In this document: positions 1-64,000 of the stretch, in pieces | Layout: every line of letters begins with the position of its first letter | Position numbering within the stretch: position 1 is the first letter of the stretch | Assembly (NCBI GenBank): GCA_903825105.1 | Contig: CAIJZI010000006.1 | Coordinates: 87,368 to 151,367, forward strand | Length of the DNA stretch: 64,000 bases | Source: an uncultured bacterium | GTDB taxonomy: Bacteria; Patescibacteriota; Minisyncoccia; Phycocordibacterales; Phycocordibacteraceae | Reading direction: 5' to 3' | Program-made: the position numbers and the translations under genes | The notes under the pieces: model-generated | Told to the model about the DNA's origin: nothing | Databases searched by the model: none | What the model saw: the letters and a program-made list of their open reading frames with translations, nothing else

Positions 1-2
1 TC

Positions 3-803
3 TTGATGGCATCTGGCTTCGAGCGCTACTTCCAGATCGCGCGCTGTATCCGCGATGAAGATCTCCGCGCCGATCGCGGTTTTGAGCACACACAAATCGA
101 TATGGAGATGTCATTCGTTAAAATGGAAGAGGTGATGGATATGGTCGAAGGGATGATTACCTCGACCGTCGAAGCGATGGGCTATACGATTAAAGAGAAA
201 CCCTTCCCGCGCATTTCATATAAAGATGCGATGGCGAAGTACGGCGCTGATAAGTTCGACCTGCGCACGCCTGAAGAAAAAGAGAAGGGAATTCTCGCCT
301 ACGCTTGGGTCGTCAACTTCCCATTCTTCGAAAAGACGGATGAAGGTGGGTGGACATTCACACACAATCCATTCTCGATGCCGATCCCTGAACACATCGA
401 TTGGCTTATGAAGGGCGAGAATATTGGAGATATTTTGACCACACAGTATGACCTCGTTTGTAACGGTTATGAATCGGGCGGCGGGTCAATCAGAGCGCAC
501 AAGCCAGAAATTCTCGAAGCGACTTATAAAGTAATGGGCTTCTCAAAAGAAGATCTCGAGGAGCGCATTGGGCATATGCTGAAAGCATTTCGCTTTGGTA
601 CGCCACCACACGGAGGCATCGGGCTCGGCGTCGAGCGTAATATTATGAACTTAACTGGCGAATCAATGTTGCGCGAGGTTCAGGCATTCCCGATGACGCG
701 CGGCGGGCAGACCTCAGTGATGAAAGCGCCAAAGCCGCTCTCTGAAAAACAGCTCCGCGAACTCCATCTCTCTATTAAAAATGCTGACAACGCCAAAAAA
801 TAA
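3..803 (+). CDS. aspS: aspartyl-tRNA synthetase, C-terminal class II catalytic part (5' partial)
   Basis: Class II aaRS motifs (FQIARCIRDED..RADR, GTPPHGGIGLGVERN); ORF runs off window start. Confidence 0.85.
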   Translation: MMASGFERYFQIARCIRDEDLRADRGFEHTQIDMEMSFVKMEEVMDMVEGMITSTVEAMGYTIKEKPFPRISYKDAMAKYGADKFDLRTPEEKEKGILAYAWVVNFPFFEKTDEGGWTFTHNPFSMPIPEHIDWLMKGENIGDILTTQYDLVCNGYESGGGSIRAHKPEILEATYKVMGFSKEDLEERIGHMLKAFRFGTPPHGGIGLGVERNIMNLTGESMLREVQAFPMTRGGQTSVMKAPKPLSEKQLRELHLSIKNADNAKK

Positions 804-1518
804 TTTCAGTATTCAAACGGAGGCCTATCAAGGGCCGTTTGATCTTCTGCTCGATCTTATCGAAGCGAGAAAATTACTCGTCAACGATCTCGCCCTTTCT
901 TCTATTACAGAGGATTTTATTCAGCATGTGAAGAATCAGACGGAATTCCCGGTCGAAGAAACAGCGAATTTTATCCAGATTGCTGCGACTTTAATTCTTA
1001 TAAAATCGAAGTCGCTTATACCAGATCTCACGCTCACCGAAGACGAGAACGCTGATGTTGAAGACTTGAAAAAACGACTCGCAGCGTATGAAAAGATTCG
1101 CGAAGCCTCGCGAGAATTGGCACGGATATTTGGGAAGACCGTGATGCTGCCAGTAGGCGAGAGAGAGGTAGAACCCATCTTCGCGCCTTCGCGCGATCTG
1201 TCGAAAGAAGCTCTGGCTGCTGCGCTCGAGCGCGTTCTCCTGGCGAGAAAAGAAGTCGAGGCTCTGCCCGAAGCGCGCGTGAAGCCGCTCGTGACGATTG
1301 AAGAAATGATGGACCGCCTCGCGAAGCGGGTACAAAGCGCGATGACTTTGTCGTTTAAAGAATTTTCAAAAGGGACGAAAGAGCATGTCGAAGTCATTGT
1401 CTCATTCCTCGCTCTTCTCGAACTCGTTAAACAAGGGGCTGTTTCTGCTGAACAGTACGCCCCCCACGGCGATATCCGCATCAGCCACCAGGCTTCTGCC
1501 GAAGTCCCGAGGTATTAA
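781..1518 (+). CDS. scpA: segregation and condensation protein A
   Basis: ScpA-like N-terminus (GPFDLLLDLIEARKL), followed by scpB. Confidence 0.8.
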   Translation: MLTTPKNNFSIQTEAYQGPFDLLLDLIEARKLLVNDLALSSITEDFIQHVKNQTEFPVEETANFIQIAATLILIKSKSLIPDLTLTEDENADVEDLKKRLAAYEKIREASRELARIFGKTVMLPVGEREVEPIFAPSRDLSKEALAAALERVLLARKEVEALPEARVKPLVTIEEMMDRLAKRVQSAMTLSFKEFSKGTKEHVEVIVSFLALLELVKQGAVSAEQYAPHGDIRISHQASAEVPRY

Positions 1519-1628
1519 GCAAATTCTGACTTTTCCTTTTATATATTTATATCTAGACATATTTAAATTCACAAAGCGTCATTGCCGAGGAGGGGGACAA
1601 CACTCGACAGTGTGATGATGCATCAGTT

Positions 1629-2174
1629 ATGATAGAAGCAATGCTTACGCCTCCTGCAGCCCTTCACGCACTCCTCTTCGCCTCCGGCGAACCGATGGGA
1701 AAGAAGCATCTCGCCGAGCTTCTTGAGATGAAAGAAGAGGAGTTAAAAGGCGTGATAGAGACACTTACAAAATTATTAAAAGGAAGTGGCGTGACGATTA
1801 TTGAAACAGAAAGTGAAGTCGAGCTGCGTACCGCCCCAGAGGCTGCAGCGTTTGTTAAAAAATTGCACGAAGATGAATTAAGTCGCGATTTAGGGAAAGC
1901 GAGCTTGGAGACACTCGCGGTTATTTCATATAAAAACGGAAGTACGCGTGGCGAGATCGATTGGGTGCGCGGCGTGAATTCTTCAGCCTCGCTTCACACC
2001 CTTCTCTTGCGCGGGCTCATAGAAGGGAAGGAAGATGAAAAAGATAAAAGACGCATTCGCTATTCACTCACGACTGAAGCGCTCGCGCATCTCGGACTCT
2101 CTCGCGCCGAAGACTTGCCGCGATATACTGAATTTTCTGCTGCCACACTCGCAGCCGAGGAGATAATGGAATAA
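1629..2174 (+). CDS. scpB: segregation and condensation protein B
   Basis: ScpB winged-helix signature (GSTRGEIDWVRGVNSSASLHTLLLRGLIE). Confidence 0.8.
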   Translation: MIEAMLTPPAALHALLFASGEPMGKKHLAELLEMKEEELKGVIETLTKLLKGSGVTIIETESEVELRTAPEAAAFVKKLHEDELSRDLGKASLETLAVISYKNGSTRGEIDWVRGVNSSASLHTLLLRGLIEGKEDEKDKRRIRYSLTTEALAHLGLSRAEDLPRYTEFSAATLAAEEIME

Positions 2175-2183
2175 ATTAATTAT

Positions 2184-3140
2184 ATGGATATTGCTGATTT
2201 AAAAAAGATTGCAGAGCGTTCGAGAAGCGGCCGAGAGCTGGGTATCGCCCTCCTTTTTTCCTCGTGTCTTCTCGGGCTTCTTGTTTTTGTCACACCATTT
2301 TTTATTAAACAAGCTCCCGATACAAAAGATGTCGCTGCCGAGCCAGTCGCTCCTTCGCCAGACGCCTATGCGAATGTTCCAATAACAGCCAAAGCCGCCA
2401 TTGTTTATGACATCGCGACAAAAGAAGTTTTATATGCGAAAAATGCCGACGCTCAGCTCCCGCTCGCTTCGCTCACGAAGCTTTTAACCGTATATTCAGC
2501 GCTTAGCGAACTTTCTCCAAACACGCCGATCACCATTCCTGCGAATGTGACGAACATCGACGCTCCGCGCGCCCTTTCTGCTGGGCAAACATTCTCTCTT
2601 GCTGATCTCGCTCGCTTAACCTTAACTGCCTCGCTTAACGACGGCGCTTCGGCTATTGCGATGGCGACAGCCGCGCAGGAGAATCGTTCACAGACAGATA
2701 TGCTCGCCGCCGCAGCAGAATCGCTTAATCTCTCACAGACCTACGCGGTAAATGGAAGTGGTCTGGATATCAATTCTGTCGTTTCTGGGGGGTATGGTTC
2801 GGCGCGTGATATGTCAGTATTGGCCGGCGCTCTTGTCGATAAGGCAGCGGGGATTGCTTATGCGACAACACAGAGTTCTGTTCAAGCCACGGCGACAAAC
2901 GGCACGGTCATTAGTGTTAAAAATACTGACCCGATGATCTCGTCGATCCCGCGCCTCCTTCTTTCTAAAACTGGCTTCACCGATCTCGCCGGCGGGAATC
3001 TCGCTCTCGTCTTTGATAGCGGAATGGGGCATCCGATCGCCGTCATTATTCTTGGTTCGTCTAGCAAAGAGCGGTTTACCGATGGAATGGCACTCGTCGA
3101 CGCCACTCTCGCGCACTTCGCGGGCGTTGCTTCACTATGA
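2184..3140 (+). CDS. D-alanyl-D-alanine carboxypeptidase (serine-type, S11/PBP5-like) with N-terminal membrane anchor
   Basis: SxxK motif LASLTKLLT, further serine-peptidase blocks, N-terminal TM. Confidence 0.7.
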   Translation: MDIADLKKIAERSRSGRELGIALLFSSCLLGLLVFVTPFFIKQAPDTKDVAAEPVAPSPDAYANVPITAKAAIVYDIATKEVLYAKNADAQLPLASLTKLLTVYSALSELSPNTPITIPANVTNIDAPRALSAGQTFSLADLARLTLTASLNDGASAIAMATAAQENRSQTDMLAAAAESLNLSQTYAVNGSGLDINSVVSGGYGSARDMSVLAGALVDKAAGIAYATTQSSVQATATNGTVISVKNTDPMISSIPRLLLSKTGFTDLAGGNLALVFDSGMGHPIAVIILGSSSKERFTDGMALVDATLAHFAGVASL

Positions 3141-4204
3141 TTAGCACTGCCGTTAGAGTATTTATACCAGCCGCTGTCTCATTCTCGATGGGGATCGTTA
3201 TCGCCCCATTTCTCGCTGGAGCGCTCTATCGTGCAAAAGCGTGGAAGAAAAAAGCGGGAAAAGGGAATGCGATCGGCGGCGGAGGGACGCCACTCTTCGA
3301 TGCACTTCATAAAGAGCGCGAGGTCTCGACGCCTCGGATGGGCGGCATTCTTATTTGGAGTTCGACGCTCGTCACCGCATTTCTTTTTTGGATTTTTGCG
3401 CAGTCATTTCATTCATTTTGGCAGTGGTTAGACTTCGTCAATCGCCGAGAGACGTGGTTGCCGATTTTTGCACTCGCCGCAGGCGCCTCCGCAGGACTCG
3501 TTGATGATTTTCTAGAAATAAAAGAGGGCAGAGGCGGCCTTTCTCTCGCTCGCCGACTCACTATTGTTGGAACAATTGGTTTAATAGCGGGATGGTGGTT
3601 TTATGCGAAGCTTGGCGTGGTATCAATCGGTATTCCTTTTTCTACGCCACTCTTTCTTGGTTGGTTTATTATTCCATTTTTTGCCGCAGTCACACTTTTG
3701 GTATATGCGGGAGGAACGATCGACGGGCTCGACGGGCTCGCAGGTGGCGTCTTCGCAATCATTTTTATGACCTATTCGGGTATTGCCTTTGGCGAGGGAC
3801 AAGTATCGCTCGCGGCATTTCCTGCCGTTGTCGCGAGCGCGACTCTCGCATTTCTTTGGTTTAACATTCCTCCCGCACGATTTTATATGTCCGAAACAGG
3901 GAGTATGGCGCTTACCTTATCTCTCACGATGATTGCCTTCGCTTCAGACACGCTATCAAAAGGTGTTGGGGTGTTCGTTCTCCCGCTTATTGCGCTTCCA
4001 CTTACCGCGACAGTACTAACAACTCTTCTTCAGGTCTTTTGGAAAAAAGTTTTTCATAAAAAATTATTCCTTATTGCACCCATTCATCATCACTTCGAAG
4101 CCCTTGGCTGGTCTGCGGCAAAAGTAACGATGCGGTACTGGGTTATCACTATTATGTCTGGAGTCGTCGGACTCACGATCGCGCTCCTCTCGCGCCTTCC
4201 ATGA
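3137..4204 (+). CDS. mraY: phospho-N-acetylmuramoyl-pentapeptide transferase
   Basis: GTIDGLDGLAGG signature, polytopic membrane protein, followed by ftsW and murG. Confidence 0.9.
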   Translation: MISTAVRVFIPAAVSFSMGIVIAPFLAGALYRAKAWKKKAGKGNAIGGGGTPLFDALHKEREVSTPRMGGILIWSSTLVTAFLFWIFAQSFHSFWQWLDFVNRRETWLPIFALAAGASAGLVDDFLEIKEGRGGLSLARRLTIVGTIGLIAGWWFYAKLGVVSIGIPFSTPLFLGWFIIPFFAAVTLLVYAGGTIDGLDGLAGGVFAIIFMTYSGIAFGEGQVSLAAFPAVVASATLAFLWFNIPPARFYMSETGSMALTLSLTMIAFASDTLSKGVGVFVLPLIALPLTATVLTTLLQVFWKKVFHKKLFLIAPIHHHFEALGWSAAKVTMRYWVITIMSGVVGLTIALLSRLP

Positions 4205-5301
4205 AATTATTTTCTGGCGACCGCATATTCTTCGTGCTCGTGCTCGGGATGGTGTTCGCCGGGCTCGCCATATTTTCTTCTGCGGCGCTTGGGCTCCTCG
4301 CGCGACAAGGTGGTTCTGTATCACAAAACATTTTACTTCAAGCAGGTCTTGGACTGGGCCTTGGTTTTATATCGCTTTTTATAGCACGCGCGATACCACT
4401 TTCTTGGTTAAAAAAATACGCGCCGCATTTATTTATCGCAGCACTTATTTTTACTGCACTCGTTTTCGTCCCTGGAATTGGCTTCCACTCTGGAGGCGCG
4501 ACACGATGGATTAATCTTCATTTCACCACCGTTCAGCCATCAGAATTTCTGAAAATAGCTTTTGTGATTGTTCTCGCTTGGTGGATCGCGCCGCGTGCGC
4601 GCCAACTCGATAGCCCGAAAAAAGGATTATTACCTTTCGTCGCATTTCTTATCGCTCCAAGCGCGCTTCTCCTCGCACAGCCGAATACCTCAACAGCTTT
4701 CCTTATTATTGTCACTGGCGTGATGATGTACTTCGTCGCTGGCGCTCCGTGGCGCGACTTCGGGATTTTGATTCTCGTCGCTGCGCTTGCACTCTTTGTT
4801 ATTGTTTGGGCGCGGCCGTATGCCTTAGAGCGCGTAAAGACATTTTTTGATCCCTCTGCCAATGCTCTTAGCAGTGGCTATCAGATTCAACAGTCGCTCA
4901 TCGCTGTCGGCAGTGGAGGATTCCTTGGTAAAGGGCTCGGACAAAGCGTCGAGAAATTTAATTACCTTCCTGAACCCGACGGAGACTCGGTCTTCGCCGT
5001 ATTCGCTGAAGAGGCAGGATTTGTTGGCGCGCTCTTATTACTCGCGCTCTTTGTCGCGCTCTCGGCGCGCGGCATCGTTATCGCCGGCAACTCGCGCGAT
5101 CTCTTCGGCGGACTTATCGCATTTGGCTTTTCATTCATTATTATCCTTCAGGCATTTAGTAACATCGGCGCGATGCTCGGCATCATCCCGCTTACCGGTC
5201 TCCCACTCCCGTTTATCTCGCACGGTGGCACGGCGCTAATGGCGATGCTGATTATGTGCGGCTTTATCCTCAATGTCGCGGCGTATCGCAAAAGCGTTTA
5301 A
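4201..5301 (+). CDS. ftsW: SEDS-family peptidoglycan glycosyltransferase FtsW/RodA
   Basis: NYLPEPDGDSVFAVFAEEAGFVG block typical of FtsW/RodA; sits between mraY and murG. Confidence 0.85.
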   Translation: MKLFSGDRIFFVLVLGMVFAGLAIFSSAALGLLARQGGSVSQNILLQAGLGLGLGFISLFIARAIPLSWLKKYAPHLFIAALIFTALVFVPGIGFHSGGATRWINLHFTTVQPSEFLKIAFVIVLAWWIAPRARQLDSPKKGLLPFVAFLIAPSALLLAQPNTSTAFLIIVTGVMMYFVAGAPWRDFGILILVAALALFVIVWARPYALERVKTFFDPSANALSSGYQIQQSLIAVGSGGFLGKGLGQSVEKFNYLPEPDGDSVFAVFAEEAGFVGALLLLALFVALSARGIVIAGNSRDLFGGLIAFGFSFIIILQAFSNIGAMLGIIPLTGLPLPFISHGGTALMAMLIMCGFILNVAAYRKSV

Positions 5302-5343
5302 CAGGCGCTTTATATTTGCATCGTTAAATGTTTAAATATACCT

Positions 5344-6483
5344 ATGACCATCGCATTTACGGGGGGCGGGACGGGCGGGCACTTTTACCCAATTATCGCT
5401 ATGGCAGAAGCGCTTCGCGACCTGGTGCGCGAAGATCAGCTCATCGCGCCAAAATTGTATTATCTCGCGCCACAGCCCTTTGACGAAAAAGCGCTTTTTG
5501 AAAACGGCATTTCTTATATTCGTGTGCCAGCAGGGAAGATGCGTCGCTATGTCTCAATACAAAATATTACCGATTCATTCGTAACCCTTTTTGGGACGCT
5601 CTACGCAGTTGTTGTACTTTTTAAATTGTATCCCGATGTGGTCGTTTCAAAAGGCGGCTACGGGAGTGTCCCGACGATTCTCGCTGCGCGCCTCCTTCGC
5701 ATCCCGATTATTATTCACGAATCAGATGCGAAGCCCGGGCGTGCGAATCTCCTCGCGGCAAAGTTCGCAGATAAGATCGCCATTTCTTTTGCTGGTTCTG
5801 AAGAATTTTTCCCAAAAAAGACGCGTAAGAAAATAGCCCGTACTGGCATCCCAACAAGGAAAGCACTGATGCGCATTGAGCATGAAGGCGCAGAACAATA
5901 TCTGCATCTTGAAAAAAACATCCCGACCGTTTTTATTATCGGGGGTTCACAAGGCTCGGTCAGAATAAATGAAGCGGTTCTCTCGGCACTTCCTGATCTT
6001 GTTTCCTTTGCAAACATCATTCATCAAACGGGTCAGGCGAATTTCAAAGCTGTTGAAGCTGTCGCGAATGTCGAGCTCACGAAGAACTCTTACGCCTCTC
6101 GCTATCATCCGATAGATTATTTGTCTGAAGTCGCGATGCAAAGAGCTGCTGGTGTCGCGAGTGTCGTGGTCTCGCGCGGAGGTTCGACCGGCATAACAGA
6201 AATTTCTTTTTGGAAGAAGCCGGCGATTCTTATCCCTATTCCAGAATCAATCAGTCATGATCAGCGGAGCAACGCCTACGCCTACGCGCGCACCGGCGCC
6301 GCGATGGTAATCGAAGAAGAAAATCTTTCGCCACATCTGCTCGTTTCAGAAATAAAAAGAATCATTGATAACCCGAGTATAGCGAACAAGATGAGCGAGG
6401 CAGCGGGCGAATTTGCTGATCCAGACGCAGCAAACATTTTGGCGAAACAAATTTTATCAATCGCTCTCCGACACGAAGTATGA
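5344..6483 (+). CDS. murG: undecaprenyldiphospho-muramoylpentapeptide beta-N-acetylglucosaminyltransferase
   Basis: N-terminal GGGTGGHFYP glycine loop; GT28 family context. Confidence 0.9.
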   Translation: MTIAFTGGGTGGHFYPIIAMAEALRDLVREDQLIAPKLYYLAPQPFDEKALFENGISYIRVPAGKMRRYVSIQNITDSFVTLFGTLYAVVVLFKLYPDVVVSKGGYGSVPTILAARLLRIPIIIHESDAKPGRANLLAAKFADKIAISFAGSEEFFPKKTRKKIARTGIPTRKALMRIEHEGAEQYLHLEKNIPTVFIIGGSQGSVRINEAVLSALPDLVSFANIIHQTGQANFKAVEAVANVELTKNSYASRYHPIDYLSEVAMQRAAGVASVVVSRGGSTGITEISFWKKPAILIPIPESISHDQRSNAYAYARTGAAMVIEEENLSPHLLVSEIKRIIDNPSIANKMSEAAGEFADPDAANILAKQILSIALRHEV

Positions 6484-7823
6484 ATAAAGTTGTCACGCGC
6501 TTCGCCCCCTCACCAACCGGATTTCTCCATGCCGGTAATTATCGCACCGCCGTCTTTTCATATCTTTTTGCAAAGCACACGGGAGGTTCATTTATTCTTC
6601 GCATCGAAGATACGGACACTGCGCGATCAAAAAAAGAATATGAGGATAATATTTATGAGGCACTTGCATGGCTCGATCTTAGATCAGAAAAGACCTACCG
6701 CCAGAGCGAGCACAAGGCGCGTCATCGTGAACTCTTAGAAAAATTGGTGGCAGAAAATCTCGCCTATGTTTCAAAAGAAGAAGTAAAAAATGAAGGCGAT
6801 AGGGAAGAGGTAATTCGATTTAGGAATCCTGGTGGGCTCGTTTCTTTTACCGATTTAATCCGCGGAGAAATAACAACCGACGTTACTGACCTCGGCGATT
6901 TTGTTATCGCAAAATCTTTTGACGAACCAGTATTTCACTTCGCTGTCGTGGTCGATGATTCAGACGAGGGCGTGACGCATGTTGTTCGTGGCGAGGATCA
7001 TATCTCGAATACTCCGCGACAAATTATAATTCAACGGGCACTCCATTTAGAAACGCCGCAATACGCGCACCTCCCACTTATATTAAGTCCTGATAGAACG
7101 AAACTTTCTAAAAGAAATGGTGCGCGAGCCATCACTGACTACCGCGATTTAGGATTTTTGCCCGATGCACTCTTTAATTATCTCTCATTCCTCGGATGGA
7201 ATCCTGGTGACGACAGAGAATATTTAACGAGAGATGAATTAATCGAAGCGTTCGACATTTCTCGCGTACAAAAGGGAAGTGCCATTTTTGACGAAACAAA
7301 ATTGCTCTCGGTTAACCAGCACTGGATGCGCCAGCTTTCTGACGAAGACTTCCTCGCTAAAATGATGGATTTCGTAAACCCATCATTGTCCATAGATTCA
7401 GAAATGCTGGGGAAAGCCGTGTCACTTCTGAAAGAGCGCTCAAAAACATTTGGAGAAGCGCGAGAAATGCTCTCCGGCGAGCTCTCTTGCCTTTTTGAAC
7501 AGCCGTGTCTTGATAAGGAAAGGCTGACCGCGAAGGAGCTCCCAAGCCATCCCAGAATGACCGTTTTAGCCCTAGAAGGCCTCCTGGAGCCCCTAAAATC
7601 CCTTCCAGAAGGAGCTAGCCCCGAGGCAGTTAAGTTGACCATTATGCCCGTAGCCAATGCTGAAGAAGCAAAAGAAAAGGGAGGTAGGGGAGCCGTTCTT
7701 TGGCCACTTCGCTATGCCCTCTCGGGGCAAGAACATTCGCCTGACCCCTTCACCCTTATCTCTATCCTCGGAAAAGAAGAATCGGCTTCGCGTATACGAA
7801 AAGCAATTGCTATACTTGTCTGA
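6480..7823 (+). CDS. gltX: glutamyl-tRNA synthetase
   Basis: SPTGFLHAGN (HIGH-type) and KLSKRNG (KMSKS) class I motifs. Confidence 0.9.
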   Translation: MNKVVTRFAPSPTGFLHAGNYRTAVFSYLFAKHTGGSFILRIEDTDTARSKKEYEDNIYEALAWLDLRSEKTYRQSEHKARHRELLEKLVAENLAYVSKEEVKNEGDREEVIRFRNPGGLVSFTDLIRGEITTDVTDLGDFVIAKSFDEPVFHFAVVVDDSDEGVTHVVRGEDHISNTPRQIIIQRALHLETPQYAHLPLILSPDRTKLSKRNGARAITDYRDLGFLPDALFNYLSFLGWNPGDDREYLTRDELIEAFDISRVQKGSAIFDETKLLSVNQHWMRQLSDEDFLAKMMDFVNPSLSIDSEMLGKAVSLLKERSKTFGEAREMLSGELSCLFEQPCLDKERLTAKELPSHPRMTVLALEGLLEPLKSLPEGASPEAVKLTIMPVANAEEAKEKGGRGAVLWPLRYALSGQEHSPDPFTLISILGKEESASRIRKAIAILV

Positions 7824-9040
7824 TGAAGCGTGCACTCATTGGTGCAATTATTTTTATATGCCTTTCGACTGGCGCACCGTTATTGGTACACGCCGACTCT
7901 TTTCAATCTCAAATAGATGCGAACAATCAGAAGATCACTTCGCTCGAATCACAGATCGCTGAATATCAAAAACAACTTGGCGTTTTAAGTACTGAAAAGA
8001 GCACGCTCCAATCAACAATAAATGCACTCACTCTTTCACAAAAACAACTGGCGACGCAGATTCAAGTAACGAAAAATAAAATCGCTTCGGCAAATTTACA
8101 AATACAACAATTGACCCTTTCTATCGGCGACAAAGAAGCGGGGATTACTGCCGACCAAGACGCCATTTCTTCAGCGCTGAAAAGTATCGACCAGGGCGAA
8201 CAGGTATCACTTATTACTCGACTCCTTTCTTCACATTCGCTCGATGACGCCTGGCAGGCGACTGACGAAGCCGTACAGTTTAATCGCTCGCTAATACATA
8301 ATGTGAACGATCTTCAGAACGCGCGTAAGACGCTCGTGACAAACCGCGACGCGGTAAAAAAAGCAAAAGCAGATCTCGTAACACTCCAAACACAATTAAC
8401 CGATCAAAATAAATCGCTCGCACAAAGCAAGTCTCAAGAACAACAATTGCTCGCAGAAACGAAAAATAGCGAAGCAACCTATCAAAAACTTCTCGCGACG
8501 GCACAAGCCGAGCTGGCAAGCTTTTCAGCATTTACCAATGCAGCCGGAGGATCAAAACTTCTGGCGAATCAAACCGTCTGCGATTCGTGGGGCTGTTATT
8601 ACAATCAGCGCGATGTGCTCTGGGGAAATCTCGCTTTAAACGGAACGAGATATTCGCTCGCGAGCGATGGCTGTCTCGTGACCGCAATGGCGATGGTTTT
8701 GACTCATTATGGCTACCGGAATGTCACTCCGGTCACGATAAATTCTAATCCGAACAACTTCGCGTCATATTATCCGGCATATCTGATGTATACGATTTAT
8801 GTTGATGGGATCTCGGCTACGCGTGTTACCACAGCGATAGATTCGACTATAGCGAGCGGCAATCCGGTCATTGTGGGAGTTCATGCGTATGGTGGGACGC
8901 ACTTTGTTGTACTTGTGAGTGGCAGCGGGGGAATTTATGCGATGCGCGATCCGTATATCGCTGGAGGAAAAGATGTGAGTTTTTCTGCACATTATTCAGT
9001 CAGAAATATTTATGCAGTTAGTAGGGTAGTTATTAAATAG
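7823..9040 (+). CDS. secreted coiled-coil protein with C-terminal papain-like (peptidase C39-like/CHAP-like) domain; PcsB-like cell-wall hydrolase
   Basis: Signal peptide, about 200 aa of Q/L-rich coiled coil, C-terminal Cys (SDGCLVTAMAMVL) and His (GGTHFVVLVSG) blocks. Confidence 0.55.
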   Translation: MKRALIGAIIFICLSTGAPLLVHADSFQSQIDANNQKITSLESQIAEYQKQLGVLSTEKSTLQSTINALTLSQKQLATQIQVTKNKIASANLQIQQLTLSIGDKEAGITADQDAISSALKSIDQGEQVSLITRLLSSHSLDDAWQATDEAVQFNRSLIHNVNDLQNARKTLVTNRDAVKKAKADLVTLQTQLTDQNKSLAQSKSQEQQLLAETKNSEATYQKLLATAQAELASFSAFTNAAGGSKLLANQTVCDSWGCYYNQRDVLWGNLALNGTRYSLASDGCLVTAMAMVLTHYGYRNVTPVTINSNPNNFASYYPAYLMYTIYVDGISATRVTTAIDSTIASGNPVIVGVHAYGGTHFVVLVSGSGGIYAMRDPYIAGGKDVSFSAHYSVRNIYAVSRVVIK

Positions 9041-9135
9041 CCTGGGCGCCTGTCGTAAAAGATATATTGTGCGACATACTTCTTCCTCCTGATCTCGGTC
9101 ACCCGAGCGCATCCCTTTTTATAGAACGATTAAAA

Positions 9136-9858
9136 TTATGCGCAATTTGTATTCGCGATTATGTAGTTGTATGCATCATCAACAGAATCAACGAGCGTGT
9201 AAAGCGAAATGTCAGATTCTGAAATCGTAGAATATTTTTCGCACAATGTTTTTTCTATAAAAGAGAGAAGAGGCCTCCAATACCCTTCCCCGAAAAGGAT
9301 AATCGGCATTTTACGAATCTTTTTTGTTTGAACGAGTGTGATGATTTCAAAAAATTCATCGAGCGTTCCGAAGCCGCCGGGAAAATAAACATATGCCTCA
9401 GAGGCATAGGTGAGCATCACCTTTCGCACAAAGAAGTGGTCGAAGGTTAACTTGTCGGTCAGGTAGGGATTGTACGACTGCTCGTTTGGCAAATTAATAT
9501 TCAGCCCGATCGAAACACCTCCGGCGTCATACGCACCTTTATTCGCCGCTTGCATAATACCTGAGCTACCTCCGGTAATAATCGCGAAACCATTTTTAGC
9601 CAATTTACCCGCAAGCTCTTCTGCGGCTTTACACATTTCATTATCACTATCAGCGCGAGAGCTACCGAAGAATGACGCGGCGAGACTCTGGCGACCAATA
9701 AGGTCAAAGCCGTCGACAAATTCAGACATAATTTTAAAGATGCGCCACGGCTCCATCTTCTTTGGTTTGCAGACCATAAGCGGTCGCTCGCTCGGCATAC
9801 TTCTCTGCCCTTCGTGGACAGCTTTCGCCAATTCTTCATTTCTCAAATTCTCATCCAT
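9136..9858 (-). CDS. LOG-family (TIGR00730) nucleotide 5'-monophosphate nucleosidase-like protein
   Basis: ITGGSSGIMQAANKGA and PGGFGTLDEFFE motifs of the LOG / lysine-decarboxylase-like family. Confidence 0.8.
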   Translation of the reverse strand: MDENLRNEELAKAVHEGQRSMPSERPLMVCKPKKMEPWRIFKIMSEFVDGFDLIGRQSLAASFFGSSRADSDNEMCKAAEELAGKLAKNGFAIITGGSSGIMQAANKGAYDAGGVSIGLNINLPNEQSYNPYLTDKLTFDHFFVRKVMLTYASEAYVYFPGGFGTLDEFFEIITLVQTKKIRKMPIILFGEGYWRPLLSFIEKTLCEKYSTISESDISLYTLVDSVDDAYNYIIANTNCA

Positions 9859-9877
9859 TATTTTTTATAATAGCATC

Positions 9878-10276
9878 TCAAAGTCCCTTGCATGTAGATG
9901 CTTTAGAATAACCGGCTGCTTCTGCGGCTGATGCAGAAACGAAATAGACTTTATTCGCGTCTGAAATTTGATTCGCTCCAGTACACGAAGTGAGATAATA
10001 TTTCGTGCCGTTTTTCGAGGCAACATAATTTCCACTTCCCTCGCCCGTTTTACCCGCCGAAGCCTCCGGCGAAGTCGGGCCGAGCCCTTGCAATGAGCTA
10101 CCATGCCCCGCATCAACCCCCGCCTGCGGTGAGCTTGAACCCGCCAAAAAGCCAAATCCGAAGCTCGCAGAAGAAGCGAGAATAAGAACCGCTACAATAA
10201 GCACATCTCTCGGTATAGAAGCGATACGCGCTTTGCATTTTTCTCGTACTTCTGCTATAGTAAGCGAGCTATTCAT
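9878..10276 (-). CDS. membrane-anchored small protein with C-terminal Ada-like zinc-binding motif
   Basis: N-terminal TM; C-terminal KYYLTSC...VYFVSASAAEAAGYSKASTC resembles the Ada metal-binding domain pattern. Confidence 0.45.
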   Translation of the reverse strand: MNSSLTIAEVREKCKARIASIPRDVLIVAVLILASSASFGFGFLAGSSSPQAGVDAGHGSSLQGLGPTSPEASAGKTGEGSGNYVASKNGTKYYLTSCTGANQISDANKVYFVSASAAEAAGYSKASTCKGL

Positions 10277-10295
10277 TGCATAATATTATAACAGT

Positions 10296-10568
10296 ATGGC
10301 ACATACAAAAGCCGGTGGTTCCGCAAAAAACCTCAACGATTCAAACCCGAAGTATCTCGGGGTTAAGCTCGCGGACGGCGCTTCTGCCCGCCCGGGGATG
10401 ATTATCGTTCGCCAGCGCGGTACGAAGATCGAAGCGGGTAAGAATGTCCGCGTTGGACACGACCACACGCTCTTCTCGATGGTTACCGGCACAGTCGCCT
10501 TCCGCACTCGCCGCAAGACCAACTTCGCCGGCCGCATTATGGCGAAAAAAGTCGTAGATGTTGTTTAA
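10296..10568 (+). CDS. rpmA: 50S ribosomal protein L27
   Basis: [12 protein letters not shown]...[15 protein letters not shown] conserved L27 sequence. Confidence 0.95.
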
Positions 10569-10574
10569 GTAAAT

Positions 10575-10612
10575 AAAAAAACCGCGCCCACTAGGGGCGC
10601 GGTTTTTTTATT
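10575..10612. terminator. bidirectional rho-independent terminator between rpmA and rplI
   Basis: ccgcgccc-acta-gggcgcgg stem flanked by A-run and T-run. Confidence 0.8.
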
Positions 10613-10614
10613 TC

Positions 10615-11058
10615 TTATTCCGCTTCGATGGTGATAGAGAACTTACCAAATGCGCCGGTGGCAGCGACCGGGATGTCAAAAGTCCCGAGCTCTTTAATAT
10701 GCTTCTCGAGCTTAATCGCGTCTTCAGTGATATCAATGTGCGCTTGCTCCTTCGCCGCTTTTATAATCTCCCTCTCCCCTACCGCGTCATAGAGATGACC
10801 TTTTTCATTTGCCTTCGCGCGGATCACGATGCGCGCTTCAGCCAAGGCGGCGATATTTTGTTCAAGCAGTTTAGCGTCAAGGTGCGTTCGATCGACACGC
10901 TGTTTAACGCGCAGTTCAGCATCCTTCATCGCTGTTGGTGTCGCCGGAATGGCGAGCTTTTTAGGAATTAAGAAGTTAAATGCGTAGCCGTCTGCTGACT
11001 CAATCGTGTCGTGCGCGCGCCCTATCCCCTTCACATCTTTCAATAAAATTACTTTCAT
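10615..11058 (-). CDS. rplI: 50S ribosomal protein L9
   Basis: MKVILLKDVKGIGRAHD...FLIPKKLA conserved L9 N-domain. Confidence 0.9.
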   Translation of the reverse strand: MKVILLKDVKGIGRAHDTIESADGYAFNFLIPKKLAIPATPTAMKDAELRVKQRVDRTHLDAKLLEQNIAALAEARIVIRAKANEKGHLYDAVGEREIIKAAKEQAHIDITEDAIKLEKHIKELGTFDIPVAATGAFGKFSITIEAE

Positions 11059-11169
11059 ATGCTCGTAGCATATCTTATTGCCTACTTATAGTCAAAATTC
11101 CAAGGTTGAACCTTGGGAAAAAAGCCCAGCATCGCTCTGAAGCAATGCTTTATTTATAAAATACAAGTC

Positions 11170-12465
11170 CTACTTCCCCGTTGTTAAGAATTGCACTGCG
11201 CGGGAATATTGAGGGTCGCCAGAAGTGTCGGGAACAAATTTAGGCGTCGAAGTCGCGATGGTTGAAGTAATGTCGGGCGTAACGCCATTGCCCATAATCC
11301 AATGCCCTGCTGGAGTTATCCAACGCGCGACGGTCACCTTAAGCGATCCGCCATCGAGATCCATAAGTGTTTGAACCGAGCCCTTACCAAATGATTTAGT
11401 GCCGACAAGCGTCGCGACTTTATTATCTTGAAGTGCTCCAGCGAGAATCTCTGATGCTGAAGCAGAGCCAGCATCAACAAGCACAACGACTTTTGCCCCA
11501 GATGGAACATCGTTATAGCCCGCGCTGATGTGCGTATTATTTGTATCCTTACCGCCAAAGTCTTCGGTGACTACCGTTGTCCCCTCCCTTAAGAAGTGGC
11601 TCGCGATGTCGACCGCTGATTCAAGATAGCCACCCGGGTTACCGCGTAGGTCGATCACCAATTTTTTAGAACCCGACGCTTTGAATCGATCAAATGCTTT
11701 ATCAAAAAGGCCAGCCGAGTTTGAAGTGAATTCGTAGAGGGCGATGTGATATACACCACTTTTCGCATCGAGACCATCTTCAGTTTCTGGGACTTGAATC
11801 GTTTGACGCACGATCTTTATATCAAGCGATTTTCCTCCGCGGATAATCGTTAAATCGACGGTCGTACCAACTGGCCCGCGTATTTTACTCACTGCTTCAT
11901 CAACCGCGAGGCCTTCAGTCATCTTCCCGTCTATAGCGACAACTTGGTCACCCGCTTTTATTCCCGCCTTTTCTGCTGGCGTTCCCTTCAGTGGGGCTAC
12001 AACAGTGAGCACATTATTTTTTATATCAATTTCCATCCCAACACCGGCGAAGCTACCTGAAATAGTGTCAGAAAATTGTTTTGCCTCTTTTGGAGGGAAG
12101 AATACGGTATACGGGTCGCCATACGAATTCGCGAGACCAGAAATCGCTCCATAAATGCGCTCTTTGATCGAGGGCATTGTTGATGATGCGTGGGTGATCA
12201 CATAATTCGCCTCGAGCGCATTCCACGCTTTCCAAAAATCAGCGAGATCAACGCTCTGGTCTGGCGTTGAATCAAGCCCGTCGCCAATAAGGGGGATGTG
12301 CGAGATAACAGACGATGAACCGTTATGCCCAAAAGAAAATCCGATGCCGAAGGCGATCGCCGCGACGAGAGCGAACTCAACACCGCGCATTACCACGCTG
12401 TTTGGATTTATTTTTATTGTTGGCAACTTCCACGGCAATTTCATTTCAAAAAGTATACCACGCAC
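11170..12465 (-). CDS. carboxy-terminal processing protease (S41) with PDZ domain
   Basis: GSASASEILAGALQDNKVATLVGTKSFGKGSVQ S41 catalytic block; PDZ region; N-terminal TM. Confidence 0.85.
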   Translation of the reverse strand: MRGILFEMKLPWKLPTIKINPNSVVMRGVEFALVAAIAFGIGFSFGHNGSSSVISHIPLIGDGLDSTPDQSVDLADFWKAWNALEANYVITHASSTMPSIKERIYGAISGLANSYGDPYTVFFPPKEAKQFSDTISGSFAGVGMEIDIKNNVLTVVAPLKGTPAEKAGIKAGDQVVAIDGKMTEGLAVDEAVSKIRGPVGTTVDLTIIRGGKSLDIKIVRQTIQVPETEDGLDAKSGVYHIALYEFTSNSAGLFDKAFDRFKASGSKKLVIDLRGNPGGYLESAVDIASHFLREGTTVVTEDFGGKDTNNTHISAGYNDVPSGAKVVVLVDAGSASASEILAGALQDNKVATLVGTKSFGKGSVQTLMDLDGGSLKVTVARWITPAGHWIMGNGVTPDITSTIATSTPKFVPDTSGDPQYSRAVQFLTTGK

Positions 12466-12502
12466 ATTTATTTACACCCTGTGTATATGATATTCTATAC
12501 AT

Positions 12503-13309
12503 ATGTTATTCCGCTACGAGTATCAAAACGGCGTGTGGATTGATCTCGAGAATCCAACAGAAGACGAGCTCCGCGAAGTTGCCAGTGAATTCCCCGTCAG
12601 CAAAAGGATTGAGAATGAACTCCTCTCCCCTACTCAAACACCGCTTGTTATCGCCGACACCGATGCAGCCCTTCTCGTCCTTCATACACCGACACAAGGG
12701 ATAAAAGATGGCGAAACAAAAAGTCAGGAACTCGATTTCGTGGTGAACAATCGCTATATAATTACGACGCATTATGAAGTAGTAGAACCGCTCCACCGGT
12801 TAAAGAAGCTCCTCGAGACGCGCGGGGCTGTCGTCACGGAAGAATTCATCACGACGGATATTTTGCTCGAGATTATTTTTATGCATCTATACGCGTCAGT
12901 ACGCGATCATGTGAACCACATAGTGAGTCGCTTAACGATTGTTGAACAAGAAATGTTTGATGGGAATGGGAAGAAAACCATTCGATCAATCTCAAATATT
13001 AATCGCGAATTTCTCCATTTGAAGTCTGCGCTCGCGAACCAAGAAGACCCGCTTCGCCATTTCTCTGAAATGCTTATGCGACCCGCTGTACTCGGAACAG
13101 AATTTAATGAGCGTTCTGAACATTTGTTTACCGAAAGAAGGCAGTTGATGCGCTTTATCGAGACGCACCACGCGATCGCGCTCGAGCTCCGCGAAGCGAA
13201 TGTTGCGCTCCTCGAGTCACGCCAAAATCAGATTATGACGCTTCTGACAATTGTCACCTTCGGTGTAGAACTTATCGCGCTGGCGCTCGGTATATCTCGA
13301 TTCTTTTAA
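12503..13309 (+). CDS. CorA-like divalent cation transporter family protein, C-terminally short (single TM, no GMN motif)
   Basis: CorA-like cytoplasmic domain architecture; ends after one TM helix (ISRFF*). Confidence 0.45.
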   Translation: MLFRYEYQNGVWIDLENPTEDELREVASEFPVSKRIENELLSPTQTPLVIADTDAALLVLHTPTQGIKDGETKSQELDFVVNNRYIITTHYEVVEPLHRLKKLLETRGAVVTEEFITTDILLEIIFMHLYASVRDHVNHIVSRLTIVEQEMFDGNGKKTIRSISNINREFLHLKSALANQEDPLRHFSEMLMRPAVLGTEFNERSEHLFTERRQLMRFIETHHAIALELREANVALLESRQNQIMTLLTIVTFGVELIALALGISRFF

Positions 13310-13312
13310 TAT

Positions 13313-14773
13313 ATGTCCTGGATCACGCATTTATTTTCTAAACGGGGAAAGGCGGGGCAACCGTCTATTCCTCAATTATTTTTCACCAATACTCTCTCTG
13401 GAGAAAGAGAGCTTTTTATATCTCAAAAGCCGCGTGAGGTGCTGATGTATACCTGCGGGCCAACGATGTACGGAACAGCGCACATCGGCAATCTGCGTGC
13501 TTATATAGTATCGAATACCGTCGCGCGCGCACTTATTTCAGCTGGGTACAGAGTGCGCCAAGTTGTTAATATTACCGATTTCGGACATTTACTATCTGAA
13601 GGTGACACAGGCGAAGATAAGATGACCAAAGGACTCAAGCGAGAAGGACTCGCGCTCTCCCTCGAGAATATGCGCGCACTCGCAGAAAAATATACCGCTA
13701 TCTTTTTACAAGATTTAGAAGAAGTGGGTATCGACATCGATAAAATCACTTTTCCGCGCGCGAGTGACTATGTGCCAGAACAGATTGCCTTTATTAAAAC
13801 ACTTGAACAAAAAGGCTATGCTTATAGAACTAAAAGTGGGGTCTACTTCGACACCTCACGCCCGATACATTATGGCAAGCTCGGAGGAATAAACAAAAAC
13901 GATCAACAAGAGAGTCCTCGCTTAAAATCGCGTGAAGAAAAAAGAAATCCCTCTGATTTCGTATTGTGGAAGCCCGACAACCATCTCGGTTGGCAAAGCC
14001 CTTGGGGGCTCGGCTTCCCCGGCTGGCATATAGAGTGTTCAGCGATGTCGCGCGCACTTCTCGGGCAAGAAATCGATATTCATATGGGCGGACAGGACTT
14101 GATACCAATACACCACAACAATGAAATCGCGCAGTCCGAAGCCGCGAGCGGCAGAACCTTTGTACATTATTGGATGCACAATGCTTTCCTTACGATGGGC
14201 GGGGAGAAAGCGTCTAAGTCGCTCGGTAATGTCGTCTATATGTCAGATGTTATAGAAAAAGGTTTTCATCCACTCGCGCTCCGCTACTTCTTTCTGCAAG
14301 CGCATTATCGCACTCCCCTTTCCTTCTCTTTTGATGCACTCGCGAGCGCAGCGAGCGCACTCGACCGCCTCTGGAAAACTTCTAAAGAGATAAAAGAAGA
14401 ATCAGGCGGTAAAGGTGAGATGTCAGAAGCGACGACGCGATTTCTCGCGACGATCCGCGACGATCTCGCGACGCCACAAGCGATCGGCATTCTTTGGGAT
14501 TCTTTAAAGAGCGAAGAATACACACCGGAACAGAAATGGCGCCTTATCGAAGAAGCAGATGCCCACCTCGGGCTCTCCCTTATTTCTCCTCCTACAAATG
14601 AACTTACCGAGACTGACATACCTGAAGAAGTCAAAAAGATGCTCGACGCGCGTGAAATAGCCCGCAAATCAAAGGATTTTAAGGAGGCAGACCGTATTCG
14701 AGATGAAATCGCGAGCTGTGGATATCGTGTGGAAGACGGCCTCGACGGGCCTATGTTGACCAGACGCTTATAG
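13313..14773 (+). CDS. cysS: cysteinyl-tRNA synthetase
   Basis: [13 protein letters not shown] (HIGH) and KASKSLGN (KMSKS) motifs; Zn-binding Cys. Confidence 0.9.
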
Positions 14774-16146
14774 TGGTAAAATTGCCAGCAATGGCTACCG
14801 ATCGCGTTCCTCCACAATCACTCGAATCAGAACGCGCCCTGCTCGGTGCACTTCTCTTAAAGCCTGATTCAATTCACGATGTGCTCGATGTGATTCGTCC
14901 GAATTCTTTTTATGCAGAGAAGCATCGCCTCATCTTCGGCGAGATGAGCGAGCTCGCGAGTCGGGGAGAACCAATCGACCTCCTTTCTCTTTCAGAACGA
15001 ATGCAGGATCAAGGGCTTATCGAGAGAAGTGGCGGGAGGAGTTATCTCGCTGAACTGATCAACTCGGCGCCTGCACCAGGAAACTTCTCTCACTATGCCG
15101 ATCTCGTCGCACGAAAGTTTATTATGCGATCGCTTATCGACACCGCATATGAAATCAGCGAATCAGCCTACGACGAATCACGCGACCCGATGGAGGTGCT
15201 CGATCAAGCAGAAAAGAATATTTATTCTATCGGCGACTCTTCGGTCTCACATAAGTTTATCGACATCGCCGACAAGGTGCACGAAGCGTGGGATCGTATC
15301 GAAGCATTGTCAAAAAAAGAAGGTGGGATCCGAGGCGTTCCTTCGGGCTTCCCTTCTCTCGACAACCTGCTCTCCGGCTTTCATCCTTCAGATTTAATTA
15401 TTCTCGCGGCGCGCCCTTCGATGGGTAAAACATCGCTCGCGCTCGATATCGCGCGCAATGCCGCAATAAGACACAACACGCCAGTCGGTATCTTCTCTCT
15501 CGAAATGAGCTCTGAACAACTTATTGATCGTATGCTCGCAGCTGAATCATTCGTCAATTCTTGGAAACTGCGCACGGGTCAGGTAAAAGAAAAAGAAGAT
15601 TTCGAACGCATCCGCGATGCGCTCGAGACGCTCTCGAAAGCGCCGATTTATATTGACGACAAGCCGGGCAACAACATCCTCGCGATGCGCGCCGTCGCGC
15701 GCCGTCTCAAACGAGAAAAGAATATCGGCCTTATCGTCGTCGACTACCTCCAGCTTATGTCACCGACAGCGACAAAGGCATCCGACTCGATGGTTCAACA
15801 AGTGACAGAGTTGTCTCGTTCACTCAAAGGACTCGCTCGAGAACTTAAGGTACCGGTCATCGCACTCTCGCAGCTCAATCGTTCAGTTGAACAGCGTGGC
15901 GGCAAACCGCGACTCTCCGACCTGCGCGACTCGGGCTCGATCGAACAGGACGCTGACGTCGTGATGTTTATTCACCGCGAAGATAAACAAAACAAAGAAA
16001 GCGATCGTCCGAATATCGCTGAAATTTTGATTGAAAAACACCGCAATGGTCCGGTTGGTATGGCAGAATTGTACTTCGACGAGAAGCGCACCACCTTCCG
16101 CCCCGTTGATAATGCCGGCTACGGCGAATTAGCCGAAGAATTTTAA
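14773..16146 (+). CDS. dnaB: replicative DNA helicase
   Basis: DnaB N-domain (ERALLGALLLKPD), Walker A ARPSMGKTSLAL, RecA-like C-domain. Confidence 0.9.
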   Translation: MVKLPAMATDRVPPQSLESERALLGALLLKPDSIHDVLDVIRPNSFYAEKHRLIFGEMSELASRGEPIDLLSLSERMQDQGLIERSGGRSYLAELINSAPAPGNFSHYADLVARKFIMRSLIDTAYEISESAYDESRDPMEVLDQAEKNIYSIGDSSVSHKFIDIADKVHEAWDRIEALSKKEGGIRGVPSGFPSLDNLLSGFHPSDLIILAARPSMGKTSLALDIARNAAIRHNTPVGIFSLEMSSEQLIDRMLAAESFVNSWKLRTGQVKEKEDFERIRDALETLSKAPIYIDDKPGNNILAMRAVARRLKREKNIGLIVVDYLQLMSPTATKASDSMVQQVTELSRSLKGLARELKVPVIALSQLNRSVEQRGGKPRLSDLRDSGSIEQDADVVMFIHREDKQNKESDRPNIAEILIEKHRNGPVGMAELYFDEKRTTFRPVDNAGYGELAEEF

Positions 16147-16147
16147 T

Positions 16148-16771
16148 ATGGATCACATCGACGAGCTCGCAAGCGCCTTTTCACGCTTCCCCGGCATAGG
16201 GCCGCGACAAGGGAAACGATTTGTTTATTATCTTCTTTCTGTGTTGCCTTCTGAGAGAACAAAACTTTCTGAACTTATCCTCTCGCTCGGGAAAAATGTG
16301 AAGCAGTGTCCAGAATGTATGCGCTTCCATAATGGCAATTCGCACGCGATTTGTAATTATTGTTCAGACACAAAGATGCGCGATGATTCGCAACTTTTGA
16401 TTGTTGAAAAAGATCAGGACTTGGCGGCGATCGAACGCGCCGGCTCTTATAAAGGTCGCTACTTCGTTCTTGGTGGAGTGCTCACCCTTTCGGGTAAAGG
16501 CGTGATTCGAGAAAAAGAATTGTTACGCACTATCGAAAAACGCCTTTCTGATCAACACGAAGTGTCGATCAAATTACAGGAAGTTGTCCTCGCCCTTTCG
16601 GCGACGAGCGAGGGCGAACACACCGTCGATCACATCCGCGGACTACTCGCTCCGTGGCGCGATAAAATAAAAATTTCTGAGCTCGGTCGCGGCCTCGCCA
16701 CCGGTAGCGAGCTCGAATACTCTGATGCTGAAACCCTCCGCGCAGCGTTAAGCAATCGTAAGGAAATGTAA
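16148..16771 (+). CDS. recR: recombination protein RecR
   Basis: FSRFPGIGPRQGKR HhH, C4 zinc finger (CPECMRF...CNYC), Toprim. Confidence 0.9.
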   Translation: MDHIDELASAFSRFPGIGPRQGKRFVYYLLSVLPSERTKLSELILSLGKNVKQCPECMRFHNGNSHAICNYCSDTKMRDDSQLLIVEKDQDLAAIERAGSYKGRYFVLGGVLTLSGKGVIREKELLRTIEKRLSDQHEVSIKLQEVVLALSATSEGEHTVDHIRGLLAPWRDKIKISELGRGLATGSELEYSDAETLRAALSNRKEM

Positions 16772-16773
16772 TA

Positions 16774-16794
16774 TTAGGACATCCGATGTCCTAA
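16774..16794. repeat. palindrome TTAGGACATC-C-GATGTCCTAA between convergent recR and sigma-factor stops (copy 1 of 2)
   Basis: Perfect 10-bp inverted arms; identical core recurs at 18828..18846. Confidence 0.8.
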
Positions 16795-16797
16795 CTT

Positions 16798-17310
16798 TTA
16801 CGGATGCTGGTACAAGATGCGGAGTTTTTCGAGACCACGATAGGCTTGAACGGCGATTGCATTTTTTGACTGCCCCGTGACCATCGACATTTCTCGAAGC
16901 GATAACCCTTCGACATATTTCATTCGCATCACATTTCGATATTTTTCTGGCAGGCGATGAATAAGTATCAACGATCTCTTCCCATCCAAAAGGTTCACAA
17001 AATTTTTCGCAGAACTGTCGCTCGGCTCGTACCCTTTTTCTAAAAGAATATCGAGCGATGATGTCTTGCGTTTTCGATATTGATCAACGATAAGATTATT
17101 CAAAATTCTATATAAAAAAGCTCTCATCAATTCTATCTTCCCTTTTTTTACTAAATACACCCAGGTCTTCATAAAGGTGTCCTGCACCATATCTTCGCCG
17201 ATTTCATGATCGTTCAATTTGAAGAATGCGTAGGAATTAAGCCCTTTGTTGTAGTCTCGGTAGGCGTCGGTCAAGACTGTTTCTTTGTTTGGAGTTTTTA
17301 GAGGCATCAT
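16798..17310 (-). CDS. ECF-type RNA polymerase sigma factor (sigma-70 region 2 and region 4)
   Basis: Region 2 (DMVQDTFMKTW) and region 4 HTH (LSLREMSMVTGQSKNAIAVQAYRGLEKLR). Confidence 0.8.
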   Translation of the reverse strand: MMPLKTPNKETVLTDAYRDYNKGLNSYAFFKLNDHEIGEDMVQDTFMKTWVYLVKKGKIELMRAFLYRILNNLIVDQYRKRKTSSLDILLEKGYEPSDSSAKNFVNLLDGKRSLILIHRLPEKYRNVMRMKYVEGLSLREMSMVTGQSKNAIAVQAYRGLEKLRILYQHP

Positions 17311-17441
17311 ACATTAAGACGCGCCAGATCGAACATTATTACAAGCCAATTACAGAGCCGCAGGCCAAGAGAAATGAAACGGTTTACTCATTATACCTTG
17401 TATTGCCGTAATAATACAGTCGCAGAGCCGTCTCAAGAGGT

Positions 17442-17978
17442 ATGAAAACAACACTTACAGGCGACGCGCTTTTAGAACATGTGTGGGAAGAAAGTTGGAC
17501 CTATATCAAGACGGTGGTCGATATCGTGCGTGAACCAATCCTCATCCTCGATAAAAATCTGTGTGTGATGGCGGCGAACGATTCTTTTTATCGTACCTTC
17601 CAAGTTGAGAAGAAAGATACGGAGAAAAAAATTATTTATGAGCTCGGGAATGGCCAGTGGAATATCCCTGCATTAAGAAAACTGCTCGAAGATATCTTGC
17701 CAAAAAACACTTTCTTTAAGGGCTTCGAGGTGTCGCACGAATTCCCTTCGGTCGGACACAAAGTGATGATCTTGAATGCGAGACAAATTCATTTTAAAGA
17801 AGATATTTTCCCGCAGACCATATTTCTCGCAATGGAGGATGTGACCGATATGATGGCAGTCGCTGAAACGCTCGCGAGCCACGCTAAACAATTTGAAGCT
17901 CGACTCACGGATCAGACACAAAGACTCGAAACGCAGATTCTCGCCTTACAAAAAGAAATGTCTGTCCTAAAAAAGTAA
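17442..17978 (+). CDS. PAS-domain protein with C-terminal coiled coil (no output domain)
   Basis: PAS-like fold signature in residues about 20-130, heptad C-terminus; divergent from the sigma factor gene. Confidence 0.5.
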   Translation: MKTTLTGDALLEHVWEESWTYIKTVVDIVREPILILDKNLCVMAANDSFYRTFQVEKKDTEKKIIYELGNGQWNIPALRKLLEDILPKNTFFKGFEVSHEFPSVGHKVMILNARQIHFKEDIFPQTIFLAMEDVTDMMAVAETLASHAKQFEARLTDQTQRLETQILALQKEMSVLKK

Positions 17979-18076
17979 TTTTGTAATGCCTGTAATATCT
18001 TCTCCGTCACTACGGCATCAGCTATAGAGGTCGAATATCCTACAAAGAAATCACATTACAAACAAATTTATAAACT

Positions 18077-18772
18077 ATGACTACAAAAACAATTCTCAGT
18101 AAGAATCTCGCCCTTCTTGGCGTCGGATTCGCCGTTATTATCTTCGTATCTTTTGGCTTTGGATCGCTCTCGGCACACGCCGCGACGATAAGCCAGCAGC
18201 TCGAATTGGGTTCTCAAGGACAAGATGTCTCAACGCTCCAGGGTTATCTCTCAACAAATAGCGAATGGTATCCATCCGCTCTTGTTACAGGATACTTCGG
18301 TAGCTTAACGCAGGGCGGTGTGCAGAAATTCCAAACCGCACAAGGTATCGTCTCGAGTGGCTCTCCAGCGACAACAGGCTACGGCCGCGTTGGCCCCTCA
18401 ACACTCGCAAAATTGAATTCGCTCATGAATTATGGTGGCCAGTCTAATCTCTACACCGCTCCCATATTGAGCCCGCTTGTGATCCAAACAACACAGACAA
18501 CAGTGACACTCTCATGGTCAACCAATGAACCAACCACTGGTCAAGTATATTGGAGCACGAACCCTATCCAGTCAGACGAGGCGACAGGGCCAAACCAGAT
18601 GCCGTATGTGAGCGGAACGCTCGCGCTCGACGCTGGCGGTCTCCAGACAAATCATATGATCACTGTCTCAAATCTACAGTCAGGTACCGTCTATCATGTC
18701 TTCACCCGTAGCACCGATGCTTCAGGTGATATGACACTCACTCTCGACGACACATTCCGAACCAACTACTAA
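18077..18772 (+). CDS. secreted protein with peptidoglycan-binding domain and fibronectin type III-like domain
   Basis: Signal/TM; PG_binding_1-like block (LGSQGQDVSTLQGYL...GYFGSLTQGGVQKFQ); FN3-like (TVTLSWSTNEPTTGQVYW). Confidence 0.6.
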   Translation: MTTKTILSKNLALLGVGFAVIIFVSFGFGSLSAHAATISQQLELGSQGQDVSTLQGYLSTNSEWYPSALVTGYFGSLTQGGVQKFQTAQGIVSSGSPATTGYGRVGPSTLAKLNSLMNYGGQSNLYTAPILSPLVIQTTQTTVTLSWSTNEPTTGQVYWSTNPIQSDEATGPNQMPYVSGTLALDAGGLQTNHMITVSNLQSGTVYHVFTRSTDASGDMTLTLDDTFRTNY

Positions 18773-18794
18773 AGTAGTATTCCCGCAAAAAGAA

Positions 18795-18825
18795 AAGCCC
18801 TCACTAGGAGGGCTTTTCTTTTTAT
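18795..18825 (+). terminator. rho-independent terminator
   Basis: gccctc-actag-gagggc followed by a T-run. Confidence 0.8.
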
Positions 18826-18848
18826 ATTAGGACATCCGATGTCCTAGT
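18826..18848. repeat. palindrome TATTAGGACATCCGATGTCCTAG (copy 2 of 2)
   Basis: Same core as 16774..16794, again at a convergent gene junction. Confidence 0.8.
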
Positions 18849-18854
18849 TTATTT

Positions 18855-20231
18855 TTAACGGTCTTGGATGAAGGTGAGTGCGATACCCTTCTGCGAAGCA
18901 CGGCCAGTACGACCAACGCGATGGATGTAATCCTCGTAGGTTGACGGAAGGTCGTAGTTAATTACATGCGACACAGCGGGGATATCGAGGCCACGCGCCG
19001 CGACATCGGTCGCGACGAGCGCGACTACCTGTCCTGTTTTAAACGCCTCGAGCGCTCGAATACGGGCATTGTAGGTCTTGTTACCGTGGATAGACTCGGC
19101 GTGGATGTGCCTGCGCGAGAGATCTTTGGCGAGTCGCTCGACACCGTGCTTCGTGCGGCCGAAGACGAGCACTTTATTGAATTCGCGATTCTGCATCAAT
19201 TCAACAAGCACCTCGAATTTCTCTTTGCCGCGCGGAATGCGCACGATATCTTGTTCAATATTTTTTGAAGTATCGCGCGTTCGTACCGAGATGACCATCG
19301 GATTATGAAGGAAGTCGCCGATGAGTTTCTCTACACCTTTTTCCATCGTTGCACAGAAGAAAAGGGTTTGACGATTTTCTTTACGCATCTTGCCGAGGAT
19401 AAATCGCATATCGTCGATGAAGCCCATGTCCATCATTCGATCGGCTTCGTCGAGAACGACATTGCTAAAGGTCGAGAGATCGAGAGCCTTGCGCTCCATC
19501 AAGTCCTTCATTCGCCCTGGTGTACCGATAACGAATGCTGGGTTGTGCTTAAGTGCTGATATTTGTGGCCCGATATTGGTACCACCAACAGCGACCATAC
19601 CGCGGAAGCCGAGACCCTTCGCGAATCCGGCGAGCTCCTTTTCGATCTGCACCGCGAGCTCACGCGTTGGTGCCATAATCAAGACTTTTTCATCCTTCTG
19701 CTTCACGACTTTGTCGATAAGCGGAATAAGAAATGCTGCCGTCTTCCCTGTCCCTGTCTCTGCGAGACCGACGATGTCGTGCCCCAAAAGAGCGTGCGGG
19801 ATCGTTTTATCCTGAATCGGAGTCGGCGTTGTGTAGCCGTGCGCGAGGATATTCTTTTTCAAATGTTCATTGATGTTGAAATCTGAAAAAGCGTTTTCTG
19901 GAACGAAGACTTCTTCCTTCGTTGTGACGACCGCATTGTTTTTAAACTTCGCGATCTCCGATTCTATCGTACCGAATGAGCCGAAGCCCTTGCCGCGCGG
20001 CGGGTATTTGCTTCGCATTGGTGCGCGGCCATACGGACCACTGCTTCTCCCGAAGCGCGAAGGCTGTGGTCCTTGTGAAGAATAGCGTCTTCCTGCAGGA
20101 CCAGCTGCTGCTGGACGAGCCGAATAAGAAGACCCTGAATTTCTCGAGGTACCAGAAGATCTCGACGCTCTCGTCGAAGTTCCTGAATTTGAATTATTTG
20201 ATGTTTGATGATTCCAACGCCCTACTTGCAT
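18855..20231 (-). CDS. DEAD-box ATP-dependent RNA helicase with N-terminal Ser/Arg/Gly-rich low-complexity tail
   Basis: Q motif, Walker A (AETGTGKT), DEAD, HRVGRTGR; start taken at ATG 20231 (the longer ORF begins with TTG). Confidence 0.85.
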   Translation of the reverse strand: MQVGRWNHQTSNNSNSGTSTRASRSSGTSRNSGSSYSARPAAAGPAGRRYSSQGPQPSRFGRSSGPYGRAPMRSKYPPRGKGFGSFGTIESEIAKFKNNAVVTTKEEVFVPENAFSDFNINEHLKKNILAHGYTTPTPIQDKTIPHALLGHDIVGLAETGTGKTAAFLIPLIDKVVKQKDEKVLIMAPTRELAVQIEKELAGFAKGLGFRGMVAVGGTNIGPQISALKHNPAFVIGTPGRMKDLMERKALDLSTFSNVVLDEADRMMDMGFIDDMRFILGKMRKENRQTLFFCATMEKGVEKLIGDFLHNPMVISVRTRDTSKNIEQDIVRIPRGKEKFEVLVELMQNREFNKVLVFGRTKHGVERLAKDLSRRHIHAESIHGNKTYNARIRALEAFKTGQVVALVATDVAARGLDIPAVSHVINYDLPSTYEDYIHRVGRTGRASQKGIALTFIQDR

Positions 20232-20307
20232 AATGTGTGTAGCTAAATAAATAAAAGAAAACAAAGCGCGATTACGCGTTGTTTATGGTCCTGTTCACTT
20301 TCCGAAA

Positions 20308-20625
20308 TTAAGAAATGGAGTCGATTTGAACCTTGAGAACTGGTTGACGATGGCCATTGCGCTTAAAGTAGCGGCTTTTTGGCTTATACTTCACCACTTC
20401 AATTTTCTTTGCTTTTCCGGCGAGAACAACGGTGCCCTTGACCTCCGCGCCCTTAATAGTTGGCGCGCCGATGGTCGTGTCCGAGCCGTTGTCGACGAGG
20501 AGCACCTCGTTAAAGACAACTGTGTCACCCTTCTTCAAATCCCCGGGCAATTTCTCAATCGCAATGGTGTCGCCCTTAGAGACGACATACTGCTTCCCGC
20601 CGGTTTTGATTACAGCCACTTCCAT
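20308..20625 (-). CDS. rplU: 50S ribosomal protein L21
   Basis: MEVAVIKTGGKQYVVSKGD conserved L21 N-terminus. Confidence 0.9.
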   Translation of the reverse strand: MEVAVIKTGGKQYVVSKGDTIAIEKLPGDLKKGDTVVFNEVLLVDNGSDTTIGAPTIKGAEVKGTVVLAGKAKKIEVVKYKPKSRYFKRNGHRQPVLKVQIDSIS

Positions 20626-20712
20626 GTGGCTTTAATCTAGCACGGTTGATTATAAAGCGCAAGGGTGGTAGATTTACCGCGGATTTGTTACTTCAACCAA
20701 GGAGGTTGAGTC

Positions 20713-21282
20713 ATGGGTTTTGTAATTAACGAGCTTAACAAAATGGATAAGCGCGAACTTCTGCATTCGCTGCCAGGATTATTCCTTGCATATTTTGCCG
20801 AATTCGCAATAGCGGTTCACCAAGGAACCGGCCTGCCAATGATCGGGATCTTCAAAGATGGTGTGCTACAGCATGTGGCAATCGAGTGCCCAGACGGAAG
20901 AATGTTTGACGCTCGCGGATTTGTAGAGACATCATCGAAAAGATTCTTGGAAAAATGGCTAACCGACGGTGTCGAGCTGACTCTTACGCCGGTAACTGAA
21001 GCCAAACTCCGCGCCATTCGAGTCGTTGACAAAGACGGTTACAGAGTCGAGCAAGCAAGAGTCAGCGCTGAGATTCTGTTTCCAGAATTACCATGGAAAA
21101 ATGGCGGCGACCTCAAGCGAGTACACGGCTTCCTGGGCAATCTGCAGCATCTCTTCCTTAAATACGGTGTGAAAGTTGAAGTCCCTTTCGAGATCTCAAT
21201 TCAAACAGATGAGGAGATGGGGCGACCGAACATGTACGCAATTCATCCCTCGGTTACGCGCTACAAAATTCTGAGCGAGTAA
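20713..21282 (+). CDS. hypothetical protein
   Basis: 189-aa ORF with upstream AAGGAGG RBS; no recognisable motif. Confidence 0.5.
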   Translation: MGFVINELNKMDKRELLHSLPGLFLAYFAEFAIAVHQGTGLPMIGIFKDGVLQHVAIECPDGRMFDARGFVETSSKRFLEKWLTDGVELTLTPVTEAKLRAIRVVDKDGYRVEQARVSAEILFPELPWKNGGDLKRVHGFLGNLQHLFLKYGVKVEVPFEISIQTDEEMGRPNMYAIHPSVTRYKILSE

Positions 21283-21293
21283 CCCAAATTCGA

Positions 21294-21323
21294 AGGCCGG
21301 CGCTTACGCGTCGGCCTTTTTGT
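21294..21323 (+). terminator. rho-independent terminator (copy A of a duplicated terminator sequence)
   Basis: aggccggcg-ctta-cgcgtcggcct then TTTTTGT; close copy at 22406..22437. Confidence 0.75.
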
Positions 21324-21343
21324 ATAAATTACCTTCTTCTCGT

Positions 21344-21372
21344 GCCGGGACGAATCCTGATGTTCGTCCGGC
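21344..21372. repeat. 11-bp-stem hairpin gccgggacgaa-tcctgatg-ttcgtccggc
   Basis: Perfect inverted repeat in a 450-bp non-coding stretch. Confidence 0.6.
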
Positions 21373-21651
21373 GGCGAAGGAATGATCTTCGTAGGATGTA
21401 GTAATTAGTCGGCAGCCAGCGAATGGCCGCCGATAGGAGCTTCTTTTTGTTGTCGCAGCCCGCGACTTCAAGAACCGGCGAGATCTTCGCCAAATCGAAG
21501 CCTATGTCGGCTTTTGGTTCAGTCACATCGATGCTTTTACCTAACGGTAAAGCGCCCAACACTGCTGCCAACCGAACGATTACTCGCATCTCCCCTTCCT
21601 TTCTATTCCGCTATTACTTTACCAAAAATCAGCATCCTGTCCATAACATTT

Positions 21652-21672
21652 TGCCGACACTAGGTGTCGGCA
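21652..21672. repeat. palindrome TGCCGACAC-TAG-GTGTCGGCA
   Basis: Perfect 9-bp arms. Confidence 0.6.
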
Positions 21673-21708
21673 TCGACAACTTAGGTGTCTCGCCGCTAAA
21701 TAAATTCT

Positions 21709-21731
21709 AGTGAGAGCCTAAAGCTCTCACT
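21709..21731. repeat. hairpin AGTGAGAGC-CTAAA-GCTCTCACT (copy 1), abutting the relE stop
   Basis: 9-bp stem; second copy at 22362..22392. Confidence 0.8.
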
Positions 21732-21740
21732 ACCCGCGTT

Positions 21741-21998
21741 TCATTTATAAGCATCTTTACGATGTCTGATTCTATAAACGATAATCATCTCCCCTTCAAA
21801 TTCAAAAAGCACACGATAGCTACCTAACCGCAGTCGGTATCCAGTAAATGGTGTTTGGACTTTTCTGACATGAAACTTGGGATCAAACGGATCGATGCAG
21901 AAATTCCCATTAAGTAATCCTCGAACTTTTTGTTGCACATCTCTCGGCAGATGTTTGTACTCTCGTTCAGCAGCAGAAGTGAGAGTTACGCGAGCCAT
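21741..21998 (-). CDS. type II toxin, RelE/ParE family
   Basis: 85 aa; YRLRLGSYRVLFEFEGEMIIVYRIRHRKDAY is a canonical RelE/ParE C-terminus; directly downstream of the antitoxin. Confidence 0.85.
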   Translation of the reverse strand: MARVTLTSAAEREYKHLPRDVQQKVRGLLNGNFCIDPFDPKFHVRKVQTPFTGYRLRLGSYRVLFEFEGEMIIVYRIRHRKDAYK

Positions 21999-22000
21999 TT

Positions 22001-22276
22001 TTAATGAACGCTATCTCGTACTTTTTCCCAAGGGATAAACTTCTTGCCTTTATTTTCTTTAATGAGCCGAGCGAGCGTACGCCCAGCTTGTTCGTCTTCC
22101 CAAAGTTCCATAAGCTCGTTATACGCATCGGCGCCAAGCACCACATAGCTCTCGCCGCCCTTTCGGTCAGAGATAATGAGCGGATGCTTCTTGGCTTTCG
22201 CGAGATTGCTCGCGAGCTCGGCTCTAAAACCGCTTATGCCGATTGTTTTAGGCACTTTTGTGAATATTGTATTCAT
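22001..22276 (-). CDS. type II antitoxin, Phd/YefM family
   Basis: 91 aa; Phd/YefM-like N-terminus; 2-nt gap to the toxin. Confidence 0.8.
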   Translation of the reverse strand: MNTIFTKVPKTIGISGFRAELASNLAKAKKHPLIISDRKGGESYVVLGADAYNELMELWEDEQAGRTLARLIKENKGKKFIPWEKVRDSVH

Positions 22277-22282
22277 ATTTCT

Positions 22283-22311
22283 ATTGTACGCGTATGTGTA
22301 CAGATATGCAA
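22283..22311 (-). promoter_or_regulatory. sigma-70-like promoter of the phd-relE operon (TTGCAT-17-TACAAT), leaderless
   Basis: On the minus strand: TTGCAT, 17-nt spacer, TACAAT, then 6 nt to the ATG. Confidence 0.6.
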
Positions 22312-22337
22312 CTACCCTTGTGGATAATTTTACATTT

Positions 22338-22358
22338 TACCGAAGTCAGACTTCGGTA
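22338..22358. repeat. palindrome TACCGAAGTC-T-GACTTCGGTA upstream of the TA promoter (member of the TACCGAA..TTCGGTA family)
   Basis: 10-bp perfect arms; related copies at 40868..40883 and 41126..41141. Confidence 0.8.
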
Positions 22359-22361
22359 TTT

Positions 22362-22392
22362 AGTGAGAGCTTGAGAGCCTAAAGCTCTCACT
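22362..22392. repeat. hairpin AGTGAGAGC(TTGAGAGC)CTAAAGCTCTCACT (copy 2, with internal 8-nt duplication)
   Basis: Copy of 21709..21731. Confidence 0.8.
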
Positions 22393-22405
22393 ACCAAAAA
22401 GTAAA

Positions 22406-22437
22406 AAGCCGACGCTCGCGCGTCGGCCTTTTTGTTT
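22406..22437. terminator. rho-independent terminator (copy B of the duplicated terminator), bidirectional
   Basis: aagccgacgc-tcgc-gcgtcggcc then TTTTTGTTTT; A-run on the other side. Confidence 0.75.
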
Positions 22438-22445
22438 TGGGAAGG

Positions 22446-22688
22446 TCAGACCTTCCCATTTCCCGGCTTCTCTTCGGTGTTGACTACATATCGTGAAGGC
22501 TCCGGGAAACCCCCTCTAAATTCAACCGACAAAATGGCCATTCCCGTTACACTAAGATTGCCGTTGGTTGCTTTGAAGGCGGCCAATGCTTCAGGAAACA
22601 ACTGCGACACAAACTGTCCTTCGAATTGTTTCCGAAAAACAAAAACGCCGTGCCCCAAACCTTCAACTACAAGATGGCCATACTCCAT
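22446..22688 (-). CDS. hypothetical small protein
   Basis: 80-aa ORF; no motif recognised; weak. Confidence 0.3.
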   Translation of the reverse strand: MEYGHLVVEGLGHGVFVFRKQFEGQFVSQLFPEALAAFKATNGNLSVTGMAILSVEFRGGFPEPSRYVVNTEEKPGNGKV

Positions 22689-22696
22689 AAGATACC

Positions 22697-22802
22697 TCCT
22701 GTACCTCTGGCAATACTATATACTATCCTGCGACGGTTTGTCAAGCAGTTCCGGCTCGATGCCGATTTTAGAGTCGGCGATGCGGTACACATCTTTATCT
22801 AT
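22697..22802 (-). pseudogene. displaced, diverged duplicate of the rmuC 3' terminus (about 32 codons)
   Basis: Minus-strand translation QKELGKIDKDVYRIADSKIGIEPELLDKPSQDSI*, against the rmuC C-terminus HKELAKIDKDVYRITEEKVGVEPLLLEKPIIHEE*. Confidence 0.7.
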
Positions 22803-23158
22803 TTTCCCGAGTTCTTTTTGAGATATTCCTTAACTGGATCTGCAACAGTATTTTCGTTTATACCATTCTCTTTACAATATGATGATTTTTGAAGCCAATC
22901 CCACAATTTCTTTTTTCCTCTACTCGAGTTACAACTCCCGCAACATATTGCCAAATCTTCTTTTTCTAAACCAGTTCTTAAACCTTTTTCTGTCCAATAA
23001 AATGGCTTAACTTCCCTCAAGTGTTCAATTGTAGCTGAATGTTTTCTATTACTACTTTGCCAAGGATAAATCATTGGGTTGTTGCAATACACGCACTTCG
23101 TATCCCTATTTCTGATTTCTGCTTCAACATCTTCAGGAATACGAAATTTATTGGACAT
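22799..23158 (-). CDS. HNH endonuclease
   Basis: CVYCNNPM ... HSATIEHL ... CCGSCNSSRG (C-x2-C / H / C-x2-C-N HNH core); start taken at the internal ATG 23158 to avoid overlap. Confidence 0.7.
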   Translation of the reverse strand: MSNKFRIPEDVEAEIRNRDTKCVYCNNPMIYPWQSSNRKHSATIEHLREVKPFYWTEKGLRTGLEKEDLAICCGSCNSSRGKKKLWDWLQKSSYCKENGINENTVADPVKEYLKKNSGK

Positions 23159-23162
23159 AAAA

Positions 23163-23474
23163 TTATTTTTTATCTTCTGGTAATCTGCCTTCCTTCTCCA
23201 TTCGCTCATAAGTGTCTGCCTCGAGACAGCGATTTATTATATTGCTTATATGCCAGTATGAGTGTCCTTCGTAGTCATAATACATCTGCTTAGTTGTATA
23301 GAAATATGATTCGTAACCAAAAGTATCGATGTGATGCGCTAAAGCCAAAAATAATTCATTATCTACATTTTCCTGCACGATATATTCGTGTGGCCATGTC
23401 GTCTCATATGTTTTTGCAAAAATCCAGTTGCAATCTTTTATGAATTTCTTTAATTGTTCAGAGAGTTCGTTCAT
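23163..23474 (-). CDS. hypothetical protein in the HNH cassette, translationally coupled to rmuC
   Basis: 103 aa; the ATG lies 4 nt after the rmuC stop; family not recognised. Confidence 0.5.
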   Translation of the reverse strand: MNELSEQLKKFIKDCNWIFAKTYETTWPHEYIVQENVDNELFLALAHHIDTFGYESYFYTTKQMYYDYEGHSYWHISNIINRCLEADTYERMEKEGRLPEDKK

Positions 23475-23477
23475 TTA

Positions 23478-24521
23478 CTATTCTTCGTGAATAATCGGCT
23501 TTTCAAGCAAGAGAGGCTCAACCCCCACTTTTTCTTCTGTTATTCGATATACATCCTTATCTATTTTGGCGAGTTCTTTATGCCCGGCGTTAAAATGAGA
23601 CACAACCGTTCCAAGTGCGTTCCCTAATTTCAGATAAAAAGTATTGGTTGTTTCAATATGTTTAACAAGCTCTCCCACGCGCTTCTGAATTTCTTCGGCA
23701 CGCTCTTCGATCTTCATTGCGTTCAACCCAAGCAGAACGGTCTGAAGGTAGGCGAGGAATGAAGTTGGCGAAACGATGATCACTTTATATTTAGACGCAG
23801 CGCGTTGGAGCAGATTATCTTCTTCGGACGCGCCAACCTGATTCGTCAGCAGATCATAATAAATCCCTTCAGACGGGATAAACATAAAAGCGAAGTCCAT
23901 CGTCCCCTCTTCAGGGCGAATGTATTTCGCCGTTTCGGTGATGCGCATCTTAAGGTCATTCACAAAGGCTTTTTCAAATGCGGGCTTCTCGCTCTCGTCG
24001 GCGTGCACTAAGCGATTATAATTTTCAAGCGAAAACTTAGAATCAATCGGTACTATCTTATTATTTACAAAAACGACCGCGTCTACTATCTCGCCGTTCT
24101 TGAATGGGTATTGGATCTGATAACCGTCTGGAGGCAGAACATTCTTGAGTGTTGTTTCCAAATAATATTCACCGAGAATACCTCGTTGTTTTGGATTCTT
24201 CAGAATGTCTTGTAGACCCTTCAGTTGTTCAGCGAAGCCTTGTGTCTGCCGACCAATCTCTTTGACCGAAGTGACCTCTTGAGTAATCTCTTTAATCAGG
24301 CGATTCGATTCTGAAAATTGGCGATGCGTTGTCTCTTGCATCGTTCGCGACGACTCGGCGACGCGTGCGTCGAGCGTCCGAGTGAGCTCCTGCATCTGCT
24401 GTTGAAGCAAAAGAATTCCAGCATTATCTTCTTTTCCCTCTTTCGACAAATCGCGTTTTTGTAACAAAAAATACATAAGAACGACAACGGCGATAGCGAG
24501 AAGTATGACGGCAATATTCAT
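23478..24521 (-). CDS. rmuC: DNA recombination protein RmuC
   Basis: N-terminal TM, long coiled coil, C-terminal RmuC block (FAFMFIPSEGIYYDLL). Confidence 0.8.
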   Translation of the reverse strand: MNIAVILLAIAVVVLMYFLLQKRDLSKEGKEDNAGILLLQQQMQELTRTLDARVAESSRTMQETTHRQFSESNRLIKEITQEVTSVKEIGRQTQGFAEQLKGLQDILKNPKQRGILGEYYLETTLKNVLPPDGYQIQYPFKNGEIVDAVVFVNNKIVPIDSKFSLENYNRLVHADESEKPAFEKAFVNDLKMRITETAKYIRPEEGTMDFAFMFIPSEGIYYDLLTNQVGASEEDNLLQRAASKYKVIIVSPTSFLAYLQTVLLGLNAMKIEERAEEIQKRVGELVKHIETTNTFYLKLGNALGTVVSHFNAGHKELAKIDKDVYRITEEKVGVEPLLLEKPIIHEE

Positions 24522-24559
24522 ATATTCATTAGTATAGCGCGTTTATTTATTGTGATAAA

Positions 24560-25024
24560 ATGACAAGCATGACTATCCACGAAACATTAAAACAATCAAT
24601 CCCTGAGGCGCTTCGCGCACACGACGAGGTGAAGCTCCGCACGCTTCGCTCGCTCGTAACGATGATGGTGAACGAGGTCGTCGCCAAGAAGCGTAAGCCA
24701 GACGAATTCCTCACCGACGAAGAAGCCTTGGCAGTGATTAAACGAGCGGCAAGCCAAAGAAAGGATTCTATCGAACAATTCGAGAAGGCCTCGCGCTCTG
24801 ACCTCGCCGCGCCCGAGAAGGCAGAGCTCGCGATTATTGAAGCGTATCTCCCGACAATGATGGCTCGCGAAGAGATCGAGAAGATAGCAAAGGCTAAAAT
24901 GGCAGAACTCGGCGTCTCTTCAAAAGCCGAAGCGGGTAAATTTACCGGTATGTTGATGAAAGAGCTGAAAGGTCAAGCCGACGGGGCTGATGTAAAGGCG
25001 GTTGTGGATAACTTGCTTTTTTAA
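24560..25024 (+). CDS. GatB/YqeY domain protein
   Basis: YLPTMMAREEIEKI...GKFTGMLMKELKGQADG typical YqeY sequence. Confidence 0.8.
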   Translation: MTSMTIHETLKQSIPEALRAHDEVKLRTLRSLVTMMVNEVVAKKRKPDEFLTDEEALAVIKRAASQRKDSIEQFEKASRSDLAAPEKAELAIIEAYLPTMMAREEIEKIAKAKMAELGVSSKAEAGKFTGMLMKELKGQADGADVKAVVDNLLF

Positions 25025-25075
25025 ACAGACTATGGTATAGTCCTAGATAGGACATTTGGTCCTTCGAGGTGAAGT

Positions 25076-25309
25076 GTGCGGGAATTTGCTCAAATTCAAG
25101 AAGCCATTTTCGGTCACGATACTGCCACTCTAATAGCAGCAGGTCGTAAGAGCGCTCAAATACGGCGCGAGAAAAAGGCGCGAGAACTGCGCATAAAAAA
25201 TGCGCAGATCGCCAGAGAAATGCTCGAAAGAGCAATTGAGTGTAACGAGCACATTCTCACCCCCGACGGCGAAGACGGTGTCTTCCCAGACGGAGTGATT
25301 CGGTATTAA
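25076..25309 (+). CDS. hypothetical small protein
   Basis: 77-aa ORF followed by a strong terminator. Confidence 0.35.
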   Translation: MREFAQIQEAIFGHDTATLIAAGRKSAQIRREKKARELRIKNAQIAREMLERAIECNEHILTPDGEDGVFPDGVIRY

Positions 25310-25319
25310 CGCGGGTAGC

Positions 25320-25360
25320 TACGACTGTTGTAGCTCCCGCGTTTTTGTTTCCCCGCTTCC
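25320..25360 (+). terminator. rho-independent terminator
   Basis: gcgggtagctac...gtagctcccgc then TTTTTGTTT. Confidence 0.75.
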
Positions 25361-25395
25361 CTCCTCTCTCTTTTTTTGTTATAAAACATATACAC

Positions 25396-25470
25396 GGCCT
25401 CATCGTCTAGCGGCTAGGACACATCCTTCTCAAGGATGGAACCGGGGTCCGATTCCCCGTGAGGTCACCA
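25396..25470 (+). tRNA. tRNA-Glu (anticodon CTC), CCA encoded
   Basis: Manual cloverleaf: acceptor ggcctca/tgaggtc, anticodon stem catcc/ggatg, loop ttCTCaa, T-arm cgggg-tccgatt-ccccg, 3' acca. Confidence 0.85.
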
Positions 25471-25496
25471 GATTTGTTCTATGTTAGGATTTAATT

Positions 25497-26066
25497 ATGA
25501 TGGATAAAGTCGATTGGTCTGAATGGTATGACCTGACACGAGCGAAGTCTCCAAGCAGGTTGCTCGTAGAAGCTCTCTCATATGTTAAAGATACGGGAAA
25601 AGTAATCGATATTGGTGGCGGTGCATTAAAAGATACTAGGTATCTTTTGCAAAAAGGATTTGATGTAACTGTCATTGATAACAGTCCTCTTTTGGAGAAA
25701 GAGGCTAGCGCAATTAATAATGAACGATTACATCCATTCGTTATTTCATTTGAGGATTTTCACTTCCCCATCAATGACTATGTTTTAGCATCGGCAATGC
25801 AGTGTTTATCTTATTGTGAGCCCGCACATTTTAGTCGCGTGATTATTGATATTAAATCCTCACTAAAAGAAGGCGGAATATTCTGTGGGCAGATATATGA
25901 TGAATATGACCAAAATTCAAAAAGTCTCCACAAAACATACAAAACTGCTGACGAGATAAGAGAATATTTAAAGGATATGGAGCTGATTTTGTTTAAAGAA
26001 GAAGAAACGGAGGAGGGCCGAACAAAACACTGGCGTATTTATAACTTTATCGCTCGAAAAAAATAG
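25497..26066 (+). CDS. class I SAM-dependent methyltransferase
   Basis: Motif I VIDIGGGALKDTRYLLQKGFDVTVIDNS. Confidence 0.65.
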   Translation: MMDKVDWSEWYDLTRAKSPSRLLVEALSYVKDTGKVIDIGGGALKDTRYLLQKGFDVTVIDNSPLLEKEASAINNERLHPFVISFEDFHFPINDYVLASAMQCLSYCEPAHFSRVIIDIKSSLKEGGIFCGQIYDEYDQNSKSLHKTYKTADEIREYLKDMELILFKEEETEEGRTKHWRIYNFIARKK

Positions 26067-26087
26067 TCCCGCTTGGATCATAAAATC

Positions 26088-26132
26088 GTTTGCATTTCTA
26101 TACAAAAGTTATATTCTTCAAGCGGAAGTTCT
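26088..26132 (+). promoter_or_regulatory. conserved upstream element (copy 1): GTTTGCATTTCTATACAAAAGTTATAT...CGGAAG
   Basis: 27-nt identical block shared with 26519..26562; includes a TTGCAT -35-like hexamer. Confidence 0.55.
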
Positions 26133-26153
26133 ATTTAATTTTTTGGAGGGACT

Positions 26154-26447
26154 ATGCCTGGACAAAGTGAGTTTACGATCGAGGAAGCTGCAGAACAACT
26201 TGGAATTAGTGCATCTGAGTTGAAGAAGCTGCAGGCCCTGGAAAAGGCTGGGAAACTGCCCAAGGAATATGCCGCCGTACATCAGACGGACTTGTATAAC
26301 GCTCTCCTGCGCAAAGTGCGAGTAAAACAGGACTTGAGTTTCAGAATCTGTGTACAAGCTCTCGAGAGGAAGCGGGGAGAGAAAGAAACGGCGAGAGATA
26401 TGGCCGTGTTTCTCTTAAGACTCCAGGAGGTTGTGCGCAATGTGTGA
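26154..26447 (+). CDS. hypothetical small protein (possible HTH)
   Basis: 97-aa ORF, GGAGGG RBS, own terminator. Confidence 0.5.
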   Translation: MPGQSEFTIEEAAEQLGISASELKKLQALEKAGKLPKEYAAVHQTDLYNALLRKVRVKQDLSFRICVQALERKRGEKETARDMAVFLLRLQEVVRNV

Positions 26448-26451
26448 TGCG

Positions 26452-26488
26452 CTGAAGAGGCGGCCTAACGGTCGCCTCTTTTATTTTA
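26452..26488 (+). terminator. rho-independent terminator
   Basis: gaagaggcggcc-taac-ggtcgcctctt then TTTATTTT. Confidence 0.75.
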
Positions 26489-26518
26489 TGTAGGGTTTCA
26501 GAAACCCCACATGAGAAT

Positions 26519-26562
26519 GTTTGCATTTCTATACAAAAGTTATATATTTCTCTCGGAAGCTC
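26519..26562 (+). promoter_or_regulatory. conserved upstream element (copy 2)
   Basis: Same 27-mer as 26088..26114. Confidence 0.55.
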
Positions 26563-26576
26563 TTAAGGAGAATGTG

Positions 26577-27146
26577 ATGAAAAAGAAGATTTTGATTCTC
26601 GTTTTTCTGCTGATAGCCTTCGTAGCCGTCTGCGTATACTTCATGCCGCCAGCGGCTGGGCAAATGGGTAACGAGAGGCGCATCATCGATCTCGGCGCGA
26701 AGCCCTCGATCCCGAATGGCTGGACGATTGCGAAGCACCAGAAGAGCGAACTGCTTTGGTGGGACGCTTCTCTGGTCAATCTATATCTTTCCGGTTCACA
26801 ACAAATGACCGGGGATGTTGATGCCCAAAAGCTTCGCAAGGAGCTTAAGAAGCAGAAGGTCCTGAACGCAACAATCCTGGATTTTTTGCTTCAGAATAAA
26901 AAGCTCATCCCAAAATCATGGGAGAAAATTACCAGCAAAGGACGGTCTCCCGAGGAACAGATAAAACGAATCTGCTTTTGGGGAACACTGTATTGGGACG
27001 GCACTGGGAACCTGTCTGTGCGCTGTATGTATTTTGACACCCGTGTTGAGCCTAGCGTAGCTGAATGGCGTTCGGAGGCTGTGCAGATCTCTCGTGCAAG
27101 ATTCGGAGTGAACGATCTCGTAGCAGTTATGCGAGTCGAAAAATGA
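26577..27146 (+). CDS. secreted/membrane-anchored hypothetical protein
   Basis: AAGGAG RBS 7 nt upstream of ATG 26577; N-terminal signal/TM (KKKILILVFLLIAFVAVCVYF). Confidence 0.55.
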   Translation: MKKKILILVFLLIAFVAVCVYFMPPAAGQMGNERRIIDLGAKPSIPNGWTIAKHQKSELLWWDASLVNLYLSGSQQMTGDVDAQKLRKELKKQKVLNATILDFLLQNKKLIPKSWEKITSKGRSPEEQIKRICFWGTLYWDGTGNLSVRCMYFDTRVEPSVAEWRSEAVQISRARFGVNDLVAVMRVEK

Positions 27147-27156
27147 TTCGCCCTTT

Positions 27157-27190
27157 AAGGCTCCGCCACGCGCGGAGCCTTTTTATTTCT
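27157..27190. terminator. bidirectional rho-independent terminator
   Basis: ggctccgc-cacg-cgcggagcc then T-run; A-run on the other side; overlaps the murF stop. Confidence 0.75.
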
Positions 27191-28454
27191 GCTTCCACTT
27201 CTTTTCTTGGCGAACGAGTCTTGATGCATCATTGTGATTTGCGAGCAGCTTTTCTACAATCCTTTCTGTACGAATTGACTGCGAACCTTTTACAAGAATA
27301 ATATCACCATCAGAAATAAGAGAGGGTAATGCTTCTGCAGCAGATCGCGAATTATCATACATCAAAACATTCACATTTTTTGGCGCGGTCGCGAAGACGC
27401 GTGCGCGAATCCCCACCGTGACGATTACCTCTACCGCGTCGCCGATTATTTTAGCGATGCGCTCGTGTTCGATAATTGAATAACGCCCCAGCTCGAGCAT
27501 ATCGCCCAAAACAGCGATCCTGCGGCCAGTACAGGGCAGAGATTTCAGTGTGGCGAGCGCTTTTTCTACCGCTACCGGCGAAGCATTATATGAGTCGTCG
27601 ATAATGACAGAATTATTTTTACCCGCTAGAATACGCCCGCGCCCTGCGGGTGGCTCGTATTCCTTAAGCGCCTCAACCGCTTCGGCAAAAGAAATGCCAA
27701 ATGAAGTGGCTGCCGCTACTGCAGCCGAGACAGGCAGGAGCTGCACAGAACCGACCGATCCATTTACATAAACTCTAGAATGTTCACCGTTCACATTTAT
27801 CTCGCCGCTCATCCCCGCGATTTTTTCTTCTCGCGAATAAAAACTCACCTCATCGAGACGCGCATTAGCGTTAGGCGTCATGCCATACGAGATGATGCGT
27901 GCGGGCGTGCGCAGAGCATTTTCTTGTGCATACTCATCGTCACTCGGGATAATAAGCGGGGCGTCAGCGGGAAGCGCAAATGCGGGAGAAAACTCTTCTT
28001 CTCGTACTGCTTCTGGTGAGGCATACGCTTCGACATGAACCGATATTTCGGGGAGTCGCGTGACGATGACCATATCTGGCGTCGCGATTTTAAGAATTCT
28101 CGCGAGATCGCCCGGCTTGTCAGCGCCCACTTCGAGTACGATTAAATTGGGATAATGATTTGGCAGGACGAGAAGTGCGAAAGCACTTTTCATTAAAGAT
28201 AACCATGCGAGTGGATTACGCCACGGGCTCCCCACACCGAGAATGGTAAAAGGGACACCGAATTCACTATTAAAACTTTTTTCACTTTTCCTGACCAAGA
28301 AGCGCGCCGAGAGCGCTGCTGCGACCGCGTCCTTCGTCGAAGTCTTCCCTACCGAGCCCGTCACCATCACGATGCGCGGGTGATAGCGCTTAACAACAGC
28401 GCGCGCGATAAGACCGAGATTGAAGGCGACTATTGTTTTAAAAAAGTTTTTCAT
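27183..28454 (-). CDS. murF: UDP-N-acetylmuramoyl-tripeptide--D-alanyl-D-alanine ligase
   Basis: Mur ligase P-loop (VTGSVGKTSTKD); DDSYNASP MurF motif; start taken at MKNFFK (28454) to remove overlap with ftsI. Confidence 0.75.
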   Translation of the reverse strand: MKNFFKTIVAFNLGLIARAVVKRYHPRIVMVTGSVGKTSTKDAVAAALSARFLVRKSEKSFNSEFGVPFTILGVGSPWRNPLAWLSLMKSAFALLVLPNHYPNLIVLEVGADKPGDLARILKIATPDMVIVTRLPEISVHVEAYASPEAVREEEFSPAFALPADAPLIIPSDDEYAQENALRTPARIISYGMTPNANARLDEVSFYSREEKIAGMSGEINVNGEHSRVYVNGSVGSVQLLPVSAAVAAATSFGISFAEAVEALKEYEPPAGRGRILAGKNNSVIIDDSYNASPVAVEKALATLKSLPCTGRRIAVLGDMLELGRYSIIEHERIAKIIGDAVEVIVTVGIRARVFATAPKNVNVLMYDNSRSAAEALPSLISDGDIILVKGSQSIRTERIVEKLLANHNDASRLVRQEKKWKQK

Positions 28455-28464
28455 AATGATTTTG

Positions 28465-30234
28465 TTATCTCGAATTTGTCGAGGTAGCTTGTGGTGAAGG
28501 ATCCAAGCGCGCGACGCCTCTGTCTGGCGGTACTGCATAATAATTGATTAAAAAGTGCACAAGGTCAAGAAATGTCGCGTCGAGCGTTTCTGAAGCGTAC
28601 TTCACCCCTTTTGGATCCTGGGTGTAGAGAAGAATGATGAAGCGCGGATTATATGATGGGAAAAATCCTATAAATGAATGGAAAAATTTATCATCATAGT
28701 ATCCACCTTGCCCATTGGTGAGCTGTGCCGTTCCGGTCTTCGCGGCTACCGACATCGTCTCGATCTTCGCCTTTCCGTCATAGAGCGGTCCGTCATCGAG
28801 CGCGTCCATCATCGTTATCGTTTCGCGTGTCGATGTCGCAGAAAAAACCTGCACTTTCTGACTCCACTCTAATTGCTTCGTAATGCCAGAATCGAGTCGT
28901 ATCGCACTCACCAAATGGGGCTGTACCATAAATCCACCATTCGCTATAGCCCCGAGTGCACGGATCATCTGCATCGGCGTTACCGCGATACCCTGCCCGA
29001 AAGACATATTGTCATAATAAACTTGCTCTGACTTCGAAAGGTTCCCGGTCATTCCACCACTCTCGCTCGGCAGATCAACGCCAGTCTTTTGGCCAAATAA
29101 TTTTGTAAAATAATCGTGGAATTTTTCTTGTCCCAACTGTGTGGCGACATAAGAAGCGCCAACATTGAGCGACTGCACAATGATCTGCTGCATGGGAATA
29201 ACACCACGAGCTTTATGATCCCAGTTACAGATTTTTGCCTTATTTACCACGAAACAGCCCGTGTCATTATAGGTCGTCTCTGGAGTAATCACGCCAGAAT
29301 CAAGCCCGGAGGTCATCGTGAGCGGCTTCATAATCGAACCGAATTCGTGAATCTGTTCTACCAGCGGGTTGCCAAGGAGCGACGGATCGGCATTCTTTAA
29401 ATCATTACCGTCATATGCCGGGTAGTTCGTGAGAGCGATAATCTCTCCAGTGTAGGGGTCCATTATGATACCGCCGGATTCTCTACTCGAATATTTTTGA
29501 TTTACCTTTGCGATATCATTTTCGAGTCTCGTCTGTACTTCAGGCTCAATAGTCGTCACAACATCGCCTTCTCGCGCATCACGCGCAGAGACGAGAAGAT
29601 TGCCTACATTAGAAAATAATTCTGCGAAGAAATTTTTATATAGAGAATCGCCCGAGCGCGAGAGCGCTTCATTATAGACATCTTCAATACCCGTTTGGCC
29701 GGTAAGGGTGTCGCCTGATCCGTACGAGACTATCCCTATCGATTGAGACGCGAGTGTCCCCCCAGGGTAATAGCGCCACCTTTCTTTCAATACTTGAATC
29801 CCTTTGATTTGTAACGCCGACAGAGATTTGCCTTCATCACTTGTTAAGTGGTGCGCGACTTCGATATATACCTGACTCTTTTTCCCTGCCGCTGTAATAA
29901 AAGCATCGTGACTAAGCGAGAGCGAAGATGACGCAATAGAATTTATCACCGAGAAAGCATCTTCTGGATTACCAAGTGTTTGTGGATTTATTGCGACAAG
30001 GAATCCGTCGGCGAGCGCTGCGGCTGAAATAAGCGTTCCGTCTTTTCGCGTAAAATAAATTGACCCTCGATCAAAAAGTCCGCTACTGCCCGAGGCAAAT
30101 TGTTGATCCGCTTTTTGTGAGTAGTCATCTCCATGCACAATCTGCACAAAATAAAGTCGCGCGACAATAAGTAACGACGCGAGAACGATACCAGCGAGAA
30201 TAATACGAATACGAATACGAAATTGTGCACGCAT
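28465..30234 (-). CDS. ftsI: penicillin-binding protein (transpeptidase), FtsI-like
   Basis: N-terminal TM, SxxK (GSIMKP), SxN, KTGTAQ; located downstream of ftsL. Confidence 0.85.
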   Translation of the reverse strand: MRAQFRIRIRIILAGIVLASLLIVARLYFVQIVHGDDYSQKADQQFASGSSGLFDRGSIYFTRKDGTLISAAALADGFLVAINPQTLGNPEDAFSVINSIASSSLSLSHDAFITAAGKKSQVYIEVAHHLTSDEGKSLSALQIKGIQVLKERWRYYPGGTLASQSIGIVSYGSGDTLTGQTGIEDVYNEALSRSGDSLYKNFFAELFSNVGNLLVSARDAREGDVVTTIEPEVQTRLENDIAKVNQKYSSRESGGIIMDPYTGEIIALTNYPAYDGNDLKNADPSLLGNPLVEQIHEFGSIMKPLTMTSGLDSGVITPETTYNDTGCFVVNKAKICNWDHKARGVIPMQQIIVQSLNVGASYVATQLGQEKFHDYFTKLFGQKTGVDLPSESGGMTGNLSKSEQVYYDNMSFGQGIAVTPMQMIRALGAIANGGFMVQPHLVSAIRLDSGITKQLEWSQKVQVFSATSTRETITMMDALDDGPLYDGKAKIETMSVAAKTGTAQLTNGQGGYYDDKFFHSFIGFFPSYNPRFIILLYTQDPKGVKYASETLDATFLDLVHFLINYYAVPPDRGVARLDPSPQATSTNSR

Positions 30235-30238
30235 TGGA

Positions 30239-30532
30239 TTAGCGAAGTGCTGTCACACTCTTGGCGGGGACAAATACCTGCGCGACGGGTTGCTCATACC
30301 CTGCTAAAGCAGGGTTGGTGTTGGTGATTTGATTTACTGATGCGAGATACTGTGATTCAAGCTTCGCGACAACTGCCTCATCATTTTTTACCGATTGTGA
30401 AAAGGAAACGGTGAGCGCCGCATAATTCATCACCACAGCGATGAGGCAGATATACGAGAGACCGAGAACGGCGACGAGTCCAAAACAAATGGTTGGCAAT
30501 GAAGACCATGTGCGAGAAATAAAATTATGCAT
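30239..30532 (-). CDS. ftsL: cell division protein FtsL-like (single-pass membrane protein)
   Basis: 97 aa, one TM, position between rsmH and ftsI. Confidence 0.55.
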   Translation of the reverse strand: MHNFISRTWSSLPTICFGLVAVLGLSYICLIAVVMNYAALTVSFSQSVKNDEAVVAKLESQYLASVNQITNTNPALAGYEQPVAQVFVPAKSVTALR

Positions 30533-31451
30533 AAAATATTCTTAATTTAGCGCTTCGCGCGCGGCGGTTTCTAATAATCTCACTTCGAGTCGGCACGACT
30601 ATTTTCTTTACTTCTGCCGTCTCTGACTCACGCGCGGCATCGCGTAACATATTTTTAACGATTCTGTCTTCGATGCTGTGGAATGAAATGACTGCGAGAC
30701 GCCCGTTTGGAGACAACGCACCGATCGCTGAAGTTAATCCTTCGCGGAGAGCGCCAATCTCATCGTTTACCGCGATGCGCAGAGCCTGAAAGGTCTTCGT
30801 CGCGGGGTTAATCTTTCTATTGTGATACCAGCTTGGTGTACCCGCGAGAATCGCGGCAACAAGCGCGCTTGTGGTGAGAATACGCTCCTTCCCGCGCGCT
30901 TCTACAATCGCGCGCGCGATACCACGCGAAAATCGCTCTTCGCCGTAGGTAAAAATCACATCGGCGAGCTCTTCTTCTGAATATGAATTCACGATATCTG
31001 CAGCTGTCTCTCCTTCTCCACTCCCCGCTTCTGAATAATTCATCAGGAGCGGCTCGTCATTCTGGAAAGAAAAGCCTCGAGGACTCGCTATTTGATAACC
31101 ACTCCAGCCGAGATCAAAAAGAATTTTGTCCACACGACCGATGTCGAGCCGTTCGAGAATACGCGACAAGTTTCTGAAATTGTCGTTTACCAAGTGCGCG
31201 ACTGGTCGGTCAGACCTGCGATCGCTCGCATACACTTCGCGCCCGCGCTCGACAGCCGCCGGATCAGCATCGATTCCGATCAACACCCCTCCACCGCCAA
31301 GTTTCTCGAGCATCGTTTTGAAATGTCCGGCGCCACCGAGGGTAGCATCAACAACCGTGTCGCTCGGTTGTATATCAAGTGCCTCGAGCACTTCATTCAC
31401 CAAGACACTCTCGTGTAGCGATTTTTCTTCGATGATTTTTTCGTCAGACAT
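30525..31451 (-). CDS. rsmH: 16S rRNA (cytosine1402-N4)-methyltransferase RsmH/MraW
   Basis: VDATLGGAGH SAM-binding motif; start taken at MSDEK (31451), 1 nt after the mraZ stop. Confidence 0.85.
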   Translation of the reverse strand: MSDEKIIEEKSLHESVLVNEVLEALDIQPSDTVVDATLGGAGHFKTMLEKLGGGGVLIGIDADPAAVERGREVYASDRRSDRPVAHLVNDNFRNLSRILERLDIGRVDKILFDLGWSGYQIASPRGFSFQNDEPLLMNYSEAGSGEGETAADIVNSYSEEELADVIFTYGEERFSRGIARAIVEARGKERILTTSALVAAILAGTPSWYHNRKINPATKTFQALRIAVNDEIGALREGLTSAIGALSPNGRLAVISFHSIEDRIVKNMLRDAARESETAEVKKIVVPTRSEIIRNRRARSAKLRIFYA

Positions 31452-31452
31452 A

Positions 31453-31875
31453 TTATTCGCCAATCTTTTCTGCGAACGCTTCAGCGTCGCGCTCAATTGC
31501 TTCGGTATATTTCTTCCACGCAGCCTCTTCCCAGACTTCAACACGATCAGCAACACCAGCAATCACCGCTTTTTCTCCAATTGAAGCAAAGGATTTTAGA
31601 TTTTCTGGAATCAGCACGCGACCAGACTGATCCACCTCTGCTTCAAATGAGCCAGCAAGAAAAAGGCGCGCCAACCCGCGGCGCGCAGCACTCCCATTTA
31701 CTTCTGTTGCATAAACCTTTGCCTGTTTCTCCCACTCCTTTCGCGAATAGATGTACAAACAGTGATCGAGCCCGCGCGTCACCACGACGACACGACCGAG
31801 TTCCTTTCGAAATTTCGATGGAATCGAGACTCTGTTTTTTGGATCAAATGTGTGTAGGTATTCGCCGAGGAACAT
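31453..31875 (-). CDS. mraZ: transcriptional regulator MraZ
   Basis: MFLGEYLHTFDPKNRVSIPSKFR conserved MraZ N-terminus, duplicated SpoVT/AbrB-like halves. Confidence 0.9.
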   Translation of the reverse strand: MFLGEYLHTFDPKNRVSIPSKFRKELGRVVVVTRGLDHCLYIYSRKEWEKQAKVYATEVNGSAARRGLARLFLAGSFEAEVDQSGRVLIPENLKSFASIGEKAVIAGVADRVEVWEEAAWKKYTEAIERDAEAFAEKIGE

Positions 31876-32100
31876 GAGTGTTTGGTGAGAAAAATGAGGA
31901 AATAGGCCACCATTCCGACTTCCTGCTTTATCCCACCTGAATTGAATTATATGCCACTCTGCCCCACTTCCCTAGTTTAGTTATCCACACCACTTCGCGT
32001 TGTCGAGTACGCCAACGCTTCGCGGTGCACGCACAACGATTTGATTTTTATATAGATAAGTACTATTGTTCCTCTCGGAAGTGTTACGGAAGGAGCTTCT

Positions 32101-32325
32101 ATGTCATTCGCAAGAAAAATTAACGCTCTTAACGCAAGGCGCAAACGTCGTGCCGCCAACAAAACAAAGACGCACATCGACAATTCTTCCCTCCCGGCAG
32201 GTTCACCAATGTACTTTTATTGCACTGATTGCGATGGGCAGATCGTAGTCCCCGAAGATTACGCCACTCGCCCGAAGCTCTGTAGAGAGTGCCAGGAAAT
32301 GAAAGATCTTGGGTGGATAAAATGA
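32101..32325 (+). CDS. small zinc-ribbon protein
   Basis: 74 aa; CTDCDG...CREC; GGAAGGAG RBS. Confidence 0.5.
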   Translation: MSFARKINALNARRKRRAANKTKTHIDNSSLPAGSPMYFYCTDCDGQIVVPEDYATRPKLCRECQEMKDLGWIK

Positions 32326-32433
32326 CAAGTGCCCGTCTGAACAAAAAACAGGCGGGCATTTCCTTATCTTGATAAATACTCAATAACTTGGAAGTCCAAT
32401 TTTTAAATTGGTTTACAAGCTATCCACACCTCA

Positions 32434-32461
32434 TTGCAAATTCATTTGACGCGGGTATAAT
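32434..32461 (+). promoter_or_regulatory. sigma-70-like promoter TTGCAA-16-TATAAT
   Basis: Near-consensus hexamers with a 16-nt spacer. Confidence 0.55.
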
Positions 32462-32467
32462 AGTGGT

Positions 32468-32560
32468 GTGTCCGTGGGCGCAAGCCTATTTCGGATAAGG
32501 AATTCCAAAGCCGAGACGGGCACATCAAAACACCTCACTCTTCTAGGAGTGGGGTTTTTT
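32468..32560 (+). ncRNA. candidate small RNA (about 93 nt), class unknown
   Basis: Promoter just upstream; terminator cctcactc-ttctag-gagtgggg then TTTTTT; internal GCAA tetraloop hairpin; 5'/3' helix gtgtccgt/acgggcac. Confidence 0.4.
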
Positions 32561-32981
32561 GATTTTCGCCCAATTTCATAACGCTCCAAAAATGAATGTG
32601 TTCTCCGCCAACAACTCTTCTTAAAACAACACGAACTCTGGTATTCTTTTTACCAACAATAGATTCTACTGTCCAATATTCCATTTCTTTTAAAACTATC
32701 TTTCTGGAGCCGCCGAGTGGCGCAATTCTCCGTTCATATTTTTTAACAACAGTCGCTTCGTGTATAGCTGGGCGCACGAGCGGGAGGAGCCCGAGTTTGT
32801 ACATTGCTTCTTTTGGATTCCTCGGCGTGTTGTCTATCTTAAAACGCAAATGGTTGAATCCTTGCATATTGAAATAAATGTATTCACGCACCGCAATACA
32901 ATAGATTGGGAGCCATTTTTTATAATCATCGCGGCGTTCGTTTAACAAACTGAGAAATCTTTTCGCCATAGCGATAATCAC
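32535..32981 (-). CDS. hypothetical protein (weak KEAxxK similarity to AcpS-type phosphopantetheinyl transferases)
   Basis: 148-aa ORF whose start overlaps the lysS stop; RNPKEAMYKLG motif only. Confidence 0.35.
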   Translation of the reverse strand: MIIAMAKRFLSLLNERRDDYKKWLPIYCIAVREYIYFNMQGFNHLRFKIDNTPRNPKEAMYKLGLLPLVRPAIHEATVVKKYERRIAPLGGSRKIVLKEMEYWTVESIVGKKNTRVRVVLRRVVGGEHIHFWSVMKLGENQKTPLLEE

Positions 32982-34453
32982 TATCTCGGACGCATCAGCG
33001 GAAAGATTTGTGCTTCGCGCACGGAGACACCTTCGAGGAAGCTAAAGAGTCGTTCGGAGACGCCAAAGCCGAACGCTGGCGGCATGCCGTATTCAAGCGC
33101 TTCGACGAATTCGCCGTCTGCCATCTGCGCCTCGTCGTCACCCGCCTCGCGAAGCTCCTGTTGATGCATAAAGCGCTCTTGTTGATCGACAGGATCATTT
33201 AATTCACTAAAGCCTTTACCCACTTCAGAACCAGCGATCATCACCTGGAATCGCTCGACGACACGAGGGTCTTTTATACTCTTCTTCGCGAGTGGCTCCA
33301 TATAGACCGGCACATTGATCAAGAATCCTGGGCCTTGAAGCGTCTTTCTGATCTGCTTCCATGCGGTATCAACCAAGCGTTCTTTATTGCTGTCTTTTTC
33401 GAATGGAATTTCTTTTTCAGCAAGCACTTTTGACCAATCGGCATTTTCATCAAGCGGATCACTCCCATATTCTTTTTGCATCAATTCGCAGAAGTCATAG
33501 CGTTCCCATTCTTTATCAAAATCAATTTCAAAATCTTTAATTTTAAATACGCGCGTGCCGTACACCTTATCAGCGATGGTGCGATAGAGATCTCTAATCA
33601 TCTCCATTCCCGCTTCATAATCTTTAAAAGATTCATAGAACTCAACCTGCGTGTAGTCCTGGAGATGTTCTGCCGACATTCCTTCATTTCTAAATATTCT
33701 GCCAATTTCAAAAACCTTCGGGAGGCCCGCGACCATTAAGCGCTTCTGCCAGAGCTCTCCCGCCGAGATGCGCAGGTAGACATCGATATCGAGTGCGTTG
33801 TGATGCGTCTCAAATGGACGCGCGTCGGCGCCACCGGTCGTCGTCTCGAGAACCGGCGTTTCTACTTCAATAAAATCTCGTTCGAGAAGATAGGAGCGAA
33901 TCGCATTCCAAAACGCTGATCGACGGCGAATGCGATCAGGAAAATCTTTTGAAAGCAGGATGTCGAGATAGCGCTTTCTAAATCTCTCGTCTTCATCTTT
34001 AATCCCGTACCACTCGTCGGGTAGCGGGCGAAGCGACTTGGCGAGCATCCGCCAACTACTCACGCTTAAAGAAGGCATCCCGCGCTGCGTTTTAAAAGCG
34101 AGTCCAGACAATTCGATAATATCGCCGATATCAACCGTCGCGACAAAAAGATCGTAGACAGAATCTCCAAGCTTGTCGCGTTGTAGGAAGCACTGGCCCT
34201 TGGTCCCGTCAAAAAGATCAAGAAAGAGTGACCCGCCGTGTTCGCGTATCGACATCACACGCCCTGCGAGCGCGACTTCTTCGCTATTCTTCTCAAGCGT
34301 TTCGTGATTTTCTAAAAATTCTTTTACTGAATGCGTCCGCCCTGTTCGTGCAGGATACGCTTCCATTCCCTCCTCTTTCATGCGAGCTATCTTCGCGAGT
34401 CGCTCCGCGCGCACGGTATCAAGTAAAGCCATATGCTCACTAGTATACAACAA
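32981..34453 (-). CDS. lysS: lysyl-tRNA synthetase, class II
   Basis: OB-fold N-domain; class II motifs (FRNEGMSAEHLQDYTQVEFY; GGADARPF). Confidence 0.9.
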   Translation of the reverse strand: MLYTSEHMALLDTVRAERLAKIARMKEEGMEAYPARTGRTHSVKEFLENHETLEKNSEEVALAGRVMSIREHGGSLFLDLFDGTKGQCFLQRDKLGDSVYDLFVATVDIGDIIELSGLAFKTQRGMPSLSVSSWRMLAKSLRPLPDEWYGIKDEDERFRKRYLDILLSKDFPDRIRRRSAFWNAIRSYLLERDFIEVETPVLETTTGGADARPFETHHNALDIDVYLRISAGELWQKRLMVAGLPKVFEIGRIFRNEGMSAEHLQDYTQVEFYESFKDYEAGMEMIRDLYRTIADKVYGTRVFKIKDFEIDFDKEWERYDFCELMQKEYGSDPLDENADWSKVLAEKEIPFEKDSNKERLVDTAWKQIRKTLQGPGFLINVPVYMEPLAKKSIKDPRVVERFQVMIAGSEVGKGFSELNDPVDQQERFMHQQELREAGDDEAQMADGEFVEALEYGMPPAFGFGVSERLFSFLEGVSVREAQIFPLMRPR

Positions 34454-34455
34454 TT

Positions 34456-34932
34456 TTAATCCACCTTTTCTATTGAATAGGTCTGCTTCCCTGCTGGAGT
34501 TTCGAAGGAGAAGACATCACCCTTTTTCTTCCCCATAAGAGCGGCGCCGAGGGGCGACATATGTGACAATTTCTTTATACGCATATCAGCTTCTTCGCTC
34601 CCAACAATCGTGTATTCGTGCACCTCTGCCCCGCCATCTTTTTTAATAGAAACTTTCGAACCGAAGCCGACTTCATCCTTCTTCTTGCCGTCCGTGAGGA
34701 TCTTCGTATTTTTTATTAAATCTTCGAGCTTCTTGACGCGCTCTTCGGTCGCTGCTTGTAGATCGCGCGCTTCTTGATATTCTGCATTTTCAGAAAGGTC
34801 GCCGAGCGAGCGAGCGTATTCGAGATTCTTCGCGATTTCTGTGCGTCGCACGGTTTTTAAATGTTCCAACTCTTTTACCATATCATCGAACTTTTCTTGT
34901 GATACGAAAATATCTTGTGCATCAGTCATAGT
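34456..34932 (-). CDS. greA: transcription elongation factor GreA
   Basis: N-terminal coiled coil with DLSENAEY and a C-terminal FKBP-like domain; start taken at MTDAQD. Confidence 0.85.
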   Translation of the reverse strand, partial: TMTDAQDIFVSQEKFDDMVKELEHLKTVRRTEIAKNLEYARSLGDLSENAEYQEARDLQAATEERVKKLEDLIKNTKILTDGKKKDEVGFGSKVSIKKDGGAEVHEYTIVGSEEADMRIKKLSHMSPLGAALMGKKKGDVFSFETPAGKQTYSIEKVD

Positions 34933-35057
34933 GATTGCATTGTACGCGAGCACAAGTATTGCGCAAGCATAAAATTGAGAAATTGCCTTTTTTATAAAAA
35001 AGAGTAGAATAAATTTCGGAAAAATGCTCTGGAATAACAACAGAAAGGAAGGTCAAA

Positions 35058-35990
35058 ATGTCAGAAGAAAACGGGGTGTTGGTTCCAATCAAAATTGAGG
35101 AGACTTCAGAGGCACAAAAATATTTGATGCTCCTGCTGAACGAGCAAGTGTTTGAGCTTTTTCGGCAAGATGATGTCTTACTACGTCCATCAGCGGAGAT
35201 GAACCGGCATGATCTCTGGGAAAACCTGAAAATCGTTCGAACAAACCCAACAGCTCATGTCGGATATTGGCTTGGAGCCTCAGTTAAAGCTCAGGCATCA
35301 AATACTGGCCACTTTTGGCTCAACGTCCATATGACGGTCTGGCCCTCTGATGGCAACAAGATGGTCTTTCTCACGCCAAACCAAACACACTGGATTTGCG
35401 ATCGTTTGAAGACGAATCCTCTATTGAAGGAAATTCTCACCACTTACGTCTCCAGTGTTGTCGTCAGTCTCCGAAATGGGCTTGACCGTCTTCAAAAGGA
35501 TATCGATGACGGCAATTTCTGGGAGGACAGGAGCAAGCACAACGGAGTCTTCGATGTGGCGTCACGCGAGAATCCCTATCGGGGTTGGTATACCAGCTGG
35601 GACGCTTTCCTTGAAAATGTCTGCCCTCCGCCGCCGTGGCTAACACCAGGTCCTAATCTGCAGTATCAGTGGGATCGGATTAAGATGATCGGCGGAAAAA
35701 GGTTAGATGAAAAATTTCGCAAACAGTGGGTCTGGCGTAAGCTGAGGCCCACTTTCATTACTGTCCAACATACGACGAACTTTCTGCATGGAGAGAATCA
35801 AAAAGTTGTTGCATCACGTTCACTGATTGTTCGCCAGCACCTTGCGGCCCACGCTCGAGCACCACAGCGAAGGCGTATTGAGGCTTGTCATATGGGAAAA
35901 ATCCTTCAACCCACGAGTTGTCATACTGATTATGCGTGCCGGTCTGCGCGGTGCCCGTTTTCGCCGCGACAGAAACATATGGCAAATTAA
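35058..35990 (+). CDS. hypothetical Trp-rich protein, atypical codon usage; 3' end uncertain
   Basis: Long ORF with lower GC and different codon preference; the last about 230 nt are antisense to mrdA. Confidence 0.4.
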   Translation: MSEENGVLVPIKIEETSEAQKYLMLLLNEQVFELFRQDDVLLRPSAEMNRHDLWENLKIVRTNPTAHVGYWLGASVKAQASNTGHFWLNVHMTVWPSDGNKMVFLTPNQTHWICDRLKTNPLLKEILTTYVSSVVVSLRNGLDRLQKDIDDGNFWEDRSKHNGVFDVASRENPYRGWYTSWDAFLENVCPPPPWLTPGPNLQYQWDRIKMIGGKRLDEKFRKQWVWRKLRPTFITVQHTTNFLHGENQKVVASRSLIVRQHLAAHARAPQRRRIEACHMGKILQPTSCHTDYACRSARCPFSPRQKHMAN

Positions 35991-37428
35991 TCGCGCTCGC
36001 GAGCGCTTCAGTCACGCCTCTTCGCATACCTTCGCGCACCACTTGAAGCATTGTGGGATTCACCGGCACAGTAGTATAAGAAGGCACTTGATCAGCGAGC
36101 ATTGTTGGCGTAAACAATTTTCCACCATTCGCGATTGCTGCTGTCGCGCGCGCCATCTGCACAGGTGTCACCTGCATCGAATATTGCCCGATAGCAGTAA
36201 AATAGGTATCGCCGAGATACCACTGTTCATTAAATGTTTTTCCTTTCCAATCGGGCGACGGCACGAGCCCTTTCATCTCTCCGGGTAAATCAATGCCAGT
36301 CGTGCTCCCCATCCCAAATTGTTGATACCAATAATCGAGCCGATCGATGCCGAGCCCTTTCTGATTTCCAAATCCGCCACCAACGGTATAAAAGAAAACA
36401 TCCGAGGACCAGGCTATAGCCCTTCGCACATCAACCGGCCCGAGCGCTCTCCATCCGTTATAAATAAATTTTTTCCCTGTGTGATACGGGTCTGGTATAG
36501 CGATCGATCCTGTATCGTTAATAACGGTATTTGGCGTGATAACACCGTCAGTGAGCGCTCCGGCTGAAACAAAGGGCTTCACGATTGATCCAGGAGTATA
36601 GATACCTTGAACCGCATGATCGAGAAAGGCGTTCCCCGGATTTTTATTATACGAAGCGATAACACTCGAGGGCGTACCATTACTCATCACATTTGGATCA
36701 AAAGAAGGATACGAGACAATCGCGCGCACTGCGCCGGTATTCACATCGATAATAACTCCAGCGCCAGCGATAAAATGTTTATTATTTACCGTACTCGAAA
36801 TCGCATCGGCAAATAATTCTTCTAGGCGCGAATCGATTGAGAGACGCACTGTCTTTCCGCTCTCTGCGGGGATAATCGTACCTTCTGAACGAACATTCCC
36901 GACCGCGTCAGTCTCCGTCAATAACTGTCCATTTTTACCCGACAGGAGCGCATCGTACTTCGCTTCGATACCGGCGACCCCTTTTTCTTCAGTTTCATAA
37001 TAAATTCCTTTTGAATCTTTTTTTGGATACGAGACATAGCCGATAATCTGCCCGAACGAAGGAATTGGATATTCGCGGCGCATCACGCCATCTTTATCCT
37101 CAACATTTTGTGCGAGAACTACACCGTTTATGTCAGTAATCACGCTCCGTGGTGCAAAAAGTGTCGCAACATCGAGACTATTGTGTGTGCTCTCTTCTGC
37201 AAAATAGTCACCATTTATAACCTGCAGATTCCACGAACGAACTATCAGAACGATAAAAAGCAGAGATAAAATGATGCTGATAGAAATAAATATGCTGCGC
37301 GGAAGGGGCTTCTCGATTCTTCCTTCAAACATCGCTCGATCGAAGTCTGGTGCGTTTGATGAGTCGAGAAATATCTCATCAGGAGCTATTTCAAAATCCT
37401 GCCGTGCCTTTCGCCTCTTCATCATCAA
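35758..37428 (-). CDS. mrdA: penicillin-binding protein 2 (elongasome transpeptidase)
   Basis: N-terminal TM, SxxK (GSIVKPF), KTGTAQ; immediately downstream of mreBCD. Confidence 0.85.
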   Translation of the reverse strand: MMMKRRKARQDFEIAPDEIFLDSSNAPDFDRAMFEGRIEKPLPRSIFISISIILSLLFIVLIVRSWNLQVINGDYFAEESTHNSLDVATLFAPRSVITDINGVVLAQNVEDKDGVMRREYPIPSFGQIIGYVSYPKKDSKGIYYETEEKGVAGIEAKYDALLSGKNGQLLTETDAVGNVRSEGTIIPAESGKTVRLSIDSRLEELFADAISSTVNNKHFIAGAGVIIDVNTGAVRAIVSYPSFDPNVMSNGTPSSVIASYNKNPGNAFLDHAVQGIYTPGSIVKPFVSAGALTDGVITPNTVINDTGSIAIPDPYHTGKKFIYNGWRALGPVDVRRAIAWSSDVFFYTVGGGFGNQKGLGIDRLDYWYQQFGMGSTTGIDLPGEMKGLVPSPDWKGKTFNEQWYLGDTYFTAIGQYSMQVTPVQMARATAAIANGGKLFTPTMLADQVPSYTTVPVNPTMLQVVREGMRRGVTEALASAINLPYVSVAAKTGTAQTGTHNQYDNSWVEGFFPYDKPQYAFAVVLERGPQGAGEQSVNVMQQLFDSLHAESSSYVGQ

Positions 37429-37676
37429 TGTATAGTACTCGTTTGAAGTCGAGTCCGCACGAATATCGCTATGCCAGTTACGAGCAAGCCTAAAATCGTA
37501 TAAAGTGGCACGAGAGTTATTTTCATTGAGTAATAAAGGGTGTCAGCAAATATCCCTATAGCGAGTGGGAGAAGTGGAACAAAAAACGAAGAAACGAGAA
37601 CGAGAAACGCTGTAAACTGCCACGGGAAAAGAATAACTGAAACAAATGCGATGAGTGTGATAAGTATGCGCATCAT
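37425..37676 (-). CDS. mreD: rod shape-determining protein MreD-like
   Basis: Small polytopic membrane protein after mreC; ATGA start/stop overlap with mreC. Confidence 0.55.
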   Translation of the reverse strand: MMRILITLIAFVSVILFPWQFTAFLVLVSSFFVPLLPLAIGIFADTLYYSMKITLVPLYTILGLLVTGIAIFVRTRLQTSTIH

Positions 37677-38500
37677 AAAGGAGTTGTTGTAGCGGAGATA
37701 GAGACTGGCACTCCAGCATCTCTTAAAAGTACCCATGTCGTAGAAAAAAGATTTACTGCGGGCACGATGTGTAGTTCTACAGCTGGCGATGAAGGATCAC
37801 TGTCGACACTACCGATGACGCCTATTGGCAAAGCCCCAGGACCTGAAACAAAAACAATGTCACCCACCGCGCTATTCGCAGAACGCGGCATTGTTGCTTT
37901 TATCGCACCAGCGCCAGCGCCGTATAAAGTGATGGGCAATTTTTTATTGCCAAACCACCCATTGGTAGCTGTCCGTGGCGAAGAAAAGAGCACCACACGC
38001 GAGAAGTTTTCTAAGACAGCAGAAACGACTCCGATAGGAGTGCCTTCTCCTCCAAAAGCTTCCATACCAACCTTCACCCCATCGTTACTACCGGCGGCGA
38101 GTACGAGAATATCGTACGGACTCTCTGGAGGACGCGCGACGACGCCAGCATATATCGCCGATGAACAAAAATCAGACTTGCAAGAAAGTCCAGAAATGTC
38201 AGCGACTTTCTGTATGAGTATCTGATTTTCATTCGCGAGTTCAGTGTTCTTTTGTATCAGAACTTCATTTTTTATCGTGAGCCGTTGTGCATTCCCAAAT
38301 CCTGATATAACAGAATGATATTCTTGTGCAATTGCATCGGAGGTATAAAAGACGGGAGAAAAAATATGCCAGAAAAAATTCGGGAAGAGTATGCGAATGA
38401 GACACAAAAAAATTGCCGCTATAAGCGCATACGCTCCGCACGAAAAGTGCTCTGCGGAAAAAAATATTTTATGCTTCGGTAAGTATGTCTTCTTCATCAA
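37673..38500 (-). CDS. mreC: rod shape-determining protein MreC
   Basis: N-terminal TM, coiled coil, beta-rich C-domain; sits between mreB and mreD. Confidence 0.75.
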   Translation of the reverse strand: MMKKTYLPKHKIFFSAEHFSCGAYALIAAIFLCLIRILFPNFFWHIFSPVFYTSDAIAQEYHSVISGFGNAQRLTIKNEVLIQKNTELANENQILIQKVADISGLSCKSDFCSSAIYAGVVARPPESPYDILVLAAGSNDGVKVGMEAFGGEGTPIGVVSAVLENFSRVVLFSSPRTATNGWFGNKKLPITLYGAGAGAIKATMPRSANSAVGDIVFVSGPGALPIGVIGSVDSDPSSPAVELHIVPAVNLFSTTWVLLRDAGVPVSISATTTPL

Positions 38501-39521
38501 TAAAGAAATCTTCGTACGGCGCCGGATCTTCGGTCACAATACCGGCTCCGCGTACAACAGCCGTGAGAGGGTCTGGCGTCACCTTCACCGGCACGCCGAG
38601 CATCTTCGCGAGCACTTGAGGAAGCCCGCGTAGAAGCGCCCCACCACCGAAAACGGTGACGCCGCGTTCGAGCACATCTGAAAGAAGTTCCGGCGGAGTC
38701 GCTTCAATCACCTCTTTCATCGCATCCATAAGCGTGTCGAGAGAGGGCGATATCGCTTCGCGTATATGTGCATCAGTGAGAAGCACTTCTCGCGGGAGTC
38801 CGGTCGCGAAGTCGCGCCCGCGCACCGTTCGAGAAAGTGTTTCTGAAAGTGGCGTCACCGCACCAATAGAAATTTTCACCTCTTCTGCCGTTCTCTCGCC
38901 TATCCCCAGTTTAAATTCGCTCCGAACAAAATCGATAATGTTTTCATTAAATCTGTCGCCCGCGACGGGCGAACTCTTTGAAGAAACGACTCCTTTAAGA
39001 GCGATAACGGCTATGTCAGTCGTGCCGCCACCAATGTCGAGCACCATTGTCCCCACGGCTTCTGACACCGGGAGCTTCGCACCGATCGCCCCAGCCACTG
39101 CCTCTTCGAGGATAATCGCTTCGCGCGCGCCCGCATTCCGCGCGGCGTCGCGCACTGCGCGGCTCTGTACATTCGTCACACCCGTCGGCACACCGATCAC
39201 CACACGCGAACCAAAGAATCGCATTCTCCCACTCTGTGCTTTATTTATAAAATAGGCGAGCAATTCTTCAGTCACTTCGAAGTCCGAGATAACACCGTGG
39301 GAGAGTGGGCGCACCACGCGAATGTGCGCTGGCGTTTTCCCCAACATCGCCTTAGCTTCTTTCCCGATCGCGACAATCTGATTGGTCTTGTCGTTTACTG
39401 CAACAACGGATGGCTCGGTGAGTACGACGCCGCGACCTTTTACATACACAAGCGTGTTCGTTGTCCCGAGGTCAATCGCGATGTCATTCCCGAAAAATAA
39501 ACTTTTTGAAAACTTCGCCAT
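38469..39521 (-). CDS. mreB: rod shape-determining protein MreB
   Basis: Actin-fold motifs (IDLGTTNTLVYV, DIGGGTTD). Confidence 0.95.
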   Translation of the reverse strand: MAKFSKSLFFGNDIAIDLGTTNTLVYVKGRGVVLTEPSVVAVNDKTNQIVAIGKEAKAMLGKTPAHIRVVRPLSHGVISDFEVTEELLAYFINKAQSGRMRFFGSRVVIGVPTGVTNVQSRAVRDAARNAGAREAIILEEAVAGAIGAKLPVSEAVGTMVLDIGGGTTDIAVIALKGVVSSKSSPVAGDRFNENIIDFVRSEFKLGIGERTAEEVKISIGAVTPLSETLSRTVRGRDFATGLPREVLLTDAHIREAISPSLDTLMDAMKEVIEATPPELLSDVLERGVTVFGGGALLRGLPQVLAKMLGVPVKVTPDPLTAVVRGAGIVTEDPAPYEDFFIDEEDILTEA

Positions 39522-39522
39522 A

Positions 39523-40767
39523 TTATGAAATGAGTTCTGCGCGTTCGGCTTTATTTACTTCTCCACTTGCGCGATCCACAATTTCAAATTTCCCCGTATT
39601 CACCGCATCTTTCCCAACCACAATTCTTTTTGGAATACCAAGCAAATCAGAATCAGCGAATTTTTGTCCCGCGCTCATATCGCGATCGTCGTAGAGAACT
39701 TCAACGCCAGCATTTTTTAAATCATTGTAGAGCGCATCGGCGAGTTGCGAAATTTCATCGCCTTCTTTCCCGAGAGAAACAATATGATACTTAAGCGGCG
39801 CGACTGATTCTGGCCAGACGAGCCCTTTATCGTCAGCAAATACCTCAACAATCGTGCCCATCAAGCGCCCGAGGCCGATACCATAACTGCCCATAAAAAC
39901 AGGCGTTGTCTTCCCTTCTGCATCCTTATAAGACAGTCCGAGTGCTTCAGAAAACTTCGTCCCGAGCGTGAAGATGTTGCCTACTTCAATCGCTTTTTCT
40001 TCTTTTAAGTTTTCTTTTTTAATGCCCATTTCTTCATACACTTTTTCATCACCATAGACTTCTTTATTCACTGCTAGTTTTTTTGCATCATCGACATAAA
40101 TAGCGTCTTCTCCCGTGCTACAGACGGTCTGGAATTCGTGTGAATACGGGCTAAATGATCCGCCAGAAGCGTAAGTAAGATAAGTTTTATCGCCGATGCC
40201 AACGCGCGCAAAAATATTTTCATATGCCCGCTTCGCTTTTTCATAAAATGCATCGTGCTCGGCCTTATCTTTTGAAAATGAATACAGATCTTTCATCGTG
40301 AACTCGCGGGTGCGCATAATGCCCGACTTCGCGCGCGTCTCATTTCTAAACTTGTCTTGGAATTGGTAGACATAGCGCGGCAGGTCGCGATACGAAGAGA
40401 TGTGATCGGTCATCAGTCGCGTGAGCGGCTCTTCGTGAGTGAGGCCGAGGCCAACTTCCCCGCCATTTTTAAACGCCGTTTTAAACCACACATCAACCTT
40501 TTCATCACTCCAACGATCAGTCGCCTTCCAGATCTCCGGATCCTGCAGCGCCGAGAGCGACACTTCTTCTCCACCAATCGCGTTCATCTCTTCACGGATA
40601 ATCGCGCGGATCTTCTCAATCACACGCAGACCCAAAGGCAGATAATCATACACACCCGCCATCTCTTTATGAATGTAGCCCGCGCGCACGAGGAGCTGTG
40701 CGTTCTTCGCGACTTCGTCAGCCGGTGCTTCGCGGCGCGTTTTGGTAAAAAGTTCGGATTGCTTCAT
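39523..40767 (-). CDS. proS: prolyl-tRNA synthetase, bacterial-type N-terminus but no INS editing domain
   Basis: FTKTRREAPADEV..AGYI N-terminus; class II motifs; the anticodon-binding domain follows the catalytic core directly. Confidence 0.85.
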   Translation of the reverse strand: MKQSELFTKTRREAPADEVAKNAQLLVRAGYIHKEMAGVYDYLPLGLRVIEKIRAIIREEMNAIGGEEVSLSALQDPEIWKATDRWSDEKVDVWFKTAFKNGGEVGLGLTHEEPLTRLMTDHISSYRDLPRYVYQFQDKFRNETRAKSGIMRTREFTMKDLYSFSKDKAEHDAFYEKAKRAYENIFARVGIGDKTYLTYASGGSFSPYSHEFQTVCSTGEDAIYVDDAKKLAVNKEVYGDEKVYEEMGIKKENLKEEKAIEVGNIFTLGTKFSEALGLSYKDAEGKTTPVFMGSYGIGLGRLMGTIVEVFADDKGLVWPESVAPLKYHIVSLGKEGDEISQLADALYNDLKNAGVEVLYDDRDMSAGQKFADSDLLGIPKRIVVGKDAVNTGKFEIVDRASGEVNKAERAELIS

Positions 40768-40867
40768 ATCGATATAGTATATGCCCCGTAGGCACTCTGC
40801 GCAAAAGGAAAAGCCCCGCAATGAAGCGGGGCGAAATGTGGGACATCGGAAGTCCCACATTTTGTTC

Positions 40868-40883
40868 TACCGAAGTTTCGGTA
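40868..40883. repeat. palindrome TACCGAA-GT-TTCGGTA
   Basis: 7-bp arms; sits immediately upstream of the -35 of the ncRNA promoter. Confidence 0.8.
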
Positions 40884-40887
40884 AATG

Positions 40888-40916
40888 TTGACTTATTTTT
40901 AACAATGGACTATTTT
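40888..40916 (+). promoter_or_regulatory. sigma-70-like promoter TTGACT-17-TATTTT
   Basis: Hexamers with a 17-nt spacer, 6-8 nt before the predicted 5' end. Confidence 0.55.
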
Positions 40917-40922
40917 GTCAGC

Positions 40923-41117
40923 GGAGGTTCAGGCAACGCGAAGGTTCAAATCCACGCGAACCAATGACTCACTTGGCACTCGGCCGCAAATAGGCCTTTA
41001 AGATCCGGCAAGCTGCCGCTACTGGATTGGCCCAGCCCAGTTGCCAAGAAGAGACTTTTCAAAGGTCGCCTGAACTTCCCCAAATCATAGCCGCACTTCG
41101 GTGCGGCTTTTGTTTTT
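40923..41117 (+). ncRNA. candidate structured ncRNA (about 195 nt), class unknown (6S-like length)
   Basis: Promoter upstream; terminator agccgcac-UUCG-gtgcggct then T-run; a 15-bp closing helix pairs the 5' end (gaggttcaggcaac) with the 3' end (gtcgcctgaacttc); internal hairpins. Confidence 0.45.
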
Positions 41118-41125
41118 CATAATTC

Positions 41126-41141
41126 TACCGAAACTTCGGTA
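41126..41141. repeat. palindrome TACCGAA-AC-TTCGGTA
   Basis: Reverse complement of the copy at 40868. Confidence 0.8.
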
Positions 41142-41145
41142 AGTT

Positions 41146-42264
41146 TTACCCAACGATTTTGAAAATATCGTGCGCGGTGACGACGAGCATGAGGATAATA
41201 AGAAAGGCGAAGCCGAGAGCGTTTACCACTTTAAAAACTTTTTGATTTATCGGTCGGCGAATAATGCTTTCAATAATGACGAACAGAAGCCGCCCGCCGT
41301 CGAGCGCGGGGATTGGAATGAGATTTATTAAAGCGAGATTAATAGAAATGACGGCAAAAAAAGAGAGGATGTTCCCGAAACCTTGTGAAGAGTATTCGCC
41401 AACGGCATTCACTATCCCTACCGGCCCCGCGACCTGTGACAAGTCAGCACGAAGCATAAAAGCACTCGCGAAAAAATGTACAAGCCCTTCTGTGGTTAAA
41501 ACGATCGTGCCCCAGGTGAGCGATGCTCCCTCATTTATCGCTTTTAGAAATGATACGGGGACAACGCCGACAGTCGCGACTTCGACGCCGAGCGTGTAGG
41601 TGTTTAATTTTGTCGGAACAACGCCGAGCGCGGGCGTCGCGGTAATTATTTTTTCAATTCCATTGTGTTTAATGGTGAGAGCAATAACTTCGCCATTACT
41701 CGCCGCGACGAATGATGAGAAGCTTGTTGTATCAATAAAATGCCCCTCGACTCCGCTCTGGGCAAACCATTCACCATTCGAATATTTCGCGCTTAAAATA
41801 GAATCACCCGCAGTGAGCCCGGCGCGCGCAGCAGGAGTGTTTGGCAAGACATTTGCGATAGCGAGCTCAACATTTTTAGCACCAGCGATTTCATTTTGAG
41901 AAAGTGCTCGCGGCGTCCCAGCGACAAGCGCACTCGTGATAAGAATGTAGGCGAAGACGAGATTCATCGTGATGCCGGCTATGAGAACTACGGCCTGCGC
42001 GAAACGGTTTTTTGAAGTGAATGCTCGCGGATCCTTTTTCTCCGGTTCAGAGTCTTCACCAAATATTTTCACGAATCCACCAAAAGGCAGCCAGTTAAGC
42101 GAAATAATTGTCTCGCCGATCTTCCCTATCTTCGCGATGCGCGGCGGATAGCCGAGACCAAATTCATCGACACGCATCTTCGCTACCTTCGCCGCAACAA
42201 AATGCCCCACCTCGTGCACAAGGATAAGCACGACGATGCCAACAATAAAAATTAAAATATTCAT
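41146..42264 (-). CDS. rseP: site-2 protease RseP-like zinc metalloprotease (M50) with PDZ domain
   Basis: HEVGHFVAAK (HExxH), PDZ region, multiple TMs, LDGG motif. Confidence 0.85.
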   Translation of the reverse strand: MNILIFIVGIVVLILVHEVGHFVAAKVAKMRVDEFGLGYPPRIAKIGKIGETIISLNWLPFGGFVKIFGEDSEPEKKDPRAFTSKNRFAQAVVLIAGITMNLVFAYILITSALVAGTPRALSQNEIAGAKNVELAIANVLPNTPAARAGLTAGDSILSAKYSNGEWFAQSGVEGHFIDTTSFSSFVAASNGEVIALTIKHNGIEKIITATPALGVVPTKLNTYTLGVEVATVGVVPVSFLKAINEGASLTWGTIVLTTEGLVHFFASAFMLRADLSQVAGPVGIVNAVGEYSSQGFGNILSFFAVISINLALINLIPIPALDGGRLLFVIIESIIRRPINQKVFKVVNALGFAFLIILMLVVTAHDIFKIVG

Positions 42265-42812
42265 TCAGCGATTTCTGTATGTTTGCGTTCAAGAATCTTC
42301 AAGAGAGACTCATTACCCGCATCGATTAATTTCTGCACCTCTGTTTTAAGTCGAGAAATTTCATCCTTCCCTACGCCACCTTCTTTTTCTGATGCGTCGA
42401 GCGCCTTGAGTGCGTCGGTTCGATATGAGCGCAGTGTCACCTTCGCTTGCTCCGTTTTATCGCCTGCGATTTTTGAAAGTTGTGTACGGCGTTCGCTTGT
42501 GAGCTCGGGGAATGAAACGCGTAAGCCCTGATCGTCGGTGGCGATGCCGACACCGAGATTCGCATCGGTAATGCCCTTTTCTATTTTCTTCACGAGCGAC
42601 ATATCCCAAGGGATGATGCGAAGCGTTCGAGCGTCTTCAACAGAAATCGAGGCGAGCTCGCGCAGCGGCGTGTGCGTATCATAGGCTTCAGCCTTCACTC
42701 CGTCGAGTAGTGTTGGCGCGGCGCGGCCAGTGCGGATACCAGAAAGCTCTTTTTTAAGCCATTCTTCTGTTTCGGTAATATTTGTTTTTAATTTTGAAAA
42801 GTCGTAGGTCAT
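42261..42812 (-). CDS. frr: ribosome recycling factor
   Basis: Conserved RRF sequence throughout. Confidence 0.95.
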   Translation of the reverse strand: MTYDFSKLKTNITETEEWLKKELSGIRTGRAAPTLLDGVKAEAYDTHTPLRELASISVEDARTLRIIPWDMSLVKKIEKGITDANLGVGIATDDQGLRVSFPELTSERRTQLSKIAGDKTEQAKVTLRSYRTDALKALDASEKEGGVGKDEISRLKTEVQKLIDAGNESLLKILERKHTEIAE

Positions 42813-42853
42813 AAAATAGTTTGTAGGTTATAGGGAGTAGGTCGTAGTTAATT

Positions 42854-43552
42854 CTATAGCAAATGCGACGGAATGACGAGTGAGAGATGTTCGAGAATCA
42901 TCTTTACCGGCGCGCTACGGTCGTAGAGATATGTGCGTAAAACAGCAATGTCAGAAAGAAGCGCTGCGGCTTCGCCGCCGCGCTTCTTGAATTTTTCATA
43001 CGCTACCATCTCAACACCATTTAAAATCGCGATCGCGTCATCGCGATGCTCGCGCCGTTCTTCTTCGTCATCACCACTCGCGAGCTTTTTAATCAGTGCA
43101 CTTCTTTTTTCTTTATTGGCTTTCAAAAATTCTTTGGAGCTTTCTGAAATGATGGATTTCGTAAACCCATCATTTGACTCTTTTACATTATTCAACACTT
43201 GCACGCGCGAACGCAAAGTTGGGAGAAGGCTACCAAGCGACGGCAATACCAGAAAAATATAAGTGTTTGGAGGTGGCTCTTCAAAAAGTTTTAAAAGCGC
43301 GTTTTGTGCTTCGTGATAAGCGCGACTCGCCGTGATGATGAGAGCTTTAGACTCTCCACTGAAGGGCGCGCTCGCCGCGATCTCGCAGACCTTCCGCGCA
43401 TCATCAACAGAAAAGAGTCCGTAGCGTAAAACAACAAGATCAGGATTGCTCATTTCTGCTTTCATCTTCAATTCCTTCTCCACCCACGCTCCCGCCACCT
43501 TAATTCCCTCCTCTGCCTCTGCTTCAATAACAAATGCGTGATGTAGTGTCAT
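42854..43552 (-). CDS. holB: DNA polymerase III delta' (clamp-loader) subunit-like
   Basis: KLFEEPP and LPTLRSR motifs of clamp-loader AAA+ subunits; no intact Walker A. Confidence 0.6.
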   Translation of the reverse strand: MTLHHAFVIEAEAEEGIKVAGAWVEKELKMKAEMSNPDLVVLRYGLFSVDDARKVCEIAASAPFSGESKALIITASRAYHEAQNALLKLFEEPPPNTYIFLVLPSLGSLLPTLRSRVQVLNNVKESNDGFTKSIISESSKEFLKANKEKRSALIKKLASGDDEEERREHRDDAIAILNGVEMVAYEKFKKRGGEAAALLSDIAVLRTYLYDRSAPVKMILEHLSLVIPSHLL

Positions 43553-44574
43553 TGCTTCGTTAAAATGCTTTTTTTGTAAGTATCCAAATGTTTGAGCGCG
43601 ATGCCGGTGCCGCGCGCGACACAGAAGTAGGGGTCGGTCGCTAGCTTCGCGATAACGCCTGTTCGGCGATAGACGAGCTCCGGCATTTGACGGAGCTGTG
43701 ACGAGCCGCCGGTTAGAATAATGCCATTGTCGATAATGTCGGCGGCGAGCTCGGGCGGGGTGTCCTGTAGCACCTTTCGTATCGCCTGCGTCATCTCGCG
43801 CAGTTCGCGGCTCATCGCCTGCACGATGTCGTTGGTCGAGAGGTCAACCGTGCGCGGCAGCCCGCTCATTAAGTCACGACCTTTTATCGGATACGAGATT
43901 TCTTCATTGAGCGGAACCGCGGCACCGATTTTTATTTTTATTTCTTCAGCTGTCTTGTCGCCGATCGCGAGATTGTGCTGCTTCTTCAAATGATCAACAA
44001 TCGCGTGGTCGAGCCTATCGCCCGCACACTTCACCGAGGTCGAGGCGACGATGCCGCCAAGAGAAATCACCGCGACATCGATCGTGCCGCCGCCGATGTC
44101 GACGACCATTCGCCCCATCGGTTCGTGAATCGGGATGCCCGCGCCAATCGCAGCGAGAATTGGCTCTTTAACCACATAGGCATTCTTCGCGCCGGCTTTG
44201 AGCGCCGCTTCGATCACTGCTCTCTTTTCTGTCGAAGTGACGCCAGCGGGTACAGAAATAAGAACGGTCGGCTTAAAAGGATTTCTGCCGAGCGCCTTAC
44301 GCATAAAATATTTCAACATCGCTTCAGTCACGCGATAATCAGCGATGACGCCGTCCTTCATTGGGCGATACGCGGCGATGTCATCGGGCGTTCTACCGAC
44401 CATCTGCTTCGCTTCAGCACCAATAGCGAGAATCTTATTACTCACACGCGAGTTCGCGGCTCGATTCACTGCGACAACTGACGGCTCATTTATCACCACA
44501 CCCTTCCCGGGCAAGAAAACAAGAATATTCGTCGTCCCTAAGTCAATCCCGAGTTTTGGAGAAAAGAAAGACAT
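43549..44574 (-). CDS. MreB/Mbl-family actin-like protein (second paralog)
   Basis: KLGIDLGTTNILVF, DIGGGTIDVAV; start taken at MSFFSPK. Confidence 0.85.
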   Translation of the reverse strand: MSFFSPKLGIDLGTTNILVFLPGKGVVINEPSVVAVNRAANSRVSNKILAIGAEAKQMVGRTPDDIAAYRPMKDGVIADYRVTEAMLKYFMRKALGRNPFKPTVLISVPAGVTSTEKRAVIEAALKAGAKNAYVVKEPILAAIGAGIPIHEPMGRMVVDIGGGTIDVAVISLGGIVASTSVKCAGDRLDHAIVDHLKKQHNLAIGDKTAEEIKIKIGAAVPLNEEISYPIKGRDLMSGLPRTVDLSTNDIVQAMSRELREMTQAIRKVLQDTPPELAADIIDNGIILTGGSSQLRQMPELVYRRTGVIAKLATDPYFCVARGTGIALKHLDTYKKSILTKQ

Positions 44575-44616
44575 CGTTCCTATAGTAATGGTACGATACC
44601 TCCTATGCAAGGAGGA

Positions 44617-44901
44617 ATGAAATCAATCGGAGAAATTCTTCCAGAATTTGAGAAAAAAATGGCGGACGCGCCAAAAGGAAGAAAAAGGAAAACGGAGCGC
44701 GGCGAGATGATGCGCTTCTTCCTGCGCCACTTGAATTATTCGCGAAAGAACGACGGGCTCGCGCCGATCACGATGGCACACCTCGGCACGATTCTTGAAA
44801 AAATCCCGACGGGCGATCTTTATTATTTAAAAAGTGTGTGCAGCCAGGCGAAAAATTTTAGTAAAAAGTTTTGGTGGGAACTCGACCCGACGAAGCATTA
44901 A
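44617..44901 (+). CDS. hypothetical small basic protein
   Basis: AAGGAGG RBS 6 nt upstream of ATG 44617. Confidence 0.45.
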   Translation: MKSIGEILPEFEKKMADAPKGRKRKTERGEMMRFFLRHLNYSRKNDGLAPITMAHLGTILEKIPTGDLYYLKSVCSQAKNFSKKFWWELDPTKH

Positions 44902-44960
44902 AAAGGAATTGGGAAAGGAAAAACCGCCGCGCTTCGGAAAGCGCGGCGGCTGATTTGGAA

Positions 44961-45329
44961 CTAGAGCTCGTTGAAGCTAAGCCCACGAGCCTCCGAAATG
45001 AAATCTCGCTGGCTCTGGCCGCTGACCTCCTGCTTCGCCTTCTCCGCGGCCTTTGCTGCCGCTGTCTCCAACTGCAGAGCGAGGCTGTCAGCGACTTCGA
45101 AGTCATCGTCTTTAATAACCCATCCTCCGCCTTTTGCTTTGAGCTCACTCAAGCGAGTCTGCCAGGCGACCATGATGTCAGAGATCGTCGCCGGCGGATA
45201 CTTCGTGTTCCTGATGTTGAAAGCAACGATTCTGAGATCGCTGCCCGTTGCCTCACGGATCGTCTTGATGATTGACTCGTGTGCCGGCAGAAAGACATTA
45301 CCAACCATCGACACTGAATTTTTCTCCAT
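44961..45329 (-). CDS. hypothetical protein
   Basis: GGGGAG RBS; start at MEKNSV; acidic C-terminus. Confidence 0.45.
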   Translation of the reverse strand: MEKNSVSMVGNVFLPAHESIIKTIREATGSDLRIVAFNIRNTKYPPATISDIMVAWQTRLSELKAKGGGWVIKDDDFEVADSLALQLETAAAKAAEKAKQEVSGQSQRDFISEARGLSFNEL

Positions 45330-45434
45330 ATTTTCTCCCCATTTTAGAATGTACAACCGCAGTCAAAATAACACCACTACGCGAATGCGTCAACACTTCT
45401 TTGACAGAAAGAGTAATGCTATGCTGTATTTATT

Positions 45435-45959
45435 ATGAAAGAAATCGTTCAAGACGGCGCGATCGTTCTGCGCAACAAGGCAAAGGATCTACCGAGTGAG
45501 CTCTTCGGCTCTCCCGAGCTCGCGCAGATTATCGCCGATATGACCCGAGCGCTCGGCAAAGAGCCAGACGGAGTCGCGCTCGCCGCGCCTCAAATCGCTG
45601 TCCCCTATCGAATATTTATTGTGCGGAAGGATCGAACCCTACAGCCACCCGTTTCAGAAGATACTGAAGTGCCGAAACCGAAACCCGAGATCGTCGTCTA
45701 CATAAATCCTGAAATTATAAAAACATCGCACAAAAAAATAGAAGCCGACGAGGGCTGTCTCTCTGTCCGCGGCGTCTACGGGACGACCATGCGCCACGAG
45801 CGCGTGACGGTCGCCGCGCGCGACATGAACGGGAAGAAGTTTACCCGTGGCGCGGGCGGCCTGATGGCACAAATCTTTGAACACGAAATCGATCACTTAA
45901 ACGGTATTTTATTTATCGATCACGCGATTCATCTCTATCACCCCGACAAAAATGAATAA
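45435..45959 (+). CDS. def: peptide deformylase
   Basis: GCLSVRG and HEIDHLNG motifs. Confidence 0.95.
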   Translation: MKEIVQDGAIVLRNKAKDLPSELFGSPELAQIIADMTRALGKEPDGVALAAPQIAVPYRIFIVRKDRTLQPPVSEDTEVPKPKPEIVVYINPEIIKTSHKKIEADEGCLSVRGVYGTTMRHERVTVAARDMNGKKFTRGAGGLMAQIFEHEIDHLNGILFIDHAIHLYHPDKNE

Positions 45960-46776
45960 TCTCTCTTTCGCCTACTTTGGCACGCCACGAGTCTCGAGCG
46001 AGACCCTCGCCACTCTTCTCCAAAATAATTTCATTCCAAAAATCGTTATCTCTTCTCCTGACGCGCCGAGGGGTCGCGGGCTCGTGCTCGAATCATCAGA
46101 AGTAAAGAAGCTCGCGCTAGAAAAAAATCTCGAAGTAATCACACCAGAAAAGTTAGATCCAGAAACAATCGCCCTTATCCGCGAGAAGAACTGTGATTAT
46201 GCGATCGTTGTCGCATATGGGAAAATTTTTCCAAAAGAGCTTATCGAACTATTCCCGAAAGGCGTTTTGAATATTCACTATTCCCTTCTGCCGAAATATC
46301 GCGGCGCGACGCCGCTCGAATCAGCGCTCCTCGCAGGAGAAAAAGAAAGTGGCGTGACGCTCCAGAAGATGGCGGTATCAGTCGATGCTGGCGACATCAT
46401 CACGCAGAAGCCGACGCCCATAGCTGAGACAGAAACCGCGAAGGAACTACGCCCGCGCCTTATCGCTCTCGGCGCAGAACTGCTCGTCGAGACCCTCCCT
46501 GCTTATTTGAATGGAGAAATAAAGCCGATTATTCAAGACGCTTCGCTCGCCACACGCGCGTATAAAATAAAAAAGGAGGATGGGCTCCTCGACCTAAATG
46601 ATTCGGCGGAGAAAAATTGGTTGAAGTATCGCGCCTATGCTGACTCGATCGGCACCTACTTTTTTGAGAATAATAAGAGAATGAAGATTACCAGCGCGGA
46701 ATTCGCCAAGGGCGAATTCCGCGTCCTGCGCGTGATCCCTGAAGGAAAAAAGGAGGTGGATTATCGCAGTCGATAA
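45952..46776 (+). CDS. fmt: methionyl-tRNA formyltransferase
   Basis: Formyl-transferase N-domain (NIHYSLLPKYRGATP) and C-domain; classic def-fmt pairing. Confidence 0.9.
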   Translation: MNNLSFAYFGTPRVSSETLATLLQNNFIPKIVISSPDAPRGRGLVLESSEVKKLALEKNLEVITPEKLDPETIALIREKNCDYAIVVAYGKIFPKELIELFPKGVLNIHYSLLPKYRGATPLESALLAGEKESGVTLQKMAVSVDAGDIITQKPTPIAETETAKELRPRLIALGAELLVETLPAYLNGEIKPIIQDASLATRAYKIKKEDGLLDLNDSAEKNWLKYRAYADSIGTYFFENNKRMKITSAEFAKGEFRVLRVIPEGKKEVDYRSR

Positions 46777-46819
46777 CACATTGCAGTAAAACGCTTTTAA
46801 GATAGAATAGTAATTGTAT

Positions 46820-46891
46820 TCCGGGATAGCTCAATGGTAGAGCAGCGCCCTGTTAAGGCGTTGGTTGTAGGTTCGAGTCCTACTCCCGGAG
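46820..46891 (+). tRNA. tRNA-Asn (anticodon GTT), CCA not encoded
   Basis: Manual cloverleaf: acceptor tccggga/tcccgga, D stem gctc/gagc, anticodon loop ctGTTaa, T-arm gtagg-ttcgagt-cctac. Confidence 0.85.
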
Positions 46892-47034
46892 CCGAGGTAA
46901 AATGAAATGCGCCAGTAGTGGCGTATTTTCATTTTCACCGAGGCGAACGGGAGAAAGCTCTGCTTACTCCCGGAGCATCCGGATAAAAAGTAAGAGCCCC
47001 TATTAGGAGCTTTTTCTTTTGTTATAATTCTTAT

Positions 47035-47481
47035 ATGAAAGACATTGCCCTACGCGCGAAGTGGATTATCAAGGCTCCCCTACCAGAAGTTTTTAATATC
47101 ATGACTGACTTTGAAAGATTCCCTGAGAACTTCCCTAAAGTCGCGGAGTCGATACAAATCGTGAAGCGAGAAGGAAATCATTTAGAAATAAAAGCGATAG
47201 TAAAATCTTTTGGTGAGAACTTCCCTGTAAAGATGAGGACAGAGATCCTACCGATGAAGGGATACATTTCAGATAATGAGAGCCCGAAGTTTGGAACTTC
47301 TGGCCACGAAGAATTCTTACTCTCCGAGAGCCCTGAAGGTACAGTGATCGACTACACCTACCAAGTCGCGATTCATAACCGCTGGCTCCGCGTCGTCGCC
47401 AAACCGCTCATCGGCTGGTTCTCTATGAAGTATTGGGAGAAGGCCGTCATCAACGAACTCCGAAAAAAGCTTGAGGGATAA
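47035..47481 (+). CDS. SRPBCC (Bet v1/polyketide cyclase-like) domain protein
   Basis: Size and hydrophobic pattern typical of Polyketide_cyc2-like proteins. Confidence 0.5.
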   Translation: MKDIALRAKWIIKAPLPEVFNIMTDFERFPENFPKVAESIQIVKREGNHLEIKAIVKSFGENFPVKMRTEILPMKGYISDNESPKFGTSGHEEFLLSESPEGTVIDYTYQVAIHNRWLRVVAKPLIGWFSMKYWEKAVINELRKKLEG

Positions 47482-47709
47482 TTGTTATATACTACATCTA
47501 TGCAAAAAATAGCAACACGCGTTTTTATTTATTCATCAATCGCTTTTGGTATTATCGGCATTCTCCTCATCTTGGTCGGCGGCCCAGATGGAAATAATCA
47601 TACGGTGTTGAATCAGACACTACACCAGCTACTTATGATAACCGTCTGCATCATCTTACCCTCATTCGCGCTTAGCATCGCAGGGAAATATTTGAATGGT
47701 GGTTTCTAA
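47482..47709 (+). CDS. small membrane protein (2 TM)
   Basis: 75 aa with two hydrophobic helices. Confidence 0.4.
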   Translation: MLYTTSMQKIATRVFIYSSIAFGIIGILLILVGGPDGNNHTVLNQTLHQLLMITVCIILPSFALSIAGKYLNGGF

Positions 47710-47714
47710 ATCGG

Positions 47715-48179
47715 TCAATATTCGTTACCTAACGAATGGAAATATGCCGTTCCTGACATATTATTTCGTTTGTGCGCCTCGACGTCCTCATCTTCTTCAT
47801 TTTCGTGTGCAAGCACCCATTCTTTGATAATGTCTCCCGCGACTTCGCGATCTGCCATTTCGTACAAAACTTTTTCAGAGAGTGGACTCAATTTTTGAAG
47901 TGACAGGCGTTTTAAAGTGTCCATAATCTGATTGTGCAAGATTGCTCTCTGCGGGGGCGAATAGGTACGCCTACTTCCCGCATGATAATGTTCTGCATCC
48001 GCAGGAAGAGCCACTCGTAGCGCAACATATTTTCTACACACTTCCAGAAAAGAATCTTGTGCATTCCCCGTCCCAAAAAGTTTTAACACTATTTCAAATT
48101 TTTCCTTTCCTGAAAGAGTTTCTTGTGCTTGTTCTGTTTCTGTATTTCTTCCAAGTCCCCCTGTTTCGTGTGTTTTCAT
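47715..48179 (-). CDS. hypothetical protein
   Basis: Start taken at MKTHETGG, downstream of the terminator at 48222..48256; TACAAT lies 7 nt before the ATG. Confidence 0.4.
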   Translation of the reverse strand: MKTHETGGLGRNTETEQAQETLSGKEKFEIVLKLFGTGNAQDSFLEVCRKYVALRVALPADAEHYHAGSRRTYSPPQRAILHNQIMDTLKRLSLQKLSPLSEKVLYEMADREVAGDIIKEWVLAHENEEDEDVEAHKRNNMSGTAYFHSLGNEY

Positions 48180-48221
48180 TATGTGAATTGTATCACTATT
48201 TAAATTCAAACATATCCAATT

Positions 48222-48256
48222 AGAAAAGCGCCCGACAGGTCGGGCGCTTTTGGTTT
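48222..48256. terminator. bidirectional rho-independent terminator
   Basis: gcgcccgac-ag-gtcgggcgc with T-runs on both sides. Confidence 0.75.
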
Positions 48257-48265
48257 TGAGCTTTT

Positions 48266-48523
48266 TCAAAAATGGGAATAACCGGATTGGTGAAGCCGAA
48301 ACTGCTGATCGGGTATCATCTTTCTGATCGCTTCTTTTCTCCGCTCAGCGAGAATGATATCGAGGTCTGGTTGTGGATTTAACGGTTCGCCGCAAACGAC
48401 ACAAGAACAGCCTGCGTTCATATACTGTGCGCGATGCGGGAGGCAAAACTGGCAGCAAACGACCGTTCTTCCGTTTGCGATTCTTTCCCACTTCTCTATC
48501 AAATCTTTTTCAGACTGATACAT
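48266..48523 (-). CDS. Cys-rich zinc-ribbon protein
   Basis: CCQFC...CSCVVC. Confidence 0.5.
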   Translation of the reverse strand: MYQSEKDLIEKWERIANGRTVVCCQFCLPHRAQYMNAGCSCVVCGEPLNPQPDLDIILAERRKEAIRKMIPDQQFRLHQSGYSHF

Positions 48524-48636
48524 TGTTTCTCCCCTTTTCTACATCCAACAAAATAATAAACCAAAACAACATTTAAATCAAATTAAACAAGAGTTCAACT
48601 CTCTGGCGCTATGTAGCAGCGCCTTGTTTTTATATT

Positions 48637-49050
48637 TCAAATCATCAGCACAGCGCCGAGTACGATAAAGACAGCGCCTAGGAGCGCCTTCCAAGAAAAT
48701 TCCATACTTAAGAACAGGAGAGAAAAGATGAGCACGAAGACAACACTCGTTCGGTCGATCGCCGAGACACCCGTCGCGGGCCCAAGCTTCAGCGCCCAAA
48801 ACATCGCGAGCCAAGAGAGCGCTCCGGCGATACCCGAGAGCGCGATGAAGAGAAGCGGCTTCCCTTGTGGGAGCGAAGCGAAGCTCAACTTCCCCAGCCC
48901 GAGCGATACTGCGACGAGGAATGTTGCCATAATAACTGCGCGCACAGTCGTCGCGACAGTAGTGTCGACACCTTGAAGACCGATCTTACCAAAAATGGCG
49001 ACGAGAGCTGCGAAGACCGCGCCAATGAGTGCGAGAAAAATCCAAGACAT
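48637..49050 (-). CDS. EamA-like (DMT superfamily) small membrane transporter
   Basis: 137 aa, four TM helices, EamA-like pattern. Confidence 0.55.
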   Translation of the reverse strand: MSWIFLALIGAVFAALVAIFGKIGLQGVDTTVATTVRAVIMATFLVAVSLGLGKLSFASLPQGKPLLFIALSGIAGALSWLAMFWALKLGPATGVSAIDRTSVVFVLIFSLLFLSMEFSWKALLGAVFIVLGAVLMI

Positions 49051-49107
49051 GAGTAAAGTATACCACCAGAGATTGTCTTATAATTTATTTACTGGTATAG
49101 ATAGTGG

Positions 49108-49521
49108 ATGAAAAAAGTCAGAAGAATTTTTAAACCATTACCTTTTAAGCTTCGCGTCGGGAAGGCGCGCACCGGTCGTGGCCTCTTTACTGAAGAAAAT
49201 ATCCCGCGCGGCGCCTGCATTATTGAATACATCGGTCGCCCGGTTTCAAAAGAGGAACAAGAAAAGAATGGTGGAAAATATTTTTTCTGGACAGGTAAGT
49301 ACACGATGATTGACGGTAATATTAAAGAGAACACCGCGCGCTATATTAATCATTCCTGCGCGCCGAACTGCGAGGCAGATTTGTACAAAAAGAGAATTTA
49401 TATATTCGCGAAGAAAAATATAAAAGCCGGCGAAGAATTACACTACGACTACGATACCGAATATTTCGATATGCACATTAAGCCCAAAGGCTGCCTCTGC
49501 CACAAATGCTCTCCGGCGTAG
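49108..49521 (+). CDS. SET-domain protein (putative protein-lysine methyltransferase)
   Basis: RYINHSCAPNC and ELHYDYD SET motifs; C-terminal Cys cluster (post-SET-like). Confidence 0.85.
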   Translation: MKKVRRIFKPLPFKLRVGKARTGRGLFTEENIPRGACIIEYIGRPVSKEEQEKNGGKYFFWTGKYTMIDGNIKENTARYINHSCAPNCEADLYKKRIYIFAKKNIKAGEELHYDYDTEYFDMHIKPKGCLCHKCSPA

Positions 49522-49553
49522 ATAAGAAATCTGGACAAGTTTGTCCAAAATGC

Positions 49554-50294
49554 TTATTTTAAATACAGAGAGAACCCACTCGTCATGGTGGCGATACCAT
49601 TTTTATCTATCGAGTAGCCTTCGAAGCCGGCGAGCTGTTCGAGAAAAATAATGCCTTCCTTCCCCATCGCGAAGACGGCGGTCGCGAAGCGGTCTGCCTC
49701 GAGCACATCGGGGCCAATGACCGTGACGCTCACGATTTCGCGGAGTTCGTCACTCGACTGGAGTGGATTATAAATATGACTACCGCGCAGGTATGAGCCC
49801 GAGGTCGCGACCCCTTTTCCGCGCGGGTACACCACTTTTATAATTTCATCTGTCTGAAATGGATTTTTAATACCGAAGCTCCATTCTTCTCCCTTCTCAT
49901 TTTTCCCACTTGAGGCGATATCGCCGCCAGCATTAACAAAAAAGTTTTTGTATCCTGCTTTTTTTATCAGCTCTGCCGTATTTTTTATAGCCCAGCCTTT
50001 TACCACGCCTGATGGATCAACCGTCCCATCAGAGCAGCGCATATTAAAATAACCATTTGTTTCTTCTCTTGTTTTTTCAGCCAAAACGAAAACTCTGCGC
50101 ATCGCGCTACTTATATCCTCATCTTTTATTTCTCCGCGATTGATACGCGAGATCTCGCTGTCTTCTTTATAAACGCTAAACTGTTTATCAACTTCTGTGA
50201 GATACTTAAACGCCATCTCGCTAGTACGCGCAGGGTCATTGCCTAGGATTTCAATTTCGATAGTCATTCCCATTATGCTTCGTGCGTCGCGCAT
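49554..50294 (-). CDS. apbE: FAD:protein FMN transferase (ApbE family)
   Basis: ApbE family blocks (GGDIASSG, GVVKGWAI). Confidence 0.75.
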   Translation of the reverse strand: MRDARSIMGMTIEIEILGNDPARTSEMAFKYLTEVDKQFSVYKEDSEISRINRGEIKDEDISSAMRRVFVLAEKTREETNGYFNMRCSDGTVDPSGVVKGWAIKNTAELIKKAGYKNFFVNAGGDIASSGKNEKGEEWSFGIKNPFQTDEIIKVVYPRGKGVATSGSYLRGSHIYNPLQSSDELREIVSVTVIGPDVLEADRFATAVFAMGKEGIIFLEQLAGFEGYSIDKNGIATMTSGFSLYLK

Positions 50295-50327
50295 ATATAC
50301 TTATACGCTTAAAAACGAGAAATATTA

Positions 50328-50816
50328 TTGCCCCTCTTTCGTATTACAAATATGCCGAGTCAATCGCCCAAATTAAAAAGTAGAAAGTTGCCCGTCGCGA
50401 TAACGCTCGTTATCGTCTCGATGATTTATGTCCTGTGGCAGTATGCCGGCGCGCAGCAGCCGGTAGAAGTCAGTGGTTCCCTTGCGCCAGTATCGACCAC
50501 CACAGTTATAACTCCTGTGAAAAAATCTGGCATCTACACCGACGGCACCTACACCGGCACCTCCGTAAATGCGTATTATGGCAATGTCCAAGTGGAGGCG
50601 ATAATCCAGAACAGTGCTTTAACTGATGTGAAATTTTTACAATCACCGAGCGACAGAAGCACTTCGATAAGAATCAGCGGTGGCGCGATGCCGATTCTCG
50701 TTCAAGAAGCGATACAGAAGCAGAGCGCGCCAGTTGACAGTGTCTCTGGCGCGACGGATATCAGCAACGCTTTTAATCAATCACTCGCGAATGCTCTGAC
50801 CCAAGCGAGAAATTAA
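50328..50816 (+). CDS. FMN-binding domain protein (membrane-anchored, extracytoplasmic)
   Basis: N-terminal TM; C-terminal FMN_bind signature VDSVSGATDISNAF (SGAT flavinylation motif). Confidence 0.75.
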   Translation: MPLFRITNMPSQSPKLKSRKLPVAITLVIVSMIYVLWQYAGAQQPVEVSGSLAPVSTTTVITPVKKSGIYTDGTYTGTSVNAYYGNVQVEAIIQNSALTDVKFLQSPSDRSTSIRISGGAMPILVQEAIQKQSAPVDSVSGATDISNAFNQSLANALTQARN

Positions 50817-50817
50817 T

Positions 50818-52293
50818 ATGCCTTTTGTTGATAATTTCTTAAATAAGATAACGATGTACCGCCTCGTGCTGTACTATCTTCTCGGGCTTTTTATTATCGC
50901 GCTCCTCTTCGGATCTTTTGGTTTTATCTCTATAAACCCGATTCATCTCATCTTCTCGACGATTATTATTCTCGCCGCCTGCGCGATAAGTAATCTGATA
51001 TTCGCGAAGAGTTTTAATGCACAGACCAATGTCGAGTCGGTCTATATCACCGCATTTATTCTCGCTCTGCTTATTTCGCCCGTCGCATACACAAACTTTG
51101 CAGGCATCGGCTTTCTCATCTTCGCCTCTGCGTGGGCGATGGCGTCAAAATTTATTTTCGCCATCAATCAAAAACATATTTTTAATCCCGCGGCTTTCGG
51201 CATCGCGCTCTCGGCGCTCGTTTTGAATCAGAGTGCGACCTGGTGGGCGGGCGGCAGCGTCGCCCTCTTACCTTTCGTCTTTTTTGGCGGGCTTCTTATT
51301 GTGCGAAAGATTCATCGATTCGACCTGGTTATTTCTTTTTCTGTTGTCGCCCTTCTCACCATCCTCGCGACGAGTGGCGGCGATTATGTGACCGTACTTT
51401 CACAAGTGCTTCTGTATTCCCCATTTTTCTTCCTCGCTTTCGTAATGCTCACCGAACCACTCACGATGCCGCCAACGCGCCTTGGAAGAATCTTTTATGG
51501 CGCGCTCGTCGGCCTTCTCTTCGCTCCCGCCATTCACTTAGGCTCGCTCTACTTCACGCCAGAGCTCGCTCTTCTCGCAGGCAATCTGCTTGCCTACTTC
51601 ATCAGCCCCGAAGGGCGCTTCACGCTCACGCTTATTGGAATAAAAGAATTAGCGACTGGCACCTACGAATTTATCTTTAAACCCGATTTTTCATTCGACT
51701 TTAAACCTGGCCAGTATCTCGAATGGACGCTCTCGCACGCTTCTCCCGACAGTCGCGGTAATCGCCGCTACTTCACGATCGCTTCATCGCCAACAGAAAA
51801 TGAGCTGCGCCTTGGGGTGAAGTTTTATGAACCAAAAAGCAGTTTCAAAAATGCTCTTGCAAAATTAAAAATCGGCGACACGATCTCTGTCTCGCATCTC
51901 GCAGGCGACTTCACCCTACCAAAAAATAATAAAAAGAAGCTAGCCTTTATCGCAGGTGGGATCGGCGTCACGCCCTTTCGCAGCCAGGTGAAATATTTAA
52001 TCGATACGGGAGACATACGCTCGGTAACACTGCTTTATGCAAATAAGTCCGCCTCCGATGTTGCTTATAAAGAATTATTTGATGGGGCAGAAGAAAAAAT
52101 CGGTATGAAATCGTTTTATCATTCGGGAAAAGTGGAGGCACACACCATTGTCGAAGAAATACCTGATTATAAAGAGCGCACTTTTTATATTTCTGGCCCG
52201 CGCGGAATGGTCGAGTCGTATAAAAAAACCCTCCTCGACCTCGGCGTCTCACGATTCAATATTAAAACGGACTACTTCCCCGGATTTGTATAA
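50818..52293 (+). CDS. fusion of a polytopic membrane domain (RnfD/NqrB-like) with an FNR-like FAD/NAD(P)-binding oxidoreductase domain
   Basis: About 250 aa of TM helices; then RYFTIAS (RxYS FAD motif) and AFIAGGIGVTPF (NAD(P)-binding glycine loop). Confidence 0.65.
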   Translation: MPFVDNFLNKITMYRLVLYYLLGLFIIALLFGSFGFISINPIHLIFSTIIILAACAISNLIFAKSFNAQTNVESVYITAFILALLISPVAYTNFAGIGFLIFASAWAMASKFIFAINQKHIFNPAAFGIALSALVLNQSATWWAGGSVALLPFVFFGGLLIVRKIHRFDLVISFSVVALLTILATSGGDYVTVLSQVLLYSPFFFLAFVMLTEPLTMPPTRLGRIFYGALVGLLFAPAIHLGSLYFTPELALLAGNLLAYFISPEGRFTLTLIGIKELATGTYEFIFKPDFSFDFKPGQYLEWTLSHASPDSRGNRRYFTIASSPTENELRLGVKFYEPKSSFKNALAKLKIGDTISVSHLAGDFTLPKNNKKKLAFIAGGIGVTPFRSQVKYLIDTGDIRSVTLLYANKSASDVAYKELFDGAEEKIGMKSFYHSGKVEAHTIVEEIPDYKERTFYISGPRGMVESYKKTLLDLGVSRFNIKTDYFPGFV

Positions 52294-52361
52294 TAGGCTT
52301 AAAATAAATGGCTTATTTGCTGTGTTTTTAAACACTTTTGTATATTTTGTCTATAAAAAGC

Positions 52362-52390
52362 TTGACAAATACAGCCACTTGTGCTAGCAT
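52362..52390 (+). promoter_or_regulatory. consensus sigma-70 promoter TTGACA-17-TAGCAT
   Basis: Perfect -35, 17-nt spacer, good -10; 54 nt upstream of an AAGGAG RBS. Confidence 0.65.
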
Positions 52391-52444
52391 AGAAACAGGT
52401 CAGTAGCACGGCAGAAATGTCGATTTCGAATTAAGGAGCAGCTC

Positions 52445-53017
52445 ATGAAAAGGCATACGGCATGGAGTAATGGCACCGTCGCAGTGACAGTGCCGCAAAA
52501 TCTGGCCCCGGCGAAGTTCTTCCCGGAGCCGAGGATGGTGAACCAGGTGCTCGTGAGCGAGTACGCGAAGTTCCAGGCGACTGTCGCCAACGGCGGCACA
52601 GCAACCTTCCACATCTTCGGCGACAGCCTCGCCGAAATGCGCGGGAAGAACATCATCGCGGATCTCGTTCTCCTGAAGGAGAAGTGCGAAGACAGGTCCG
52701 AGCGCGTCCTCCTCAACCTCATGGAGCCGAAAGAAGCATTCCGCTTCCGCAAGGCCAGCCATCAGCTGAAGGTAATGCTGAAGAAAGACGCGAGCTTCTG
52801 CGGAGGATACCGCTACTTCGATTCCGGCAATGTGTGGGTCGCTGTCGGCCCAGCGCCGGCCTACAAAGCGCAGATCAACAAGCTGCTGACTGCGACAGAG
52901 AAACGCCATGCCGTCGCGGCTACAACTGCGGGTGACAGTCAGGTCTCGAGAGGAGACTGGCGCGTCATCGATGCTCGCGGACGAGTGATTATGTCCGCGG
53001 AGTTGGCTCACGCGTAA
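52445..53017 (+). CDS. hypothetical protein encoded by a compositionally foreign (about 60% GC) gene
   Basis: RBS, promoter, terminator; strong GC3 bias unlike the neighbours; long antisense ORFs are GC artefacts. Confidence 0.6.
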   Translation: MKRHTAWSNGTVAVTVPQNLAPAKFFPEPRMVNQVLVSEYAKFQATVANGGTATFHIFGDSLAEMRGKNIIADLVLLKEKCEDRSERVLLNLMEPKEAFRFRKASHQLKVMLKKDASFCGGYRYFDSGNVWVAVGPAPAYKAQINKLLTATEKRHAVAATTAGDSQVSRGDWRVIDARGRVIMSAELAHA

Positions 53018-53030
53018 CCGCAGCACAAAC

Positions 53031-53072
53031 AAAGCCCGCAAGTTCAGGAGGAACTTGCGGGCTTTTCATTTT
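53031..53072. terminator. bidirectional rho-independent terminator
   Basis: aagcccgcaagtt-caggagg-aacttgcgggc then T-run. Confidence 0.8.
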
Positions 53073-53078
53073 ATAAAA

Positions 53079-53300
53079 TCAGATATCAACCGAGAGGAGC
53101 TTCGACGGCGAGTGGTGACCGTTTATTATACGCACCTTCCCTATCGCTACGGTAAAGTGTTTGGCGATTATCGCGATGACACGGCGATTCGCCAAGTTTT
53201 GTAGTGGCTTTTCTTTTACTACGATTTCAAAATGATCTTTTGAGATTTCTTTAAACGATTCCTTTTTTGCTCCTGCCTGCACAGCGACTTTTATATACAT
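53079..53300 (-). CDS. DUF167 (YggU) family protein
   Basis: KVAVQAGAKKESF...KPLQNLANRRVIAIIAKHF...VRIINGHHSPSK matches the YggU/UPF0235 pattern. Confidence 0.7.
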   Translation of the reverse strand: MYIKVAVQAGAKKESFKEISKDHFEIVVKEKPLQNLANRRVIAIIAKHFTVAIGKVRIINGHHSPSKLLSVDI

Positions 53301-53362
53301 ATTTATTACGGTAGCATTTAAAAATGAAAACGGGAGCGGCTTTCTGCCACTCCCGCTTGATC

Positions 53363-53629
53363 TTAATCAGTTTTCCTGAATTCCCCGAGTGAAAAGCTGA
53401 TCGTTCTTCCAGGGTCTTCTTCATCGGCTTTGTCCCAATCGGGGTCAATCTTAGGCTCGCCGATAATGTTTACGACCTCTGCGTGACCGTGCTTATTGCT
53501 GCCAAGATCATCGTAGTCAACGACATCACCGGGAACTAGTTTCCATTCGGTAACAAATGGTATCAAGATCGCCCGCCCCCACATAAAAGATCTTGACTCA
53601 TCTTTTGGGATCAAGACTGTGCAAGCCAT
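53363..53629 (-). CDS. hypothetical protein
   Basis: 88-aa ORF with a terminator downstream (53325..53362). Confidence 0.4.
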   Translation of the reverse strand: MACTVLIPKDESRSFMWGRAILIPFVTEWKLVPGDVVDYDDLGSNKHGHAEVVNIIGEPKIDPDWDKADEEDPGRTISFSLGEFRKTD

Positions 53630-53709
53630 AAATCCTCCTCAGACGTCAATCTACCCGCCACAGACTATACCAACACATATTTATATTGTCAAAAGGCAAT
53701 TGGGGAGAA

Positions 53710-54072
53710 CTAAAAGGCACTCATATCAGCATTAATACCGTTTACCGTTTCTTGAATATAATTCGTTGTCCAGATATAGGCATACCAGCACATACCAATC
53801 GTCGAAAGAAGCATCAGAATGCAGGCGAAGACGCCGATTTTTTTAACTTCGGGATCTTTTGACTTCGCGTACTTCACTGCCGGCCATTTCGATATCGCTA
53901 AAAAGCCGATAAAAGGCAGAATGATGCTTAACAAATAAATCCAGAGTTGTGTGAGTGCGGTCGTCGAGAGGGGCGCCGAATTTAATTTATTTCCACAATT
54001 CGGGCAATAATAAAACTGCGGGGAGATGGGCTGGTGACAATATGAACAAACGAGCTGATCTGCTATTTCCAT
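53710..54072 (-). CDS. zinc-ribbon membrane protein
   Basis: CSYC...CPNC N-terminal ribbon, then two TM helices. Confidence 0.5.
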   Translation of the reverse strand: MEIADQLVCSYCHQPISPQFYYCPNCGNKLNSAPLSTTALTQLWIYLLSIILPFIGFLAISKWPAVKYAKSKDPEVKKIGVFACILMLLSTIGMCWYAYIWTTNYIQETVNGINADMSAF

Positions 54073-54112
54073 TATTTTATTTTACCATCAATCATGATGC
54101 TATACTGCGAAT

Positions 54113-55147
54113 ATGCATCGAGTTATAACAATACTCGCTATCACCGTTCTTGTTTTCGGCGCTTTTTTTTCATTCCCATCGCTCTTCGCTTTTACTCTTC
54201 ATAAAAATGTTACGACAATTTCTATAACTCCCGACCAGTTCCCTGTTACAGTGGATCCGAAGAATAAAGTTATTGTCGAGACCACACAGGTGAATGACTT
54301 TTTTAATAAAGATAATAAATCACTTTTCCAAGCGGCGGCAAATAATACCAGCAATGCCCTTTGGAGCGTCTTCGCGTGGGTCGCGGAGTCAATCGACGCC
54401 AGCGACTTCTACCAGTCGCTCGCGGGCGTCGCGGGCATTAACACCCACATCGTGACGATTACTCCGGGGATGCGTAAGGAGCAAGTCGCGGGCGCTTTTG
54501 GAGATGCATTGAAATGGACAAAGGCACAGAAAAAAGAATTTCTTACCGCGCCAACTTCTTCTACTATTTCTTCGCCAACAAACACAACACTTCCCCTCCC
54601 CGAAGGCTCTTTCGAGCCAGGAGTGTATTCAGTCGACAAAAGTATGTCACCACTCGCTGTTCAAGATATGGTAAACAAGCATTTTGTTGAAGATATCCTC
54701 TCCCACTACGGCACGACCACAGCCGAGCTTGTGCCTCTGAACGACGCTCTCACCGTCGCGTCACTCATCCAGCGCGAAGCAGCCGGCTCAGACGATATGC
54801 GCATTATCTCTGGCATTATCTGGAATCGCCTTTTCTTGAATATGAATCTGCAGATAGACGCGACGGTTCAATACGCAGAGGCGAATGCGCGCTCCGCCGG
54901 TAGCTGGTGGCCGCCAGTCGCGACGAGAAATCTATTCTTAAAATCGCCGTACAATACTTATGTGAATAAGGGCCTGCCGCCGACACCAATCGCGAACCCG
55001 TCAGTCGCAGCGGTACTCGCGGCGCTTAACCCAGTCAATACTGACTGTATGTTCTACTTCCACGATCGAATGGGACAATTCCATTGCTCCGCCACCTATG
55101 CCGAGCATGTCGCGCTTTTGAAAAAGTATTACGGACGAGGGAAATAA
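54113..55147 (+). CDS. mltG: endolytic murein transglycosylase MltG/YceG-like
   Basis: N-terminal TM; YceG blocks (LIQREAAGSDDMRIISGIIWNRL; YFHDRMGQFHCSATYAEH). Confidence 0.75.
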   Translation: MHRVITILAITVLVFGAFFSFPSLFAFTLHKNVTTISITPDQFPVTVDPKNKVIVETTQVNDFFNKDNKSLFQAAANNTSNALWSVFAWVAESIDASDFYQSLAGVAGINTHIVTITPGMRKEQVAGAFGDALKWTKAQKKEFLTAPTSSTISSPTNTTLPLPEGSFEPGVYSVDKSMSPLAVQDMVNKHFVEDILSHYGTTTAELVPLNDALTVASLIQREAAGSDDMRIISGIIWNRLFLNMNLQIDATVQYAEANARSAGSWWPPVATRNLFLKSPYNTYVNKGLPPTPIANPSVAAVLAALNPVNTDCMFYFHDRMGQFHCSATYAEHVALLKKYYGRGK

Positions 55148-55170
55148 ATGTGATGGATTTCGTAAACCCA

Positions 55171-55875
55171 TCATCGGGCTAAGAAAATTCTGCGATCTTC
55201 GGGAGAGAAATGTTCAATCGCGTAGCGAAGCGTCGTGCGCGGCATTTGTGCTTTATGTTTGTTTATAAAATTTGAGAGCTTACTTATCGAGCAACGCTTT
55301 CCCACCTCGCGCAGCATCCAGCCAACGGCTTTATGGATTAAGTCGTGATCGTCGGCGAGGAGTATCTCAGCGAGAGCGAGCGTGTCCTCGGCTTCGCCAT
55401 TTTTAATAAAAGCAAAGGTCGCGACGATAGCGATACGCCGTTCCCAAAGATTTTTTGACTTCGCGAGTTTGTATAAAATCTTTCTATCTCTCTTCAATAA
55501 ATAATCGCCGAGAATATACGGTGCGGATTGATCTACCAAATCCCAGTTGTTGATATATTTCGTATGCGCGAGATAAAACTTAGTTAGTCTCTCTTTTGTT
55601 TTTTCGTCCGCGTTTTTATACTGCTCAACAAGAATCAGAAGCGCCGTAAAACGACACTCGTGAATCTTGTTTTTGAGTAGTTTTTCGATTTCTTTAAGCT
55701 GTAAAACTTTGTACTCCTTCGCGACTTTTCTCTGTTCAGGCACCGTCACACCAACAAAGACATCGCCATAGCCATACTGCCCTTTACCGGTTTTAAAGTA
55801 CCAAGCACAGGCCTTCGCCTTCTTCGCGCTCCCTAATTTCTTCAATTTTTTCTCAATGTCTGTAGCCGTTTGCAT
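55171..55875 (-). CDS. DNA alkylation repair protein (AlkD/AlkC HEAT-like repeat family)
   Basis: HEAT-like repeats; C-terminal block ALAEILLADDHDLIHKAVGWMLREVGKR; start taken at MQTATD. Confidence 0.7.
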   Translation of the reverse strand: MQTATDIEKKLKKLGSAKKAKACAWYFKTGKGQYGYGDVFVGVTVPEQRKVAKEYKVLQLKEIEKLLKNKIHECRFTALLILVEQYKNADEKTKERLTKFYLAHTKYINNWDLVDQSAPYILGDYLLKRDRKILYKLAKSKNLWERRIAIVATFAFIKNGEAEDTLALAEILLADDHDLIHKAVGWMLREVGKRCSISKLSNFINKHKAQMPRTTLRYAIEHFSPEDRRIFLAR

Positions 55876-56251
55876 ATCAAATAAAATACCACGTATAAAA
55901 TAATAAACCGCCTTGTGGGCGGTCTTGGGGGTCATAGGGGCCGGACGACAGGAACTCCACACGGGACGTTCTTGTCAGTTGTCCGACCCCTACCTATAGG
56001 AAATTTTCTTTTCATGAGGGCGACCTCGGAATGGCTGTTTGGACGAGTGTCTTACGACGGTTATATATCTTCCACTATATAAAACCGACGAACAGAGAGT
56101 GCGGTACATCCTCGAATTGTTCCCCTTTCCCCTCTTTGCTTTTGTGCTGTAGCGTTTTAGGCGCCGGAGCCGGTCAAACAACCGGCCAAGTTGCTATCCT
56201 ACTCTTCATCGAAATTTAATGCAAGTGGGGTTATCCACAGCCTGTAACGGG

Positions 56252-56767
56252 CTACAACTTCCTGCTATCGTACGCCCAGTGCAGGACTGCCTGTCTTTGT
56301 TTAGTGTGACAAGCGAAGTCGCCGATACGGCAATGCTTTTTTATTTGCGCTATATGCCGGCGAATAGCTACCCAGCGTTTAATCTGTCGGTCGTCGTCTG
56401 GCCCGCGTCGGCCCATATAATATCGGCAATACCATTGAAACCATCCTCGTGGATCATCTTTATAAATCCACCCCTTCTCGCGCCAGACCGAGAGTGGCTG
56501 ACTGGCATTCACTCCAAAGAAGTTGAACTCCGAATCATGCTTGTATGAACCTTTCTTTTGAAATCTTGCTTTGGCGAACCAGTCTCGAGAGAACTCTTTT
56601 GTACAATCGCGCATATATACCCCACCGAAGACCCCGAGCGCGAGCATCTTCTTCGGACTAAGCTCGGGCTTAAAACGCGGGTCAAAATGCTCGCCCACAG
56701 GCTCGGTCAATTCGTAGCGATAGCCCTTCTGCATCTTGTCAGACACTCGAATCGTTTTGGTTCTCAT
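56252..56767 (-). CDS. hypothetical protein (conserved-looking, family not recognised)
   Basis: 171 aa; Trp/Tyr/Arg-rich block GWFQWYCRYYMGRRGPDDDRQIKRW. Confidence 0.45.
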   Translation of the reverse strand: MRTKTIRVSDKMQKGYRYELTEPVGEHFDPRFKPELSPKKMLALGVFGGVYMRDCTKEFSRDWFAKARFQKKGSYKHDSEFNFFGVNASQPLSVWREKGWIYKDDPRGWFQWYCRYYMGRRGPDDDRQIKRWVAIRRHIAQIKKHCRIGDFACHTKQRQAVLHWAYDSRKL

Positions 56768-57042
56768 ACTAGAAGTGTACAGGATAAATGATGCGTCTTG
56801 TAGAAACCTTGGAAATCTTCGTCGAAATTTTCTGGATTTGTCGGAAATTTTTGGATAAAAAATTTCCGCCCGAATTCAATTCCATCGGAATCGTCCGGAT
56901 GAGACGATTCCGATGCGAATTCAAAAACAATAAAAGCTGTCCGTGCGGACAGCTTTTATCGTTTTTGAATTCGGCTGGCCTCCTCGGTCTCGTACTTTCT
57001 ACCGTCAAGCCCCCGTTGGGTTTCCTGGCGGCATCTCCAAGT

Positions 57043-57747
57043 TCACTTCGACGCTCTTCGGAATGACATCATCTTATCGATAAATTCTTGTTTGAACGTG
57101 ACATATCTTGAACCGTTTTCCTCCCTTTCCTCGATATAGCTCGGGTATGGTTGCCTCTGATGTATGTTCGGATCGTCCATATTCGCGTCTATCCGCAATC
57201 CGGGTAATGGCATTATTCTCTGTGCAACCGCAGATCCTACTTCTTTGCCACCCTTCTTGAATCTAAGATGAATGGTCCAAATGCTTATAAACGGACGCTC
57301 GGTCGTCAGCCGCTGTCGGAGAATATTTATCCACTCTTCGCTCTTTTCATGATTAACAAAGACAAGGAGACTAAATTTCACTGGCTCCGTGCCATATTGC
57401 TTTTGCTTCTTCTCAACAACTTTTAGGAATTCCTCGAATGATTTAAAGTGCGGATAGACACCGGTTAATTCTACAGGCTCAATCCTAAACTCCTCGGGCG
57501 TCTCGCCAAAAGAAATGAAGTCGAAATCTGGATACGACCTTTCTGCCTGATTGAACTGAGCAAGCCACCAGTCCTTACCTGTATATTTCTTCATTGCGAG
57601 CGTAAAGAAATACGCAGCGAAACCCTCGCGAGCTTTCTTAACTGCCTCCTCAGAACTACCAAAAAACTTCTCGGCATCAACCCTTTTTAAAACATCTTCC
57701 ACCTGCCGAAATAGGGTGTGCGGATGTGCGAAATGTATTCCGTTCAC
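57043..57747 (-). CDS. hypothetical protein
   Basis: 234-aa ORF, lower-GC region. Confidence 0.45.
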   Translation of the reverse strand: MNGIHFAHPHTLFRQVEDVLKRVDAEKFFGSSEEAVKKAREGFAAYFFTLAMKKYTGKDWWLAQFNQAERSYPDFDFISFGETPEEFRIEPVELTGVYPHFKSFEEFLKVVEKKQKQYGTEPVKFSLLVFVNHEKSEEWINILRQRLTTERPFISIWTIHLRFKKGGKEVGSAVAQRIMPLPGLRIDANMDDPNIHQRQPYPSYIEEREENGSRYVTFKQEFIDKMMSFRRASK

Positions 57748-57795
57748 AATGGATCAATTTTACCGTTCCTGACTCAATGCGACAAAGTGAAGATA

Positions 57796-58191
57796 TTATC
57801 TATGACGTATCCCAATTTGAGTCAATATTATCCCGATCCAAGCAAACGACACTGCGTATATAGCGAACAGCAGTAAATCAATCCAATAGTTTGCAAAGAC
57901 CTCCGGTCCAAAAATAAGACCAACTAGAAAAAGAAGTCCGTAGTAACAGTAGTTGTATAGAACGCTGCCGAGCATGGCCCATCGGCCAGTGAAGAGAAAC
58001 TCAGTAGTCGCTATAACGAGAAAGAATGTCAGGAGGCCAAGCACCAAAAGCCAGTCATGGATGAGAAAGTATAGAAGCATGTCCCACATCATGTGATAGG
58101 CCGTTTTCGTACCGTCATCCATAGCCTTAAACATCATGCTGACCAGATCTTTGTAGAAGTCGGGCCCAAATGGCGAGCTTGTTGCGTTCAT
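57796..58191 (-). CDS. hypothetical membrane protein (3-4 TM)
   Basis: 131 aa, mostly hydrophobic helices. Confidence 0.45.
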   Translation of the reverse strand: MNATSSPFGPDFYKDLVSMMFKAMDDGTKTAYHMMWDMLLYFLIHDWLLVLGLLTFFLVIATTEFLFTGRWAMLGSVLYNYCYYGLLFLVGLIFGPEVFANYWIDLLLFAIYAVSFAWIGIILTQIGIRHR

Positions 58192-58564
58192 ACTTGTTGA
58201 ACCAGCTTAACTGAACCTCCTTCATTTTTACAGGCCCTGTATAGAAATGAGACAAATGAGACACAGAGACGGGTGTCTCAAAACCGTTGTAAACAGGCAG
58301 GGCAAGATGGCATTGCAGCGACGATTGGACGACCTATACTGATTAGGTCGCATGGCAGATCCCAGCCGCGTGAGTCCGCAGGGACAGGGATAATTGGTTA
58401 AAAAATTTGCGCATGATGTAGAGCCCATCGCGCGGGCTGGAGAAATCCAGAAGGCTCACCTTCGAAGATCGCGGAACCCCAACCGCGCGACAAATAGGGA
58501 CGAAGGAACACACCTTTAACGAGGCGTGTGTTTTGTGCGTTATACACACTAATTCTTCGACTAT

Positions 58565-59833
58565 ATGTCCAAGCTAAACATCACCTATGTGCCCGTCACT
58601 GCCCTAAAGGCAGCGGCCTATAACCCTCGTGCATGGAGCAAGGAAGCCATCGACCAGTTGACTGCAAGCATCAAGCAATACGGCTTTGTTGACCCACTGC
58701 TCGTTAACTCTGCACCGAAGCGTAAGGGGGTGGTTATCGGCGGGCACTTCCGCCTGTCGATCGCCAAGAGTCTTGGCATTAAGGAAGTGCCGGTCGTATA
58801 CCTCAATATCCCCGACCTTAGGCGCGAGAAGGAGTTGAACCTTCGTCTCAACAAGAACGTCGGCGATTGGGACTGGAAGAGGCTCGCGGAGGATTTTGAT
58901 GTCGGCGATCTGATGTCCGTCGGTTTCAGCAACGACGATCTTGGTCGCATCTTCGATGACAATGCCGATGTGAAAGACGACGGGTTCGACGAAGAACAAG
59001 AGATCGAACGTGCCAAGATCACGAAGATTAAGCCGGGCGATATGTTTGCCTTGGGTCGCCACCGTCTGCTCTGCGCAGACGCGACCGATCCTGAAAGTGC
59101 AAGAAAGCTGATGGCCGGAGTACGTGCTGACATGATCAACGACGACCCGCCATACAACATCGGTCTCTCATACGACAAGGGTGTAGGCGGCAAGGCGAAG
59201 TACGGGGGAAAGCACAACGATAGCCAATCCGAAGCAGAGTACCGCGCGTTCGTGAAGTCGGTGATGGAAAATGCGCTTGCGGTCTCAAAGCCCGATGCTC
59301 ATGTATTCTTCTGGTGCGATGAGCGTTGGGTATACCTTTTCCAGCAGTTGTACGCAGAACTCGGCATTCATTCCCTGCGCCTGTGCATCTGGATCAAGGA
59401 CAACCAGTCTCCGACACCAAATGCCGCCTTCAACAAGGTGACGGAATTTGTCGCATACGGAACCGTTGGTCGTCCGTACCTCAATGACAAGGTCGCCAAC
59501 CTCAACGAGATCATCAATAAGGAGACGACGACCGGCAACCAGCTTACTGAGGACATTCTCGATCTTCTCAATATCTGGCTGGTGAAGCGCATTGCTGGAA
59601 CCGACTATCAGCATCCCACCCAGAAGCCACCGACTCTCCACGAGAAGGCACTGCGCCGTTGTACTCGCCCAGGTGATGCGGTACTAGATCTCACCGCTGG
59701 ATCAGGGAGCATCCTCTCGGCGTGCGAGCAATTGGGTCGCACGGCGTACTGCTGCGAGATGGAGCCGATCTTCTGCCAGGTCATCATTAATCGGTACGAG
59801 AAGTTGACCGGCCTTAAGGCACGCAAGGTATGA
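58565..59833 (+). CDS. ParB-like nuclease domain fused to an N6-adenine/N4-cytosine DNA methyltransferase
   Basis: N-terminal ParB/Srx fold (KRKGVVIGGHFRLSIAKSLG); MTase motif IV DPPY and motif I (VLDLTAGSGS). Confidence 0.8.
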   Translation: MSKLNITYVPVTALKAAAYNPRAWSKEAIDQLTASIKQYGFVDPLLVNSAPKRKGVVIGGHFRLSIAKSLGIKEVPVVYLNIPDLRREKELNLRLNKNVGDWDWKRLAEDFDVGDLMSVGFSNDDLGRIFDDNADVKDDGFDEEQEIERAKITKIKPGDMFALGRHRLLCADATDPESARKLMAGVRADMINDDPPYNIGLSYDKGVGGKAKYGGKHNDSQSEAEYRAFVKSVMENALAVSKPDAHVFFWCDERWVYLFQQLYAELGIHSLRLCIWIKDNQSPTPNAAFNKVTEFVAYGTVGRPYLNDKVANLNEIINKETTTGNQLTEDILDLLNIWLVKRIAGTDYQHPTQKPPTLHEKALRRCTRPGDAVLDLTAGSGSILSACEQLGRTAYCCEMEPIFCQVIINRYEKLTGLKARKV

Positions 59834-60267
59834 GCAAGCCGCAAACCATCGAGGAGCGACAGTCGCGGGAGAAGGGGCTCTTGCTCGAACAGCTCAAGAA
59901 GGTGCCGATTGTGCACATCGCCTGCGAGAAGTCTGGGGTGGGTCGTGCCACCTATTACCGCTGGCGCGATGAAGATGAAGTATTCAAGAAGGCCGCCGAT
60001 GCGGCGCTCGTCGAGGGCGAGGCATTGATTACCGACATGTCGGAATCACAGCTGATCTCGCTCATCAAGGACCGCAAGTTCCCCGCCGTGCATCTGTGGC
60101 TGCGCCAGCACCACCCAAAGTACAAGGACAAGATCGAGGTTGTCACTCGCTCCGCAGAAGATGACACGCTCACGCCTGAACAGGAAGCAATTGTGAAAAA
60201 GGCGCTCAAACTGGGAGGGATTATTAATTCAAAGAAACACCATGGCAACTGCAAGAAAGGAGTATAA
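59830..60267 (+). CDS. putative phage terminase small subunit / HTH DNA-binding protein
   Basis: HTH KSGVGRATYYRWR; position immediately upstream of the terminase large subunit ATPase. Confidence 0.5.
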   Translation: MSKPQTIEERQSREKGLLLEQLKKVPIVHIACEKSGVGRATYYRWRDEDEVFKKAADAALVEGEALITDMSESQLISLIKDRKFPAVHLWLRQHHPKYKDKIEVVTRSAEDDTLTPEQEAIVKKALKLGGIINSKKHHGNCKKGV

Positions 60268-61243
60268 CGAGATCATCCATGCCATGCTTGCCGACAAGGC
60301 TGTTCGTCGGTCAATCGTACGCAAGAGTCATTACCTGTTCTTTTGCTTCTATCTCAGCCACTACATGGAGTACGAGATGGCCCCATTCCATAGGGAGATG
60401 TTCAACCTGTCGCAAAGCAAGCGCAACAAGTTCTTGGTCATCATGGCTGCTCGCGGGTTCGCCAAGTCTACGATCTTGAACCTGTCATACGCACTCTGGT
60501 CGATACTGGGAGAGCAAAAGAAGAAGTTTGTCCTCATCATCAGCGGTACGCATAGCCAAGCAAGATATCACTTCATGAATATTCGTGAGGAATTGAAGAA
60601 TAATCCTAGGTTAGCAGCAGATCTAGGGCCATTCGAGACAGACGACGCTGGCTGGGGAGTGAACTCCCTCTCGCTTCCGAAGATGGGAGCGCGCATCTCG
60701 CTCGCCTCGCGCGAGCAAGCCCTGCGCGGTATTCGCTCCGGCCAGTATCGCCCTGATCTCATTATCTGCGACGACCTTGAGGATTCGAGGGATGTAGAGT
60801 CTATTGCGGAGCGGACCGCCTCCTACCAATGGTTCGTTAATGAGGTCATGTCTGCGGGAAGCAAGAACACCAACGTGGTTGTCTTGGGGAATTTGCTGCA
60901 CGAAGACTCACTGCTCATGCGACTGAAGAAGGACATTGAGCAAAAGAAGATAGCCGGAGTCTTCCGCGCGTATCCTCTACTGGATGATGATGGTCGCATT
61001 ATGTGGCCGGGAAAGTATGGCTCGCAAAAGCAGATCGAGGCCTTACAAATGAGCGTACTGGATACGGAAACATGGGAGCGCGAATATCTGTTGAAGTATC
61101 GAGGACATTTCAGCCTTATACAGCTTGGGAAGGAGCGGGATGAGTTGACGCGGCTTGGAGCTGAAGAGTATCGGAGGATTCACCCAAAGCCAGAACCGTA
61201 TCGCCTAGGTGAGTATCGCATTAGCGCACCAACTAAGTTGTAG
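60242..61243 (+). CDS. phage terminase large subunit, ATPase domain only (apparently truncated)
   Basis: Walker A MAARGFAKST, Walker B LIICDDLED; 333 aa with no nuclease domain. Confidence 0.65.
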   Translation: MATARKEYNEIIHAMLADKAVRRSIVRKSHYLFFCFYLSHYMEYEMAPFHREMFNLSQSKRNKFLVIMAARGFAKSTILNLSYALWSILGEQKKKFVLIISGTHSQARYHFMNIREELKNNPRLAADLGPFETDDAGWGVNSLSLPKMGARISLASREQALRGIRSGQYRPDLIICDDLEDSRDVESIAERTASYQWFVNEVMSAGSKNTNVVVLGNLLHEDSLLMRLKKDIEQKKIAGVFRAYPLLDDDGRIMWPGKYGSQKQIEALQMSVLDTETWEREYLLKYRGHFSLIQLGKERDELTRLGAEEYRRIHPKPEPYRLGEYRISAPTKL

Positions 61244-61395
61244 ATCGCTTTTCCTTCTGTATTTTCTCCCAACACATTCTCAATTCATCCTCGGTCGCGT
61301 GACCGGGTATTTGACCTGTGCTCTCAAAATGCCGTATCAGGTCTACTGCAAATTCGTACCGAGTCTGATCGTTATCGTTTGAGAACTGCGACCTA

Positions 61396-61626
61396 CTAGA
61401 GTCCATACTTGTGTAAGCAGGTGCTGTACTGGAAATTATACTCAGTAGTCGTAGCGTCCGGATGAGCGACTCCAAAGTCGTGGATGTATGCTTCGCAATT
61501 CATCCTTATATTTGCAGGACGCACTTCGAACCAATAGAAGGCACCCACCAAGATCAGCAGTATAAGTATGACCTGATAATGAAGACGAGCGAAGTCGAAT
61601 ACGGCTTTTACGTATGGATTTTTCAT
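61396..61626 (-). CDS. small membrane protein (holin-like?)
   Basis: 76 aa, one TM. Confidence 0.35.
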   Translation of the reverse strand: MKNPYVKAVFDFARLHYQVILILLILVGAFYWFEVRPANIRMNCEAYIHDFGVAHPDATTTEYNFQYSTCLHKYGL

Positions 61627-61850
61627 ACGCCGCCGACTTTAGCTTTCTGGACTCTTGCGCTGATGGATTTATAGATCCACACCAGTCCGCAAACGAGTCC
61701 GAGTATAACGAGAAATCCGCCGACTACATGAGTAATGGCGGAGTTAACACTTGAGATTATTGCGCCTCCGAGAATACCAGTGATGGCGTTCCTGCCGTAG
61801 TCCTTTTGAGTCCAATCTCTGACGGAGAGATATCGATGTTTGCTTTCCAC
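61623..61850 (-). CDS. small membrane protein (holin-like?)
   Basis: 75 aa, two TM, Gly-rich. Confidence 0.35.
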   Translation of the reverse strand: MESKHRYLSVRDWTQKDYGRNAITGILGGAIISSVNSAITHVVGGFLVILGLVCGLVWIYKSISARVQKAKVGGV

Positions 61851-62099
61851 GTTGAATTATCGTTATGGATAAATCCGGGTCGGCGGGTAGCACAAAACCC
61901 GCCACCAGGAGCCCTTGCGGGCCTATAGGAGTTTCCCCCTATAACGCATCGAACGCCCTGATGACGGGTTTTCTAGGTTCGATGCGATTTGCGACCATGC
62001 CATTGACCGAAGTCACTGGTTTAGGTCGGTACTAGCCAAAGCTAGTACCTTAAAGATATCTCACTTTAGGGGTTCTGCGAAGACCTTGCTTGAAGACAA

Positions 62100-64000
62100 T
62101 TATTTAGGGGCGATATTTCCCTTTTCTACCTCCGCCCATTTCCAATATTCTTCGTTCTCCTTATTAGTCTTGAAGGGCATTAACCCCGCGATACCTTCTA
62201 CTAGCGCCTTTTTAAGGGCAACGTTCCCCTCGCTTTCTATTCTTAATTTAATATCGTCAAAATTGGACTTTCTATCCTCATATTTAGGCTTCAGAGCTTG
62301 TAGTACAAGCGATGTTTCAGCGATATGAGCAGCCTGATCCGACTTACGTAGGATTTCATCGAATAGAAAGTGTACGAATTCGTTCTTTTCCTCCTGATTT
62401 AGTTCCTCAAATCCGATTGCTACTGCATGAATTAACGAAGGTTGGCATTTGGGAGAAATTTCAGGTTTCTTAAGCCAATCAAAAGTCTCTTTCACTATCT
62501 TCCTCGTAAGTTCTTTGGAAAGAGTTGCCTCCTCGAAAGCCCCAAGTCCAACCTTTTGGAGGGCTTGATCCATCGTCATAAGACAGGCACCAATCTTTGT
62601 GGCTAAGGTTTCTCTAATCACCGCCTCACCATTGGCCTTATGTTTGTTGATGAATGAGAAAATTTTACGTTTCTGATCTGAATTCGCACCGTCATATTTA
62701 GACCAAATCTTTTCAGCGATAGCAAAGACGTGATTTACGTCTTTCGTGTTCAACGTATCAAAGAACGCAATTGCCTTGTCGAGATCGTAATTAAGAATTC
62801 GTTCGAGAAATTGTTGTTTTCTGGAGTTGTTGAGGAGACCAAAAAAATTATCTCTGAAAACCTGGTCTGCAAGTCCTCGGTTTGCCGCAGTGTCAAAAAT
62901 CGACTGGACATCGAAGAAGAGGGCTTGTGTATCGGGTGAAAGATCCCTGTAAGCTACCTCCAGTGCGTCGGAGGATACATTTCCTAACCAGCTACTCACA
63001 AAACGTTCAGTCTCATCTTTTTTGGGTGGGCTTAGTAAGTCCCGCATCTCAAAAAGAACTGGCACAAATACCGATCTAATTTGATGGTCTGCAGGTGCAT
63101 TGAACCCTGCGTTTAGGACATCCGCAAACGCATCTTTCGTGGCAGCAGAAACGGAAGAAAGTATCGGACCATGGGCCCTGAGGAATTCTCTATATTGATC
63201 TAGGAGTTTTTTCTTTTCCGGATATGTCTCTGGTTTAGAGTTTTGGTTCTCTCCAACCTGCAAATCAATAAACTTTCTTATTAGGACTTCTCCGTCTACT
63301 TGTGTTAGCAAAGCAGTAGTAAATTTATTGAGGACTTCCACTCTACTACTCACGTCATCAATAGCTCCCCCAGCAGGAATATTGCTTGCAAAGTTGCGGA
63401 GATATTCTGCTGTCACAAGGGCATCCTGGGCTTCGGGAGATTTAACGAGTATCTTCGCGGTCTCTATATCATTTGCCAGATGGTTAACCAGCAGATTTCT
63501 AACCTTTGTTTTTTGATCAGCTCCCAAGTAATCGGGTTGTGTAGCAAATATTGTAATGATCTTTCTTACATAATCTTTGTCAGACTTGTGTGTGTTCGGT
63601 CCAGATAGAACGTCGTCAATTACGGTAATCCATTGAGGGACGACAGTTTTACGATACTTTGTATTTCTAGTAAGAAAAGCATCATTCAGAATGTCGGGCG
63701 AGATTGTATGCAACTCCTCTTTACAACGCCCGGCAAGGATATTATTTATCTCTTCGTAAAGAGTGGATGCTAGTACTGTCTTCTTTTCCGAAAGGATCAC
63801 TAAAAGCGTATGGATGAGGTTTATCGAGGAGACCGGATTCGTCTTACTTTCCAACTCCTCCTTTATTGCCTGACTAAAGTCAGTCATTAAATCTACTTTT
63901 GCCAAATCCCCAATTTGATCAAAGTATTTAGCTGCATCTTCCGTATTCCTGTCCTCTAGGTGCGCAATGAGGGTTTCAAAGCCGGGGAACTTCTTTTCTT
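62100..64000 (-). CDS. large alpha-helical hypothetical protein, low GC; N-terminus probably beyond the window
   Basis: The reading frame stays open to the window edge; the listed ORF start is a TTG; codon usage unlike the core genes. Confidence 0.5.
   Translation of the reverse strand, partial: EKKFPGFETLIAHLEDRNTEDAAKYFDQIGDLAKVDLMTDFSQAIKEELESKTNPVSSINLIHTLLVILSEKKTVLASTLYEEINNILAGRCKEELHTISPDILNDAFLTRNTKYRKTVVPQWITVIDDVLSGPNTHKSDKDYVRKIITIFATQPDYLGADQKTKVRNLLVNHLANDIETAKILVKSPEAQDALVTAEYLRNFASNIPAGGAIDDVSSRVEVLNKFTTALLTQVDGEVLIRKFIDLQVGENQNSKPETYPEKKKLLDQYREFLRAHGPILSSVSAATKDAFADVLNAGFNAPADHQIRSVFVPVLFEMRDLLSPPKKDETERFVSSWLGNVSSDALEVAYRDLSPDTQALFFDVQSIFDTAANRGLADQVFRDNFFGLLNNSRKQQFLERILNYDLDKAIAFFDTLNTKDVNHVFAIAEKIWSKYDGANSDQKRKIFSFINKHKANGEAVIRETLATKIGACLMTMDQALQKVGLGAFEEATLSKELTRKIVKETFDWLKKPEISPKCQPSLIHAVAIGFEELNQEEKNEFVHFLFDEILRKSDQAAHIAETSLVLQALKPKYEDRKSNFDDIKLRIESEGNVALKKALVEGIAGLMPFKTNKENEEYWKWAEVEKGNIAPK

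Follow-up and report, generated by a model that had tools for sequence, protein, structure and literature searches.

The palindrome TACCGAA…TTCGGTA occurs three times in the 64,000-nucleotide stretch of DNA analysed here (the window). Two copies bracket a candidate non-coding RNA (ncRNA) gene and the third lies upstream of a toxin-antitoxin promoter; the question is what kind of element this palindrome is. A first-pass annotation, made from the sequence alone, suggested either the operator of a dimeric transcription factor or the ends of a tiny MITE-like element. The palindromes are very probably members of a REP family spread by a RAYT-type Y1/HUH transposase, and not regulator sites. As REPs, they would be short DNA hairpins that a RAYT-type Y1/HUH tyrosine transposase recognises, cuts and spreads on single-stranded DNA, and the three window copies would be products of its past activity.

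A pattern search of the 64-kb window for TACCGAA-N(0-12)-TTCGGTA gives exactly three matches, at the positions originally reported (22338, 40868 and 41126); 100 dinucleotide-preserving shuffles of the window give no match at all. The single half-sites occur 8 and 9 times in the window against about 4 expected, so the signal is the palindromic pairing and not the heptamer. All three copies are intergenic.

22338-22358, no strand assigned: P3c, the canonical 21-nt copy TACCGAAGTCAGACTTCGGTA (pattern search)
40868-40883, or 40865-40884 with flanks, plus strand: P3a, a 16-nt REP derivative TACCGAAGTTTCGGTA (pattern search and flank consensus)
41126-41141, or 41123-41142 with flanks, plus strand: P3b, a 16-nt REP derivative TACCGAAACTTCGGTA (pattern search and flank consensus)

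The half-sites are separated by 2 nt in P3a and P3b and by 7 nt in P3c; the two 16-nt copies have five central bases fewer than the canonical unit. As a REP unit, TACCGAAGTCaGACTTCGGTA, P3c can form a 9-bp stem with a 3-nt loop in single-stranded DNA. The 21-nt canonical form folds at -8.0 kcal/mol (z -6.1), and the hairpins of P3a and P3b are weaker (-4.2 kcal/mol). P3c is palindromic as first described, but the T quoted for its centre is the minus-strand reading; the plus strand has A. The terminator scan calls none of the three copies as an intrinsic terminator, and no T-run follows any of them.

P3c stands between the promoter region of phd-relE, a toxin-antitoxin pair (Phd with a ParE/RelE protein), and a second palindrome at 22362-22395. 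The phd promoter, TTGCAT-17-TACAAT, was read by hand and is not called by the promoter scan; P3c is located 26 nt upstream of it, in keeping with the distance of about 30 bp first given. P3c and its neighbouring hairpins are unchanged in a 99.0%-identical strain (L207), which shows only short-term stability. The same-species contigs (L081, L082 and L207-L209) are short and stop before the rseP-proS spacer, in which P3a and P3b lie. L081 and L082, from separate samples, stop at the same point within rseP, window position 41578; this shared end may be a strain-level breakpoint or an assembly problem.

The rseP-proS spacer is 376 nt long in the window. Both genes are on the minus strand, with the proS start near 40767 and the rseP stop codon TAA at 41146-41148; frr follows rseP. 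Besides P3a and P3b, the spacer contains the following features.

40813-40832, minus strand: terminator-like hairpin GCCCCGC-loop-GCGGGGC with a T-run, just upstream of the proS promoter (hairpin and terminator scan)
40834-40862, minus strand: second hairpin, AAATGTGGGAC-loop-GTCCCACATTT, next to P3a (hairpin scan)
40888-40916, plus strand: promoter-like site TTGACT-17-TATTTT (promoter scan)
40923-41084, plus strand: structured RNA of about 160 nt with a 12-bp closing stem (folding)
41089-41108, plus strand: intrinsic terminator with a T-run (terminator scan)
40888-41118, plus strand: the bracketed cargo as a whole (promoter-like site, ncRNA and terminator), not a member of the repeat family

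The ncRNA candidate proposed between the two copies has a promoter-like site and a terminator, and positions 40915-41120, a range which takes in the terminator too, fold at -78 kcal/mol with a z-score of -4.0. P3a was said to abut the -35 of its promoter, and it ends 4 nt before the TTGACT hexamer; P3b is 4 nt downstream of the stop codon of rseP. That the two copies bracket the candidate is correct, but the segment length of 257 bp is not; the gap is 242 bp, and the distance from start to start 258 bp. The candidate matches no Rfam family at gathering thresholds, nor at E-values up to 10. Neither nhmmer nor a single-sequence covariance model (R1) finds a homologue or second copy in about 2 Mb of related DNA; it appears to be an orphan, single-copy in all DNA searched. 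No decayed transposase gene is found between P3a and P3b by tblastn or by a profile search of the six-frame translation.

The relatives recovered, together with a LOOT RNA match, put the window in Patescibacteria, near Kaiserbacteria. The rseP-proS gene order is kept in about 70 fetched loci. In many relatives the spacer is just 39-47 nt long (44 nt in L083, the closest available, at 72% RseP identity) and consists of a conserved proS promoter, TTTTGC(C/G)-N17-TATACT, 7-9 nt before the proS ATG. Set against these short spacers, about 330 nt of the spacer in the window are a lineage-specific insertion, which takes in both palindromes and the ncRNA. Other lineages have unrelated inserts at the same spacer, including small ORFs, hairpin doublets (e.g. 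at 11133 and 11163 in L067) and structured-looking DNA; no Rfam families were found in the spacers of seven of these. The spacer appears to be a hot spot for insertions. The distance of 7-9 nt from promoter to ATG is found both in the window (promoter at 40770-40815) and in the spacers of L001-L083, which suggests that the proS mRNA is leaderless or near-leaderless.

These comparisons bear on the proposed operator, to which a dimeric regulator (e.g. Phd or the partner of an ECF sigma factor) would bind to control the ncRNA and phd-relE promoters. The sequences are palindromic, and promoter-like sites are close to two of them, with 4 nt to one -35 and 26 nt to the other, inferred one. However, the half-site spacings of 2 and 7 nt differ by 5 bp, half a helical turn, and P3b is located after a stop codon and not at a promoter. 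About 70 relatives, L083 included, lack the motif in their orthologous rseP-proS spacer; absence from orthologous loci had been named at the outset as evidence against an operator. Its one occurrence in 1.29 Mb of related loci is inside a holB-like reading frame (L017). In many further contigs, described below, the same sequence lies in frame within housekeeping genes, immediately follows stop codons or flanks transposase genes, and the operator explanation is extremely unlikely.

Related loci have perfect palindromes of their own, which are repeated and frequently form doublets whose centres are flipped. In contig L003, four copies of ACTTGGAAGTCcGACTTCCAAGT are found around and inside a gene matching Pfam Y1_Tnp, and homologues of this gene carry the JGI name 'REP element-mobilizing transposase RayT'. 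The L003 repeat has the core GAAGTCnGACTTC in common with P3c; metagenome contigs were therefore scanned for TACCGAAGT-N(0-5)-ACTTCGGTA. The scan found the pattern in at least 120 contigs, with 135 matches listed. Among the matches listed, 92 of 135 have the 21-nt form TACCGAAGT-NNN-ACTTCGGTA, and the centres CAG/CTG, TAA/TTA and CGG/CCG alone make up 88 of these 92; chance matches would scatter evenly across spacings and centres. The same REP is present in contigs of relatives of the window organism (L154, L088, L117, L148 and L124).

In its canonical form the unit reads TTC/T-TACCGAAGT-NNN-ACTTCGGTA-A; its core is 21 nt long. Many copies bear a CTAC/GTAG tag, formed by a C before or a G after the core; three of the four tag bases lie in the stem. 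Among the matches listed, the tag is at exactly one end in 36 of 78 non-redundant copies (46%) and at both ends in none of the 78. The flank consensus TTC-core-A was obtained from the 36 tagged copies among these matches, oriented by the tag. P3a and P3b have the tag and P3c does not; the plus-strand flanks of P3a and P3b, gTTC…Aat and aTTC…Agt, agree exactly with TTC…A.

By this flank marker P3a and P3b are in direct orientation, despite their flipped centre. Centre and flank orientation are uncoupled in the family: among the matches listed, TAA is found 11 times and TTA 11 times, and CTG 8 times and CAG 4 times, so the GT/AC flip between P3a and P3b says little. An invertible switch acted on by a serine recombinase, as might be read from a 2-bp asymmetric centre and inverted sites, was rejected; the gene driven by the promoter is itself inside the segment, centre and flank orientation are uncoupled as just described, and P3c has a different centre. 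Integron attC-like and Xer/dif-like sites were rejected on architecture alone.

The flanks also bear on the proposed MITE-like element, in which P3a and P3b would be the terminal inverted repeats of a DDE-transposase MITE carrying the ncRNA. Two near-identical 16-nt sequences do bracket 242 bp, and comparison with other lineages shows this segment to be an insertion. However, each end is a complete palindrome which is also found alone, at 22338 and in many contigs, and the copies are direct and not inverted when judged by their flanks. Target-site duplications were to be looked for next to 40868 and 41141; there are none, and the flanks shared by P3a and P3b belong to the element itself, since they match the family consensus. 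The roughly 2 Mb searched yielded no further copy of the element. The mobile-element direction of the original suggestion was correct, but what it took for terminal inverted repeats are complete REP hairpins in direct orientation; a MITE in the strict sense has next to no likelihood.

The genic context of the family is distinctive. Among the matches listed, 19 of 37 extragenic copies lie no more than 15 nt downstream of the stop codon that ends a long ORF, as P3b does, and 44 of 81 copies lie within long open frames. The in-frame copies are found at homologous sites of essential or housekeeping genes and encode peptides of the form YRSxTSV or xPKSDFGx. A 21-nt REP or a REP doublet is in frame in the following genes.

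AlaRS: L114, L135 and L191
HisRS: L086, L118, L122, L137, L159 and L171
Dus: L119, L181 and L197
MnmA: L115
holB: L017, L088 and L148

Inverted REP doublets with a 3-5 nt spacer are present in L119, L167, L181, L190, L197 and L200. In MnmA (L115 and L062), one site is occupied by two different palindrome families in different genomes.

Palindromes at the 3' ends of genes could also be ordinary host RNA hairpins of local origin, either 3'-UTR stabilisers or terminators without a U-tract, with no mobility. The order stop codon, palindrome, intrinsic terminator recurs in the window at rseP, the DEAD-box helicase gene, relE and orf22446, and the position of P3b, 4 nt after a stop codon, would suit this explanation. 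However, an identical 21-nt sequence is found at non-homologous sites of many genomes and also inside coding regions, and no window copy is followed by a U-tract. Host hairpins of local origin would also not be expected to bracket a dedicated transposase gene, as this palindrome does. This explanation is very unlikely.

Among the matches listed, five contigs (L107, L156, L136, L133 and L096) contain a Y1_Tnp gene that the palindrome flanks on either side, at distances of 8-36 nt from the ends of the gene. In L107, L156 and L136 the flanking palindromes are identical to P3c. The five genes are 69-100% identical to each other and score 34.8-39.6 bits on PF01797 (Y1_Tnp; cut-off 23); the HUH histidines and the catalytic tyrosine are invariant in alignments of 42 and of 60 sequences. 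The palindromes that flank the homologues in L204 and L206 are AGCGAAGTCaGACTTCGCT and TATCGAAGTCaGACTTCGATA, stem variants in which compensatory changes keep the pairing. L204 is a Kaiserbacteria MAG from the same assembly as L011.

A sequence search of the PDB with the transposase gives a weak ISDra2 match alone (E 0.12-0.5); a fold search was therefore needed for a clear answer. Among PDB entries, the AlphaFold model (pLDDT 89) best matches 4ER8 (E 1.9e-5), a structure of the REP-associated tyrosine transposase of E. coli with a REP hairpin bound; the TnpA proteins of IS608 and ISDra2 follow. The score on the NCBIfam REP_Tyr_transpos equivalog is only 27 bits against a cut-off of 80, and the flanked transposase appears to be a distant relative of the proteobacterial RAYTs.

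The transposase gene occupies the same site, between genes for S1 and pth, in seven contigs from Kaiserbacteria-like genomes; this single syntenic chromosomal site points to vertical inheritance. PMC5581495 gives a single, syntenic, vertically inherited locus as the pattern of RAYTs rather than of insertion sequences. The S1-pth site falls outside the window, and no Y1 transposase gene is found in the 64 kb by tblastn or by a profile search of the six-frame translation.

The Y1_Tnp gene of L003 (14140-14805), like the proteins P0121-P0240, belongs to a large Patescibacteria family with more than 5600 homologues. Its members contain two in-frame internal copies of their own flanking palindrome. 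The peptides encoded by these copies, such as QLGSPTSKL, QLGGETPKL and QLGSEASKL, have residues which covary exactly as the DNA palindrome demands.

The system shares many features with the known REP/RAYT systems, represented by E. coli TnpA_REP (PDB 4ER8) and the REPIN-RAYT systems of Pseudomonas. In both, a short hairpin-forming repeat is found near the 3' ends of genes and forms inverted doublets with short spacers, here of 3-5 nt in several contigs; the GTAG/CTAC motif at one end of many copies may be a further likeness. Both also have a Y1/HUH transposase gene with copies of its own repeat on either side (in related contigs here, and not in the window) at one syntenic chromosomal site in relatives, and the fold match to 4ER8 concerns this flanked transposase. 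Unlike known REPs, the unit described here is a perfect palindrome of only 21 nt. Its tag extends into the stem, whereas the known tag is unpaired, and fewer than half of the copies among the matches listed bear it; about half of the metagenome copies among these matches lie in frame inside genes. The transposase appears only distantly related to proteobacterial RAYTs, and the hosts, which are Patescibacteria, have very small genomes. In contrast to a REPIN, the pair in the window is direct by its tag, is 242 nt apart and encloses an ncRNA gene in place of a short spacer or a transposase gene.

Other known elements are similar in part. In IS200/IS605 elements and in PATEs, derivatives of these that lack the gene, a segment likewise stands between two similar subterminal hairpins of the same orientation; a Y1 HUH enzyme acts on single-stranded DNA, and no target-site duplication is formed. 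However, no cleavage or target tetranucleotide can be defined here, the window unit is single-copy, and the fold search places the flanked enzyme closer to RAYT than to the TnpA of IS608 or ISDra2. Rickettsia palindromic elements and intragenic REPs (Di Nocera et al. 2013, PMC3733652) are also in-frame palindromes in housekeeping genes, including those for tRNA synthetases. This likeness holds for the contigs of relatives, as the window copies are all intergenic, and the elements here are much shorter (7 codons).

A further reading refines the REP explanation and does not exclude it. The 274-bp unit REP-promoter-ncRNA-terminator-REP (40865-41142 with flanks) would be a non-autonomous cassette mobilisable by a RAYT, inserted in the rseP-proS hot spot; it would have an IS200-like frame with the ncRNA gene in place of the transposase gene. 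The segment is an insertion, as the basal spacer of 39-47 nt in many relatives, the closest one included, indicates. The tags of P3a and P3b are direct and the cargo reads away from the first copy; the same arrangement surrounds the transposase gene in L096 and L133, though not in L107, L156 or L136. P3a and P3b also share a derived 16-nt form which was not found elsewhere, in 663 kb of REP-bearing contigs.

Against this, the ncRNA is single-copy in the roughly 2 Mb searched with nhmmer and the covariance model, and there is no remnant of a transposase gene between P3a and P3b. The two extra hairpins of the insertion stand outside the pair. All other REP pairs 0.5-0.8 kb apart in the fetched contigs bracket a Y1 transposase gene (in L178 and L189 they overlap it). 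Central deletions in perfect palindromes could recur independently, and the shortened hairpins may be poor substrates. Movement of the whole cassette is a tentative idea and has a small chance of being correct.

The broader REP explanation leads to more specific expectations for the pair. Because P3a and P3b share the derived 16-nt form, one was probably derived from the other; two independent insertions followed by the same deletion are probably a less likely history. As their hairpins are weaker, both copies are probably poor transposase substrates now. The pair would then bracket a lineage-specific insertion bearing an orphan ncRNA gene.

When transcribed, P3b would fold into a hairpin in the 3' UTR, 4 nt past the stop codon of rseP. 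E. coli REPs reportedly affect mRNA stability or translation termination (Liang, Rudd and Deutscher 2015), and by analogy the P3b hairpin may affect one or the other for rseP. Any effect of P3a on the ncRNA promoter would be an inferred one.

Several observations count against the REP explanation. There are only three copies in 64 kb, two of them of the shortened form, and the window contains no transposase gene. The transposase of the related contigs falls well below the REP_Tyr_transpos cut-off, and the tag is present in only 46% of the non-redundant copies among the matches listed. The intragenic location of about half of the metagenome copies is unusual for REPs, though precedented: REPs near the 3' ends of genes, intragenic copies (in tRNA synthetase genes too) and REP-flanked RAYT genes have been described in other phyla (PMC3733652). 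The element type itself is well known; no description of REP/RAYT in Patescibacteria, CPR or Parcubacteria was found in the literature searched.

The REP explanation removes a false regulatory lead, as no operator or regulon should be built on TACCGAA…TTCGGTA. It would mean that REP-RAYT systems are retained in the very small, streamlined genomes of Patescibacteria. The 21-nt unit is tolerated in frame in essential genes of relatives, which may explain the dominance of the 7-codon length. For annotation, REP hairpins could account for contig breaks and for odd 7-residue inserts in CPR proteins. The interest of the locus comes mainly from these in-frame copies and from the REP-bracketed orphan ncRNA, which is a concrete candidate for cargo movement by RAYT-type enzymes. 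If the cassette reading is true, hairpin ends of the REP-copying kind have captured and moved a regulatory RNA gene in a genome-reduced Patescibacterium.

The window contains two other palindrome families. The sequence TTAGGACATCcGATGTCCTAA forms a direct pair at 16774-16794 and 18828-18846. This pair stands between recR and the DEAD-box helicase gene and encloses the genes of an ECF sigma factor, a PAS-like protein and a PG-binding protein. Its core, GGACATCcGATGTCC, recurs in the rseP-proS spacer of L017; in L154, the recR-helicase interval instead contains a Y1 transposase gene flanked by another palindrome. A third palindrome, TAGTGAGAGCctaaaGCTCTCACTA, stands in direct orientation on either side of the ParE/RelE-Phd toxin-antitoxin pair, at 21708-21732 and 22362-22395. 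The right-hand copy adjoins P3c directly and contains an internal duplication of 8 nt. Each of the three palindrome families in the window brackets a module, possibly an accessory one.

Other hairpins and RNAs were noted in the window. The sequence TGGGAAGGTCaGACCTTCCCA at 22438-22458 has a GTCaGAC centre as in P3c, and the end of a possible 80-aa ORF overlaps it. Loops centred on CTAG (actag or tag) are found in several terminator hairpins; 10571-10613, 18787-18823, 21652-21672 and 25628-25648 are listed with them. A LOOT RNA (RF03000) is located on the minus strand at 61910-62027, with 78.8 bits against a gathering score of 46.4.

What the first reader, a model, noticed from the sequence alone, without database searches (positions are those of the whole stretch)
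40888..41117. Candidate stand-alone structured ncRNA (about 195 nt) between rseP and proS, antisense to local transcription
On the plus strand a TTGACT-17-TATTTT promoter is followed, about 190 nt later, by a classic intrinsic terminator: a GC stem with a UUCG tetraloop and a U-run. The predicted ends pair into a 15-bp closing helix, 40925..40938 with 41064..41078, with one GU and one mismatch. Several internal hairpins are visible, including ggccgcaaataggcc and cggcaagctgccg. The two flanking genes are both on the minus strand, so this is not a leader. The length and end-to-end pairing are reminiscent of 6S RNA, but I cannot assign a class, and I looked for SRP, tmRNA and RNase P consensus blocks without success.
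Basis: partly seen in the sequence, partly recalled or inferred. Interest (0 to 1): 0.65.

Follow-up and report, generated by a model that had tools for sequence, protein, structure and literature searches.

The report
Orphan candidate small RNA gene
Between two housekeeping genes of an uncultured Patescibacteria (CPR) bacterium lies a roughly 260-330-base lineage-specific insert that looks like a self-contained gene for a folded, about 195-nt non-coding RNA, but no related sequence was found anywhere, so neither its reality nor its function can be confirmed by comparison.

Summary
There is a TTGACT-17-TATTTT promoter-like site and a 12-bp (extendable to 15) end-to-end helix that begins exactly at the expected transcription start. 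A strong UUCG-loop intrinsic terminator points the "wrong" way relative to rseP and proS, which are both on the minus strand. Together these exceed chance and give a coherent plus-strand transcription unit of about 194 nt.

No class can be assigned. Rfam gives nothing, even at E<=10: no 6S, tRNA, tmRNA, SRP, RNase P, Y-like RNA or riboswitch. There is no credible ORF.

The element is an orphan. In 69 related Paceibacteria loci the rseP-proS spacer is either about 45 nt (just the proS promoter) or filled with unrelated inserts. A covariance model, BLAST and pattern scans found no homologue, so covariation cannot be tested. Both strands fold about equally well, and this genome has other hairpin-rich spacers.

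The module is bracketed by two copies of a palindrome seen only in this genome so far (TACCGAA-NN-TTCGGTA), and terminators insulate it on both sides.

Best reading: a recently acquired, independently transcribed structured sRNA gene. A 6S-like RNA-polymerase decoy is only a weak specific guess. Interest is modest.

The parts
40776..40804 (-). proS promoter on the minus strand: TTGCGC (40804-40799), 17 nt, TATACT (40781-40776). It lies 8 nt upstream of the proS ATG (40767), so the proS mRNA is nearly leaderless. This is context marking the ancestral part of the spacer.
   Evidence: Read. The same TTGCxx-17-TATACT block lies directly before proS in relatives.
40803..40832 (-). Strong minus-strand intrinsic terminator 'C': GCCCCGC-TTCATT-GCGGGGC followed by TTTTCCTTTT. 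It insulates the proS promoter from read-through.
40834..40862 (.). Hairpin 'B': AAATGTGGGAC...GTCCCACATTT. On the plus strand it is followed by ATTTTGTTCT, so it would stop plus-strand transcription arriving from the left.
   Evidence: Inverted repeat I2; folds.
40865..40889 (.). Left copy of the flanking repeat, TTCTACCGAAGTTTCGGTAAATGTT. Its core is the palindrome TACCGAA-GT-TTCGGTA (40868-40883).
   Evidence: Direct repeat D1 (21 of 25 identical) and the perfect 16-nt inverted repeat I1. The motif occurs only 3 times in the window and 0 times in the 106 other loci then held.
40888..40916 (+). Promoter-like site TTGACT-17-TATTTT. The predicted transcription start is about 40923.
   Evidence: Sigma-70-like promoters are seen upstream of tRNA-Asn and proS in this genome.
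40923..41079 (+). Body of the predicted RNA. It comprises closing helix P1 (40923-40934 / 41068-41079), a side hairpin CGCG-AAGGUUCAAAUCCA-CGCG (40937-40958) carrying a T-loop-like GGUUCAAAUCC, a loosely paired central region (40959-40971 / 41049-41067), and an irregular apical rod (40972-41048).
40921..40948 (+). Direct repeat GCGGAGGTTCA (40921-40931) and GCGAAGGTTCA (40938-40948). The second copy can replace the first as pairing partner of the 3' strand of P1.
   Evidence: Repeat D2; constrained refolding.
41089..41117 (+). Intrinsic terminator: an 8-bp GC-rich stem, a UUCG loop and UUUUGUUUUU. On the minus strand the tail is only UAUGAUUU, so it is at best a weak bidirectional terminator for rseP.
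41123..41147 (.). Right copy of the flanking repeat, TTCTACCGAAACTTCGGTAAGTTTT. It abuts and overlaps by 2 nt the rseP stop codon (41146-41148).

Best explanation
The region is a lineage-specific insert of about 260-330 nt in the normally ~45-nt rseP-proS spacer. It carries a self-contained, insulated transcription unit on the plus strand.

How it is proposed to work. A sigma-70-type promoter (40888-40916) starts an RNA at about 40923. The first 12 nt of that RNA pair with nt 41068-41079, closing an irregular rod about 157 nt long. Transcription stops at the UUCG-loop terminator (41089-41117), giving an RNA of about 194 nt that has no ORF. The unit is convergent with rseP and divergent from proS. 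Terminator-like hairpins lie on both sides of it, and it is bracketed by two copies of a palindrome found only in this genome among the sequences held here.

What is shown and what is inferred. The sequence signals, their mutual register, the predicted fold, and the absence of the region from relatives are shown. That the RNA is actually made, and that it is functional, is inferred.

Most likely mode of action (inferred, weak). The RNA is a stable protein-binding RNA rather than a base-pairing sRNA, because nearly all of it is predicted to be paired and its two ends are locked together. The most specific guess is a 6S-like RNA-polymerase decoy. Its shape fits: a closing stem, a loose central region of about 37 + 19 nt, and an apical stem. 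It also has an alternative helix between the 3' strand of P1 and the repeated GAAGGUUC in the 5' central region, which resembles the 'central bubble collapse helix' of B. subtilis 6S-1.

My estimates: about 0.5 that this is a real independent transcript, and about 0.1 that it works like 6S.
For: - The promoter, the start of the helix and the terminator are in mutual register.
- The long-range helix is reached by only 9 of 1000 shuffles.
- The fold has z = -4.6.
- Strong terminator-like sites in this window are almost confined to intergenic DNA. This one points plus although both neighbours are on the minus strand.
- A plus-strand terminator-like hairpin lies just upstream (40834-40862). Any plus-strand transcript ending at 41117 must therefore start in between, where the only promoter-like site is found.
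- There is no ORF with a ribosome-binding site and no protein similarity.
- Close relatives carry analogous self-contained opposite-strand units at exactly this site, each with a promoter, a small gene and a terminator. L084/L085 hold a 34-aa peptide gene and L107 a 150-aa gene. The site therefore accepts such cassettes.
- 6S-like points: the rod shape, the refolding when the 5' strand of P1 is blocked, and the description of 6S architecture and the collapse helix in PMC8876501.
Against: - There is no homologue anywhere, so there is no covariation and no evidence of selection on the structure.
- The reverse strand folds slightly better: core -69.7 against -62.7 kcal/mol, with similar numbers of G-U pairs. 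The helices are therefore equally compatible with a DNA-level palindrome or a minus-strand RNA.
- The -10 hexamer TATTTT is mediocre, and promoter-like sites are common by chance.
- Other spacers in this genome (22.25-22.46 kb and 56.8-57.0 kb) are at least as structured.
- Against a 6S-like role specifically: the Rfam 6S models give no hit at E<=10, the closing stem is short at 12-15 bp, and a conserved housekeeping RNA would not be expected on a recent insert missing from all relatives at this site.
Confidence: 0.5

Rival explanations
1. Hairpin-rich spacer or insertion relic with no dedicated RNA product. The spacer acquired foreign or duplicated DNA, and what remains is a stack of palindromes and terminators that merely separates rseP from proS. 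The promoter-like hexamers are coincidental.
For: - The genome has other spacers with nested palindromes and stacked hairpins that are at least as stable.
- The rseP-proS spacer is highly variable in relatives. Of 69 loci, 25 have 100 nt or less and the rest hold unrelated fillers from about 116 to about 2280 nt.
- Both strands fold equally well.
- Nothing is conserved.
Against: - Close relatives manage with no terminator at all between rseP and proS, so insulation is not needed unless something is transcribed here.
- The imperfect, bulged long-range rod, whose closing helix starts at +1 of a well-spaced promoter and ends just before a strong plus-oriented terminator, is not what a simple terminator stack looks like.
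Confidence: 0.25
2. The functional molecule is the minus strand. It would be a structured 3' UTR of rseP, or a 3'-UTR-derived sRNA, that runs from the rseP stop codon to the strong minus-strand terminator at 40832-40813.
For: - No efficient minus-strand terminator lies between the rseP stop codon and 40832.
- The minus strand has the lower free energy and the higher rank among window segments, about 13 of 1276.
- The two flanking palindromes can close the whole region as a 19-bp helix in that transcript.
Against: - This reading leaves the plus-oriented promoter and the U-run of the 41089-41108 terminator unexplained.
- That hairpin would probably stop part of the rseP transcripts before the structured body.
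- Relatives have no such 3' UTR.
Confidence: 0.12
3. A small non-autonomous mobile element (MITE- or REP-bounded cassette, or the remnant of an integrated element) whose ends are the two TACCGAA-NN-TTCGGTA palindromes. Any RNA it makes is a by-product.
For: - A perfect 16-nt inverted repeat, which also reads as a 21-of-25 direct repeat, brackets the module.
- A third copy of the palindrome lies in another spacer at 22339-22357, and there are none in about 700 kb of relatives.
- Relatives L002 and L023 show insertions at the rseP 3' end with target duplication.
Against: - There is no second copy of the 233-nt body in the 64 kb, in the relatives, or in the phage and plasmid collections, and short-pattern scans of viral and metagenome contigs gave only chance matches.
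- There is no clear target-site duplication outside the inverted repeats.
- There is no transposase or integrase nearby.
- The third palindrome has a different stem and loop length, so these look like generic hairpins rather than defined transposon ends.
Confidence: 0.1

Closest known systems
6S RNA (ssrS; Rfam RF00013 and relatives)
   Same: - The length is about 160-195 nt and the gene has its own promoter.
- The 5' and 3' ends pair into a closing stem.
- A loosely paired central region separates the closing stem from an irregular apical stem capped by a small loop.
- The 3' strand of the closing helix can re-pair with the distal 5' central region when the 5' strand is occupied. This matches the central-bubble-collapse helix described for B. 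subtilis 6S-1 (PMC8876501).
   Different: - The Rfam 6S models give no match even at E<=10.
- The closing stem is only 12-15 bp.
- The 5' central region carries a 22-nt hairpin with a T-loop-like loop.
- The gene sits on a lineage-specific insert absent from relatives, whereas 6S is normally a conserved, vertically inherited gene.
- RNA-polymerase binding and pRNA synthesis are untested.
Orphan, species-specific bacterial sRNA genes defined only by a promoter, a stable fold and an intrinsic terminator
   Same: It is a stand-alone intergenic unit, not a leader. It has a canonical terminator, no ORF and no Rfam family.
   Different: Such sRNAs are usually less completely paired and have an exposed seed region. 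This one is almost entirely helical with locked ends, which points to protein binding rather than base-pairing.
REP / MITE-like palindromic intergenic repeats
   Same: Copies of a short palindrome found only in this genome among the sequences held flank the module, and the palindrome recurs in another spacer.
   Different: The 233-nt body is single-copy in all the sequence available. There is no target-site duplication and no associated transposase.
tRNA-like modules (tmRNA tRNA-like domain, YrlA/Y-RNA-like)
   Same: A GGUUCAAAUCC loop matches my recollection of the tRNA T-loop consensus (from memory, not tested here). The closing helix is followed by C-CCA (41079-41082) if the RNA starts at 40924.
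   Different: - ARAGORN finds no tRNA or tmRNA here, and Rfam finds no tRNA, tmRNA or Y-like match.
- The T-like stem has only 2 bp.
- The hairpin sits next to the 5' strand of the closing helix, not the 3' strand.
- There is no tag reading frame.

Membership tests
6S RNA | Match to the Rfam covariance models for 6S (RF00013 and the other 6S-type families) | tested here: not met
   cmscan of 40700-41250 and of 40918-41088, both strands, at E<=10, lists no 6S family.
6S RNA | Rod-shaped RNA of about 200 nt: a closing stem formed by the 5' and 3' ends, a central bubble, and an irregular apical stem (PMC8876501) | tested here: inconclusive
   The single-sequence MFE and ensemble fold has this outline. 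It is a prediction without covariation. The closing stem is short, and the central region is partly paired in the MFE.
6S RNA | Binds sigma-70-type RNA polymerase holoenzyme and templates pRNA synthesis, followed by refolding and release | not testable with these tools
   The only in-silico hint is that blocking 40923-40934 makes the 3' strand pair with 40942-40948.
6S RNA | Conserved across related genomes | tested here: not met
   There is no homologue at the syntenic site in 69 relatives, nor within the flanking sequence fetched around proS or rseP in 85 loci. Other positions in those genomes could not be searched.
tRNA / tmRNA | Cloverleaf, or tRNA-like domain plus tag ORF, detectable by ARAGORN or Rfam | tested here: not met
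   ARAGORN finds only tRNA-Glu and tRNA-Asn elsewhere in the window. There is no RF00005 or tmRNA hit in the region.
SRP RNA / RNase P RNA | Match to the Rfam models | tested here: not met
T-box or other cis-regulatory leader of proS | Lies between the promoter and the regulated gene on the same strand, and matches a riboswitch or T-box model | tested here: not met
   The conserved proS promoter (40804-40776, minus strand) lies downstream of the element and of a strong terminator. There is no Rfam cis-regulatory hit.
MITE / small non-autonomous transposon | Terminal inverted repeats, a target-site duplication and multiple copies | tested here: inconclusive
   A 16-nt perfect inverted repeat is present. 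No target-site duplication was recognised, and there is no second copy of the body in the window or anywhere else searched. The rest of the genome was not available.
Small protein gene (like the inserts in L084 and L107) | An ORF with a start codon and ribosome-binding site downstream of the promoter | tested here: not met
   The plus-strand ORFs are 28-48 aa. They either start upstream of the predicted transcription start or lack a ribosome-binding site. tblastn of all six-frame peptides finds nothing.

The most novel reading that the evidence does not exclude
A previously undescribed class of structured RNA in Patescibacteria/CPR, carried on a small insulated cassette that lands in the rseP-proS spacer and acts as a 6S-like or otherwise protein-sequestering RNA. 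The T-loop-bearing side hairpin and a built-in conformational switch, in which the two GCGRAGGUUCA copies compete for the same 3' strand, would be its functional core. If so, CPR genomes would exchange regulatory RNA genes as mobile cassettes.
Probability: 0.07. Interest if true: 0.6.

Novelty: new member of a known kind. Interest (0 to 1): 0.3.

Why it matters
Almost nothing is known about regulatory RNAs in the reduced genomes of Patescibacteria (CPR). My two full-text searches pairing 6S RNA with Patescibacteria or with "candidate phyla radiation" turned up nothing relevant. If this unit is expressed, it would be a clean example of a lineage-specific structured RNA gene in such an organism. 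It would also be a candidate for the missing RNA-polymerase-regulating RNA.

As it stands, it is a single-sequence prediction without comparative support. It has practical value mainly as a target for metatranscriptome mapping. It also points to the rseP-proS spacer as a recurrent landing site for small opposite-strand genes in this clade.

Tried and rejected
- **Rfam.** I ran it at gathering thresholds on the whole window, and at E<=10 on 40700-41250 and on 40918-41088. Only noise came back (STnc250 at E=0.026 covers the two hairpins left of the element; the other hits are terminator-driven).
- **tRNA/tmRNA.** ARAGORN finds none here.
- **Synteny in relatives.** I fetched 80 genome loci by ProS and 8 loci by the closest RseP proteins (69-72% identity). 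None carries the element, by blastn (on the 80 ProS-derived loci) or by a single-sequence covariance model (162 positions, 50 bp, on those 80 plus five of the RseP-derived loci; L107-L109 were fetched later and were not searched with either). The closest relatives have spacers of 18-45 nt.
- **Metagenome pattern scan (AAGGTTCAAATCCACGCG).** It gave 18 hits, all unrelated coding DNA. One was a 25-of-27 match inside an XRE-type HTH gene (L101). I checked it as a possible pseudogene origin and rejected it, because there is no similarity beyond 27 nt and no matching reading frame.
- **Viral-contig scans.** Four patterns gave either nothing or chance matches.
- **Phage and plasmid collections.** blastn in distant mode found no match.
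- **Hidden small ORF or decayed gene.** There is no ORF with a ribosome-binding site, and tblastn of six-frame peptides against all loci shows nothing significant.
- **Tandem repeats or iterons.** TRF finds none.
- **Strand assignment from G-U pairs or energy.** This was uninformative: 3 against 4 G-U pairs, and -62.7 against -69.7 kcal/mol.
- **Flanking palindrome as a transcription-factor operator.** Rejected, because the third copy has a different half-site spacing (9-3-9 against 7-2-7).
- **L043 spacer RNA as a reduced RNase P RNA.** It looked like one by eye, but Rfam gives nothing at E<=1, so I did not pursue it.
- **Literature.** Full-text searches for 6S or structured RNAs in Patescibacteria/CPR found nothing relevant.
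- **Source record.** The exact-sequence look-up of the window's own RseP failed, so the source contig could not be extended.

Full report
**Organism and setting.** The window comes from a Patescibacteria/CPR bacterium of the Paceibacteria (Kaiser-/Nomurabacteria-like) group. The best ProS matches in 185,579 species genomes are MAGs of that group, at no more than 77% amino-acid identity. The closest RseP proteins among 5.8 billion clusters, apart from the identical source sequence, are 69-72% identical. On the minus strand the gene order is holB - frr - rseP (41146-42264) - spacer - proS (39523-40767) - mreB. NCBIfam confirms rseP (TIGR00054, 213 bits) and proS (TIGR00409, 402 bits, cutoff 306.7). 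The spacer is 40768-41145, 378 nt.

**Checking the observation.**
- The scan tool finds TTGACT-17-TATTTT at 40888-40916 on the plus strand. It also finds a plus-strand terminator, AGCCGCAC-UUCG-GUGCGGCU at 41089-41108, followed by TTTGTTTTTC.
- The end-to-end helix is 40923-40937 / 41065-41079. It has 13 Watson-Crick pairs, 1 G-U and 1 mismatch. Its contiguous 12-bp core has pair probabilities above 0.98 in the ensemble.
- Only 9 of 1000 dinucleotide shuffles of the element contain a long-range helix of that quality.
- The helix begins at the seventh base after the -10 hexamer and ends nine bases before the terminator stem. Promoter, fold and terminator are therefore in register.
- The 200-nt stretch 40918-41117 folds at -78.3 kcal/mol, z = -4.6.
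- Using a stricter rule (stem of at least 7 bp, at least 5 G-C pairs, at least 6 T in 8), there are only about a dozen strong terminator-like sites in the 64 kb. Nearly all lie in intergenic DNA. This one is a credible terminator, and it is oriented against both neighbouring genes.
- Promoters of the sigma-70 type are evidently used here: TTGCAG-16-TAGAAT before tRNA-Asn, and TTGCGC-17-TATACT before proS.

I regard the observation as confirmed and jointly beyond chance. The promoter match taken alone is weak, since 3 were found against 1.5 expected in 1.4 kb.

**Fuller anatomy of the spacer.** Reading left to right on the plus strand:
- The proS promoter (minus strand, 40804-40776) sits 8 nt from the ATG.
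- A strong minus-strand terminator follows (40832-40813 plus a T-run).
- A second hairpin (40834-40862) is followed on the plus strand by ATTTTGTTCT.
- The left copy of a 25-nt repeat is at 40865-40889.
- Next come the plus-strand promoter, the RNA body and the plus-strand terminator.
- The right copy of the repeat (41123-41147) touches the rseP stop codon.

The repeat core, TACCGAA-GT-TTCGGTA and TACCGAA-AC-TTCGGTA, is a perfect 16-nt inverted repeat and also a 21-of-25 direct repeat. A related palindrome, TACCGAAGT-CAG-ACTTCGGTA, occurs once more at 22339-22357 in another hairpin-rich spacer. It never occurs in about 700 kb of related and other loci. It is therefore a hairpin found only in this genome among the sequences held. 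Its variable stem and loop lengths argue against a protein operator. The plus-strand unit is insulated on both sides by terminators.

**Predicted RNA.** From 40923 to 41116 (194 nt) the MFE structure has the following parts:
- P1, 12 bp.
- A side hairpin, CGCG-AAGGUUCAAAUCCA-CGCG (40937-40958, probability about 0.8), whose loop contains a T-loop-like GGUUCAAAUCC.
- Three weak 3-bp helices bridging a central region of about 37 nt on the 5' side and about 19 nt on the 3' side.
- An irregular apical rod of 27 bp (40972-41048).
- The terminator.

An 11-nt direct repeat, GCGGAGGTTCA at 40921-40931 and GCGAAGGTTCA at 40938-40948, means the 3' strand of P1 has two possible partners. When the 5' strand of P1 is blocked in silico, the 3' strand pairs with the second copy. 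No plus-strand ORF has both a plausible start and a ribosome-binding site.

**Strand.** Thermodynamics does not decide it. The reverse complement of the core folds at -69.7 kcal/mol against -62.7, with 4 against 3 G-U pairs. The minus strand also ranks higher among all 200-nt windows, about 13 of 1276. The assignment to the plus strand rests on the transcription signals only.

**Class.** No known family fits.
- Rfam 15 finds only LOOT RNA and two tRNAs elsewhere in the window.
- In the spacer, at E<=10 on both strands, there is only noise driven by terminator hairpins. No 6S, SRP, RNase P, tmRNA, Y-like RNA, T-box or riboswitch appears.
- ARAGORN finds nothing there.

**Comparative evidence.**
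- In 69 related loci where rseP is followed by proS, the spacer is 100 nt or less in 25 (mode about 45 nt). In the rest it ranges from about 116 to about 2280 nt and is filled with mutually unrelated sequence.
- The closest relatives (L081, L082, L108; RseP 69-72% identical) have only the proS promoter directly after the rseP stop codon. That is the likely ancestral state.
- Two other close relatives carry different but architecturally analogous opposite-strand units at the same site. L084/L085 hold TTGACA-17-TATACT, a 34-aa hydrophobic ORF and a terminator. L107 holds a TTGACA promoter, a 150-aa gene and a terminator abutting the rseP stop.
- blastn and a covariance model built from the window sequence with its predicted structure (R1) find no homologue in 617 kb of related loci or elsewhere in the window.
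- blastn against the phage and plasmid collections finds nothing.
- The one metagenome pattern scan gave 18 unrelated coding hits, including a 25-of-27 coincidence in an HTH gene. The viral scans gave chance matches only.

The element is an orphan. The covariation test that would validate the structure cannot be performed with the data reachable here.

**Interpretation.** The most economical explanation is a recently acquired, self-contained and insulated plus-strand gene for a structured RNA of about 194 nt. It was inserted into a spacer that has repeatedly accepted small opposite-strand genes in this clade. I put about 0.5 on it being a genuine independent transcript.

Its almost fully helical, end-locked shape suggests a protein-binding RNA. 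The specific 6S-like idea has two points in its favour: the rod / central region / apical stem outline, and a built-in alternative helix analogous to the central-bubble-collapse helix of B. subtilis 6S-1 (PMC8876501). Against it are the failure of the Rfam 6S models, the short closing stem, and the location on a lineage-specific insert. I give it about 0.1.

The rivals are:
- A functionless hairpin-rich insertion relic. This genome has other spacers at least as structured.
- A minus-strand rseP 3'-UTR structure.
- A REP- or MITE-bounded mobile cassette.

**Verdict.** The element is a plausible orphan sRNA gene of no known family, with no comparative or expression evidence. It is of modest interest, mainly as a target for transcriptome data and for a proper covariance-model search of Patescibacteria genomes.

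Noticed in passing
L001-L109, the spacer between rseP and proS (in the ProS-derived loci, the region just before the proS start, e.g. position 3001): In Paceibacteria the rseP-proS spacer is a recurrent insertion site. Of 69 loci, 25 have about 45 nt holding only the proS promoter. The others hold unrelated fillers from about 116 to about 2280 nt, several of them small opposite-strand genes with their own promoter and terminator.
   Followed up: partly
L084 3599-3880 and L085 1263-1544 (minus strand of the locus): A TTGACA-17-TATACT promoter, a 34-aa hydrophobic ORF (MKEALKLLKVFGWLALAVALLLLLTHLASMHPIR) and an intrinsic terminator lie antisense between rseP and proS. The unit looks like a small membrane peptide or a type-I-toxin-like gene.
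   Followed up: no
L043 about 2623-3001 (minus strand of the locus; Vogelbacteria MAG): At the same site and in the same antisense orientation lies an AT-rich promoter, then about 270 nt of GC-rich, structured-looking sequence, then a strong terminator (GCGGGCAGTTTGCGCAAGCAAACTGCCCGTCTTTTTTT). Some stretches look vaguely RNase-P-like by eye, but Rfam gives no hit at E<=1. It may be another unclassified ncRNA.
   Followed up: partly
L001, L002, L003, the spacer upstream of proS: A shared element of about 110 nt (...CAGATGCGAGGCGCG...CGTACTTCCGAGGTACG...CCCGCAACAAAGCAGATG...), flanked by inverted repeats, is present in three relatives. It has no Rfam match at gathering thresholds.
   Followed up: no
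L001, L004, L005, L008, between the proS -10 box and the proS ATG: A MITE-like insert of about 100 nt has terminal inverted repeats CCCGTTAGAAGTC / GACTTCTAACGGG and an apparent CTCAT duplication. It sits inside what is otherwise a nearly leaderless proS start.
   Followed up: no
L002 and L023, the spacer upstream of proS: An insert carries an ORF of about 95 aa (MITDADITKLK...) together with a duplicated copy, about 45 nt long, of the rseP 3' end. This indicates integration at the rseP 3' end with target duplication.
   Followed up: no
window 61910-62027 (minus strand): LOOT RNA (RF03000), 78.8 bits, a full-length match.
   Followed up: no
window 56800-57000 and 22250-22460: These are the two most strongly folding non-Rfam stretches of the window. 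Their GC-corrected MFE z-scores are -5.5/-6.3 and -4.5/-5.1 on the two strands. They consist of nested, near-perfect palindromes and stacked terminators in spacers. The 22.3-kb region holds the third copy of the TACCGAAG...CTTCGGTA hairpin.
   Followed up: partly
window 40767-40804 (minus strand) and the equivalent positions in L081, L082, L107: The conserved proS promoter places its -10 box (TATACT) only about 8 nt before the ATG. proS is therefore probably translated from a leaderless or nearly leaderless mRNA in this clade.
   Followed up: no
L108 1465-2429: In one close relative, two ORFs, one with a weak reverse-transcriptase (RVT_1) hit, are inserted between frr and rseP.
   Followed up: no

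Follow-up and report, generated by a model that had tools for sequence, protein, structure and literature searches.

A three-gene locus of probable NQR/RNF-like type, with a leaderless ApbE and a putative flavin-only route across the membrane

Three neighbouring genes of an ultra-small Patescibacteria (CPR) bacterium, located in the window, i.e. the whole 64-kb stretch of DNA analysed here, probably constitute one of the "NQR/RNF-like" flavinylation-associated transmembrane electron-transfer systems, a two-subunit, flavin-only conduit accompanied by its maturation enzyme. The assignment builds on what we observed directly, namely domain identities, folds, motifs, topology, the loss of a loop, synteny and the absence of other Rnf/Nqr subunits from the window. 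Such systems have been reported chiefly from Actinobacteria and CPR (Méheust et al. 2021, eLife, PMC8238504; Huang et al. 2024, mSystems, PMC11334425/PMC10979944). As this type of module is already in the literature (Méheust 2021, Huang 2024), the locus has less novelty than a preliminary description of it implied; the class is known from genome surveys and new is one more member plus details. These are the loss of a flavinylated Thr by deletion of a loop of about 70 residues with a conserved A[ST]WW loop instead, a leaderless ApbE, recurrent ECF-sigma and MsrA/B neighbours, and the flipping of ApbE in this sub-lineage. As in the definition of Méheust et al. 2021, a PF03116 membrane domain (N-terminal) and a PF00175 domain (C-terminal) are combined in one protein, whose gene lies no more than 5 genes from an ApbE and/or FMN_bind gene. 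The locus shares with the published class (PMC8238504; PMC11334425/PMC10979944) this fused architecture, the NqrC/RnfG-like FMN_bind partner and the ApbE within the cluster, and nothing essential differs. We found no experimental study of any class member in the literature and therefore infer the membrane-domain cofactors, the direction of electron flow and the acceptor, as well as the donor specificity.

An ORF check recovered the three open reading frames at the positions first described (Table 1), and the domains called in the preliminary description (ApbE, FMN_bind, NQR2_RnfD_RnfE and FAD_binding_6/NAD_binding_1) all scored above the Pfam thresholds. The stop codon of FMN_bind and the start of the fusion gene are separated by 1 nt, and ApbE is the next gene upstream of FMN_bind on the opposite strand. 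FMN_bind probably starts at the ATG at 50352 and then has 154 aa, the ORF itself opening at a TTG (50328). A promoter role of the divergent spacer may be assumed; a scan of it for the sigma-70 consensus gave nothing above background. No RNA element was detected by an Rfam scan in the module or adjoining it, and the window holds no redox genes besides the module.

Table 1. Positions of the features of the module in the window
Feature	Position	Strand	Basis
ApbE-family FAD:protein FMN transferase, 246 aa	49554-50294	(-)	Pfam ApbE, structure alignment
AT-rich divergent spacer, ApbE ATG to FMN_bind ATG, 57 nt	50295-50351		sequence read
FMN_bind (NqrC/RnfG-like) membrane-anchored protein, ORF 162 aa	50328-50816	(+)	Pfam FMN_bind, 8p2a match
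Flavinylation motif D137-S-V-S-G-A-T143	50736-50756	(+)	motif scan, alignment with 8p2a
Fusion protein, whole, 491 aa	50818-52293	(+)	Pfam, 3 domains
RnfD/NqrB-like membrane domain of the fusion, residues 1-262	50818-51603	(+)	Pfam PF03116, profile search, Foldseek
Short outer loop NQSATWWAGGS, fusion residues 137-147	51226-51258	(+)	alignment to NqrB/RnfD
FNR-like FAD/NAD(P)H dehydrogenase domain, fusion residues 268-491	51619-52293	(+)	Pfam, Foldseek

The module is not a chance assembly: homologues of the fusion number in the thousands, and most of the related loci retrieved show the trio in synteny. The trio is conserved over some 80 Patescibacteria genomes, and a Chloroflexota genome carries it as well. 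Among the 66 related loci with enough flank, FMN_bind lies directly upstream of the fusion gene in 57 and ApbE within 5 kb of it in 52. The common gene order is a co-directional operon FMN_bind-ApbE-fusion. The divergent layout described before is thus correct for this locus but not a trait of the module; it is a local rearrangement in this sub-lineage, by which ApbE was flipped to the other strand.

The FMN_bind protein reached 27.2 bits against its Pfam profile (cut-off 22), and its best match among solved structures was the FMN-binding domain 8p2a (E = 4.2e-8). The SGAT flavinylation motif claimed for it is present as DSVSGAT (residues 137-143 of the ORF), aligning with DAVSGAT of 8p2a. This is the only match to D..[ST][GAS]A[ST] in the 87 non-overlapping ORFs of the window (0.29 expected by chance), and nearly all of 69 homologues have a [ST]GA[ST] some 20-25 residues before the C-terminus. 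T143 is the predicted FMN attachment site. The N-terminus consists of KLKSRK followed by a 19-aa hydrophobic anchor (score 1.86), from which the hydropathy/charge rule predicts the FMN-binding domain to be outside, as the preliminary description had assumed. The FMN_bind partners consistently combine a signal anchor of N-in orientation with a linker rich in Ser/Thr/Pro and an SGAT at the C-terminus; K/R residues are more numerous before the anchor than after it in 30 of 44 partners and fewer in 9. Taken by its sequence, the protein would be an ApbE substrate of the NqrC/RnfG type with an N-terminal membrane anchor, and its flavinylation is predicted.

The C-terminal part of the fusion matched FAD_binding_6 with 22.8 bits (cut-off 21.1) and, at residues 377-469, NAD_binding_1 (PF00175) with 40 bits (cut-off 22). 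Foldseek aligned this domain with flavohemoglobin, NqrF, cytochrome b5 reductase and SpNOX dehydrogenase domains (E = 1e-16 to 1e-11). The motifs RRYFTIAS (51763-51786), GGIGVTP (51955-51975) and SGP and the penultimate, C-terminal F490 are invariant or almost so across 54 relatives, so that the features of the FNR-like superfamily (R-x-[YF]-[ST] FAD site, GGxGxxP, [CS]GP, C-terminal aromatic residue, two-domain fold) are all present. Conserved motifs and matched fold confirm the FNR-like C-terminus with FAD site and NAD(P) loop proposed earlier. NADH is the more likely donor, since the motifs resemble those of cytochrome b5 reductase and NqrF.

For the N-terminal part, the NQR2_RnfD_RnfE profile (PF03116) covered residues 152-262 with 31.6 bits (cut-off 27.7, E = 1.4e-7), and a profile search against solved structures retrieved RnfD (8ahx_D, E = 1.7e-5) and NqrB (7xk3_B, E = 3.8e-5). 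The membrane domain was modelled apart; with the full-length model Foldseek gave matches to the FNR domain only. The AF2 model of the membrane domain had a pLDDT of 94.7, and its top 15 Foldseek matches in the PDB were all RnfD or NqrB (probability 1.0, TMq 0.57-0.71). Ten membrane segments were predicted, N-in and C-in, with a mean K+R of 10.8 for the predicted inner loops versus 1.6 for the outer loops. By this positive-inside rule the FNR domain is assigned to the cytoplasm and the A[ST]WW loop to the outer side.

The alignment blocks omit NqrB 211-279 and RnfD 143-220, i.e. the loop of about 70 residues bearing the flavinylated Thr is deleted in the fusion, and no [ST][GAS]A[ST] motif occurs anywhere in this protein. 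The NqrB/RnfD Thr is likewise not conserved in the systems described by Huang 2024. Because the membrane domain lacks the loop, FMN_bind is the only canonical ApbE target; of the two ApbE targets named in the preliminary description, FMN_bind is retained and the RnfD-like part apparently is not one. In the remaining short outer loop W142 is invariant and W143 conserved in at least 90%; 53 of 54 relatives have Thr or Ser at position 141. A role of this loop in flavin docking is conceivable. We also considered T141 of its "SATWW" as a relic flavinylation site and rejected it: it aligns with "QMTTW" of RnfD (138-142), immediately behind the NPA helix, rather than with the flavinylation loop, which is itself deleted, and the Asp of the motif is missing. 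Heme or Fe-S centres in the membrane domain are unlikely, with no conserved Cys and a single invariant His (H120). These residue counts fit a flavin-only path rather than one via Fe-S or heme.

Electrons of NAD(P)H would thus enter at the FAD of the cytoplasmic FNR-like domain and pass to a non-covalent flavin within the ten-segment RnfD/NqrB-like domain. NqrB and RnfD hold riboflavin at the cytoplasmic and FMN at the periplasmic side, about 8 Å apart (PMC12174285); the membrane-domain step would be this riboflavin-to-FMN half-path in reverse. The next carrier may be the FMN that ApbE is predicted to attach covalently to Thr143 of the single-pass FMN_bind protein, docking at the outer face where NqrB/RnfD hold their own covalent FMN, and from there electrons could reach some extracytoplasmic acceptor. 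The transfer suggested before, in which NAD(P)H electrons reach a flavin outside the cytoplasm, matches the published model (PMC8238504, PMC10979944), in which class definition and one-way transfer from NAD(P)H to the outside were put forward together (PMC8238504) and an AlphaFold-multimer model places the flavinylation site of the partner at the flavin site left vacant in the RnfD-like subunit (PMC10979944).

Concerning the physiological role, the module, controlled by an ECF sigma factor, may supply reducing power to the exterior for defending the envelope, for defence against oxidative stress or for reducing iron, rather than for a respiration-like regeneration of NAD+. We regard this as a tentative possibility; candidate acceptors would be Fe(III), O2/ROS, quinones or oxidised envelope components. 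In its favour, 23 of 82 loci have an ECF sigma factor beside the module and 17 of 82 a membrane protein that weakly matches DUF5666; in 9 loci MsrA and MsrB follow downstream on the strand of the module (directly adjacent in L059, L069 and L082). A sigma factor is also found beside the module in the Chloroflexota locus and in L085, an Nramp gene lies upstream of it in L086, and VIT1 iron transporters were found in 6 clusters by Méheust et al. (PMC8238504). However, none of the ECF sigma, DUF5666-like, MsrA/B or Nramp partners occurs in the window, the associations concern a minority of loci and could reflect lineage synteny, and MsrA and MsrB have no export signal. MsrA and MsrB are, moreover, normally thioredoxin-dependent, which also speaks against such a role. 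The proposed outward conduit is compatible with a defence or iron function.

The ApbE ORF matched Pfam ApbE with E = 6.5e-40. Its Y42 aligns with Y60 of E. coli ApbE, the FAD-contacting Tyr (PMC4767422), and the SGSY, SH(I/V)xxP and EAD..T motifs are kept, pointing to an ApbE/Ftp-type FAD:protein FMN transferase with predicted activity. Residue 8 aligns with chain residue 23, the start of the mature fold in the E. coli, Salmonella and V. cholerae ApbE structures. No hydrophobic stretch was found along the whole protein, and neither a signal peptide nor a lipobox. A lipoprotein or secretion signal is typical of most characterised ApbEs, though not universal. The leader is absent in 68 of 68 module-linked ApbE copies (the window, 63 genome-scan loci and L084-L087, Chloroflexota included); export calls for ApbE and FMN_bind were made from hydropathy and the charge rule only. 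A missed N-terminal exon or a wrong start can be dismissed, with an in-frame stop upstream and just 57 nt to the divergent gene, and the start MKxTRxxMGM shared by all homologues likewise argues against a mis-called start.

The leaderless enzyme conflicts with the clean picture, drawn earlier, of enzyme and substrate both outside the membrane. Since ApbE has no leader while its sole canonical substrate is predicted to be exported, the maturation model fails to account for one step, and the concrete question arises where and when flavinylation takes place. Possibly, throughout the class a cytosolic ApbE flavinylates the C-terminal motif of the signal-anchored FMN_bind protein before it is threaded through Sec, or else the outside-facing topology is wrong; we put this forward with reservation. 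To our knowledge, export of an already flavinylated protein has not been described as a maturation route. Pre-export flavinylation, if true, would make FAD export needless, and either outcome would revise the published class model. We found the combination of a leaderless ApbE with an export-looking substrate discussed neither by Méheust et al. 2021 nor by Huang et al. 2024.

Alternatively, the FMN_bind domain and ApbE might both be cytoplasmic, the covalent FMN bridging the FAD of the FNR domain to the membrane domain from inside, while the RnfD-like domain alone carries electrons, an ion or a solute across. This geometry would accommodate the uniformly leaderless ApbE, for which the upstream space is too small to hide an exon. 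Cytoplasmic ApbEs of Klebsiella modify cytoplasmic FMN_bind domains (PMC12052999), and the FNR domain lacks the 2Fe-2S domain that links FAD to the membrane in NqrF. We nevertheless consider it unlikely, as the FMN_bind partners carry MKK plus a hydrophobic anchor with K/R mostly before it, and after it long Ser/Thr/Pro linkers of the kind usual in exported tethers. Their homologues NqrC/RnfG lie outside the cytoplasm (PMC12174285), the published multimer model puts the FMN_bind domain on the outer face (PMC10979944), and the conserved A[ST]WW loop, which replaces the FMN loop, is outside.

The module could further be a minimal redox-driven ion pump, a stripped-down NQR coupling electron transfer to Na+ or H+ export. 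The RnfD/NqrB fold is akin to urea/ammonium channels and is a proposed ion path in NQR/RNF (PMC12174285), and two acidic residues within the membrane are invariant, E73 and E213, the latter in a TEP motif aligned with the TDP motif of NqrB/RnfD. However, NQR/RNF models tie ion movement to the 2Fe-2S switch of NqrD/E (RnfA/E) and the two-site movement of NqrC (PMC12174285), both absent here, and a pump is therefore very improbable. A decayed, non-functional remnant of a complete Rnf/Nqr operon, which the distant similarity to RnfD (the Pfam match spans the C-terminal third) and the lost flavinylation loop might suggest, is in effect refuted by conservation: none of the ORFs is disrupted, the Patescibacteria relatives among the matches listed share 60-83% identity with the fusion, with many invariant residues, and clustering of the membrane-domain family at 50% identity gives 1514 clusters, mostly of fused proteins of about 500 aa. 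The three genes are conserved as a translationally coupled unit, and no other Rnf/Nqr subunit genes occur in the window or beside the fusion in the related loci inspected, ruling out a mere operon fragment and bearing out the self-contained module of the preliminary description.

Patescibacteria (CPR), which account for a large part of bacterial diversity, are thought to live without electron-transport chains. The flavin conduit favoured here would let such cells unload NAD(P)H electrons outside without quinone, heme or Fe-S, and in many CPR bacteria it may be the chief redox device of the membrane; as the preliminary description suggested, it might even be the only membrane redox system of this organism, or an EET-like device. 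It bears on their redox balance, oxygen coping, iron acquisition and possibly host interaction. Of the natural derivatives of the NqrB/RnfD–NqrC/RnfG half-path the module is the simplest, and hence a tractable model for flavin-to-flavin transmembrane electron transfer.

With Na+-NQR (NqrABCDEF) and RNF (RnfABCDGE) the module shares the NqrB/RnfD fold, a flavinylated subunit of the NqrC/RnfG type, the NqrF-type FAD/NAD domain and maturation by ApbE. These complexes have six subunits, whereas NqrA/RnfC, NqrD/E (RnfA/E), RnfB and Fe-S centres are absent from the module within the window. They carry covalent FMN on a Thr of the B/D subunit, a site which the B/D-like domain lacks, and here the dehydrogenase is fused straight to that domain. 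The proposed flow would be one-way outward, in contrast to the semicircular flow in Na+-NQR/RNF.

Flavin-based EET of Listeria (Ndh2, EetA/B, PplA, FmnB) likewise delivers NADH electrons to an ApbE-flavinylated extracytoplasmic FMN_bind protein; it needs a quinone (DMK) and Ndh2, whereas the module has no quinone step. Neither Ndh2, EetA/EetB and DMK biosynthesis nor a secreted FmnB was found in the 64-kb window. FmnB, the Listeria ApbE, is a secreted lipoprotein fed with exported FAD (PMC9973259), unlike the leaderless ApbE here. The cytoplasmic ApbE of Klebsiella pneumoniae, which matures fumarate reductase, also lacks a signal peptide (PMC12052999); its substrate is a soluble cytoplasmic enzyme, whereas the sole canonical substrate of the module has an N-terminal signal anchor.

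NOX/FRE NAD(P)H oxidases and ferric reductases (S. pneumoniae SpNOX, 8qt6/8qq1) follow the same design of a C-terminal FNR-like domain joined to an outward-leading membrane domain, and SpNOX-type dehydrogenase domains are structural neighbours of the FNR domain of the fusion. NOX proteins use a six-helix domain with two hemes b; the module has instead an RnfD/NqrB-like domain with one invariant His, presumably containing flavins, and a separate flavinylated subunit.

The ORF listing, Pfam searches and motif search upheld in all particulars the preliminary assignment of the three module genes as an ApbE flavin transferase, an FMN_bind protein with an SGAT motif and a fusion of an RnfD-like membrane domain to an FNR-like domain; every Pfam match of these proteins exceeds the gathering threshold. 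Residues 152-262 of the fusion match NQR2_RnfD_RnfE (31.6 bits, cut-off 27.7), residues 282-363 FAD_binding_6 and residues 377-469 NAD_binding_1. In NCBIfam its C-terminal half groups with flavohemoprotein, PaaE, Fre and NqrF-type reductases, and RnfD/RsxD matches to the membrane half are weak. The motif D137-SVSGA-T143 of the FMN_bind protein is the sole canonical ApbE motif in 87 non-overlapping ORFs of the window (chance expectation 0.29) and lines up with DAVSGAT in 8p2a, a solved FMN-binding domain. The ATG at 50352 appears to be the more likely start of this protein than the TTG at 50328, since homologues have MKK-type N-termini.

Features of the window and of related module-bearing loci (L handles; positions within the respective locus)
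Feature	Position	Strand	Remarks
ApbE	49554-50294	-	246 aa; Pfam ApbE E = 6.5e-40
FMN_bind protein	50328-50816	+	162 aa from TTG; Pfam FMN_bind 27.2 bits, cut-off 22
Fusion	50818-52293	+	491 aa
MreC	37673-38500
MreB, first paralogue	38469-39521	-	full length
MreB, second paralogue	43549-44610	-	full length
SET-domain protein	49108-49521	+	adjoins ApbE; 137 aa; Pfam SET E = 6.4e-24
Orphan gene unit	52362-53065		just downstream of module
Its 5' site	52362-52390		10/12 sigma-70-like with TG extension
Its ORF	52445-53017	+	190 aa; no Pfam match
Its 3' end	53031-53065		perfect 15-bp bidirectional terminator hairpin
ParB N-terminal domain-N6/N4 DNA methylase fusion	58565-59833	+
Large ORF	60242-61243	+	no Pfam match
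Large ORF	62100-63905	-	no Pfam match
LOOT RNA (RF03000)	61910-62027	-	Rfam 78.8 bits, gathering score 46.4; full model covered
ECF sigma factor and DUF5666-like protein, L003	5134-6397
ECF sigma factor and DUF5666-like protein, L059	6526-7831
ECF sigma factor and DUF5666-like protein, L013	1025-2282
MsrA and MsrB, L059	11551-12567	fusion's strand
Second FMN_bind paralogue, L004	7921-8733	-
Second FMN_bind paralogue, L079	7645-8604	-
Second FMN_bind paralogue, L028	7984-8472
Second FMN_bind paralogue, L033	2314-2844

Exactly this fusion within a flavinylation gene cluster is the "NQR/RNF-like system" of Méheust et al. 2021, who described 127 such clusters, mostly from Actinobacteria and CPR (PMC8238504), and the window locus very probably belongs to this class. 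The preliminary description had called the module notable in a genome that otherwise looks reduced; its kind is already in the literature (Méheust et al. 2021, Huang et al. 2024), defined by bioinformatics, and the locus is a further member. No experimental study of any NQR/RNF-like member was found in the literature.

Among CPR bacteria the system is strongly conserved, and its mechanism is minimal. The closest relatives of the fusion (60-83% identity) are, where named, labelled Paceibacterota, Minisyncoccia, Kaiserbacteria or "Patescibacteria group", which assigns the window to a CPR bacterium. A scan limited to one genome per species yielded 80 loci, those with informative titles being named as Patescibacteria lineages (Paceibacterota and Kaiser-, Adler-, Nomura-, Zambryski-, Staskawicz-, Magasanik- and Doudnabacteria). 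A number of titles are odd or uninformative: several records (L005, L007, L012, L055, L063 and others) hold close relatives of this Paceibacteria-type gene under "uncultured Candidatus Saccharibacteria" or "Gammaproteobacteria", labels that look unreliable. By local ORF calling and phmmer, FMN_bind lies directly upstream of the fusion in 57 of the 66 loci that have 2.5 kb or more of upstream sequence, and ApbE within 5 kb in 52 of these 66 (46 on the same strand, 6 on the opposite one). The usual same-strand order is FMN_bind-ApbE-fusion, the genes overlapping or almost touching; the window, like its nearest relatives (L004, L006, L007, L011, L015, L022, L079), belongs to a minority with flipped ApbE. 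Some modules contain a second FMN_bind paralogue, 160-320 aa long; in the window's closest relatives it separates ApbE from the FMN_bind-fusion pair, and the window has lost it. The membrane-domain family comprises 1514 clusters at 50% identity, 335 of them with E <= 1e-30, and the best-scoring representatives are mostly about 500 aa long, i.e. fused to the FNR module. One Chloroflexota genome (L084, GCA_040007395.1) has the trio as well, as do three further long contigs.

Modelled separately (pLDDT 94.7, pTM 0.91), the membrane half has only RnfD/NqrB chains among its top 15 structural neighbours in the PDB (probability 1.0, TMq 0.57-0.71); urea transporters, distant relatives of this fold, rank far below. 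A profile of 29 diverse family members reaches RnfD 8ahx_D (E = 1.7e-5) and NqrB 7xk3_B (E = 3.8e-5) by sequence, pairing the fusion with NqrB 133-210 and 280-395 and with RnfD from residue 221 onward. Just 9-20 residues of the fusion stand opposite a loop of 70-78 residues in NqrB and RnfD, the region in which their Thr is flavinylated (T236 in V. cholerae NqrB); on these alignments, therefore, the fusion has lost the covalent-FMN loop. In the replacement loop, NQSATWWAGGS, W142 is invariant, W143 is conserved to at least 90% and 53 of the 54 relatives have Thr or Ser at position 141. No [ST][GAS]A[ST] motif was found in the fusion. Both observations agree with Huang et al. 2024, according to whom the flavinylated Thr of NqrB/RnfD is unconserved within the NQR/RNF-like class (PMC10979944/PMC11334425). 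Thus, while the preliminary interpretation largely stands, its statement that ApbE targets NqrB/RnfD-type subunits besides FMN_bind domains was too broad for this module.

Combining the model helices with the charge distribution in the 29 homologues (mean K+R 10.8 in alternate loops predicted to be cytoplasmic, 1.6 in external ones), ten membrane segments with both termini inside are predicted, as in NqrB/RnfD, with the FNR domain cytoplasmic and the A[ST]WW loop facing outward. The relatives' alignment contains one invariant His and no conserved Cys in the membrane domain, evidence in favour of a flavin-only path rather than one through Fe-S or bis-heme cofactors. The full-length model (pLDDT 84.5) matches dehydrogenase domains of flavohemoglobin, NqrF, cytochrome b5 reductase and SpNOX, and the FNR half has conserved RRYFTIAS, GGIGVTP and SGP motifs and a penultimate Phe.

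In NqrB/RnfD, a covalent FMN on the periplasmic side lies about 8 Å from riboflavin on the cytoplasmic side, and both take electrons inward from the FMN of NqrC/RnfG (PMC12174285). In the modelled Ktedonobacter complex, the NqrC/RnfG-like subunit docks on the RnfD-like one, its covalent flavin being able to reach a vacant flavin site there (PMC10979944/PMC11334425). The most economical mechanism would be this half-path in reverse: electrons would pass from NAD(P)H to FAD in the FNR domain, to a non-covalent flavin inside the membrane domain, to the covalent FMN on T143 of the FMN_bind partner docked at the A[ST]WW face, and on to an external acceptor. We regard this full path as fairly probable.

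The preliminary account overlooked that ApbE is leaderless. No hydrophobic segment was found along the window protein, whose alignment with the ApbE structures from E. coli, Salmonella and V. cholerae begins at its residue 8, opposite residue 23 of the mature enzymes. An in-frame stop upstream of its ATG and a gap of 57 nt to the divergent FMN_bind ATG leave no space for a leader. Apart from an internal deletion of about 45 residues at residues ~84-88 (E. coli ApbE 104-150), the SGSY, SH(I/V) and EAD..T motifs are kept, as is Y42 opposite E. coli Y60, a Tyr in contact with the isoalloxazine ring that distinguishes the FAD-binding transferase-type class (Deka et al., PMC4767422). A leader was likewise absent from all 63 fusion-adjacent ApbE of the scan loci, the Chloroflexota copy and three others. 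Module-linked ApbE form two subfamilies, both without a hydrophobic leader, of about 246 aa (N-terminus MK(E/Q)TRxxMGM, the first strand of the mature fold) and about 290 aa (L059, L071, L073, L075, L077, L078, L080, L082). Nearly all FMN_bind partners (n=69), by contrast, start with MKK and a hydrophobic anchor; a Ser/Thr/Ala/Pro-rich linker, variable in length, comes next, and [ST]GA[ST] stands about 20-25 residues before the C-terminus. The enzyme therefore looks cytosolic and its sole canonical substrate exported.

Flavinylation in the cytosol before export of the C-terminal domain is a chemically plausible solution: FAD is present there and 7-residue tags are best modified by ApbE when they stand at the end of a protein (PMC12052999), but export of the flavinylated chain is something we purely infer. 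Export of ApbE through some unrecognised route is possible. A truly cytosolic FMN_bind domain is improbable, the K/R bias of strongly anchored partners favouring an N-in orientation in 30 of 44 and disfavouring it in 9. No discussion of leaderless ApbE with an exported substrate was found in the literature; a signal peptide on any one target gene sufficed for the cluster filter of Méheust et al. (PMC8238504), and signal peptides go unmentioned in Huang et al. 2024 (PMC10979944/PMC11334425). ApbE localisation poses a concrete new question; the module kind itself is known already.

Within 6 kb on either side of the fusion in 82 loci, an ECF sigma factor (23 loci) and a multi-pass membrane protein of ~235-247 aa with a weak DUF5666 match (17 loci) usually precede the fusion closely, on its own strand. 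MsrA and MsrB follow downstream on the fusion's strand in nine loci (L041, L059, L064, L069, L071, L072, L073, L080, L082), immediately adjoining it in L059, L069 and L082, where they start 81-437 bp past its stop. A D-2-hydroxyacid dehydrogenase occurs in 9 loci; a sigma factor also adjoins the module in L084 and L085, and Nramp lies upstream in L086. These neighbours, found in a minority of loci, suggest envelope or oxidative-stress regulation or a tie to metal reduction. All of them are absent from the window.

Apart from the module, Pfam searches with about 40 proteins of the window found housekeeping genes only and no other respiratory or redox genes. They include cell wall and shape genes (MraY-type GT4, FtsW, MurG, two PBPs, MraW, a Mur ligase, MreB, MreC), five aminoacyl-tRNA synthetases, DnaB, RmuC, CorA and S41 and M50 proteases. 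The immediate neighbours of the module (an SRPBCC protein, a half-size EamA transporter, the SET-domain protein, YceG) have no evident tie to it. The SET-domain protein is a bacterial one in a CPR genome, and two MreB paralogues occur together with MreC in a reduced genome. The large ORFs adjoin the ParB-methylase fusion, and a 213-aa antisense ORF overlapping the orphan unit is probably spurious.
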